Positions 1 to 34,565 of a stretch of DNA of 34,565 nt are shown piece after piece. How positions within the stretch are numbered: the stretch's first letter is position 1; every line of letters starts with the position of its first letter. The notes under the pieces are model-generated. The model did not search any database and had not been told where the DNA came from. It saw only the letters and a list, made by a program, of their open reading frames with translations. The position numbers were made by a program, and so were the translations under genes. The stretch is taken from positions 1 through 34,565 of IMG/VR virus record IMGVR_UViG_3300020045_003669. One strand, written 5' to 3'. Source of the stretch: a virus (taxonomy: Duplodnaviria > Caudoviricetes).

Positions 1-2
1 TG

Positions 3-242
3 GTCAACCTTCAGGCCGTTACACATGGGTCAAAGAAGGTCGCTGTTTCTTCGGGAGGCGTAAATTCGTTGGTTTCATCCAGCGGGGCGTCACCGCAATC
101 AGGGGTATTCAATCCGCCTGGCGTTACCAGTTTTGGCATCGGAAGAAACGGAGGGTCAGAGCACCTAAACGGCATCATCTTCTCCCTTCCCTACTACCCA
201 CGCAAATACTCAGTAGCAGAACTGCAGGCGGCCTCAACATGA
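3..242 (+). CDS. 3' end of a fibre/appendage protein with a LamG/concanavalin-like C-terminus (partial, runs off the left edge)
   Basis: Manual translation from nt 3 is open to TGA 240-242: ...FGIGRNGGSEHLNGIIFSLPYYPRKYSVAELQAAST*. It resembles the 'LNGxIxxxxYYPRxLSxAELQA' end of phage LamG-like fibre proteins. ATGA overlap with the next gene. Confidence 0.6.
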   Translation, partial: VNLQAVTHGSKKVAVSSGGVNSLVSSSGASPQSGVFNPPGVTSFGIGRNGGSEHLNGIIFSLPYYPRKYSVAELQAAST

Positions 243-535
243 TCGATTACGTCTTAAAATTCCCATCCGAAGCGGTGTCGGTAGAAATGGCCGATGCTGC
301 TGGATTGATCCAAGATGGCGCACTGGTTCGCTTTACTGCTAACTATGGAATTTTCGTGCAGGGGATTATCTCCTCGCCGGCCGTGCGTGACGCTAATGGC
401 ATCCTGTTATCGCCACCGGCTGACCTCGGCGGCTGGTGGGTGCGTGTGCGCATTCTGACTGATGCGCCTATCCCGGTATCGTTCGAGCGATTTGTCACCG
501 ATGAACGACCGCCTGGGCTGTGGGATATCGCTTAA
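239..535 (+). CDS. Small protein coupled to the LamG-like fibre gene (possible fibre partner/chaperone)
   Basis: 98 aa, ATGA overlap with the upstream gene, followed by a terminator. Function inferred from position only. Confidence 0.6.
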   Translation: MIDYVLKFPSEAVSVEMADAAGLIQDGALVRFTANYGIFVQGIISSPAVRDANGILLSPPADLGGWWVRVRILTDAPIPVSFERFVTDERPPGLWDIA

Positions 536-536
536 T

Positions 537-562
537 AAAAAACCGCTGTCATGGCGGTTTTT
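537..562 (+). terminator. Rho-independent terminator
   Basis: AAAAACCGC-TGTCATG-GCGGTTTTT hairpin directly after the stop codon. Confidence 0.75.
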
Positions 563-573
563 GCTTATGCTAC

Positions 574-582
574 TGCTACAAT
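574..582 (+). promoter_or_regulatory. Extended -10 promoter
   Basis: TG-C-TACAAT after the terminator, 26 nt before ATG 609. The same TGnTAnnnT motif recurs at 3341, 6131, 11956, 20879 and 33157. Confidence 0.5.
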
Positions 583-608
583 GAGCTTTCAAGAAAAAAG
601 AGAATAAC

Positions 609-1853
609 ATGTCATTCTTACCGCCAGGCACAGACCCCGGAGAGTTGCCGGCCCCATTTTCACACGCAGTAACAAATGGAAGATTGCAGTTATTAAAGTC
701 TGGTGTAGTAGTGGCCGAGCAGGACGAGTTTGGATCGTGGTTCGCCAGTACGGTGATGACCGGCACCAACAGCTACGAGCTGGGCGAGATTCTTGGCATG
801 GGCGCGTGTGGAGAAAACGTTGCATGGGTAAATTCCATGTCAAAAACAGCTTACTTCCCGGTGTGGTGCGCAGTATCAACAGATGGCACAACCGTTTACG
901 ACACGACCGCCCGCGTACATGGCCCGCTATCCACATCAGAAGCGGCCGGCGCTCCTCATGCAAGCATTACTGGCCCGTACGCCGGCACGGTAACGGCATC
1001 GGTTAATACCTGCTTTTTCAAGGCGGATATTATCCCGGCAGAGTCGTACACTGGCAAACTAAAGTGGCTGTGCGAGTTTGTCGGTACGCCTAACATGGAG
1101 ATTGCGGAATTTAGCATCGATGTTGTTTTGGTGGCCGGCGTAACATATCAGCTTCAGTTCAAATACCCGCTGTGGATTAAGACCGGCCAAACCATTAAGA
1201 CGCAGTTGCTTAAAGAGAGTGGTGACAACCTGCTGTCGAAATATGGCGCGACATTGACGACTCAGCCGTATCGTAAAACGTATTATCGAACATTTACCGA
1301 TCAAGTTATATCAGGAATTCCAACCGGAACGATGATTGATTGGGCTGGCGGGCGCTACGGACTATCTACGCCTGACGGGTATTGGCCGTGCGATGGATCG
1401 ACCGTTAACTATCCTAGTTCAGTATTGCATGGGAAGGTAACGGACGACTGGCGCGGATATGTGTCTGCCGGTGCTCAGCCAGCAAATGCGGACGGATCAA
1501 CGGCGGGGGTTGACCTGTACACACTGGCGCGAAGCAATCTGCCAAATATAAACCTATCTGGCTCAACTTCGTACACACCCAGTGGATCCAATGCTGAAAA
1601 GATCTTCGGCACATACCATTACGCAGCACTTTCAAGCGAAGTGTTTACAAACCCGCAGCCGGGGAGCTCGGGTGGCCGTCCTGTGGTGGCTAGTTATAAT
1701 ATTTCTTCCATCAGCATGAACCACAACCACCCATTTACAGGAACAGCGGCAACCATCTCGCTAAGCAATATCTCATTGAACGGAGGAGTCGGACAGACGC
1801 AAATTGATACACGCCAGAATACTCGATATGTCACCAAGCTGATTAAGCTTTAA
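609..1853 (+). CDS. Fibre-like protein with a C-terminal phage tail-collar domain
   Basis: 414 aa. PTGTMIDWAG...PDGYWPCDG...DWRGYVSAG...TLARSNLP...HNH...YVTKLIKL matches the collar/short-fibre pattern. Confidence 0.7.
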   Translation: MSFLPPGTDPGELPAPFSHAVTNGRLQLLKSGVVVAEQDEFGSWFASTVMTGTNSYELGEILGMGACGENVAWVNSMSKTAYFPVWCAVSTDGTTVYDTTARVHGPLSTSEAAGAPHASITGPYAGTVTASVNTCFFKADIIPAESYTGKLKWLCEFVGTPNMEIAEFSIDVVLVAGVTYQLQFKYPLWIKTGQTIKTQLLKESGDNLLSKYGATLTTQPYRKTYYRTFTDQVISGIPTGTMIDWAGGRYGLSTPDGYWPCDGSTVNYPSSVLHGKVTDDWRGYVSAGAQPANADGSTAGVDLYTLARSNLPNINLSGSTSYTPSGSNAEKIFGTYHYAALSSEVFTNPQPGSSGGRPVVASYNISSISMNHNHPFTGTAATISLSNISLNGGVGQTQIDTRQNTRYVTKLIKL

Positions 1854-1857
1854 CCTT

Positions 1858-2046
1858 TTAGCCACCTTCGGGTGGTTTTTCTTTGTGCCCATCAATAGCC
1901 CGCCTTACCCCTTCGCTAACATTCCCGTCGCCAATCCGCCTAGCCTTCCTTGCTTGCCGGCCAGTTAGTCTTGCCTGATAAGTTGCCATTGCTGAATCCC
2001 CGTCTATTGGCTTTCGTCCTGCCCCATCCCGCTTTCCTCCTCGCAT
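1858..2046 (-). CDS. Small DNA-binding protein (RHH-like, N-terminal RGGKRxGAGRKP)
   Basis: 62 aa, basic N-terminal motif followed by strand-helix-helix (TYQARLT...NVSEGVRRAID). Divergent from the 2147 gene. Confidence 0.6.
   Translation of the reverse strand: MRGGKRDGAGRKPIDGDSAMATYQARLTGRQARKARRIGDGNVSEGVRRAIDGHKEKPPEGG
1861..1884. terminator. Terminator between convergent genes
   Basis: GCCACC-TTCG-GGTGGT followed by a T tract. Confidence 0.75.
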
Positions 2047-2146
2047 TGATTCCGCACCCTATATTCAAATCGTTTGATTTTGCATTGCACCGTCAGTCTC
2101 ATAATTTTACCTGCTGAATGTTCAGCAACTCAAGTGAGGCGTGGCG

Positions 2147-3130
2147 ATGTTCGAGCCAAATTTAACGCTTTCAGATCATGAAAACCGGTCGGCAGAACGA
2201 GCGGAAGAGGTCAAAAGCGAGATTAAGCACGTCGGTCATAAGATCGAAAAATTAAACATTTTCAAAAAAAAGGAAGGTGGTTCGATGGATGCAATTATTC
2301 CGGCACTGTTGGCTGGTGGCAATCAAGGCGGCGGCATGGGTACTGGCCTTGGGGCCGGATTATTGGGCGGTGTATTGGGCGGCGCATTGCTGGGCGGGAA
2401 TGGCTTAGGCGTTAACCGTGCAGCCGCAGTAGCTGGCGCTGAAGGATTTGTTACCCCTGCAAATCTGACTGCAGCCCTTGCTGGCGTGACTGATACCCTG
2501 CAAAACACAACTGTCATTCAGACGCTTGGCGATATCAAAGCATCGGTTCCGCTGGCAGAAGGTCAGGTTCAACTTGCACTGGCCGGCGTTCAGTCCGATT
2601 TGACTACTCAGGCAAACATCAATCAAAGCGCCGTTGTTGCTGGTCAAGCCATTCTGAACAAAAATATCAGCGACTCGATTGCCACTGCACTTGCCGGCCA
2701 AAGCTCGATTAAAGAAAGCATCGCCGCATATGGCGTTGCCAACTTGACCGCAACCAAAGACGCTCAATACGCCATCGTTACTGCGGTCAATGCGGACGGC
2801 GAAAAAACCCGAGCATTGATCACGTCTAACGAGATCTCCAATCTGCAGCGCCAGTTGACAGTTAGCGAGTCCCGCGCACTGGAAGACCGTTTGACTGCGA
2901 GAAATCGTGAAATCGAGATTAATGTAGCCAGTACCAATACAAACACGGCTAACGCAATTCAAGCGCAAAACCAATCGCAAGCGCAGTCTCAGGCCATCAT
3001 TCAGTTAGGCGCTTTGGTAAGCAACCTGGCTGGCGATATCCAAGCCGTTCGTCAATCGCAAGTGACGTTTAATAGCGGCACTATGGTTGGTGCAGGCAAT
3101 CAGACCGCTGCAAATACCAAGGTCGGCTAA
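2147..3130 (+). CDS. Uncharacterised protein: Gly-zipper hydrophobic segment, long Ala/Gln/Thr helical region and Q/N-rich tail (second possible start at 2285)
   Basis: GLGAGLLGGVLGGALLGG, then DGEKTRALI...LQRQL, then NTNTANAIQAQNQSQAQSQA. GAGG precedes ATG 2147 and GGAAGG precedes ATG 2285. Confidence 0.8.
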   Translation: MFEPNLTLSDHENRSAERAEEVKSEIKHVGHKIEKLNIFKKKEGGSMDAIIPALLAGGNQGGGMGTGLGAGLLGGVLGGALLGGNGLGVNRAAAVAGAEGFVTPANLTAALAGVTDTLQNTTVIQTLGDIKASVPLAEGQVQLALAGVQSDLTTQANINQSAVVAGQAILNKNISDSIATALAGQSSIKESIAAYGVANLTATKDAQYAIVTAVNADGEKTRALITSNEISNLQRQLTVSESRALEDRLTARNREIEINVASTNTNTANAIQAQNQSQAQSQAIIQLGALVSNLAGDIQAVRQSQVTFNSGTMVGAGNQTAANTKVG

Positions 3131-3298
3131 ATGTTGGCCGCGCTACTTACGCAGATTATCGGCGATCAGCTTAATGAAGTGGATCAGGAATTTGTTAGCG
3201 AAAATCTGGACAAAATTCTTGAATTTCTCAAGAGCGATAATGGCGGTGAAATAATTCGCTTGGCCGTATCTGAAATGAGACAGTTTGTAGCGAAGTAA
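3131..3298 (+). CDS. 55-aa acidic helical protein co-transcribed with the Gly-zipper protein (not in ORF track)
   Basis: MLAALLTQIIGDQLNEVDQEFVSENLDKILEFLKSDNGGEIIRLAVSEMRQFVAK*. ATG immediately follows the upstream TAA and the gene ends just before a terminator. Confidence 0.7.
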   Translation: MLAALLTQIIGDQLNEVDQEFVSENLDKILEFLKSDNGGEIIRLAVSEMRQFVAK

Positions 3299-3301
3299 GA
3301 A

Positions 3302-3336
3302 GCGCCCCGACTCTCGTAAAGTCGGGGCGTTTTGTT
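3302..3336 (+). terminator. Rho-independent terminator
   Basis: GCGCCCCGACT-CTCGTAA-AGTCGGGGCGT-TTT. Confidence 0.8.
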
Positions 3337-3340
3337 ATTG

Positions 3341-3457
3341 TGGTATACTTCGCTTGCGGTGTGAGAGCTGCAAAGATTGGCTAGATTTTACGCGTTACCG
3401 TCCTCCGTGTTGTTTTTCGGACTCTCACCGGTAAAGCGTAAATTCTAGCCATTTTTT
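3341..3457 (+). ncRNA. Putative c4/CI-like antisense-attenuator leader upstream of the Rha gene
   Basis: TGGTATACT promoter, then a stem-loop presenting GTGAGAG (3361-3367). Its complement CTCTCAC (3422-3428) lies inside a long terminator hairpin TGGCTAGA...TCTAGCCA followed by T6. Confidence 0.55.
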
Positions 3458-3774
3458 ACGTCTATATCTTTCGCGTCGTCCTGCTGATCGGGTTAGAAAT
3501 ACAGCTTCGCGGTGCTGGTTATCAAGAAAAGCCGTTTTAGTATTCACCGTTTTGATGGTGGCGGCCAAAGGTCAGCACATGACCCGAGGATAAACGGACG
3601 TTAAAGGGTTGACGCAGTTCGCTGTGTAGCGTTGGGGCCTTACGATAAATGGCTAGTCCGCTTAAATGATTACTAATGACTGCGTGTCTTTATGGATAAG
3701 CAATGGCGCTGGGTAGTTCAACCCAACACCATCAGAGGGTAGTGTTAATTTTAATTACGTAGAAGGCCTAAATA

Positions 3775-4440
3775 ATGAAAGTAGCAAAATTGTACATGCC
3801 AAAAACAATGTCTACGAAAGAGATATCTGACATGACCGGCGTTCGACACGATAACGTCATGCGGTCTATTGATGAACTAAACAAGCTATCAATTCTCACG
3901 CCTCAATCTGAGGAGTCAGAATATAAAGCGCGAGGCAAGCCATACAAGTGCTGGAATTTAACAAAGCGCGATTCACTTGTTCTTATTGCTCGCCTATCCC
4001 CTGAATTTACAGCTGCCGTTATTGATCGCTGGCAAGAACTGGAAAACAAAGAGTCACGCCGGCAGCAAGAGGCGGTTTCTCGAAGCATTTCAAAGATTGA
4101 ATTCAAGCCTATGAATACGGCACTGGAGGAGGCTAGAAAAGAACTAGGAAAGGATACGGCCAGCCACCATTACAGCAATGAAGCCGATATGATAAACAGA
4201 ATCGTAACCGGAAAATCTGCTGCACAATTCAGGGTATTTCACGGAATGGAAAAGGATGATTCTGTTCGTGACATGCTTTCCGCCTCGCAAATTAATGCCA
4301 TTGTCGGGCTGCAGCGGGCCAACATGGTATACATTCAAGACGGCATGCTGTTTGATGAACGAAAAGAGCGCTTGCACTCTCTGTACATGAGAAAGTTTGA
4401 TGCGGCTATTGCTGCAGAAATAAACAGACTGGAATCTTAA
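3775..4440 (+). CDS. rha: Rha-family phage regulatory protein
   Basis: MSTKEISDMTGVRHDNVMRSI...LTKRDSLVLIARLSPEFTAAVIDRWQELE is the Rha N-terminal domain. C-terminal region contains HYSNEADMINRIV. Confidence 0.8.
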   Translation: MKVAKLYMPKTMSTKEISDMTGVRHDNVMRSIDELNKLSILTPQSEESEYKARGKPYKCWNLTKRDSLVLIARLSPEFTAAVIDRWQELENKESRRQQEAVSRSISKIEFKPMNTALEEARKELGKDTASHHYSNEADMINRIVTGKSAAQFRVFHGMEKDDSVRDMLSASQINAIVGLQRANMVYIQDGMLFDERKERLHSLYMRKFDAAIAAEINRLES

Positions 4441-4472
4441 TTGCAGGCGCGTCTGGCGCATTCCACGCCTAC

Positions 4473-5081
4473 GTGGATACTACCAGCGCAACACTGACCG
4501 CTGCGCTTGGTGATGCCGTATTTGCTGCCGGTGCGTGGACATTTGGCGGCACTACTGCGCTGCGTGTTGGCGATACTCTGTTCTTGGATATGGCAACCCA
4601 GCAAGACAGTGACCGCGCATGGCAGATGATTGCGGCCAATGGTAACGCCGGTGACTTCAAGCCATTTGGCTCTGACATCGACCAGGCCATTGCTAATGCA
4701 GTCAATGCCGTAAAGGGTAATGCGACCACTTATACCAATCTCGGCTTGGTAGAAGATAAGCTGGAAGGCATTGATTTAACTCTGGCGGCCATGCAGGCGG
4801 CAGAGGGTGCACATGCCAAGACGATCGAGTACCCGGTAACGTGGGGCACTCCCGATGTGAATGGCGTGAAGACTGCGACCATTGATACATCGGCTGATTT
4901 CAATACCCACAAGGTATCGGCTCGCGTGCTAAAGGTTAAGGCCGGCGGATTCTATGAGCAGTTGTCCAGTACCGCGCTGCTGATTGAGTCCAGTAATTCG
5001 GCAGTACGTCTGCAGACTGATTCCGGTTCGATTACTGCGGCAACGCTGGTGGTGATCGTTAGCGGTACGCCTGAGCTGTAA
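4473..5081 (+). CDS. Fibre/appendage-like protein, probably 5'-truncated
   Basis: Frame open from 4401 with no ATG or RBS upstream of GTG 4473. Ala/Thr/Gly-rich structural-type composition. Ends at a terminator. Confidence 0.5.
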   Translation: MDTTSATLTAALGDAVFAAGAWTFGGTTALRVGDTLFLDMATQQDSDRAWQMIAANGNAGDFKPFGSDIDQAIANAVNAVKGNATTYTNLGLVEDKLEGIDLTLAAMQAAEGAHAKTIEYPVTWGTPDVNGVKTATIDTSADFNTHKVSARVLKVKAGGFYEQLSSTALLIESSNSAVRLQTDSGSITAATLVVIVSGTPEL

Positions 5082-5083
5082 AG

Positions 5084-5115
5084 AAAAAGCCCCGCTGAGT
5101 GCGGGGCTTGTTTTT
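5084..5115. terminator. Bidirectional terminator
   Basis: AAGCCCCGC-TGAGT-GCGGGGCTT flanked by A and T tracts, between convergent genes. Confidence 0.8.
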
Positions 5116-5473
5116 AGTTTAATGACATTCCGTTGAAGAATCCGCCGTAGTATGCGATAGAGGAGTACACAAAAACTGCATATGTCATTCCATTAAACAC
5201 AGACATTTTATGCGGAATAAATTCTCTTTTTCCGAATTTGACCTCAAAAATACTAATAATAAAAATCACGCCAAAAATTAGAACAACATATTGAGGCCAC
5301 GAAAAGGAAGAAAAAAACCCTTGCATGTAAAAGATGAACGGAAAGATTGATAGCTTAAAAAAAGAATTTGCCATGCCTTCTCTCTCCATGGTGCGTTCGT
5401 TATTTAGCCACGAAGAAAGCAGAGCGCGAGTCATTAGAAAAATAAACAATACTTGCCAGAATGTAATAGTCAT
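5114..5473 (-). CDS. AT-rich membrane protein (~4 TM)
   Basis: 119 aa with four hydrophobic Phe/Ile-rich segments. Confidence 0.7.
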   Translation of the reverse strand: MTITFWQVLFIFLMTRALLSSWLNNERTMEREGMANSFFKLSIFPFIFYMQGFFSSFSWPQYVVLIFGVIFIISIFEVKFGKREFIPHKMSVFNGMTYAVFVYSSIAYYGGFFNGMSLN

Positions 5474-5512
5474 TTTTACTGCCTTTTTGGTTGATTAACA
5501 ATTTTACTCGAT

Positions 5513-5803
5513 TTACATCAACAACGCTGCTGCCGTCGATACTCCCAATCCAGCGCCCAGCACATCAGCCGTCAAGTCTTTGTAGCTGAATCCTGATCCG
5601 GATTCGGTGGTGGCATCCTTCAACTCTTTGGCAATTCCCACCAGCATAGATGCCGCAAATCCGCATAAGGCCGGACTTTCCCAGTGAAGTGACCGAGCCA
5701 GTGCGGTAGCAAAAAATGCCATTGATGCACTAAACGCAAAATGCAGAACCTTGTCTTCCCCGTTCCACTTGTCTACTTCTGGCGATGATAGTTTGAATTT
5801 CAT
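5513..5803 (-). CDS. YfiM/DUF2279-like (VanZ-like) membrane protein
   Basis: DKVLHF...GIAKELKD...SGFSYKDLTADVLGAGLG motif. ATG 5803 has a GGAGGAG RBS and overlaps the upstream stop. Confidence 0.7.
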   Translation of the reverse strand: MKFKLSSPEVDKWNGEDKVLHFAFSASMAFFATALARSLHWESPALCGFAASMLVGIAKELKDATTESGSGFSYKDLTADVLGAGLGVSTAAALLM

Positions 5804-6060
5804 ACGTACTCCTCCACTTTTTGAACCAGCCAATAATCTACTTCATTTTTTTTAAGCTCTGATTCCACCTTTTGTAGGGTATATAGCGTTACATCTTCGC
5901 CAATTTCCACGCCCCATCGGTCGGTGCGCTTCTTCTTTTCGACCGATACCACGAAACACAGAGACTCTCGGTTATAAACGACCAAATCACCAGCTACTGC
6001 CGACCCCTGTTCAAGCTCGACCATTTCACCATCATCGTTTCGTTTGTAGTTTAGGGACAT
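5800..6060 (-). CDS. Hypothetical protein, first gene of minus-strand island 1
   Basis: 86 aa, GGAG RBS, downstream of a sigma70-like promoter. Confidence 0.65.
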   Translation of the reverse strand: MSLNYKRNDDGEMVELEQGSAVAGDLVVYNRESLCFVVSVEKKKRTDRWGVEIGEDVTLYTLQKVESELKKNEVDYWLVQKVEEYV

Positions 6061-6092
6061 GTTTCGACTCCGTTAATTTGTTTGATCCATTC

Positions 6093-6139
6093 ACTCTATA
6101 TTATCGTGCCGCGCCCGTCAACAATAGCAATGATACAAT
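6093..6139. promoter_or_regulatory. Back-to-back promoter pair, copy 1
   Basis: Minus strand TTGACG(6121-6116)-N17-TAGAGT; plus strand TGATACAAT (6131-6139). Similar element at 11918-11964. Confidence 0.65.
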
Positions 6140-6164
6140 GGTGAAAATATATCAGGCGCTACCC

Positions 6165-6581
6165 ATGGACATTACTTCCGCAATCATTGTCAGCTTCCGA
6201 AATGCCAAGCAGCCGTTTAGCAGCACCATCACTTATCCAGATGCAATGGTTAAGGAGGCTTTGTGCGAGGCGGATGCGGAGACTGGCGGCAAGGGCTGGG
6301 GCGGTTATCAGGATGAATGCGAGAATTTCAAACAACGCGGCATGTTCTTGTACGCTTGCCATTATCTGGCCGTGCTGTATCCGAACGGTGCAGCAGGTGG
6401 CATGTCAGCCGGCACAAAGGGCGTCGTAGCCAGTAAAGGCGTGGGCGATGAATCAGTGAGTATGTTCACCGGGTCATATGGCAAATTACGCGCCGGGGAC
6501 GAATGGCTGGCTGCTAGCGTATTCGGCCAGCAATGGTTACGCCTACGCCGTCGAGCCGGCATGGGTGCGCGTGCCGTATGA
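6165..6581 (+). CDS. Head-tail adaptor (DUF4054-like)
   Basis: MFLYACHYL...VASKGVGDESVS...WLAASVFGQQWLRLRR pattern. First gene of the neck cluster; start reassigned to ATG 6165. Confidence 0.75.
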   Translation: MDITSAIIVSFRNAKQPFSSTITYPDAMVKEALCEADAETGGKGWGGYQDECENFKQRGMFLYACHYLAVLYPNGAAGGMSAGTKGVVASKGVGDESVSMFTGSYGKLRAGDEWLAASVFGQQWLRLRRRAGMGARAV

Positions 6582-7177
6582 GCATCAAGGTGATTGGCTT
6601 CCAGACAATGCAGGCGGAGCTTAAAAAGGCGCTGTCTACGTTCGTCGGTCAAAATAAGGCCGTGACCATCGGCATTCACGAAGAGGCCGGCGACATTGAA
6701 GGCGGCGATATGACCATGGCTAAGCTTGGCGCGATTCAGGAATACGGGGCCAGCATCGATCACCCTGGCGGTACATCATACGGTTACGCCACGGCAGCAG
6801 CAGCCAATAAGGGAAAGGTTCGTTTTCTGAAGACGGGCGCAGGGTACATGCAGCTTGGCGTTACCGGTGCGCACAAGATCACCATTCCGGCGCGACCATG
6901 GTTAAAGCCTGGCGTAGAGTCCGGAACGCAAGAGTATCTGGCCATTGTGCAAAGTAAAATTGCGGCCGGCGCTAATATTGATGCAGTGCTGGAAGAAATC
7001 GGCGTGACGGCTGCGGGCATCGTTCAAAAATACATGACTGATTTGAAGTCGCCACCCAATGCGAAAAGTACGATTCGGCAGAAGGGTAGTTCAAATCCGC
7101 TGATCGACTCGGGAGCGCTGCGTCAGTCAGTCACATACGCTTTGCAGAAAGAGCGCCCAACGGAGGGATTAGAATGA
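6578..7177 (+). CDS. Neck/tail completion protein
   Basis: GAIQEYG...IPARPWL...PPNAKSTIRQKGSSNPLIDSGALRQSVTY signature. ATGA overlap. Confidence 0.8.
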   Translation: MSIKVIGFQTMQAELKKALSTFVGQNKAVTIGIHEEAGDIEGGDMTMAKLGAIQEYGASIDHPGGTSYGYATAAAANKGKVRFLKTGAGYMQLGVTGAHKITIPARPWLKPGVESGTQEYLAIVQSKIAAGANIDAVLEEIGVTAAGIVQKYMTDLKSPPNAKSTIRQKGSSNPLIDSGALRQSVTYALQKERPTEGLE

Positions 7178-7308
7178 TTGTCAGTGAAATTGTTGTTCGC
7201 ATAAACATCAAATACCCGCGCCTATTGCTGTGGATGAATTATCCAGTGCTAATGCTCGGGCTTGATCCAATTATCCCAAAGTGGATGATTGAAGTAGAGG
7301 TTGTGTGA
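7174..7308 (+). CDS. 44-aa hydrophobic protein (not in ORF track)
   Basis: MIVSEIVVRINIKYPRLLLWMNYPVLMLGLDPIIPKWMIEVEVV*. It fills the gap exactly, with ATGA and TGATG overlaps. Confidence 0.55.
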   Translation: MIVSEIVVRINIKYPRLLLWMNYPVLMLGLDPIIPKWMIEVEVV

Positions 7309-7673
7309 TGGCCGGACTATTGGATATGAGTGGCACGATTGACGACACGTTTCAGTCAATCCCCGCAACACGCACGGCCATGGCTGGAGACGGCTACGTA
7401 GATGGCATCTGGGCGGATGGCGAGCCAACCACCGAAGCACATAAAGTCACCATTCAGTCGGCAAGCGATCGGGAGATTGATTTCTTGTCTCAAGGTGGCG
7501 AGCGTATTTTAGATCTGCGCCGGATCTATGTGAATGATGGCGACCTATATAAAATTAGCTCAGCGGATATTTGGGACTTTGATGGTCAAAAATGGAAAAC
7601 GATCAGCCTTGACAATCGGCCTTGGCGCAATTACTGCAAGATTTTTGTCAGCAGATTGGACGTGCAGCCATGA
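7308..7673 (+). CDS. Head closure/head-tail joining protein
   Basis: GYVDGIW...TIQSAS...GGERI...FDGQKWK...RPWRNYCK; synteny. Confidence 0.65.
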   Translation: MAGLLDMSGTIDDTFQSIPATRTAMAGDGYVDGIWADGEPTTEAHKVTIQSASDREIDFLSQGGERILDLRRIYVNDGDLYKISSADIWDFDGQKWKTISLDNRPWRNYCKIFVSRLDVQP

Positions 7674-8224
7674 CGGATAAAGAGCTGTTCGCAGTACTTC
7701 GGCCCATTGTCATGGGCGTGACGGGAGTTCCTGAATGCATTCTTGCTGACCCGAACAAGCCGTCGCCATTGGGCGTATATGCCAGCATCCGCCCGCGCCA
7801 GTCAGTGCGTGAGCGTGGCCAGGCTAATATCTATCGCGCCAATACCGCATTGGTGCCGTCGCCCATTGGCCCGGTCAATGATTTGCAGGTTGATGTACGC
7901 GCCCAGATCATGTGCGACGTGAGTATCCAGTTTTACCGCGGCGAAGCAATGGCCATGGCTGAATCGCTTAAGCAGTGCAATAAGCGGACATCAGTAAGCG
8001 CGGCATTGTTTAAGAATAAAATAGGGTGGAATGGCACGAGTTCGGTCAATAATCTTACGTCGCTGCAGTCGAATAACTGGGAGCAACGCAGCGAAATCAC
8101 TGTCACGCTAATGTACGAAACAAGCAGCAAAGAAACCATGAACGCAATCTACTCGGCGCAAGTTATCGTGCAGAATGAGAAAGCTGCTACAATTACGCAA
8201 TTTACAGTGGGGGTTACACCGTGA
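7670..8224 (+). CDS. Tail terminator/neck protein
   Basis: Position before the sheath; ADPNKPSP...SIQFYRG...NNLTSLQ...WEQRSEI. Start at the ATGA overlap at 7670. Confidence 0.65.
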   Translation: MTDKELFAVLRPIVMGVTGVPECILADPNKPSPLGVYASIRPRQSVRERGQANIYRANTALVPSPIGPVNDLQVDVRAQIMCDVSIQFYRGEAMAMAESLKQCNKRTSVSAALFKNKIGWNGTSSVNNLTSLQSNNWEQRSEITVTLMYETSSKETMNAIYSAQVIVQNEKAATITQFTVGVTP

Positions 8225-8628
8225 TCGATTCTCAAATTGAGAAAGACATTCAGGACAAGGGGTTAGTAGCCCCTCGCATTACTCCGTCAGATATTGAAAG
8301 CGCAATTGCGAGCGAGCATTACTTTACTGCTGCCGATGGCGTGAAGGGCGCATTCGACAACGGAAATCTGTACTGCACTCATGCAGACACAGACACCGCA
8401 AGCGGACAAGCTCCACCGTCTTGCACCCCGTACGAAGCGCACCGACTGCTGACGTTCTGTGTGCTTGTCCTGCGCAATGGCTTCACTGTGACCGGCGAGA
8501 GCGCCTGCGCCAGCCCGGAAAACTTTAACGCTGAAATTGGCCGGAAAATTGCCCGTGAAAATGCCCGCAATAAAATCTGGATACTTGAGGGATATTTACT
8601 CAAGCAGCGCCTAAGTGAAGGGGTTTAA
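8221..8628 (+). CDS. N4 gp49/Sf6 gp66 family protein (candidate nucleotide-signal sponge)
   Basis: APRITPSDIE...LTFCVLVLRNGFTVTGESACASPENFNAEIGRKIARENA...IWILEGYLLK is the family signature. Confidence 0.8.
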   Translation: MIDSQIEKDIQDKGLVAPRITPSDIESAIASEHYFTAADGVKGAFDNGNLYCTHADTDTASGQAPPSCTPYEAHRLLTFCVLVLRNGFTVTGESACASPENFNAEIGRKIARENARNKIWILEGYLLKQRLSEGV

Positions 8629-8630
8629 TT

Positions 8631-9773
8631 ATGTCCTTTGATGTCGGAAATATTATTCAGGTCACCACGGCAATCAGCCCCCAAGGGTTAGGATTCGCCA
8701 ACTTTGCCGCCGCGGTGCATTTTGCGCCGGAAACAGAGCTTCCAGTCGGTTTCCTGAAAGACACGTACCGCGTTTACAATTCCATGAAGGCGCTATCTGT
8801 AGACTTCCCGTCCACGACCGAAACGTATAAGGCCATGAATCGCTGGCTTGGCGGCATTCCGGCCACTCGTAGCGTTACCGTTTGGGGCGCTGCTACTTCC
8901 GATGCAACAATCACGACGACACTGGACAAAGCGAATAATAAGCTGTGGTGGTTCTGGTCGTTCTTCACTGCGCCAGTTTACGCTGATCCATCCAAAGTAA
9001 ACCTGATTGCGCAATGGTCAAACGTGAATGGCCGATTCTTTGTTAATTGCCAGACCGGCGCTGCAGCTATAGCAATCCGTGATCCTGCGCTGACTACCGA
9101 CATCGCTTCGGTACTGACCACCAGTGGCGTGCGTACTACGGCCACGGTAGCCCATGCAACCGATCCATACGCCGGCATCGCTGTTTGCAAGTGGGCCGCT
9201 GCAGTAAATTACTCCGCCGCCAAATCTACCATCACGCTGGAAGGCAAAAAGCTTGACGGTGTGGATGCGGAAAATCTGGACGACACCGCTTACAATGCAA
9301 TGACCAAGCCGACAAAGAAATGCGGCTTCTATACCATGGTTGATTTGCAGGGGTCAGTAGACAACGGGCGGTTTATCAACTCACTAACCCATAGCAGCTA
9401 TGGCGAGTTCTGGGATGATGTTGTCAATCTGGCCGCGTTTGTTAATGCGATTACAGTTTTACTTTACAACGTAGTGGAAAATCAAACAACAAAACTTGGA
9501 CAGGATATTGTTGGACAAGCGGTTGTTATTGGCACCGCACGGGCCGCGTGTGAGCAGTATGTCCGCAATGACTACCTTGGCGCACGCAATTACCTCGATC
9601 CGGATGATGGCGTTTACAAATACACTGCCGGCTACGAGATTCTGACCAAGCCAGAAGAAATCCTAAACTTGCTTGGGCCCGATCGTACAGCGCGTAAGTC
9701 TGCTCCGTTGCGTATTCGTATTTTCCGCAAAGGTGCCATCCATCAAGTCGCTGTCGATGTCAGCGTTTACTAA
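8631..9773 (+). CDS. Tail sheath protein (DUF3383-like)
   Basis: 380 aa, ends GEFWDDVVNLAAF...RTARKSAP...GAIHQV; directly precedes the tube gene. Confidence 0.85.
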   Translation: MSFDVGNIIQVTTAISPQGLGFANFAAAVHFAPETELPVGFLKDTYRVYNSMKALSVDFPSTTETYKAMNRWLGGIPATRSVTVWGAATSDATITTTLDKANNKLWWFWSFFTAPVYADPSKVNLIAQWSNVNGRFFVNCQTGAAAIAIRDPALTTDIASVLTTSGVRTTATVAHATDPYAGIAVCKWAAAVNYSAAKSTITLEGKKLDGVDAENLDDTAYNAMTKPTKKCGFYTMVDLQGSVDNGRFINSLTHSSYGEFWDDVVNLAAFVNAITVLLYNVVENQTTKLGQDIVGQAVVIGTARAACEQYVRNDYLGARNYLDPDDGVYKYTAGYEILTKPEEILNLLGPDRTARKSAPLRIRIFRKGAIHQVAVDVSVY

Positions 9774-9784
9774 GAGGCTTAATC

Positions 9785-10198
9785 ATGGCTTTAAATAATT
9801 TCAGCACCGACCTCTTTGTCGTCGTGGTAAATGGCAGAACCATTGCAGACTGGGGCGACACCGCAACGCCGTTTACTGACGACCCGATTGATCCGAAGAC
9901 AACACTTCGCCGTGGTCAGGGTGGCAATGCCGTACGCCTAAACCGGATCAATCCCGGGCGCAACGTGAAGTTGTTCCTTAACCCCGGCTCGCCAGACAGT
10001 GCGTTCATGCAGGGCCTTATGAATAGCAACGCCAATATTACGATCAGCAAGACGCAGATTGGCACGCTGGAAACTGCGATTGGTACAGAGGGCGTTATTG
10101 TCAATGATGCGTCAAATGGCCGTGGCGGCTCTACAATTACTGACGATCAGTACATTCTCGAGTTCAACGGGTGGACTGCAAGCAAAGGCGGAATTTAA
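9785..10198 (+). CDS. Tail tube protein (DUF3277-like)
   Basis: 137 aa after the sheath; VNGRTIADWG...LNPGSPD. Confidence 0.8.
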   Translation: MALNNFSTDLFVVVVNGRTIADWGDTATPFTDDPIDPKTTLRRGQGGNAVRLNRINPGRNVKLFLNPGSPDSAFMQGLMNSNANITISKTQIGTLETAIGTEGVIVNDASNGRGGSTITDDQYILEFNGWTASKGGI

Positions 10199-10581
10199 TG
10201 AGCATGATTAAAACAATCTGCGGCTATAACGTCACCAGGGCCAGTGCGGTACAGCAGCGTAAACTGATGATGATCCTAGGATCTCACCTAGCTTATGTGT
10301 CTGCCAAGTCGGGTGAGATGATCGGCACCGCAATGTTAAAAGGCGCACTGCTGGCTGTCGGCGAGGATAATATCAGCCAAATTTCTGATATCGTTCTGTG
10401 GAAGACGGTTAAGAGTGGCGGCGATAAGCTGGTAACGATTGACAACTTTGAAGACGGCATGAACGTCTATTTCACCCTGCTGGCGGAGGGAATCCAGTTT
10501 AATTTGGGGGATTTTACAAGCTGGCTCGACAAAGAAAACGCCGGGCCAAAACAGCAAAATCAGGAAGCCGTAGCGCTGTAG
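10198..10581 (+). CDS. Tail assembly chaperone
   Basis: Lies between tube and tape measure; TAATG overlap; ends ...NLGDF. Confidence 0.75.
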   Translation: MSMIKTICGYNVTRASAVQQRKLMMILGSHLAYVSAKSGEMIGTAMLKGALLAVGEDNISQISDIVLWKTVKSGGDKLVTIDNFEDGMNVYFTLLAEGIQFNLGDFTSWLDKENAGPKQQNQEAVAL

Positions 10582-10745
10582 ACTGGTTCCTGATGCAGCC
10601 ATGCGTAGGGGTAGTTGGTGCTTGTCCACCACTCTGTACATGGTCGCAGCTTGAAGATGGAACTTACTCTATTGCCGACGTTGAAATGTTTAATCAGACG
10701 ATTGGCGATCTACTAGAAATGATGGAAGCAAATACCCCGGCATGA
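10509..10745 (+). CDS. -1 frameshift extension of the tail chaperone (gpGT analogue)
   Basis: The -1 frame is open from 10503 to TGA 10745: FYKLARQRKRRAKTAKSGSRSAVDWFLMQPCVGVVGACPPLCTWSQLEDGTYSIADVEMFNQTI... Slippery G-GAT-TTT at 10509-10515. Confidence 0.65.
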   Translation, partial: GFYKLARQRKRRAKTAKSGSRSAVDWFLMQPCVGVVGACPPLCTWSQLEDGTYSIADVEMFNQTIGDLLEMMEANTPA

Positions 10746-10762
10746 ACCGGGGTATTTTTTAT
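10729..10762. terminator. Bidirectional terminator
   Basis: AAATACCCCGG-CATGAA-CCGGGGTATTT-TTT between convergent genes. Confidence 0.8.
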
Positions 10763-11199
10763 TTCTTCCTATAAAGAGAAACTAGTTTATCTTGCAACGC
10801 CTTTTTTTCTAACATAGCCATGTTGTGGCGTTCTATATTGTCCATAGTTAAAATATCCTCTACGACTTTCCACATCATTTTTGTATCAGCCGTATTTAGC
10901 GCTCCTCCTTTGTATGGCTCAAAATACTCCCCGCCTCCAAATGCATTTAATTTTTTAATTAAATTTTCAGAAACATCCAGTCTTTTATTGTAAATTACCG
11001 CTGACATTTCCCTGTTTCCACATGAATCACTCACCATTCCCATGGCGACAATAAAATCATTTGGCCTGCTTTTTATTGAATCAAGAATTGCTCTTCCATA
11101 TTCGGACATAAATTGACTATCATCATGCCTGATTATTTCTGAAATATTTATATCTTTATTGATGAATATACTTTTAAAAAAACAAATAATTTTATTCAT
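10759..11199 (-). CDS. AT-rich hypothetical protein (island 2)
   Basis: Start MNKIICFF at 11199 overlapping the upstream TAA. Confidence 0.6.
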   Translation of the reverse strand: MNKIICFFKSIFINKDINISEIIRHDDSQFMSEYGRAILDSIKSRPNDFIVAMGMVSDSCGNREMSAVIYNKRLDVSENLIKKLNAFGGGEYFEPYKGGALNTADTKMMWKVVEDILTMDNIERHNMAMLEKKALQDKLVSLYRKK

Positions 11200-11627
11200 T
11201 ACTTCTTCTCCAAACAATAACCCAGCGGATTAAGTCGGGCCGCAATCAAGTCACGCAGCCGGATCTGTTCCATCGTGCTGCGTTTCGCCATATCGGCCGG
11301 CGCGTCCATTTGTGCTATTAGTTGCTCGATGGTTTGGTGTTGCTCTGTATTAGTTGCCGACGGATTGTTGCGTAGGTTGTATGTGGCGATGAAGTCGATG
11401 GCGCTTACTGGAGAATCAAAATCATCAGGTATTGCTATTTTTTTTGCAATGACTGAAATGCAGTGCTGCTTTGAATACCCATCCATATCACTGTGTTTTT
11501 CTGGAATTTTGGAATATTGACTGGCATATGTTTTCTTATATCCATCGTGAGCTATAAATTTACATTCTCGATGCAGGTTATCCGGCTTCACACCAGCATC
11601 CAGCAATAGTTCAATTAATTTACTCAT
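11199..11627 (-). CDS. Hypothetical protein, paralog of 30941-31216
   Basis: LIELLLDAGVKPDNLHRECKFIAHD vs LSEILIATGVTPDDLHPDCRFIAQD. Confidence 0.7.
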   Translation of the reverse strand: MSKLIELLLDAGVKPDNLHRECKFIAHDGYKKTYASQYSKIPEKHSDMDGYSKQHCISVIAKKIAIPDDFDSPVSAIDFIATYNLRNNPSATNTEQHQTIEQLIAQMDAPADMAKRSTMEQIRLRDLIAARLNPLGYCLEKK

Positions 11628-11782
11628 TTCTTACACGCCCAATAGTTGGTTGTATCGTTACTCGGAAGCGGAACACAGTCCGCGAAAGGGTCGGGTCGTG
11701 GCTGCGTCATGTCGATCAGTAGGCAATATCCGAACGCCAGCAGTGCAATCACAAAGATTGCCATAAAAACAATTGCTTTCAT
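11624..11782 (-). CDS. 52-aa single-TM protein (not in ORF track)
   Basis: MKAIVFMAIFVIALLAFGYCLLIDMTQPRPDPFADCVPLPSNDTTNYWACKK*. GGAGG RBS and ATGA overlaps. Confidence 0.6.
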   Translation of the reverse strand: MKAIVFMAIFVIALLAFGYCLLIDMTQPRPDPFADCVPLPSNDTTNYWACKK

Positions 11783-11877
11783 TTCTTACCCTCCTGCCCA
11801 ACCATCCAGCCAATAAACATTCCGAGTAAAAAAATAAATATTGTGTATATTCCCACGCCCATTTGTTCTGTAGTCAC
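11779..11877 (-). CDS. 32-aa single-TM peptide (not in ORF track)
   Basis: GTG start with GAGG RBS; (M)TTEQMGVGIYTIFIFLLGMFIGWMVGQEGKK*. Confidence 0.5.
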   Translation of the reverse strand: MTTEQMGVGIYTIFIFLLGMFIGWMVGQEGKK

Positions 11878-11917
11878 GCAAGTCACCTCTGTTTGTCTGC
11901 TGCGTTTAGATAACTTC

Positions 11918-11964
11918 ATGCTACGTTACTGTGCCGCGTCCGTCAACTATCACCATGATAGAAT
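11918..11964. promoter_or_regulatory. Back-to-back promoter pair, copy 2
   Basis: Minus strand TTGACG-N17-TAGCAT; plus strand TGATAGAAT (11956-11964). Shares GTGCCGCG(C/T)CCGTCAAC with copy 1. Confidence 0.65.
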
Positions 11965-11988
11965 GTAGAAAATATTTTAGGCGATACC

Positions 11989-13203
11989 ATGTCAAACGTA
12001 CTCACCAGCTTCCTTGTCGGGATTGGGCTTGATACGACAGAGTTTAACAAGGGGTCGAAAGAAGTTTCGTCCGGCCTTGACTCGATCAAATCCAGGGCGC
12101 TTGGGCTTGGGTCTGTTGCTGCCGGCGCGTTTGGCCTGGCAAAGCTGGTGGGCGGATTTGCAGAAGGAACCGACAAGCTAGGCAAGTTTGCTCAAACATT
12201 TGGGATAGCGGCAACCGACATATCTGGATTTGGTCGCGCAATCCAAATGAGTGGCGGCGACTTCGACAGTGCCATGAATCAGCTTGAACAGATTGAGAAA
12301 TGGCGCGCCGCGTTCAAAGTTGGCGATACGTCATGGTTCCAAGCTGCTGGCATGGCTGGCGTGGACTATAACGCCATCATCACATCAAGCGATGCACTGC
12401 AGGCGCTATTGGCTCAGGCCGATAAGTTCAAGGCGGCAAGTCCTCAGATGCGGATTAACATGATGAATGCGCTAGGCATTGACCCTGCTACGCTGCGCCT
12501 ATTATCACAAGGTCGTGCCGGTGCTACCGAGCTTATCGAGAAATACAAGGCCATGCGGCCGGTTACTGAAGATGCAACCAAAGCGTCAGCAGAATACAAC
12601 AAGCAACTGTTAGACCTAAAAACCAACATGGGCGCTCTGACAGATCAGCTTGCCATGAAAGTATTGCCCCTGCTGAATAAGCTTTTGGATATTGCGAATT
12701 CCACTCCTGACGTGGCGGCAAAGAAATTCTCCAAAGAATTCCTTCTTGACGCTGCCGGCCGTCCGGTGTCGGGCCAGCGTTCAGCGCCATTAAGTGCGGA
12801 GGAAATGGCGAAGGGAATGAGTAAGACTGGCGATAAGACCCTTGGCGTTCGTCTGTATGAATGGCTGACTCTACCGCCCGGAAAGGGTGGCGTTGATCTA
12901 TCAGGAGGCCAGCGCCCATTATCCCCTAGTGGCGTCCCAATGCTGCCGCGTGGTGCGGCACCATATTCTCCAGACATGCCAACCGGCCCGGCCATGTTGC
13001 CATTGTCGCCGTCTGCAGCTAATCGAGTGGCTACAGAGGCAGCAGCGCAAGCCAGAACAGCGCAGACACAACAGCAGCCGCCAATCATCGTACATACTCA
13101 CCTAAACCTTGATGGCCGCGAGATTGATAACCGCATTGTCGAAGTAAACCAGCGCGGGCACCGGTCAACGCTTGACGACGTGCGCAGCACAACGAGCCGA
13201 TAA
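11989..13203 (+). CDS. Tape measure protein (short, 404 aa)
   Basis: MSNVLTSFLVGIGLD start, Ala/Gly helical body, Pro-rich region, C-terminal LNLDGREI; follows the chaperone. Confidence 0.8.
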   Translation: MSNVLTSFLVGIGLDTTEFNKGSKEVSSGLDSIKSRALGLGSVAAGAFGLAKLVGGFAEGTDKLGKFAQTFGIAATDISGFGRAIQMSGGDFDSAMNQLEQIEKWRAAFKVGDTSWFQAAGMAGVDYNAIITSSDALQALLAQADKFKAASPQMRINMMNALGIDPATLRLLSQGRAGATELIEKYKAMRPVTEDATKASAEYNKQLLDLKTNMGALTDQLAMKVLPLLNKLLDIANSTPDVAAKKFSKEFLLDAAGRPVSGQRSAPLSAEEMAKGMSKTGDKTLGVRLYEWLTLPPGKGGVDLSGGQRPLSPSGVPMLPRGAAPYSPDMPTGPAMLPLSPSAANRVATEAAAQARTAQTQQQPPIIVHTHLNLDGREIDNRIVEVNQRGHRSTLDDVRSTTSR

Positions 13204-13859
13204 TGAGCATAGTCAGCATTTTTACCAAGAACGCTCCGACACTTGCCGGCATGGAATTTGACGCGGTACTGGAAGACACGCTTGAGATGACGGCCACTGT
13301 CACTGACTACACTATTGAGTCAGGGGTTAGGCCGACGGATCACCGCATCATTAATCCAATTAAGTGGACGCTAACAGGGGCAATTAGCAATACGCCAATA
13401 GGCCCATCGCCTGCCGATTTTATTGGTGGGGCATTGTCAAACATAGATAGTAGCGGCGCACTTGGTGCGTTGGCTGGGCTATCCGCGGGCTTTCTTGCTG
13501 GATCAGATCAGACACGGGCCAGCTCTGCGCTTAGTCAGTTAATGATAATTATGAGCCAGAAAGAGACGTTCGATATTGATGCCGGCGATATTCAATTAAA
13601 GAACATGGCCATTGTCAGCATCACGCGTGACAAAGATGCTAGCAATGAAGGCGGTCTTATTTTCACCTGTAGCCTACAGGAAATGTTCGAGCTATCCACT
13701 GCCATATCAAATCAACAACCAAAGCAGGCGCAGATACGCGACGGAGACCCGGCAAAAACTGGCATTGCAGCACTGATTAACAAGGGAGAAATTGCTCTGA
13801 AAGAAGTGGGCCAGAAAATTAATTCAACGGTTGATAGCGTTATCGAGGGGCTATTTTGA
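13203..13859 (+). CDS. Tail tube initiator/baseplate organising protein
   Basis: FDAVLED...VTDYTIESG...DHRIINP...NMAIVSITR pattern; follows the tape measure. Confidence 0.75.
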   Translation: MSIVSIFTKNAPTLAGMEFDAVLEDTLEMTATVTDYTIESGVRPTDHRIINPIKWTLTGAISNTPIGPSPADFIGGALSNIDSSGALGALAGLSAGFLAGSDQTRASSALSQLMIIMSQKETFDIDAGDIQLKNMAIVSITRDKDASNEGGLIFTCSLQEMFELSTAISNQQPKQAQIRDGDPAKTGIAALINKGEIALKEVGQKINSTVDSVIEGLF

Positions 13860-14153
13860 GAAAAGAAATTCCGTTAAAAGGCGGATCGTCGAACGCTCAC
13901 CCGTTTTTTACTGTGCAACTAGGGCAGAATCTATTGGACTTTACAATCAACTATGACGACGCTAGACGCGCCGGCATGGTCGATGGACATATCGCGCAAA
14001 GGCGTTCCGCTAGTCTATGGCGCAATGCTGGAGCCGGGGTCTGATGTAATTGATTTTTATGGTGCAGGCATTGGACGTCTTATTTTTGTTGGTGATGATG
14101 TGACGCTTGATAACCTGGGTGTGGATAACCACTTGATCTGGTCGGACGTATGA
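13856..14153 (+). pseudogene. Small baseplate protein split by an apparent 2-nt deletion (real or sequence error)
   Basis: N-half EIPLKGGSSNAHPFFTVQLG...FTINY and C-half MTTLDAPAW...TLDNLGVDNHLIW are in different frames. Restoring AT at ~13953 gives one 99-aa ORF filling the gap between neighbours. Confidence 0.65.
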
Positions 14154-15568
14154 GCGAAATCTTTGGGCGAGTATTCAGTATTGAGCTGGACGAAGAGCCG
14201 TTCATTGAAGTCACGGAAGATCGCCAATTCCGCGTTACGTTTGAGATATTTATTGATGCGCAAGGGCAGAACTGCACTGGAGATATCGCCATTTACAACT
14301 TGTCTAACGATACCGCGGCCAAAGCCTTTGCAAGAGGAAAGACCATTGTTTTGCGGGCGGGATACACGGACACGATTGATATTATCTTCAAGGGGCAGAT
14401 TGTAAACATTCTGCGCGAGCGTACCGGGCCAGACACTAGGACTCGCCTGCTGTGCAAGTCAGGCGCTCCGGTTGAGATGCGCAACACAATGAATCGCACG
14501 TTTGGCGCTGGATCGTCTGTGATAGATGTGATTGGCGAGCTTGGCGCGTCGGTTGGGTTTGAGGTAATTATTGACCCAGAAGAATTTAAGGATGTAACTC
14601 CGCTTATTCGTGGGTATCCGGTAAATGGAGACCCATATCAATACCTTGGGAAGCTAGGGGGAGAATACCAATTTACTTGGGTAATTGAGAATGACCGACT
14701 TGTTATTATCCGCAGCAATCAAATACGTACCGGCCCAATCCATCAGATATCCCAATTCACCGGAATGGAAGAAATCCCAGAGATAACTGGCGGCGTGGGG
14801 GCAGTTGGCGCAGATGTTCGTATCAGGCTAAATCCAAAGGTGCGCATTAATGGGCGCTTTCAGATCACGTCTGAATACGCTACTTTTAACACGGGGAATC
14901 TTTATTACACCGAAGTGCCTACCAGCGTGGGGCAAGGTATTTACAATATATTGACCATTAGACATAGCGGCGATAATTACAGCTCTGCATGGTCAACGCT
15001 TTTGTCTGGATCAAAATCAGTAGAAGAACTAAAAAAGATTGAAAAGATAAATGGCGAATTGGCGTGGGGCGATGCCGTCTCTGCCGAATTTAGAACAAAA
15101 ATAAAAAGCATCGCTTCTGGTTTGCAGGTAAATCCGGACTGGCTAATGGCAGTTATGGCGTTTGAGACGGGGCCGAGGCAGAGGTTTTCTCCGTCCGTAA
15201 AAAACCCAAGGGGATCTGCGACCGGGCTAATTCAGTTTACCGAATCAACCGCCAGGGGGTTGTCGCCGCCGACCACCACCGCGGCACTGGCCCAGATGAC
15301 GGCAGAAAAGCAGCTTGACTATGTGGCGTCGTATTACCGAAGATTTTCAGGAAGAATGAAAAATCTAGGGGATGCCTACATGGCGGTATTGTGGCCGCCG
15401 GGCGTAAATAAGCCAGATAGTTACGTCCTCTGGAGTGCTGCCTCAAACCCGTCTGAATACAAGGCAAATAAGGAGCTTGATATTGGCAACAAAGGGTACG
15501 TCACAAGAGCCGATGCGGTGTCAAAAGTTAATGCCACACTGCAGCAAGGTTACGGGAGAAAGGCATGA
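14150..15568 (+). CDS. Baseplate hub protein fused to a C-terminal lysozyme-like domain
   Basis: N-terminal IAIYNL...LRAGY...IFKGQI hub pattern; C-terminal WLMAVMAFETG...SATGLIQF...QLDYV...YMAVLWP muramidase pattern. Confidence 0.75.
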   Translation: MSEIFGRVFSIELDEEPFIEVTEDRQFRVTFEIFIDAQGQNCTGDIAIYNLSNDTAAKAFARGKTIVLRAGYTDTIDIIFKGQIVNILRERTGPDTRTRLLCKSGAPVEMRNTMNRTFGAGSSVIDVIGELGASVGFEVIIDPEEFKDVTPLIRGYPVNGDPYQYLGKLGGEYQFTWVIENDRLVIIRSNQIRTGPIHQISQFTGMEEIPEITGGVGAVGADVRIRLNPKVRINGRFQITSEYATFNTGNLYYTEVPTSVGQGIYNILTIRHSGDNYSSAWSTLLSGSKSVEELKKIEKINGELAWGDAVSAEFRTKIKSIASGLQVNPDWLMAVMAFETGPRQRFSPSVKNPRGSATGLIQFTESTARGLSPPTTTAALAQMTAEKQLDYVASYYRRFSGRMKNLGDAYMAVLWPPGVNKPDSYVLWSAASNPSEYKANKELDIGNKGYVTRADAVSKVNATLQQGYGRKA

Positions 15569-16269
15569 CATTACGCAAGCAAGTATCGCAGACGGAGTTA
15601 ATGCAGACTGCATTCACCGAAATGATGAAAGACGTTTGCACGTCAATCCCCGGCCACGTCATCGCCTTTGATCCCGATCGCCAAGTGGCGCAGATCCAGA
15701 TTGGCATCATGCGAGTGGACATTGACGGTCGCACGTTTGCGCCCCCTCCGCTAATCGAGGTGCCGGTGTACTTTTCCGGTGGTAGTGAATTTATGATTGA
15801 GCACCAGATCGACCCGGGTGACGATGGCCTTGTCTTGTTTAGCCAGCGCTGCATTGATGGATGGTTCAACACTGGCGGCATAGCAGAAAATCCTATCGGG
15901 CGCTTTCACGACTATGCGGACGCTATGTTTTTACCCGGCATGCGACCACAGCCAAAGGCGATTAAGGCGTTTTCAAATAACGGCATTCGAATGCGTGATG
16001 CTGCCGGGGCTAACTATTTCTGGCTAAAGAACGACGGAACCGGGGAGATTAAAGTGAGCACGCTTAATGTAATCGGCAATATCGTGCATACCGGCGACCA
16101 GACCACCAGCGGAACAGTGCAGGGTAACAATATCAAAGGGGTGGTTAAGGTTGACGCGCCAACATTGTCCGCCACAACGTCGCTAACTGTTGCCGGCGTA
16201 GAGATGGGCGATCACGATCACGGCAACGTGCAGAATGGGCCAAACAGAACGGCAAAGGCGGGCGTGTAA
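15565..16269 (+). CDS. Baseplate spike (Gp138-like N-terminus)
   Basis: IPGHVIAFDP...GDDGLVLFSQRCIDGW...RFHDYADA; C-terminal HDH metal-binding tip. Confidence 0.85.
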   Translation: MTLRKQVSQTELMQTAFTEMMKDVCTSIPGHVIAFDPDRQVAQIQIGIMRVDIDGRTFAPPPLIEVPVYFSGGSEFMIEHQIDPGDDGLVLFSQRCIDGWFNTGGIAENPIGRFHDYADAMFLPGMRPQPKAIKAFSNNGIRMRDAAGANYFWLKNDGTGEIKVSTLNVIGNIVHTGDQTTSGTVQGNNIKGVVKVDAPTLSATTSLTVAGVEMGDHDHGNVQNGPNRTAKAGV

Positions 16270-16625
16270 TGACAGTCAGAAAATTAGATCCGGAAACGGG
16301 TGATATCGTTACGTCAGGCGTTCAATTTATCGCCGGGCAGGATGAAATAGCGCAGACGGTGGAAACGCGCCTAATGCTGTTTCTGGGCGAGTATTTCCGG
16401 GATATAACAGACGGAACGCCATGGTTTCAACAGATCCTTGGCAAGGGATCGTCGCTTACCAACAAAGAATCGGCGCTAAAAATGCGGATGATGCGCACTG
16501 ATGGCGTGGTGCAGTTAACTCGCTTCTCGACTGATTACAATATCGACACCAGAAAATATACTGTAAGCGCTGGTATACTGACGACATTCGGTGAAATTGA
16601 ATTAAACATGGGGCGCGTCATCTGA
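16269..16625 (+). CDS. Baseplate wedge/sheath initiator (gp25/W-like)
   Basis: IAQTVETRLMLFLGEYFRDITDGTPW; lies between spike and J. Confidence 0.8.
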   Translation: MTVRKLDPETGDIVTSGVQFIAGQDEIAQTVETRLMLFLGEYFRDITDGTPWFQQILGKGSSLTNKESALKMRMMRTDGVVQLTRFSTDYNIDTRKYTVSAGILTTFGEIELNMGRVI

Positions 16626-17824
16626 TGGCTGAAATTACGGAAACTGGCTACAAGATTAAAACGCAGAATGAATATTTTGCAGACGAACGCGCTCGCTATT
16701 TGGCAATCGATCCAAGTTGGAATCTTGACCCGTCCACGCCTGATGGATTGAAGCTGGCTAGTGATGCGGAAATCTGGGCCAATCTGGACGAAATGGGTCA
16801 GCAGGCTTATAACTCCAAAGATCCGGCCAAAGCCAAAGCCATGGATCTAGACGTTATCGCGGCCATTACCGGCACACGCCGCAGCCTTGGCACTCCGTCC
16901 ACTGTCACGCTAACCTTATCCGGTGTAGCTGGAACACCAATTATTGCCGGACAGCGCGTGGAGTCAGTAGAAAATGGCAAGCGATGGATCACCGATAAAG
17001 ACGTGGTGATTGGCCCCGGCAGTACGGTCAGTGTAACTGCCACCTGTGCAGAGCTTGGCGCAACTCAGGCCAGCCCAGCTACTATCACGCGCATTATTGA
17101 TACGGTCGGCGGATGGCAGGCAGTCACAAATCCACTTGCGGCTATTTCTGGATTCAATAAGCAGAAAGATCAAGAGCTACGCATTGAACGCGCCAAGGCG
17201 GTAGGACGGCCCGGGATCAATCAGATTGATTCCATGCTTGGCGAATTGCTTTCTGTAGACGGGGTGAGGCGCTGTGTCGTTTATGAAAACGATACTGGGG
17301 CGGTTGATGCTCACGGCCTACCCGCACATAGCATGGCGGTAATCGCTGATGGCGGAACAGACGACGCTGTGGCCATGGCCATTTACGTTAAAAAGAATCC
17401 TGGCTGCAGCTTGTTTCAAGCCGGAACTGCCGTGGCTATTACGGTTACATCGCCAGTTCACCCGCAAAACACCAAAGTAATTAAATTTAGCCGCCCAATC
17501 GATGTAAACATGACTGTAACGGTATCGGTTAAATCCGATGGCAGTCTGCCAAGCAACGTGAATGAAATCATCACACAGGCCATTCTTGACTATGCGGCGG
17601 GTGATTTTGTGGCTGCTCAATGCGGATATAGCGTACAAGGGTTCGATATTGGCGAAGAAGTTCCATTTAGTCGACTGTACGCGCCAGTTATGCAGGTGCT
17701 GGGTCAGTATGGCAATAGCTACATTACGGCCATGACATTGAATGGCGGATCTGCAAACGTGCCGGTTGCGTTCAATCAGTTATCACGCTGGGCAGCATCG
17801 CGCATTGCGGTGACAGTAGCATGA
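16625..17824 (+). CDS. Baseplate J-like protein
   Basis: PSTPDG...LDVIAAITGTRR...DQELRIER...VYENDTG...GLPAHS. Confidence 0.85.
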   Translation: MAEITETGYKIKTQNEYFADERARYLAIDPSWNLDPSTPDGLKLASDAEIWANLDEMGQQAYNSKDPAKAKAMDLDVIAAITGTRRSLGTPSTVTLTLSGVAGTPIIAGQRVESVENGKRWITDKDVVIGPGSTVSVTATCAELGATQASPATITRIIDTVGGWQAVTNPLAAISGFNKQKDQELRIERAKAVGRPGINQIDSMLGELLSVDGVRRCVVYENDTGAVDAHGLPAHSMAVIADGGTDDAVAMAIYVKKNPGCSLFQAGTAVAITVTSPVHPQNTKVIKFSRPIDVNMTVTVSVKSDGSLPSNVNEIITQAILDYAAGDFVAAQCGYSVQGFDIGEEVPFSRLYAPVMQVLGQYGNSYITAMTLNGGSANVPVAFNQLSRWAASRIAVTVA

Positions 17825-18453
17825 CGACACCAGATCGTATTTACGCCCAGTACCGCAACAAGCCAAAGGCCGTGGCGTGGTATCGCATAACCCCTGAAAT
17901 CGCCGGCCAGCTTGAGACGGTTTATAATTCGATTCGTCTGAGTTACAACATTGATCATGCCACCTTCGATCAGCTTGACGTGCTGGGCCGAATTGTCGTC
18001 ATTGATCGTTCGTATGAAGCAGGTGTAATTTTTGAGACAACAGACTGGGGTGGCGTGGATTCCCAGTTTGGCGGAACAGATAGCATGTTCACTGCGCCAT
18101 CAGGAATTACCAATGCCACGCTTAGTGATGAAATTTTTAGAAAGCTGATCAAATCAAAAATTGCAAAGAACAATTCTGACGCGACTATTGACAGCATCAT
18201 TACCGCGCTCGAATTCATTACTGGTGACACGCAGATACGCGTGATTGATCCGGAGGATATGACGTTTACCATTGAGTTTGGCATGGAGCTAACTCCCGTA
18301 GACCGCATGTTACTCACAAGTTTTAATATCGTGCCGAAGCCGCAAGGGGTTCGGTTTGCTGGATTCTCAGAAACGCCTGCCGTGACTTATTGGGGCGGTG
18401 AATATGGTTGGGGCGATAACCGATCCCAATTTGGTCAATATTTTGGAGTTTAA
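17821..18453 (+). CDS. Baseplate wedge protein (DUF2612-like)
   Basis: IYAQYRNKPK...QLDVLGRIV...KIAKNN...PKPQGV. Confidence 0.8.
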   Translation: MTTPDRIYAQYRNKPKAVAWYRITPEIAGQLETVYNSIRLSYNIDHATFDQLDVLGRIVVIDRSYEAGVIFETTDWGGVDSQFGGTDSMFTAPSGITNATLSDEIFRKLIKSKIAKNNSDATIDSIITALEFITGDTQIRVIDPEDMTFTIEFGMELTPVDRMLLTSFNIVPKPQGVRFAGFSETPAVTYWGGEYGWGDNRSQFGQYFGV

Positions 18454-18456
18454 TTA

Positions 18457-20832
18457 ATGCTAAAACCCTACGAAGCGTACGCCCCTCGAGCAAATGTGCC
18501 GGATGCAAACTACCCTCTTGGATCAATTAAAAACATGTCCGTTCCAGGCGCAAAGGACGGCACCCCTTTGGATGCGAGATGGGGGAATAATATCGAGGGA
18601 TTCCATCAATCCCTGCTCGCTGCGGCGGGAATTGTTGCGAGCGGACAGGCGGACAAGGTAGGTGCATCCCAACTTTTTGATGCATTAAGAACAATTACAA
18701 AAATTGTTGTGCCAAATTTTCAGCAATTAAGAAAAACTATCGCATCTTCGTCAATGCTATCCGTTCAGCTTAGTTGCCATACCAATGAAAAATCAGGCGG
18801 CGGTGGTCAATTTTATTGGGACGCATCATCAACTGAGGTGGATGACGGCGGAACTATTGCGGCCGTTGAAAACGTATCCACTGGCCGGTGGAAGCGATCA
18901 TCCCCGGGAATGGTAGATGTTGATATGTTTGGTGCGGCCGGAGATGCTATTTACACTCCTGCCACAGGATCAGCAACAGGCACTGATAGCGCTCCGCCAT
19001 TTCAGAAGCTGGCAAGACTCTGTGATGCTGGGGCGGCATATTGGTATGTCGATGCATGGAACAAAGACTATTTAATCAAGTCAACAATAGCGTTTAAGCA
19101 GCCAGGGGTTAAGGTTTTTAGTAATAGCGGCGCACGGGCATTGTCTCGTGAATCCCCTATGAAGAAAGGGAATATTTTCCTTGATCGCGGCATGACACGC
19201 GCTTTCGATTTTGGCGAATCGAGAACCACGGGCAATCCGGCGGACAATTGGACGGTGGACGGAATTAGTATTGCTGCCGTGTGGGCCGATGCAACTTGTG
19301 ATGGGTTTGTGTTTACTTCAGCTACGGACGGGCCGGACCGCGGGATTGTTATCTCCAACTGCTCGGGAACGTACCTAAAGAATGCCATATCATTCCCGTC
19401 CCGCGGAACGTCAACAGCGGCGGCCACAGTTGAAATAAAAAATTGTACTTTTGTTGGAAATGACTACGCCATCTCTGCCGACGCTGGGAATGTATTGGGC
19501 GCTCGAATTGTGAGTAATCAGATCGAGCAAAACACAAAAGGGGCCATTAAGGGTGCGTTCAATGGCCCAGTGTACATTGCAGACAATATGCTAGAGGGGC
19601 AACCAAATCCTATTCACCTGCGCTATCCAGAGGTTGTTGGCGGGAATAGATGTGCCGCTGTCATCGAGCGAAATTATTTTGAATATAATACAGGCAGCTA
19701 CGGAATCAGATTTGATGTCGGGTCGTTTTGCTCTCTGACTGTAAAAAATAATTACTGGCAAGGGCCGTGGCCGACCGATAAGGTCATGCTATTCGGCCAA
19801 GGAACAGTAAACCTAAAGGTTGACGAGGAGCTATACGAAGACGTCAAAGTCACTTTTAATGAATTCGGCGGTATCGTCGATTACGGCAGTGATTTTTTGG
19901 GAAATAAAACGGCTGAGTTTTTAATTCGACAACTAATCCCCGGAAAGCCCCCGCTAATTTTCACGGAAGACTATGAAAACTTTCAAACAAATTTGCCGTT
20001 AGCAAATAGCCCGGAATCAGGTGCATTACATTATGATACTCCGTACGGGAACATGCTTTGCTCGTCATGGAATGAGCCGGTATTTATACCTGCCAATATC
20101 ATTAACGGCCAATTATTTGCGCTTAATATTTTTTGCCGCATTGATAACGGCGCTATTCCATCCTTTGAATTGCTTAATAATGCACAAAATAGCGCAGTCA
20201 TAAATTTTTACGCGGCAGGAGAGGGCCAGATTAATTGCAATGGTCGATGGGCGCTACTAACCGTTGTTGGCATAGCCAATCAGGACTCAAGCGGACTGTA
20301 TTTTAAATCAGCCCAGCGACCAGGATCGACTGGAGAATTTTTAGTTGCTGGAATTGCATTTAAAAATTACGGAGCTTTTGTTAACGATGGAAGCATGGCG
20401 GTTGGAATGTCACCTGTAATGCCAAGTCGCGTAATAAATCAACTAGGATCAAATTATAATCAAACAGGAACTGCTGGTACTGTGTCTATTATCGACACGG
20501 GAATTTCTCCGCTTACAATGTTTGGTGTTGATTATGTGTCTAGATATTCCCTCACTGCAAAGGGAGACACGAACGCCACTTCAACCACGGAGACGGCAAT
20601 TGCATATGGAGATATTACTGTAATTAACACGGGCGCTGCATTTAGCATATCTTACATCAACCAAGGTAGCTCGGGCGGATCAAATCCAATTACGGTATCT
20701 GCTGTATTTTGGGATGGAACATCAGAAACTTCAACAACTACAAATACATCAGCGCAAATCCGCATTAAAATTGCTGGTTATTTGAACAACACGGGGTATG
20801 GACAGGTTTGCAGACTAGTTAAGCTGGTATAA
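18457..20832 (+). CDS. Tailspike/tail fibre with a beta-helix (putative depolymerase)
   Basis: Anchor YPLGSIKN...DGTPL...SQLFDAL; GGGQFYWD...DDGGT...GRWKR domain; VDMFGAAGD...D beta-helix start; repeated IxNCxF, IxxNxIE and IERNYFE rungs. Confidence 0.8.
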   Translation: MLKPYEAYAPRANVPDANYPLGSIKNMSVPGAKDGTPLDARWGNNIEGFHQSLLAAAGIVASGQADKVGASQLFDALRTITKIVVPNFQQLRKTIASSSMLSVQLSCHTNEKSGGGGQFYWDASSTEVDDGGTIAAVENVSTGRWKRSSPGMVDVDMFGAAGDAIYTPATGSATGTDSAPPFQKLARLCDAGAAYWYVDAWNKDYLIKSTIAFKQPGVKVFSNSGARALSRESPMKKGNIFLDRGMTRAFDFGESRTTGNPADNWTVDGISIAAVWADATCDGFVFTSATDGPDRGIVISNCSGTYLKNAISFPSRGTSTAAATVEIKNCTFVGNDYAISADAGNVLGARIVSNQIEQNTKGAIKGAFNGPVYIADNMLEGQPNPIHLRYPEVVGGNRCAAVIERNYFEYNTGSYGIRFDVGSFCSLTVKNNYWQGPWPTDKVMLFGQGTVNLKVDEELYEDVKVTFNEFGGIVDYGSDFLGNKTAEFLIRQLIPGKPPLIFTEDYENFQTNLPLANSPESGALHYDTPYGNMLCSSWNEPVFIPANIINGQLFALNIFCRIDNGAIPSFELLNNAQNSAVINFYAAGEGQINCNGRWALLTVVGIANQDSSGLYFKSAQRPGSTGEFLVAGIAFKNYGAFVNDGSMAVGMSPVMPSRVINQLGSNYNQTGTAGTVSIIDTGISPLTMFGVDYVSRYSLTAKGDTNATSTTETAIAYGDITVINTGAAFSISYINQGSSGGSNPITVSAVFWDGTSETSTTTNTSAQIRIKIAGYLNNTGYGQVCRLVKLV

Positions 20833-20839
20833 CAAACAA

Positions 20840-20864
20840 CTCCCCGCACACGCGGGGTTTTCTT
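20840..20864 (+). terminator. Rho-independent terminator
   Basis: CCCCGC-ACAC-GCGGGG-TTTT after the tailspike. Confidence 0.75.
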
Positions 20865-20878
20865 TAAATGTCAATATT

Positions 20879-20887
20879 TGATACAAT
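20879..20887 (+). promoter_or_regulatory. Extended -10 promoter of the peptide operon
   Basis: TG-A-TACAAT, identical to 6131-6139, 29 nt before ATG 20917. Confidence 0.55.
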
Positions 20888-20916
20888 CAGCACACAAACA
20901 AAACAGGAAGAGAATA

Positions 20917-21036
20917 ATGCGACCAATTCGCGCAGGTGGACAAGGAAAGACCCGACCAGCACAAGCTTCGGTGCCAGCTCAAAAATCAATCCCCGGTAAA
21001 GATGCTGGCGGCCAAGGCAAGCAGCGACCAAAATAA
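20917..21036 (+). CDS. 39-aa basic peptide with a duplicated AGGQGKxRP motif (not in ORF track)
   Basis: MRPIRAGGQGKTRPAQASVPAQKSIPGKDAGGQGKQRPK*. AGGA RBS, TAATG coupling; the two repeats differ at synonymous codon positions. Confidence 0.75.
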   Translation: MRPIRAGGQGKTRPAQASVPAQKSIPGKDAGGQGKQRPK

Positions 21037-21500
21037 TGATTCCGTTAATCGTGGGGATATCGTGGCTAACTTTAATAAGGCAACGAAATGCCCCGCGGTT
21101 ATATGCGGCTCTGGTATATGCGGCGATCAACACGGCCTGTGAATTCTTTCTTGCAGACACAGGCGTTTATTATTACGGCATCGCAGCAATGGCTGATCTG
21201 CTGATTATGATTTTAACCAGCCAGATCAATCCAATGCCTAGAATGGTCGTAAATCTGCACCGTCTATGCCTAATCAGCATTATTGCAAATGGTATCGGGT
21301 GGCTAATGTGGTTTTTCTACCTACCGCCCGATTTCTACAATGGAATATTCATCGTGCTCTATGCCTGGGCAATCATCATTTTATGCGAGCGTGACCATGC
21401 CGGAGTGGATGAGTTTAGAGCTGATAGCTGGATCAATCACATTCTTGGCCGTGATCGTTCAGGGCTGCGTCATGCTATTAAAAGTGAAGCGAAAATATGA
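21036..21500 (+). CDS. Polytopic membrane protein (~5 TM) of unknown function
   Basis: Five hydrophobic segments and a polar C-tail; coupled to the peptide and to the holin-like gene. Confidence 0.75.
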   Translation: MIPLIVGISWLTLIRQRNAPRLYAALVYAAINTACEFFLADTGVYYYGIAAMADLLIMILTSQINPMPRMVVNLHRLCLISIIANGIGWLMWFFYLPPDFYNGIFIVLYAWAIIILCERDHAGVDEFRADSWINHILGRDRSGLRHAIKSEAKI

Positions 21501-21564
21501 GCATCAAAGACTTATTGACCGATACAAGAGCAGCGAGCGCGGTATCAGGGACAACGGTGACTAG
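21409..21564 (+). CDS. Possible nested single-TM protein (51 aa)
   Basis: MSLELIAGSITFLAVIVQGCVMLLKVKRKYEHQRLIDRYKSSERGIRDNGD*. Clean TM followed by KVKRK; GGAG just upstream with short spacing. Confidence 0.35.
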   Translation: MSLELIAGSITFLAVIVQGCVMLLKVKRKYEHQRLIDRYKSSERGIRDNGD

Positions 21565-21751
21565 TGGTCTGGCTACATGGCTTGATATGGTGCCGAACGA
21601 GATTGGAAAGCTTGCCACGCTGGTTGGTACGGTTTTGTCGCTCGTTATGATCTACGTTTACATACAGAAAAATTCCCGCGAAGCAAAAGAATCTAGCGTA
21701 CAGCTTGAGATCCTAATGCTTGAGCGGGACAGATTGGCCGGCAAAGATTAG
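21497..21751 (+). CDS. Holin-like small membrane protein
   Basis: 84 aa, weakly hydrophobic N-segment, TM LATLVGTVLSLVMIYVYI, charged C-tail. Last late-strand gene. Confidence 0.5.
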   Translation: MSIKDLLTDTRAASAVSGTTVTSGLATWLDMVPNEIGKLATLVGTVLSLVMIYVYIQKNSREAKESSVQLEILMLERDRLAGKD

Positions 21752-21951
21752 CCCTCGTACTCTCCGTGATCAGTCATGAAATACTTGATAAAGCGTTTTG
21801 CCATGCAGGCTAATTCGCACAGCATCCATACGCCACCTGAAAACATAAAGCAGGCTTGCATCCACACGGAAACGCTGTCGATCTGTGGCTGATATCCACT
21901 GACCAGCACGGCCAGCACGAACGCAATCACTGCGATATCTTTTGTTGTCAT
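21748..21951 (-). CDS. Small 2-TM protein
   Basis: MTTKDIAVIAFVLAVLVSG...; start reassigned to 21951 (ATGA overlap). Confidence 0.55.
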   Translation of the reverse strand: MTTKDIAVIAFVLAVLVSGYQPQIDSVSVWMQACFMFSGGVWMLCELACMAKRFIKYFMTDHGEYEG

Positions 21952-22313
21952 GATAAATTCCCCTTTGTTTTTGATGTCGGAACCTTGGTATATACCCAAC
22001 GCGCGTTTTTTCCCTTGGTAGGAATAAACAGATCGTGATACCGAAGCAATGAATTGTAAAGTGTCGTCTGTTTGATTGGCGACGCTAACTTTTTGTTGGC
22101 CTCCACGGCCTGCGGTGTCGTAAACTTTTTCGGCAGCATCGCCAGAATTTCCGCCATCTTTCCGCGTATTTCTTTGTCTACTGCTGCGTCACGCTCCGCC
22201 CGGGTGATTCCGCTATCTCCTGCCGGCCGATCGCTTGGATCGTATTGCTTGGTCAACATAACGCCATAACCCATCAATGCGGCTGCGCGTGGTGGTAATT
22301 GACTGATATTCAT
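21948..22313 (-). CDS. Hypothetical protein
   Basis: Start MNISQLPP at 22313 with GGAG RBS and overlap. Confidence 0.6.
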   Translation of the reverse strand: MNISQLPPRAAALMGYGVMLTKQYDPSDRPAGDSGITRAERDAAVDKEIRGKMAEILAMLPKKFTTPQAVEANKKLASPIKQTTLYNSLLRYHDLFIPTKGKNARWVYTKVPTSKTKGNLS

Positions 22314-22717
22314 GCCACTTCTCCAGCAAGAGCAATAGGCGGCAAGTAAATTGCCCTTGCTTTTTTTCCAATTGGAGTTGGTTTTTCTGTCGTCCCGCAA
22401 TAAAGTCGTACTTTCATCAGAGCCGCCCACTCGGATTTTCCGTTAGGGATAACAATATGCTCTCCGCCATCGTATAGCCTGGCCAGCACTCCATTGACAC
22501 GGCGATAGTAAGGCGTGCTTTGAGCTAACTCTTTGACTGCATCTTTCTTTATCGCAATGCATCCGCCATGCTTGCAGATATCAATAGCCTCTTTTTCATC
22601 GTAAAGTCCGGCTTTTTCAATGCAAATCGTATAACCCTTGCTATCAGCCTTCCACCAGCAAATATGCTCACAATGGTTTGCTGAATGCCCAATATGGGCA
22701 ATTAGATATTTGCTCAT
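22310..22717 (-). CDS. Hypothetical phage protein
   Basis: 135 aa, WWKADSKGYT...AGLY motif; coupled on both sides. Confidence 0.65.
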   Translation of the reverse strand: MSKYLIAHIGHSANHCEHICWWKADSKGYTICIEKAGLYDEKEAIDICKHGGCIAIKKDAVKELAQSTPYYRRVNGVLARLYDGGEHIVIPNGKSEWAALMKVRLYCGTTEKPTPIGKKARAIYLPPIALAGEVA

Positions 22718-23616
22718 TCCACTTCTCCGCCCAGCGCATCAATCAGCGCCGGAATAAATTGGCGCAATTCGCCGATAAACAATGTAGCTAACGATTCAAA
22801 CATGGCATCTTGCGTGGCCACGTCTGCACCTTTCAATTGATCCTGCAAAATATCCATCATCTTGACTCGCTTTATTTCGAGTGACTCTGTTAGCTGGAAG
22901 CTGATTTTACCCTCCCATTCAAGAGCGAGTTTTGTTGCGAATTTACCAGAATAAATCGCCTCCCCAACCTCTTCCGCGTTCATTGATTGGTTCGAAAACT
23001 TAGCCGCAGCACCCCATTCAGGGTCTTTTAATTCACAATCATTCCCCATGCATAACCCGTCCGGAGTTTCACCCTCCATCCACTCAGTCATTGAATTGCT
23101 AACATCTCGCTCAGTTCGCACTAGCTTCGTATTCAGCACGCCCAGCGCCTCACGCATTACCGACAGCATGTCTTCAGCCTTGCTGGTCGAAGATGCTTCA
23201 ATCATCACCATGCCCTGCTGCAGGTCAATGATGGCACGTTGAACGGTGATTTTGGTGAATGCGGTCAGCTTGAGCGTATCTATAAAATCCTGCTCAATCT
23301 TTTTTCGCTCTGCTTTCCCCACTTTTCGACCGACTTTATTTTCGATCATGTCGATGAAATACTGCGCTTTATTTTTAACCACTGCCGATGGAATAATCTT
23401 TTCTTCCGTTTTCAGGTGAATCAGCACCGCGCCCTGGTTAACGTAAGTAATCAGATCCGGACAATGCGGGGCTGGCGCAACAAATCCCATGGTCATCATG
23501 TCGCCGGGGCCGCACGGAGTAAATGGACGTTTTGCCAGTGCTTCTGCGATTGATTCAGCGGTCAGGCCGTGATCTGGCGACAGGCGGAATAAGTTGATTG
23601 ATTTTAGTGGTTTCAT
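22714..23616 (-). CDS. rdgC: Recombination-associated protein RdgC
   Basis: FTPCG...GFVAP...EEKIIPSAVVK...AEDMLSVMREALG...ATKLALEW...LIDALGGE. Confidence 0.9.
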   Translation of the reverse strand: MKPLKSINLFRLSPDHGLTAESIAEALAKRPFTPCGPGDMMTMGFVAPAPHCPDLITYVNQGAVLIHLKTEEKIIPSAVVKNKAQYFIDMIENKVGRKVGKAERKKIEQDFIDTLKLTAFTKITVQRAIIDLQQGMVMIEASSTSKAEDMLSVMREALGVLNTKLVRTERDVSNSMTEWMEGETPDGLCMGNDCELKDPEWGAAAKFSNQSMNAEEVGEAIYSGKFATKLALEWEGKISFQLTESLEIKRVKMMDILQDQLKGADVATQDAMFESLATLFIGELRQFIPALIDALGGEVE

Positions 23617-23702
23617 TTTGGCGCTGCCTTTTTAGTTTGTGATTGCCAGAGCCGAACCCGTCGGCGCTGGCAGGTGATTTGTTTGATTAATCTGCGCGGC
23701 AT
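23613..23702 (-). CDS. Possible 29-aa Arg-rich peptide overlapping a hairpin
   Basis: MPRRLIKQITCQRRRVRLWQSQTKKAAPK*; TGATG and ATGA overlaps with both neighbours. Confidence 0.35.
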   Translation of the reverse strand: MPRRLIKQITCQRRRVRLWQSQTKKAAPK

Positions 23703-24844
23703 CAGTAAGTGATACTCACATTCGGTACGCGCTTCTTATAGATTGCCAGCAGCACTGCCTTTGCTTGATCTTCGGTAACGCCGGTTTCGATAAGCGCAGC
23801 CACTGCCGCCCGGTTTATCTTCGCCCGGTGCGCCGTATCAGCATCACGCGCCGCTTGTTCGTCTGCCAGGCGCTTAACCTCTGCCGCCTGCCGGTCAATC
23901 TCACGCTGGGCCGCTTCTTGCTCGCGTCGGGCCGATGCTGCTAATTCTGCCAAGCGATTTTCTTCTGCCACTTGCGCGGCCAGTTCTGCGCGTCTTTTTT
24001 CTTCAATCAGATCTTGGGCTGCTTTGGCTTTGGCTTGCTCTTCCTTGAATTTGGCAAAGTCTTGCGCCTCTTTCAATTCTTGCGCTGCCTTTTCCTTCGC
24101 TTCGGCCTCGCGCTTTTCTGCATCAATCTTGTCCTGAGCCGTCTTTGCTTCTGCGTCCTTAAGATGCTGCGCGGCCCGGGCAAGATCAGCTTCTGCACGC
24201 TCCTTTGCCAGCAATGCTTCACGTTCACGCTTGTCAGAAGCATCTTTATCTGCCTGCGCTTTGGCCTCTGCGTCCGCCTTAGCCCTTGCTGCGGCCTCTT
24301 GCACCAATGCCGCATCACGTTCGCGCTGTGCCTGCTCGGCGGCTTGGCGCTTGTCTGCTGCGTCGCGGTTAAAGATCTGGTCAGCAAGCAATGCTAGCTC
24401 CCAATCTTGCGCAATGATCGAGTCAAACCACGCCTCATGCTCAATAGCAGCAGCGTGTAACTTTTCGGCCAGCGCGTCGGCAATGCGCTTTTCCTCAATG
24501 GCGGCCTGCTCCGCTTCCCATTCAGTAAGCGGCCGGCGCGTTTCAATTCTTAGCGCGTTGCACTTGTCCTCGAATTCCTTTAGCTCTCGCTCCAGCAGCC
24601 TTGGCAGCTCCTTTATGGTTTTCAGATGCTCGCGGCCGGGAGTTGTTACTACCACTTTGCTACTGGACACCTTGGCGGCCCGGGACGCGATTCGGGCGCG
24701 ACCTTTTGCGGTAGAAACGTCCGGCACTTCATTGGCTGCTTCTTCAATCATTTTATAAAAATGATCAAGCCCATTCCCCTTGAAGATGGCCGGCGCTGTT
24801 TCCGGGGTAATTTCAATTTCAATCAATGCTAGTTCTGTGCTCAT
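23702..24844 (-). CDS. Coiled-coil protein of phage recombination modules
   Basis: PDVSTAKGRARIASRAAKV...RRPLTEWE...Ala/Glu/Lys coiled coil...HRAKINRAA...VPNVSITY. Confidence 0.8.
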   Translation of the reverse strand: MSTELALIEIEITPETAPAIFKGNGLDHFYKMIEEAANEVPDVSTAKGRARIASRAAKVSSSKVVVTTPGREHLKTIKELPRLLERELKEFEDKCNALRIETRRPLTEWEAEQAAIEEKRIADALAEKLHAAAIEHEAWFDSIIAQDWELALLADQIFNRDAADKRQAAEQAQRERDAALVQEAAARAKADAEAKAQADKDASDKREREALLAKERAEADLARAAQHLKDAEAKTAQDKIDAEKREAEAKEKAAQELKEAQDFAKFKEEQAKAKAAQDLIEEKRRAELAAQVAEENRLAELAASARREQEAAQREIDRQAAEVKRLADEQAARDADTAHRAKINRAAVAALIETGVTEDQAKAVLLAIYKKRVPNVSITY

Positions 24845-24886
24845 TTTCGATACCCTCATTGCCCGGCGCGGTGCCGGGCGGTTGGT

Positions 24887-25825
24887 TTACATTGGGAGTT
24901 CGTCTTCGGCGTTAAGGCCGGCCAAAAATTCATCGTTACTTTCTGCTGGAACTTCTTCTGCCGGTTCCGGAGACTCTGTTTTTGTTTCGGCCTGTTGGCG
25001 TTTAACTTCTCGGAATATTGCCAGCGCCTCCATGTATTCAGAGCGATCTGGCTCTTCAAGGTGCTTTGCCAAAGCATTTGTTTCTTTCACGTCTTCGCTT
25101 GATTTCGACCGGTTAAGCTGCGCAATCAATTCATCAAGAGTCGGCAGCGAAGCATCTACAACATTAGCATCCTGCATTGATTCTTTCGCCATGGTGAAAC
25201 GATCCTGCGGCGATACTCGCGGTGAATCCTGCTGCACGCTACCCGGAGTAATGTCACGCTCAATAATTCTTTCCGCCTCATCCGGATCATAAATCCCGCT
25301 AAATCCAAATGCGGCCCGCCCTGCCTGAATGATTGTCTTGTGTCGTTCAAATCGTTTTGTGTGGGTTTGCCATGGGCCAGGATAGTTTCCGCGCTGATTT
25401 TGATAAACTTCATCCAGATACTCACGAATAACCGTCGGCCGGGAGCGATCTTTTCTGAAAATATGAACCTCGCACCACTCCGGCGCTTTTTTTGCACCGG
25501 GCATCGTAACGAAAACATCAGAGTAATGAATTTCCATTCCGTCAAACATCGGGTGCTCATTAATAATGCGTAGCCAGCCATCAACCCCAATCACTGGAAC
25601 GATCGACCCTTTATCTGGGTATGCGTAAATTTCTTTGGTCCATGGGTTAAGGCCATACTGATTTGCGACAATTAAAAGCGCGGTCATTTGCGCGTCGGAT
25701 ACCGGCGGGTCACCCTGCTTTGTTTTGAAGACGGTTTGCTTTAAAACAAGCGTCAATTCGTCTGAAGACTGAATATTTAACTTGTCGGCCATTTGCGTAG
25801 TAAGGGCCATTAACATAGTGCTCAT
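24887..25825 (-). CDS. bet: Bet/RecT-family single-strand annealing protein
   Basis: LLIVANQYGLNPWTKEIYA...VIGVDGW...HPMFDG...GPWQTHTKR...HKTIIQAGRAAFGFSGIYDPDEAERI. Confidence 0.9.
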   Translation of the reverse strand: MSTMLMALTTQMADKLNIQSSDELTLVLKQTVFKTKQGDPPVSDAQMTALLIVANQYGLNPWTKEIYAYPDKGSIVPVIGVDGWLRIINEHPMFDGMEIHYSDVFVTMPGAKKAPEWCEVHIFRKDRSRPTVIREYLDEVYQNQRGNYPGPWQTHTKRFERHKTIIQAGRAAFGFSGIYDPDEAERIIERDITPGSVQQDSPRVSPQDRFTMAKESMQDANVVDASLPTLDELIAQLNRSKSSEDVKETNALAKHLEEPDRSEYMEALAIFREVKRQQAETKTESPEPAEEVPAESNDEFLAGLNAEDELPM

Positions 25826-26667
25826 AACAAATCCTTTTTGTATTTTGGAAATTTAACCGGTATACCGGAACCATACCCAGGCCAGTAATCGTTTTCGTAG
25901 CACTGCGCCAGCCTGTTGACGTTGCGCCGCCATTTGTTGCGACCACTACGCACCATTTCGTCGTCGGCATCGTATATGCCAAGCACAGGGCCGTAATCGC
26001 CTTTTTCAATGGCGATAAAAGCGAATATAAAATCTTTTTCGCCCTCAGCCATTCTATAAACGTCCTGATAAAACGCCGCCTGTACGTCATACCGGTGATT
26101 TCCACACGCCCGGCCAAATCCGTCCTCTGATGCATCACGCACAAATTTAAGGTCAGTCATTATTCCAAATTTGTGATTGTTGTAATCAGGACGGCATTTA
26201 AGTAGCAGGCCTGTTTCTGGATCTTTCGCAAAGTGGCTTTGCTCTGCTGCTCCGTGGCTTAGCATTCCGGATGCCGTACTGTCAGACCAAACACAATCCC
26301 GATACTCTAGGCAGTCCTGATATTGCATTTGAGTCAGAGGCGTCTTGCCTTTGTTCTCTTCATCAAAATCATCCCACCAGGCAATGCATGACAGCGCAGC
26401 ATCACTTTTCTTTACCGCTTTCAGTTGCGCTTTGGTCGGTCTGTTTGGCGCATTCTCCGGAATAGTCACGAAGCTGCTTTCAAAATCTTCAGGCTCCAAA
26501 ACGGCAGAGTGACTGGCCCGGCCAATAATAAAGTGCTCTTTTGTTTTTTCCTCTTCCTTTTTGTTTGGATTTAAATACTTAAGCCAGTAGTGCCGGGCCG
26601 AAACATCGACCGCGTCCAGCTTGCTTTTGCTTGTGCCCTCACTGGCGTGGTATTCGTCGCTTGTCAT
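25822..26667 (-). CDS. RecE/ExoVIII-like PD-(D/E)XK exonuclease
   Basis: YHA...SKSKLD...GRASHSAVLEP...KCRPD...DLK...YDVQAAFY...FIAIEK...WPGY. Confidence 0.85.
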   Translation of the reverse strand: MTSDEYHASEGTSKSKLDAVDVSARHYWLKYLNPNKKEEEKTKEHFIIGRASHSAVLEPEDFESSFVTIPENAPNRPTKAQLKAVKKSDAALSCIAWWDDFDEENKGKTPLTQMQYQDCLEYRDCVWSDSTASGMLSHGAAEQSHFAKDPETGLLLKCRPDYNNHKFGIMTDLKFVRDASEDGFGRACGNHRYDVQAAFYQDVYRMAEGEKDFIFAFIAIEKGDYGPVLGIYDADDEMVRSGRNKWRRNVNRLAQCYENDYWPGYGSGIPVKFPKYKKDLL

Positions 26668-26876
26668 TGCAGCGTGGCCCGTTGTGGAAGTGTTTTAAGA
26701 AAGGTTTGAAGCGCATTTTTACTGATTAAAACGTCCAGATGGATGGAAAACTTAGCAAGATTCTTGCCTTCCATTGTTTCCGTGTAGACGGTTTGATCTG
26801 TTGCGCCATGATTGCGAATGGCGTTAAAAACGGCCATACCGGCCGCTTCATTTTCTACCTTGATTTTTACGCGCAT
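26664..26876 (-). CDS. Hypothetical protein
   Basis: Start MRVKIKVE at 26876; coupled to the exonuclease. Confidence 0.6.
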   Translation of the reverse strand: MRVKIKVENEAAGMAVFNAIRNHGATDQTVYTETMEGKNLAKFSIHLDVLISKNALQTFLKTLPQRATLQ

Positions 26877-26877
26877 C

Positions 26878-27018
26878 TCAATCCCCTTGTTTGACCGCGT
26901 GATACTCGACATTGCCGAAAGCATCTTCGCGCTGGGTGATCACAAAGCCCTGATCGCGCAAATTGTTCAGCACGGACAGATCTTCACTTACATCACTGTT
27001 TTTAATTCTGATAATCAT
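26878..27018 (-). CDS. 46-aa hypothetical protein (not in ORF track)
   Basis: MIIRIKNSDVSEDLSVLNNLRDQGFVITQREDAFGNVEYHAVKQGD*; fills the gap with an ATGA overlap. Confidence 0.55.
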   Translation of the reverse strand: MIIRIKNSDVSEDLSVLNNLRDQGFVITQREDAFGNVEYHAVKQGD

Positions 27019-27254
27019 CGTTCGTCCCTCGGGATAAATTTTGCAGCTTCGGCCGAATCGTTCATTTCGTCAGCCACCGCATTAAGTTTTTTAATAAGCG
27101 CTCGGCCAATCACTCCGTCGTCGATAAGCAGCGTGATGTCTACGCCCGCATGTTCTACCGATTGGATGCTGACGTATTCCGGATGCCGCTGGTAGTCGGT
27201 GAAAGTGATGGTTAAAAGTGCACCTTCCATGACCAGTTGTTCTGATTCGTTCAT
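27015..27254 (-). CDS. Hypothetical acidic protein
   Basis: 79 aa, coupled on both sides. Confidence 0.6.
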   Translation of the reverse strand: MNESEQLVMEGALLTITFTDYQRHPEYVSIQSVEHAGVDITLLIDDGVIGRALIKKLNAVADEMNDSAEAAKFIPRDER

Positions 27255-27760
27255 TAATCCACCTTTATTTTGTTTAATTCAGGCATTCCATCTCCGCGCC
27301 CTGTGTTGCATGCCAGGCAAGCAATATCCCAATTTGATTCACAATCCAATCCTCCGCGATTTAATGGAACGACATGCTCAAGCGTTGCCGTCTCATAAGT
27401 AAGAATTTCACTACACCAGCGGCACTTATTCCGCTTTCCAGATACGCGCCATCGTTTGTATCTTCCATACTTTCCGCTGGTTGACCGCTCTGTTTTATGG
27501 CTATCAGGAGCTACTGGCGGCTGCTTTGTCGCCATCTTTACGGCGGACAACTCAGAAACTCCGGCATACCCCTTTACCGTTCCTTTTATGTATGCCGTTT
27601 TGTTTTTTGAGCATGGATAATAATTAACGACCCACGCTCCTACCAGCTGAATGTGACCGGTAGCGCTATTCTTTATTAATACAGAAACGCCGAGCGGCTT
27701 TGCTATTTTTTCCATTCTAGCCGCCGACTCGTAAGTAAGATTTACAATCCGTATCGACAC
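27254..27760 (-). CDS. HNH endonuclease with an extra N-terminal domain
   Basis: CRWC...TLEHVVPLNRGG...NWDIACLACNTGRG. Confidence 0.85.
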   Translation of the reverse strand: MSIRIVNLTYESAARMEKIAKPLGVSVLIKNSATGHIQLVGAWVVNYYPCSKNKTAYIKGTVKGYAGVSELSAVKMATKQPPVAPDSHKTERSTSGKYGRYKRWRVSGKRNKCRWCSEILTYETATLEHVVPLNRGGLDCESNWDIACLACNTGRGDGMPELNKIKVD

Positions 27761-27890
27761 GATATTCCCCGAAATAATTTACCCATCACCACGGCGTTTG
27801 CACTATGCAGCGCCTCCCTGTTGGTGGTGATCTATGTTGCTTTATCAAAGTTAAAGAGCGTTGGCCTTGTGTTGCTGGGCCGATGACTGA

Positions 27891-27974
27891 ACTTTACGCG
27901 TCTTGTTTCGTTAGCGCAAGTGGTATCGTGCAAATATTTATTAAATTGCGTTTCATGCGCGAAACAGATAATAT
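27891..27974. promoter_or_regulatory. Divergent early promoters (PL/PR-like)
   Basis: Minus strand TTGCGC(27919-27914)-N17-TAAAGT; plus strand TTGCGT(27946-27951)-N17-TAATAT. Both spacers contain CGAAACA. Confidence 0.65.
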
Positions 27975-28003
27975 TTGTCTTATTAATATAGCGAGTGCGA
28001 AAA

Positions 28004-28162
28004 ATGTTAGTTTCAGAAGTTGCAGAGAAGTTGAAAGTATCGCCTCAATGGGTACGCCGGTTGATCAAGGATGGTGAGCTGGTGGCTATCCGATTGGGTA
28101 ATCAGTGGCTAGTGTCTGAAACCAGCCTGGCAATCTATCAAAGCAAAAAAGAAAAGGGGTAG
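28004..28162 (+). CDS. 52-aa excisionase-type HTH DNA-binding protein (not in ORF track)
   Basis: MLVSEVAEKLKVSPQWVRRLIKDGELVAIRLGNQWLVSETSL is a typical Xis/HTH_17 pattern. Confidence 0.8.
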   Translation: MLVSEVAEKLKVSPQWVRRLIKDGELVAIRLGNQWLVSETSLAIYQSKKEKG

Positions 28163-28166
28163 CAAG

Positions 28167-28427
28167 ATGGAAATCAACGACGATGAAATTGAGGCCGCAG
28201 GATTGAATTCGGATGAAGTTAAAAAGATTGCAAAAGGTATCTCACGCTATGCGAAACAAGCGGCCAAACTTGGCATAACAGTTTTTGGTGGGGCCGATGG
28301 TGGTTATCTTTATTTCAATGATGGCGGCGCAGGAAGCCTGGTCTTGGCTGCACTTGATGGCGATTTCAACGGTGGCGCTGGATCGGCGGATACCCATAGC
28401 GACGGCCTACTGCGCGGCGAATGTTAA
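28167..28427 (+). CDS. Hypothetical protein
   Basis: 86 aa, RBS present, followed by a terminator. Confidence 0.65.
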   Translation: MEINDDEIEAAGLNSDEVKKIAKGISRYAKQAAKLGITVFGGADGGYLYFNDGGAGSLVLAALDGDFNGGAGSADTHSDGLLRGEC

Positions 28428-28450
28428 CAAACAAATATTCTTCAACCAAC

Positions 28451-28474
28451 AACCGGCCGCACGCCGGTTTTTTC
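28451..28474 (+). terminator. Rho-independent terminator
   Basis: AACCGGC-CGCAC-GCCGGTT-TTTT. Confidence 0.75.
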
Positions 28475-28505
28475 ACGCCTGGTGAAAATAAATTGCGTGG
28501 TGGTG

Positions 28506-28534
28506 TTGACTTGGTGGGATTCAATATATACTAT
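28506..28534 (+). promoter_or_regulatory. sigma70-like promoter for the replication operon
   Basis: TTGACT-N17-TACTAT. Confidence 0.65.
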
Positions 28535-28558
28535 GACCACATCAAAGGAGATTCATTA

Positions 28559-28705
28559 ATGCAGAAGAACATCAGGTTTTCATCGGAACTATTGGCTCTT
28601 GTAGAAAAGGCCCGCAACAGCACTTTGAACGAATCATTTGCGGCAACGGTAAAGCGCCTTGTTTTGGCTGGCATCCGGGCAGAGTCATCGAAGGGGAGTA
28701 AATAA
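28559..28705 (+). CDS. 48-aa RHH-like DNA-binding protein
   Basis: MQKNIRFSSELLALVEKAR...SFAATVKRLVLAGI; AAGGAG RBS; start reassigned from the ORF track. Confidence 0.6.
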   Translation: MQKNIRFSSELLALVEKARNSTLNESFAATVKRLVLAGIRAESSKGSK

Positions 28706-28950
28706 TGGCCGCATTTTTTATGAAAGATAACGAACTTTCAATTACACATCTTATGGTTACTCAGTCAGGCGAGGACGTTTATCTTGAAGAAGATAGCGAT
28801 ATCCCTCAGCCCGGCGTTTGTGAGACAACTCAAGAAGATTATGAGGCCTATTTCTCAAGCCTAATGCGGGTAGTGATGTCGCCAACAACCGCAAGACGCA
28901 TTGCAAGGGATTTAATTTCTGCTGCGGATAAAGCGGAAAGGGTGGGTTAA
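28705..28950 (+). CDS. Hypothetical acidic protein
   Basis: 81 aa, TAATG overlap. Confidence 0.6.
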   Translation: MAAFFMKDNELSITHLMVTQSGEDVYLEEDSDIPQPGVCETTQEDYEAYFSSLMRVVMSPTTARRIARDLISAADKAERVG

Positions 28951-28953
28951 TTG

Positions 28954-29721
28954 ATGAGCAAGCTTTTAATCAACGAGCCACCGCTAATGGTAATGCCGTC
29001 ACTGGCCGCGGCGATAGGCCTAAATCAGGCGCTTATCCTGCAGCAGATACATTACTGGCTTGGCGTTCAGCGTGACGAAATAGACGGTGATAAGTGGGTT
29101 TATAACACAATCATCCAGTGGCGCGAGCAGTTTCCTTTTTTCTCAGAGGACACGATTTACCGGGCCTTAAAGTCGTTGCGTGATGACGGTTTTGTCATCG
29201 CAAAAAACCTTTCTAACAACCAGTTTAACAAGACGCTTTATTACCGGATCGATTACCGCAAATTAGACGACATCGATTACCGCAATTTGCGGGTATCGGA
29301 GACTGCAGAATGCGGTAATCTTTATATTACAGAGACTACTAACAGAGACTACACAGAGACTACAAAGAAAAAATCGCCTTCGGCTCCTAAATTTTCTGCA
29401 AAACAAGCGCTGATCGATCTGGGTGTGCCAGAGCAAGTGGCCGGTGATTACCTAGCAGTCAGAAAGGCTAAACGATCACCGTTAACCGAAACAGCCATCG
29501 CCGGCATAACGAGGGAGGCGGAAAAGGCCGGGTTATCTTTTGCAGACGCAGTTGGTGTTTGTGCGGCAGAAGGATGGGTTGGCTTCAAGATGGCGTGGTA
29601 TCAAAATTTAAACCCGTCTACAGGAAAACAAACCGCCAGCCAGGCAGCAATGGCCAGCTTATTTTCGGCAGAGGATCGCCAACGACTATTAGGAGGCAAC
29701 AATGAACGAACAATCAGTTAA
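28954..29721 (+). CDS. Replication initiator (lambda O-like, N-terminal wHTH)
   Basis: LLINEPPL...LAAAIGLNQALILQQIHYW...WVYNT...WREQFPF; internal iterons; C-terminal YLAVRKAKRSPLTETA...GWVGF. Confidence 0.85.
   Translation: MSKLLINEPPLMVMPSLAAAIGLNQALILQQIHYWLGVQRDEIDGDKWVYNTIIQWREQFPFFSEDTIYRALKSLRDDGFVIAKNLSNNQFNKTLYYRIDYRKLDDIDYRNLRVSETAECGNLYITETTNRDYTETTKKKSPSAPKFSAKQALIDLGVPEQVAGDYLAVRKAKRSPLTETAIAGITREAEKAGLSFADAVGVCAAEGWVGFKMAWYQNLNPSTGKQTASQAAMASLFSAEDRQRLLGGNNERTIS
29248..29363. repeat. Iterons/putative origin of replication inside the initiator gene
   Basis: ATCGATTACCGCAA x2 (29248, 29272), inverted TGCGGTAATC (29311-29320), ACAGAGACTAC x3 (29329, 29342, 29353), then an A-rich tract. 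Confidence 0.7.
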
Positions 29722-30556
29722 ACGGCCGATTCACCCTAAAGTGATCAACAAGATCTTTCTACAGATGACCGGCCGATTTGGCAAAGTCTTCACCGAGCGC
29801 TTCTGCGTCGGAATCATGGAAAAGGACGAAGATATCGGCCTAGCCAGTGCAAAAGAAGTTTGGGGCGTCATGCTAGCCGGGTTTTCCATGGAAGACTTAA
29901 CCCGTGGCGTTTTTTCTGACTACAAGTTTCCTCCGTCGTGCGATGAATTCCGCATGGCTTGCCGGCCAGCACAAGCGCCAGATGGTCGGCCTACCGCGCT
30001 TGAGGCGTGGACCATGCTGCCTAAGCGTGAGAATCACACGCGACTGGTGACGGATGAAATGAACCGCGCCGCAGAGGGTATCGGCGAAATGATTGAATCC
30101 AATTTTTCGACGGATCAAGCCACCGCCAAGGCTATTTTCATTGAGCGCTACGATTCAATGGTCAAGATTGCGCGTGAACAGGGCAAGCCGGCTGTGTGGA
30201 CGATTTCCAGAGGCTCAGACGCGCCAAGAGACGCAATGGCAGACGGATTGCTTAAAGGGCTGCTATCGTTCGATTATTGTGCATTGGCATTTCACCCGCA
30301 AGAGGTAGAAGCGGCAATTGAACTGGTGAAGATGAAGGCGCTACCTGGCAACACTGTCGCCATGGCACTGCTGGCCAATCCGAAAGTGTTAGCGCTGGCC
30401 CCGCCGGAAAAGACGCCGGAAGAGATTGCGGCTACTAAGCGAAAGGCTCGGGATGCAAAAGACGCGATTGCGAAGATGCTAAACCGGCACAACGTCGATG
30501 ATGATAAATGGATTGATGACGGGTCGATTGATCCGCGAAAGGGGAAAGAGAAATGA
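29702..30556 (+). CDS. Replication protein P-like (helicase loader position)
   Basis: Follows the O-like gene; VWGVMLAGF...FPPSCDEFRMAC...DGRPTALEAW. Confidence 0.6.
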   Translation: MNEQSVKRPIHPKVINKIFLQMTGRFGKVFTERFCVGIMEKDEDIGLASAKEVWGVMLAGFSMEDLTRGVFSDYKFPPSCDEFRMACRPAQAPDGRPTALEAWTMLPKRENHTRLVTDEMNRAAEGIGEMIESNFSTDQATAKAIFIERYDSMVKIAREQGKPAVWTISRGSDAPRDAMADGLLKGLLSFDYCALAFHPQEVEAAIELVKMKALPGNTVAMALLANPKVLALAPPEKTPEEIAATKRKARDAKDAIAKMLNRHNVDDDKWIDDGSIDPRKGKEK

Positions 30557-30777
30557 GTAACTTTAAAAGAACAAATAATTCTGACTTTGCTTATGTGAAT
30601 ATGGAAATGGTTAGTTCAATAAAAATTATGAAATTTAATCCATACGAAGGAGTAAAGGGCAATGAATCCGGTGTTTTGCTAACAATGGCCGACATGAAAA
30701 CAACAATTCTTCTTCCTGCCGATACGCGAGAAGAGGCCGAACAAATGGCGATTAGCCTAATGGAGCAAGAAAAATGA
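30553..30777 (+). CDS. Hypothetical protein
   Basis: 74 aa, ATGA overlaps. Confidence 0.6.
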   Translation: MSNFKRTNNSDFAYVNMEMVSSIKIMKFNPYEGVKGNESGVLLTMADMKTTILLPADTREEAEQMAISLMEQEK

Positions 30778-30944
30778 GCGAAATTATCCCAATTTTGGAG
30801 TTGGTGCCGGTGGACGATGCACTTGATTGCAGTGGCTGCTATTACTACAAAAAAGAAAAATGCATGGAGCCGGAGGACGGTGGCGAAAATGCGTGCATTG
30901 GATCAATTAATTTATTTTATATCTGGAAAGAGGTAACAAAATGA
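30774..30944 (+). CDS. 56-aa Cys-rich protein (not in ORF track)
   Basis: MSEIIPILELVPVDDALDCSGCYYYKKEKCMEPEDGGENACIGSINLFYIWKEVTK*; overlaps on both sides. Confidence 0.6.
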   Translation: MSEIIPILELVPVDDALDCSGCYYYKKEKCMEPEDGGENACIGSINLFYIWKEVTK

Positions 30945-31216
30945 CACTATCAGAAATTTTAATCGCAACGGGCGTGACGCCTGATGATTTGCATCCTGAT
31001 TGCCGGTTTATTGCGCAAGACCACGATAGCGAATTTGCATCTCAATTCAAGGCGCTGCCAATGCCTTCGTTTCCGAATGAAATGGCATGGGCGATAAGAG
31101 AGATACTTTGGTCGCACAGCTTTATGGTTGGATCCAATGCTAGCGACTGGAAAATTCCGTTGTCAGTTAAGCAATTCGCCGCAGACTTCGCAGCGCACCA
31201 GGTGGCCAAGCAATGA
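30941..31216 (+). CDS. Hypothetical protein, paralog of 11199-11627
   Basis: Shared GVxPDxLHxxCxFIAxD motif and PxSxxxFxA motif. Confidence 0.7.
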   Translation: MTLSEILIATGVTPDDLHPDCRFIAQDHDSEFASQFKALPMPSFPNEMAWAIREILWSHSFMVGSNASDWKIPLSVKQFAADFAAHQVAKQ

Positions 31217-31461
31217 GCCGCGCCGCAGGTATCACGGCAATGAATGCGATGCTGCAAATGAGCGCACCGGGTAAGCGTACTACTGGCGCCGATGACTCAC
31301 TGCCAGCGTGCCGGATCTGGGCAACAAAGTGGTCAGTTGACGATAATCAGCTAATGATGGGCAAACGGATTCAGGCACTGCTGAAAATGGGCATTGAGAT
31401 TCCGGCGGATATGCGGGCGTTTGCTGAAAAGTTGAATGTTAGTTTTATAGAGGAAGCGTAA
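31213..31461 (+). CDS. Hypothetical protein
   Basis: 82 aa, ATGA overlap. Confidence 0.6.
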   Translation: MSRAAGITAMNAMLQMSAPGKRTTGADDSLPACRIWATKWSVDDNQLMMGKRIQALLKMGIEIPADMRAFAEKLNVSFIEEA

Positions 31462-31462
31462 A

Positions 31463-32308
31463 GTGGAAAAGATGGTCGTTTCATTTTCAGGAGGAAAGAC
31501 TTCTGGATTTATGTGTGATTTTTTAATTAAAAACTACTCTGAAAAGTACGAATTTATTTTTATATTTGCAAACACCGGGCAAGAGCATGAAAAAACGCTG
31601 GAATTCGTGGACCGATGCGATAAGTTTTTTAAATTAAATTTACACTGGGTGGAGGCGGTTACAAGTCCCGTTCACGGGGTAGGGCAGACACACAAGATTG
31701 TTTCATTTGAAACTGCATCAAGAGATGGATATCCATTTGAAAAGTTTATTGAAAAATCAGGAATACCAAATAAATCATATCCCCAGTGTTCTGACCGATT
31801 AAAAACTTTCCCGATAGAGTCTTTAAAAAAAGAGCTGGGACTGGCTGGAGCGCCTCACGCCATAGGGATGCGGGCCGATGAACCAAAAAGAGCAAATTTA
31901 GATGGGTGGAATACTAAAAAATATAACTTAGTTTACCCGTTGGCCCACTGGGTTTTGCATGACAAGATTGACGTTAACAACTTCTGGTTTGACATGCCAT
32001 TTACTCTTGAAATACCAGAGCATCTTGGAAACTGCGTCACCTGCTGGAAAAAGTCAGAAAAAAAACTTATAAACGTAGCAAAAGATAACGAAAGTTTTTT
32101 TGATTTTAATAAGAAAATGGAGGATCTTTATTCTGACGTGAAGCCGAATGACGGCGGAATTCCAAGAAGATTTTTCAGGGGGAATAGAAGAGCAATTCAA
32201 ATAGTAGAGCTATCAAGACTCACAGAAAGACAGGGAAATTTTTTATTTGACGAAGACGCTAATAGTGGCTGTTCTGAGTCGTGCGAAGCTTATGGAGACA
32301 AAAAATGA
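31463..32308 (+). CDS. PAPS-reductase-family (adenine nucleotide alpha hydrolase) protein
   Basis: VVSFSGGKTS PP-loop, FANTGQEH, CSDRLK, GMRADE, YPL, GNCVTCWKKS, GCSESCE. Confidence 0.85.
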   Translation: MEKMVVSFSGGKTSGFMCDFLIKNYSEKYEFIFIFANTGQEHEKTLEFVDRCDKFFKLNLHWVEAVTSPVHGVGQTHKIVSFETASRDGYPFEKFIEKSGIPNKSYPQCSDRLKTFPIESLKKELGLAGAPHAIGMRADEPKRANLDGWNTKKYNLVYPLAHWVLHDKIDVNNFWFDMPFTLEIPEHLGNCVTCWKKSEKKLINVAKDNESFFDFNKKMEDLYSDVKPNDGGIPRRFFRGNRRAIQIVELSRLTERQGNFLFDEDANSGCSESCEAYGDKK

Positions 32309-32493
32309 CAATCATCAATTACGTACAATGGAACCAAGACCGCGCTATCAAAGGCGGCACAATCGCCACGCAGCACCAAGTTAGCCCGACAGCGTTGAGA
32401 TATACCTGCGCCAAGTGCGGGACGTTTTTGGGCCGGCATGACGCTACTCCGTGGTGCCGTTGCGGATCTACGCAGTTTCATTCGGGGCGGTGA
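32305..32493 (+). CDS. Small Zn-ribbon protein
   Basis: YTCAKCG...WCRCGS; start at the ATGA overlap at 32305. Confidence 0.55.
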   Translation: MTIINYVQWNQDRAIKGGTIATQHQVSPTALRYTCAKCGTFLGRHDATPWCRCGSTQFHSGR

Positions 32494-32495
32494 GC

Positions 32496-32999
32496 ATGAA
32501 AGATTTATTCGATTTTAACGACGAAAAAAGAGTGCTTGATCCTTGCTGTGGCAGCAAAATGTTTTGGAAGGATAGGAAAAATAAAGACGCTGTATTTGGG
32601 GATAAAAGAAAGGAGTTCCACACCTTGTGCGACGGAAGGACTTTAAACATAGATCCTGATTTGCTAATGGACTTTACCGAAATGCCATTCCCGAACGAGT
32701 CCTTTAATTTGGTTGTTTTTGATCCTCCGCATCTAACAAGGGCCGGACCAAAAAGCTGGATGGCAGCAAAGTATGGAAAACTATCCGATAACTGGAAAGA
32801 GGATATGCGCAAGGGGTTTGGTGAGTGCTTTAGGGTGCTGGCAGAAAATGGAACTCTTGTTTTTAAATGGAATGAAACTCAAATTAAAACAAAAGAGTTG
32901 CTGTCGTTGTGCGATGTAGATCCTTTGTTTGGGCACTTTACTGGACACAAGGGGTTTACTCATTGGTACGTTTTCATCAAGCCAAAAGGAAAATTTTGA
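32496..32999 (+). CDS. SAM-dependent (probably amino-DNA) methyltransferase
   Basis: VLDPCCGSKMFW (SAM motif), FDPPH, ECFRVL...GTLVFKW. Confidence 0.85.
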   Translation: MKDLFDFNDEKRVLDPCCGSKMFWKDRKNKDAVFGDKRKEFHTLCDGRTLNIDPDLLMDFTEMPFPNESFNLVVFDPPHLTRAGPKSWMAAKYGKLSDNWKEDMRKGFGECFRVLAENGTLVFKWNETQIKTKELLSLCDVDPLFGHFTGHKGFTHWYVFIKPKGKF

Positions 33000-33000
33000 T

Positions 33001-33138
33001 ATGAAAATCCACCTAAAATTTAACCGGTTCCTGCGCAAGTGGACTTGCCGTCGCGGATTAACTTGGGCCACTGGGCCGACGCCATTTGATGCGTACGAAA
33101 ATTGGCGGAAACTTCACGATTGGAGCGGAAAATGTTGA
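33001..33138 (+). CDS. 45-aa basic hypothetical protein
   Basis: MKIHLKFNRFLRKWTCRRGLTWATGPTPFDAYENW...; starts 1 nt after the MTase stop. Confidence 0.5.
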   Translation: MKIHLKFNRFLRKWTCRRGLTWATGPTPFDAYENWRKLHDWSGKC

Positions 33139-33156
33139 GCGGGGATGGTTGGATGG

Positions 33157-33281
33157 TGTTATGATTGATTTGTCGCTTGGCAGCGCATAAAAATCAATAG
33201 GGTTTCACATGATGGGTGCTCGGTTATTGGTCCGGGTCTGCCAACTCCTTCGGGAGACTCATCAGGTGAAACCCTTTTTTT
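33157..33281 (+). ncRNA. Second c4/CI-like antisense-attenuator leader
   Basis: TGTTATGAT promoter; CGC-TTGGCA-GCG loop; complement CTGCCAA (33238-33244) inside the hairpin AGGGTTTCAC...GTGAAACCCT followed by a T tract. Upstream of the operon containing Rha/Ant. Confidence 0.55.
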
Positions 33282-33294
33282 GTGGGTGAAATAA

Positions 33295-33681
33295 ATGTTT
33301 AAAGATATCAAGGTTGGCGATATTGTTTTGATTAAAACGTCAGTGAGCGGAATTGGTTGGAATAGAAAGTACTTTACGCTGCCTTATCGCGTGGAAAAAA
33401 TTACCCCGACTCGTTTTGTTGCCGGAAAAGGAACGTACACAAAAAAAGATGGCCGTCTTTATGGTGGCGATTATAGCGCTGGTTCCGCATCAATTTACGA
33501 TGAAAGCAAAGACCAATCGAAGAAGTACAAAGAATTCATCGCACTAAAACGAGCGCGTAGCGATGCAATACGGGCTGTTGACGGCCTTACTAAAAAGCTG
33601 CGTGATAATTGCTGCATTGATGATTTAAACAAGATCATCGAATTTTGCGCTGCGCTTGAGGATAAAGAGGTTGCCAAATGA
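33295..33681 (+). CDS. Hypothetical protein (N-terminal SH3/beta-barrel-like)
   Basis: IKVGDIV...VEKITPTRF...KKDG. Confidence 0.65.
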   Translation: MFKDIKVGDIVLIKTSVSGIGWNRKYFTLPYRVEKITPTRFVAGKGTYTKKDGRLYGGDYSAGSASIYDESKDQSKKYKEFIALKRARSDAIRAVDGLTKKLRDNCCIDDLNKIIEFCAALEDKEVAK

Positions 33682-34364
33682 ACCTAGTTAAGCTTGACTC
33701 AGTGCAAACCATGTCGTCGCGTGAAATTGCTGTGATGACAGAGAAGGCCCATAGAAACGTAGCAGCCGACATTGAAAACATGTTTTCTCAGCTAGGAAAA
33801 GACAGTGCTGAGTTCTTAGCGGTGTATGTTGGCGATAATAATCAGAAATACCGCTGCTTTAATTTGCCGAAACGCGAAACGCTTATTTTGGTTTCTGGCT
33901 ATAGCGCATTATTGCGCGCTCGTATTATCGATCGCTGGCAAGAGCTGGAGGCCAAACAGGCGCCGCAACTCCCAACTAACTACATCGGCGCGCTGGAAGA
34001 ACTGCTTGCGTCAAAGAAAGCCGAAGCAGCATTGCAAGAGCAGCTAACACTGGCCGCGCCTGCCATTGAATTCGTCGATAGCTTCGTCACAGCATCATCC
34101 GGCAGCATGGGCTTTCGTGAAGTGTGCAAGCTGCTGTCTGTGAACGAGGCCACTTTCCGCAAGTTTCTTGAGTCGCAAAAGATCGTCTACAAGTTACACG
34201 GCTCGAAAATGCCATATGCGAATCACTTGGATGCTGGCCGGTTCGAGGTAAAGGCCGGCGTTAATACTGCGGGCCATGCGTTTAACGCTTATCGCTTCAC
34301 GACCAAGGGTGTTGAATGGGTGGCGGGTGAGTTTGCTAAGTGGAATTTACGGGGTGAGGCATGA
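33678..34364 (+). CDS. Rha N-terminal / KilA-C (ANT) antirepressor-like protein
   Basis: MSSREIA...HRNV...LPKRETLILVSGYS...IIDRWQELE, LPTNYIGALEEL, AAPAIEFVD...PYANHLDAGRFEVK...FTTKGVEW. Confidence 0.85.
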   Translation: MNLVKLDSVQTMSSREIAVMTEKAHRNVAADIENMFSQLGKDSAEFLAVYVGDNNQKYRCFNLPKRETLILVSGYSALLRARIIDRWQELEAKQAPQLPTNYIGALEELLASKKAEAALQEQLTLAAPAIEFVDSFVTASSGSMGFREVCKLLSVNEATFRKFLESQKIVYKLHGSKMPYANHLDAGRFEVKAGVNTAGHAFNAYRFTTKGVEWVAGEFAKWNLRGEA

Positions 34365-34415
34365 AGCGCACAAAGCACGGAAACGTAAAGACGGCCGGAT
34401 ACGACTCAAAAAAAG
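34361..34415 (+). CDS. 5' fragment of a DUF1064-like nuclease gene cut by the inverted repeat
   Basis: MKRTKHGNVKTAGYDSKK resembles the KYGNxK...DSKKEA start of DUF1064 proteins; ATGA overlap. Confidence 0.45.
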
Positions 34416-34565
34416 GGTTTCACCTGATGAGTCTCCCGAAGGAGTTGGCAGACCCGCACCAATAACCGAGCACCCATCATGTGAAACCCTATTGATTTTT
34501 ATGCGCTGCCAACCGACAAATCAATCATAACACCATCCAACCATCCCCGCTCAACATTTTCCGCT
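34407..34565 (-). repeat. Inverted copy of 33124-33282 (157/159 identical), running to the window end
   Basis: Direct reverse-complement comparison; mismatches at 33176/34513 and 33232/34457. Confidence 0.9.

Follow-up and report, generated by a model that had tools for sequence, protein, structure and literature searches.

The unit described here lies behind a tail-spike gene in a window of 34,565 nucleotides, which is a whole virus record (73% complete). The features of the unit are listed in Table 1. The terminator, the extended -10 element, the ribosome-binding site, and the three coupled ORFs of the original prediction were all confirmed from the sequence, the terminator call, and the ORF list. 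The peptide, 154-aa, and 84-aa ORFs are coupled via TAATG and then ATGA. The reading of these ORFs as a three-gene operon held for the coupling and overlooked a fourth, out-of-frame ORF with a single helix. Conserved among phages, the module comprises four genes, for a peptide, a predicted five-helix membrane protein, a hidden single-helix protein, and a holin-like protein.

Table 1. Features of the module and its control elements in the window
Feature	Position	Strand	Basis
Intrinsic-terminator-like hairpin and T tail, end of tail-spike gene	20842..20866 (hairpin 20842-20857)	+	Terminator call
Extended -10-like promoter element TG-A-TACAAT	20879..20887	+	Sequence reading; putative activity
Ribosome-binding-site-like AGGAAGAG, peptide gene	20905..20912	+	Sequence reading
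39-aa basic leaderless peptide, two GGQGKxR motifs	20917..21036	+	ORF translation; phrog_36947; relatives; synonymous excess
Motif copy 1, AGGQGKTR, Arg before it	20932..20955	+	Sequence
Motif copy 2, D-AGGQGKQR, with Asp-Ala as putative site for the prohead protease	21001..21027	+	Sequence
154-aa membrane protein, about five helices, candidate receptor	21036..21500	+	phrog_15451; AlphaFold2; conservation
Hidden +1-frame ORF, 55 aa, one membrane helix then basic residues	21397..21564	+	Open frame in relatives
84-aa pinholin-like protein	21497..21751	+	phrog_13707; weak holin PHROG matches; shape

The promoter scanner needs a -35 box; the extended -10 element was therefore unlisted and was taken straight from the sequence. 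The 25 bases around this element are identical in the window, the related locus L001, and Iodobacter phage PhiPLPE, and the DNA upstream of them differs. A small hydrophobic ORF on the minus strand (21748-21999) converges on the 84-aa gene and shares 4 bases with its end, and no terminator was called there.

The PHROG scan of the window showed tail sheath, baseplate, tape-measure, and neck matches together with lambda-like replication genes. The 154-aa membrane protein is 69.5% identical to its PhiPLPE counterpart, and the gene order is the same. These matches, the identity, and the gene order place the phage among the PhiPLPE-like dwarf myoviruses, a group described in PMC3391216. A lysis endolysin or head gene was not found among the ORFs scanned (63 proteins, 49 from the window, some scanned twice). 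Two anti-repressor-like genes lie at 3775-4440 and 33678-34364, and no repressor or integrase was found among the ORFs scanned. A PAPS-reductase-like gene stands beside a DNA methyltransferase gene (31463-32999) and may form a DNA-modification pair with it. Genes without assignment are inserted amid the structural genes at 609-3130 and 4473-6060, and the second stretch includes a lipoprotein-family ORF (5513-5833, minus strand).

Membrane proteins of the module

The 154-aa protein has four clear hydrophobic segments and a short N-terminal helix. The AlphaFold2 model predicted five helices at residues 2-116 (mean pLDDT 78), in agreement with the earlier description of about five transmembrane segments. 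Relatives of this protein were found in 91 phage records. The profile search with the family gave 892 clusters (50% identity) at E up to 0.001 and 460 at 1e-10, and the profile matches listed were all 87-170 aa long. Pfam gave nothing above the cut-off, and Foldseek against the PDB gave no match with E below 0.001, returning generic helical bundles only. The best VIA match was to designed helical bundles (Z 10.8, within the range common for bundles), and the ESM Atlas returned unnamed viral clusters only (score 0.93-0.95). The family of 892 clusters is unnamed and has no solved relative. Similar five-helix folds were seen in BFVD for K4JPZ4 (phiCbK), A0A7G9VS16, and A0A385EER3, from Caulobacter and Rheinheimera phages (Rheinheimera barba phage). 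The 62-92 kb lysis region of phiCbK gave no profile match to the module.

The conservation analysis of 151 sequences showed that Y101 (100%), Y46 (99%), G88 (99%), N85 (98%), W92 (89%), D54 (80%), and H35 (79%) are maintained in the family. Y95 and N102 are also conserved, in the same predicted periplasmic half. Lys and Arg are concentrated in loops 1 and 3 and the tail, and acidic residues lie in loops 2 and 4; by the positive-inside rule, loops 2 and 4 are therefore predicted to face out. The conserved H35, Y46, D54, N85, W92, Y95, Y101, and N102 are predicted to lie in the periplasmic half. The outward face is acidic and aromatic and would thus suit a basic ligand. Its predicted periplasmic position favours an outside signal over a peptide accumulating in the cytoplasm. 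Processing of the AgrB/AgrD type was considered and dropped, because an invariant Cys is absent and His35 is conserved in just 79%.

The membrane protein of the isolated phage pKp383 is without most of helix 5, which counts against the proposed kin-sensing function. The loss is due to an in-frame deletion in pKp383 (locus L018:1989-2384), and P0033 has lost most of helix 5 in this way too. In P0034, listed with L018, P0033, and P0035, the membrane protein is fused to the hidden ORF at a short repeat.

The hidden ORF spans the junction of the 154-aa and 84-aa genes, overlapping the last part of the former and the first part of the latter, and 21391 and 21409 are other possible starts. The frame was open with a hydrophobic segment in 33/33 loci checked (hydropathy at least 2.0 in 32). 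A start codon closely precedes the segment, often behind an AG-rich site. It was also present in 36 further loci (4 duplicates), in one of which it is cut by the contig end. In the overlap, ten pairs from the G015 clade, which are not independent of one another, had 40 synonymous and 68 non-synonymous changes in the hidden frame and 14 and 120 in the membrane-protein frame. The hidden ORF is a gene overlooked by annotation.

The 84-aa protein has a first segment rich in Gly, Ala, Ser, and Thr, one strong membrane helix (hydropathy peak 36-57), and a charged tail. Its relatives occur in 90 phage records, largely in the same genera as the membrane-protein relatives. The family alignment fits the pinholin shape, with two membrane segments of which the first is weakly hydrophobic and Gly/Ala-rich. 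Pfam gave nothing above the cut-off. The hhalign comparison of the family with the DLP12 lysis protein EssD, represented by one sequence, gave a probability of 7.4% over 19 columns and was not significant. The best holin PHROG matches were also weak (phrog_4237 in 7/14 members, best E 0.0011). The term holin-like in the original prediction is supported by shape and context, but profile support for it is weak. The protein resembles those of pinholin/SAR systems (phage 21 S, DLP12 EssD) in its first segment, its strong second helix, and its charged tail, and it often accompanies SAR-type endolysins. The module differs from these systems by two extra membrane proteins and a peptide, and by the EssD alignment.

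The peptide and the head scaffold

The 39-aa peptide contains 9 K/R and 1 D and lacks a hydrophobic stretch. Its two repeats are AGGQGKTRP and AGGQGKQRP. The pattern GGxG[KR]xR occurs twice in the six frames of the window, both times inside the peptide, and in 30 first-order Markov resamplings it averaged 0.1 occurrences and never exceeded 1. The peptide falls in phrog_36947, a PHROG listed under unknown function, and Pfam gave nothing above the cut-off. The peptide had been called unannotated, which is true for PhiPLPE; it is a hypothetical CDS in AeroV_348, PEi21, phiA005, and pKp383, and the PHROG itself is an existing entry. In PhiPLPE (L002:3890-4001), a frame change at a run of A separates the peptide's two motif copies; it may be real or a sequencing error, and the annotated gp66 reads through this frame-split peptide.

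A basic peptide was found upstream in 14/16 other loci first read (15 isolates and L001), and most of these peptides carry GG[RNQK]G[KR]xR. The jedunavirus variants (DAGGA[CN]VKPR and DAGGAKVKRR) and the Vibrio 367.14 variant (GGRGQQR) were scored by eye and fall outside the strict motif pattern. Among 36 more loci (4 duplicates), 33 had the peptide directly upstream; L149 and L160 were without an upstream motif peptide, and L173 was without upstream DNA. The peptides compared hold one to three motif copies, and spacer lengths vary. The relatives' loci carry both the upstream peptide and the downstream holin-like gene, an association on which the original prediction had staked itself beforehand, and the ORFs of the module are conserved jointly.

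Most close peptide pairs showed a synonymous excess. The synonymous to non-synonymous counts were 11:8 for the window and L001, 17:1 for L120 and L122, and 9:0 for L018 and L121; a few pairs showed no such excess (4:10, 1:3). Judged from these counts, the peptide is under coding selection and the predicted peptide gene stands. In G045 (L174:1456-1545), the peptide is encoded on the other strand, beyond the downstream end of the module and converging on it; the peptide therefore probably acts in trans.

Two genomes count against a signalling reading of the peptide. G038, a complete genome, has all three membrane genes, and a recognisable motif is absent in six frames. G046 (L160:2876-2980) has a divergent module whose upstream basic peptide is without GG and carries a repeated PMKGR instead, possibly a second signal type. 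The original reading as a peptide-sensing or lysis-control system is partly supported: the motif tracks the membrane gene, even inside another protein, but G038 is without it.

This other protein is a head protease-scaffold of the DUF2213 family. The DNA-pattern search for AGGNGKQR gave 3 matches, 1 in a free peptide and 2 in the acidic tail of DUF2213 scaffolds. In both genomes with scaffold matches, the module is present and the peptide gene is absent. The isolates CP-T1 and KsaM-C1, which are without the peptide, also carry the motif inside the scaffold. The motif was found in 6 of 80 scaffold loci. The genomes of 40 of the 80 loci, mostly the longer and less redundant ones, were searched for the module, and 13 carry it.

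The 23 module-bearing DUF2213 genomes were divided into four states: free peptide only (14, counting G014 despite its divergent motif VGGKSR), scaffold only (7: CP-T1, KsaM-C1, G001, G002, G005, G006, and G007), both (PEAT2, with the same variant AGGANVKPR in peptide and scaffold), and neither (G038). The scaffold motif was found in 0/24 module-less relatives with a readable scaffold tail; these belong to 27 module-less genomes, 7 of them under 90% complete, classed by a fast first look that may miss distant module copies. The Fisher test of the swap gave p 9e-4 (run with 27 instead of 24) and 2.5e-4, and the clade-collapsed p of 0.19 was not significant. The tree of 40 proteases showed that the scaffold state needs 3-4 changes, 3 of them forced by well-supported branches. 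The membrane-protein tree is compatible with one origin of the scaffold state. The single-protein scan for the scaffold gave no match.

The DUF2213 domain has a predicted protease fold similar to the T4 gp21 prohead protease (5jbl, E 2e-4, TM 0.51/0.59). H81 and S133 are invariant in 30 sequences and may be the catalytic pair. The analysis of 72 scaffold tails showed a modest enrichment of Asp-Ser (2.3x) and Asp-Ala (1.3x), and the scaffold-tail motif sits between Asp-Ala/Met and (Gly)-Asp sites. Asp precedes the motif (at least one Asp-x-Gly-Gly) in 21/22 motif-bearing DUF2213 genomes and in 0/21 motif-bearing records where DUF2213 was not found (7 + 14). We speculate that cleavage takes place at Asp-Ala in the DUF2213 clade. 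The Asp is limited to DUF2213 phages, which indicates that the family as a whole does not share a single processing route. The idea that an N-terminal AGG is always freed by a cut after Asp was rejected as a general rule, because in phages without detectable DUF2213 (among them a set of 15 records, 8 at least 90% complete) the residue before the motif is A, C, T, S, N, E, G, V, I, or M. In Pa193 gp24, a solved DUF2213 relative, a fragment stays in mature virions according to PMC11456595. No description of cleavage after Asp or of DUF2213 cleavage specificity was found in the literature searched, which lay mostly outside subscription papers. The major capsid genes in L022, L024, L030, and L011 encode Asp-Ala-Gly(-Gly) about 30-40 residues from the N-terminus, like the site before the motif.

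Lysis genes and distribution

The module is frequently adjacent to endolysin and spanin genes. It is divergent from a SAR-type endolysin and spanins in PEi21, JD001, SBP, pKp383, and KsaM-C1, where the cassette is holin-less, and it lies behind an endolysin in CP-T1 and many marine loci. SAR-like endolysin N-termini were seen by eye in PhiPLPE, PEi21, KsaM-C1, AeroV_348, and the jedunaviruses, and the endolysins of CP-T1 and the marine loci are not SAR-looking. The cassette of PhiPLPE, distant from the module, has only a SAR-type lysozyme and Rz/Rz1. PhiPLPE gp15 (L011:5466-6397 with gp16) has a SAR-like N-terminus. The product gp16 is annotated as lysis protein/holin. It resembles an Rz spanin in which a lipoprotein ORF (6063-6365), itself unannotated, is embedded; this leaves the cassette without a holin. 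For the holin that is missing from the lysis cassettes of PhiPLPE-like phages and jedunaviruses, the 84-aa protein is a candidate. It is not the sole holin candidate in every genome, since AeroV_348 encodes a second one (phrog_1356) and, in CP-T1 and several marine loci, a further membrane gene adjoins the endolysin.

Cultured carriers of the module are Klebsiella, Escherichia, Kosakonia-type, Edwardsiella, Aeromonas, Vibrio, and Iodobacter phages. The module occurred in 0/11 proviruses versus 13/29 other records. Two scans of bacterial genomes (GTDB) with exact short patterns did not find it. The provirus count and the empty GTDB scans are as expected of a trait of lytic lifestyle. The record of CP-T1, a module carrier, is labelled as an induced lysogen.

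Possible function and alternative explanations

By comparison, the module would work like T4 lysis inhibition and would resemble arbitrium, and it lacks those defining features of both that were compared. In T4 lysis inhibition (holin T, antiholins RI and RIII), a lytic phage delays its holin after superinfection via a periplasmic sensor (bioRxiv 10.1101/2025.11.12.688109 and PMC8385771). T is a class III holin whose periplasmic domain is large, and RI, secreted into the periplasm, is believed to sense DNA, whereas the candidate sensor of the module is a five-helix integral protein and the candidate signal is a peptide. PHROG, Pfam, and fold searches gave no T or RI relatives of the module products, and none of the four products is T- or RI-like in size or shape. 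Arbitrium (AimP/AimR/AimX) uses a peptide precursor with a signal peptide at its N-terminus and a cytoplasmic HTH-TPR receptor, AimR, for lysis-lysogeny control in temperate phages. The likeness lies in a short phage peptide gene beside a putative receptor gene. The module differs in that a signal peptide is absent, the receptor candidate is a membrane protein, and the hosts are Gram-negative; it was seen in phages other than proviruses, and its link is to lysis genes instead of a lysogeny switch. The gene adjoining the peptide gave no AimR-type PHROG or Pfam match. The original prediction that the arbitrium precursor and cytoplasmic receptor are absent proved correct, as the peptide has no hydrophobic stretch and its neighbour is a helical membrane protein.

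Phage-density sensing in lytic phages has been worked out mainly for T4, with ICP1, N4, CSP1, and BSPM4 as partial cases in the literature searched. N4 (gp63/gp62/gp61) lyses with two membrane genes and a SAR endolysin and displays lysis inhibition (bioRxiv 10.1101/2025.11.12.688109); its genes are likened to the module by description. CSP1_020-022 (PMC13577005) and BSPM4 ORF52 (PMC11657625) are phage genes modulating the holin at high phage density. They are set apart by their descriptions, which, as far as consulted, contain neither a peptide ligand nor a five-helix protein and no connection to a scaffold. The module had been predicted as undescribed, and the literature searched, in which coverage of subscription papers was thin, did not describe it. 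The module is real, widespread, and undescribed in the literature searched. Comparison of genomes supports a peptide signal and shows an unforeseen link with the capsid scaffold; the mechanism is a proposal.

We propose that a peptide from outside the cell binds the membrane protein and thereby holds back the pinholin-like protein, a reading to which we give not far short of an even chance. The GGxGKxR peptide would be released or packaged into virions and would arrive in the periplasm from cells lysed nearby or from virions that superinfect. There it would bind the predicted outward-facing pocket of the five-helix protein, which would then delay the holin-like protein via the hidden protein. 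We infer the role of the hidden protein and a delay rather than a speed-up, and the 84-aa protein would have pinholin activity. The motif is kept exactly, is repeated, is movable to another protein or strand, and is confined to module-bearing genomes, and thus behaves like a diffusible ligand. Its shift into the scaffold where the peptide gene is absent suggests that it is likely a signal for sensing kin phage and delaying the burst. Both motif sources, an abundant free peptide and the scaffold presumably cut at head maturation, would end in lysates and possibly virions, and the single conserved pocket-like face is predicted to be outward; both points favour an outside kin signal. T4 heads retain scaffold-derived peptides, and we know of no signalling role for these internal peptides. 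The kin-sensing reading requires a basic peptide of 30-50 aa to cross the outer membrane, which was counted against it.

In its wider form, the proposal is a peptide communication among lytic phages of Gram-negative hosts in which GGxGKxR, a dedicated multi-copy peptide or a by-product that the prohead protease cuts out of the capsid scaffold, would be read by a periplasm-facing five-helix receptor setting lysis time. We put this form forward tentatively, at somewhat less than an even chance. If true, lytic phages would have a widespread equivalent of arbitrium whose ligand derives from the capsid, and the burst timing of these phages could be tunable by peptide. The module brings a candidate ligand short enough to synthesise and, in the free peptide versus the scaffold-embedded motif, a natural experiment, and the signal idea is open to direct test by peptide addition.

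The lysis-gene neighbourhood, and G038 with its membrane genes and no motif, would also fit a plain multi-part holin/antiholin unit without signalling, in which the peptide is a fixed cytoplasmic subunit or a co-inherited DNA-binding head-core peptide. G/K/R-rich peptides often bind nucleic acid, which counts for this explanation. Separate multi-gene antiholins exist as well (CSP1_020-022, PMC13577005). We nevertheless consider such a unit rather unlikely, because the motif is kept exactly, beyond charge alone, the move between peptide and scaffold is confined to module-bearing genomes (0/24 others), and the membrane protein is predicted to turn its conserved face away from the cytoplasm. The predicted periplasmic face also speaks against an intracellular assembly checkpoint, in which the prohead protease would free the motif from the scaffold or peptide at head maturation and the fragment would license the holin. 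The sites flanking the scaffold motif, the similar Asp-Ala-Gly sites in capsid N-termini, the predicted DUF2213 protease fold, and the Asp-x-Gly-Gly present at least once in nearly all motif-bearing DUF2213 genomes (21/22) are in line with a checkpoint. However, phages without detectable DUF2213 retain the peptide with no Asp, a free peptide that has a promoter of its own is independent of head assembly, and Asp cleavage was not found in the literature searched. A checkpoint is therefore unlikely.

The predicted periplasmic face would equally serve superinfection exclusion or an abortive response, in which the membrane proteins detect an incoming kin-virion peptide and block DNA entry or depolarise the cell, independently of lysis timing. 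The module has its own sigma70-like promoter, which could fire early, several genomes have a second holin candidate, and in PhiPLPE, VP16C, and CKB-S1 a long distance separates the module from the endolysin. Exclusion genes are common in proviruses, but the module is absent from 11/11 of those examined, and it repeatedly adjoins holin-less SAR cassettes; we regard exclusion as quite unlikely. The TAATG coupling in the window would also suit a cis-acting leader, with the peptide controlling translation of the membrane gene only. This is highly improbable, as the motif stands in a scaffold gene many kilobases off in 7 genomes and the G045 peptide is encoded on the opposite strand.
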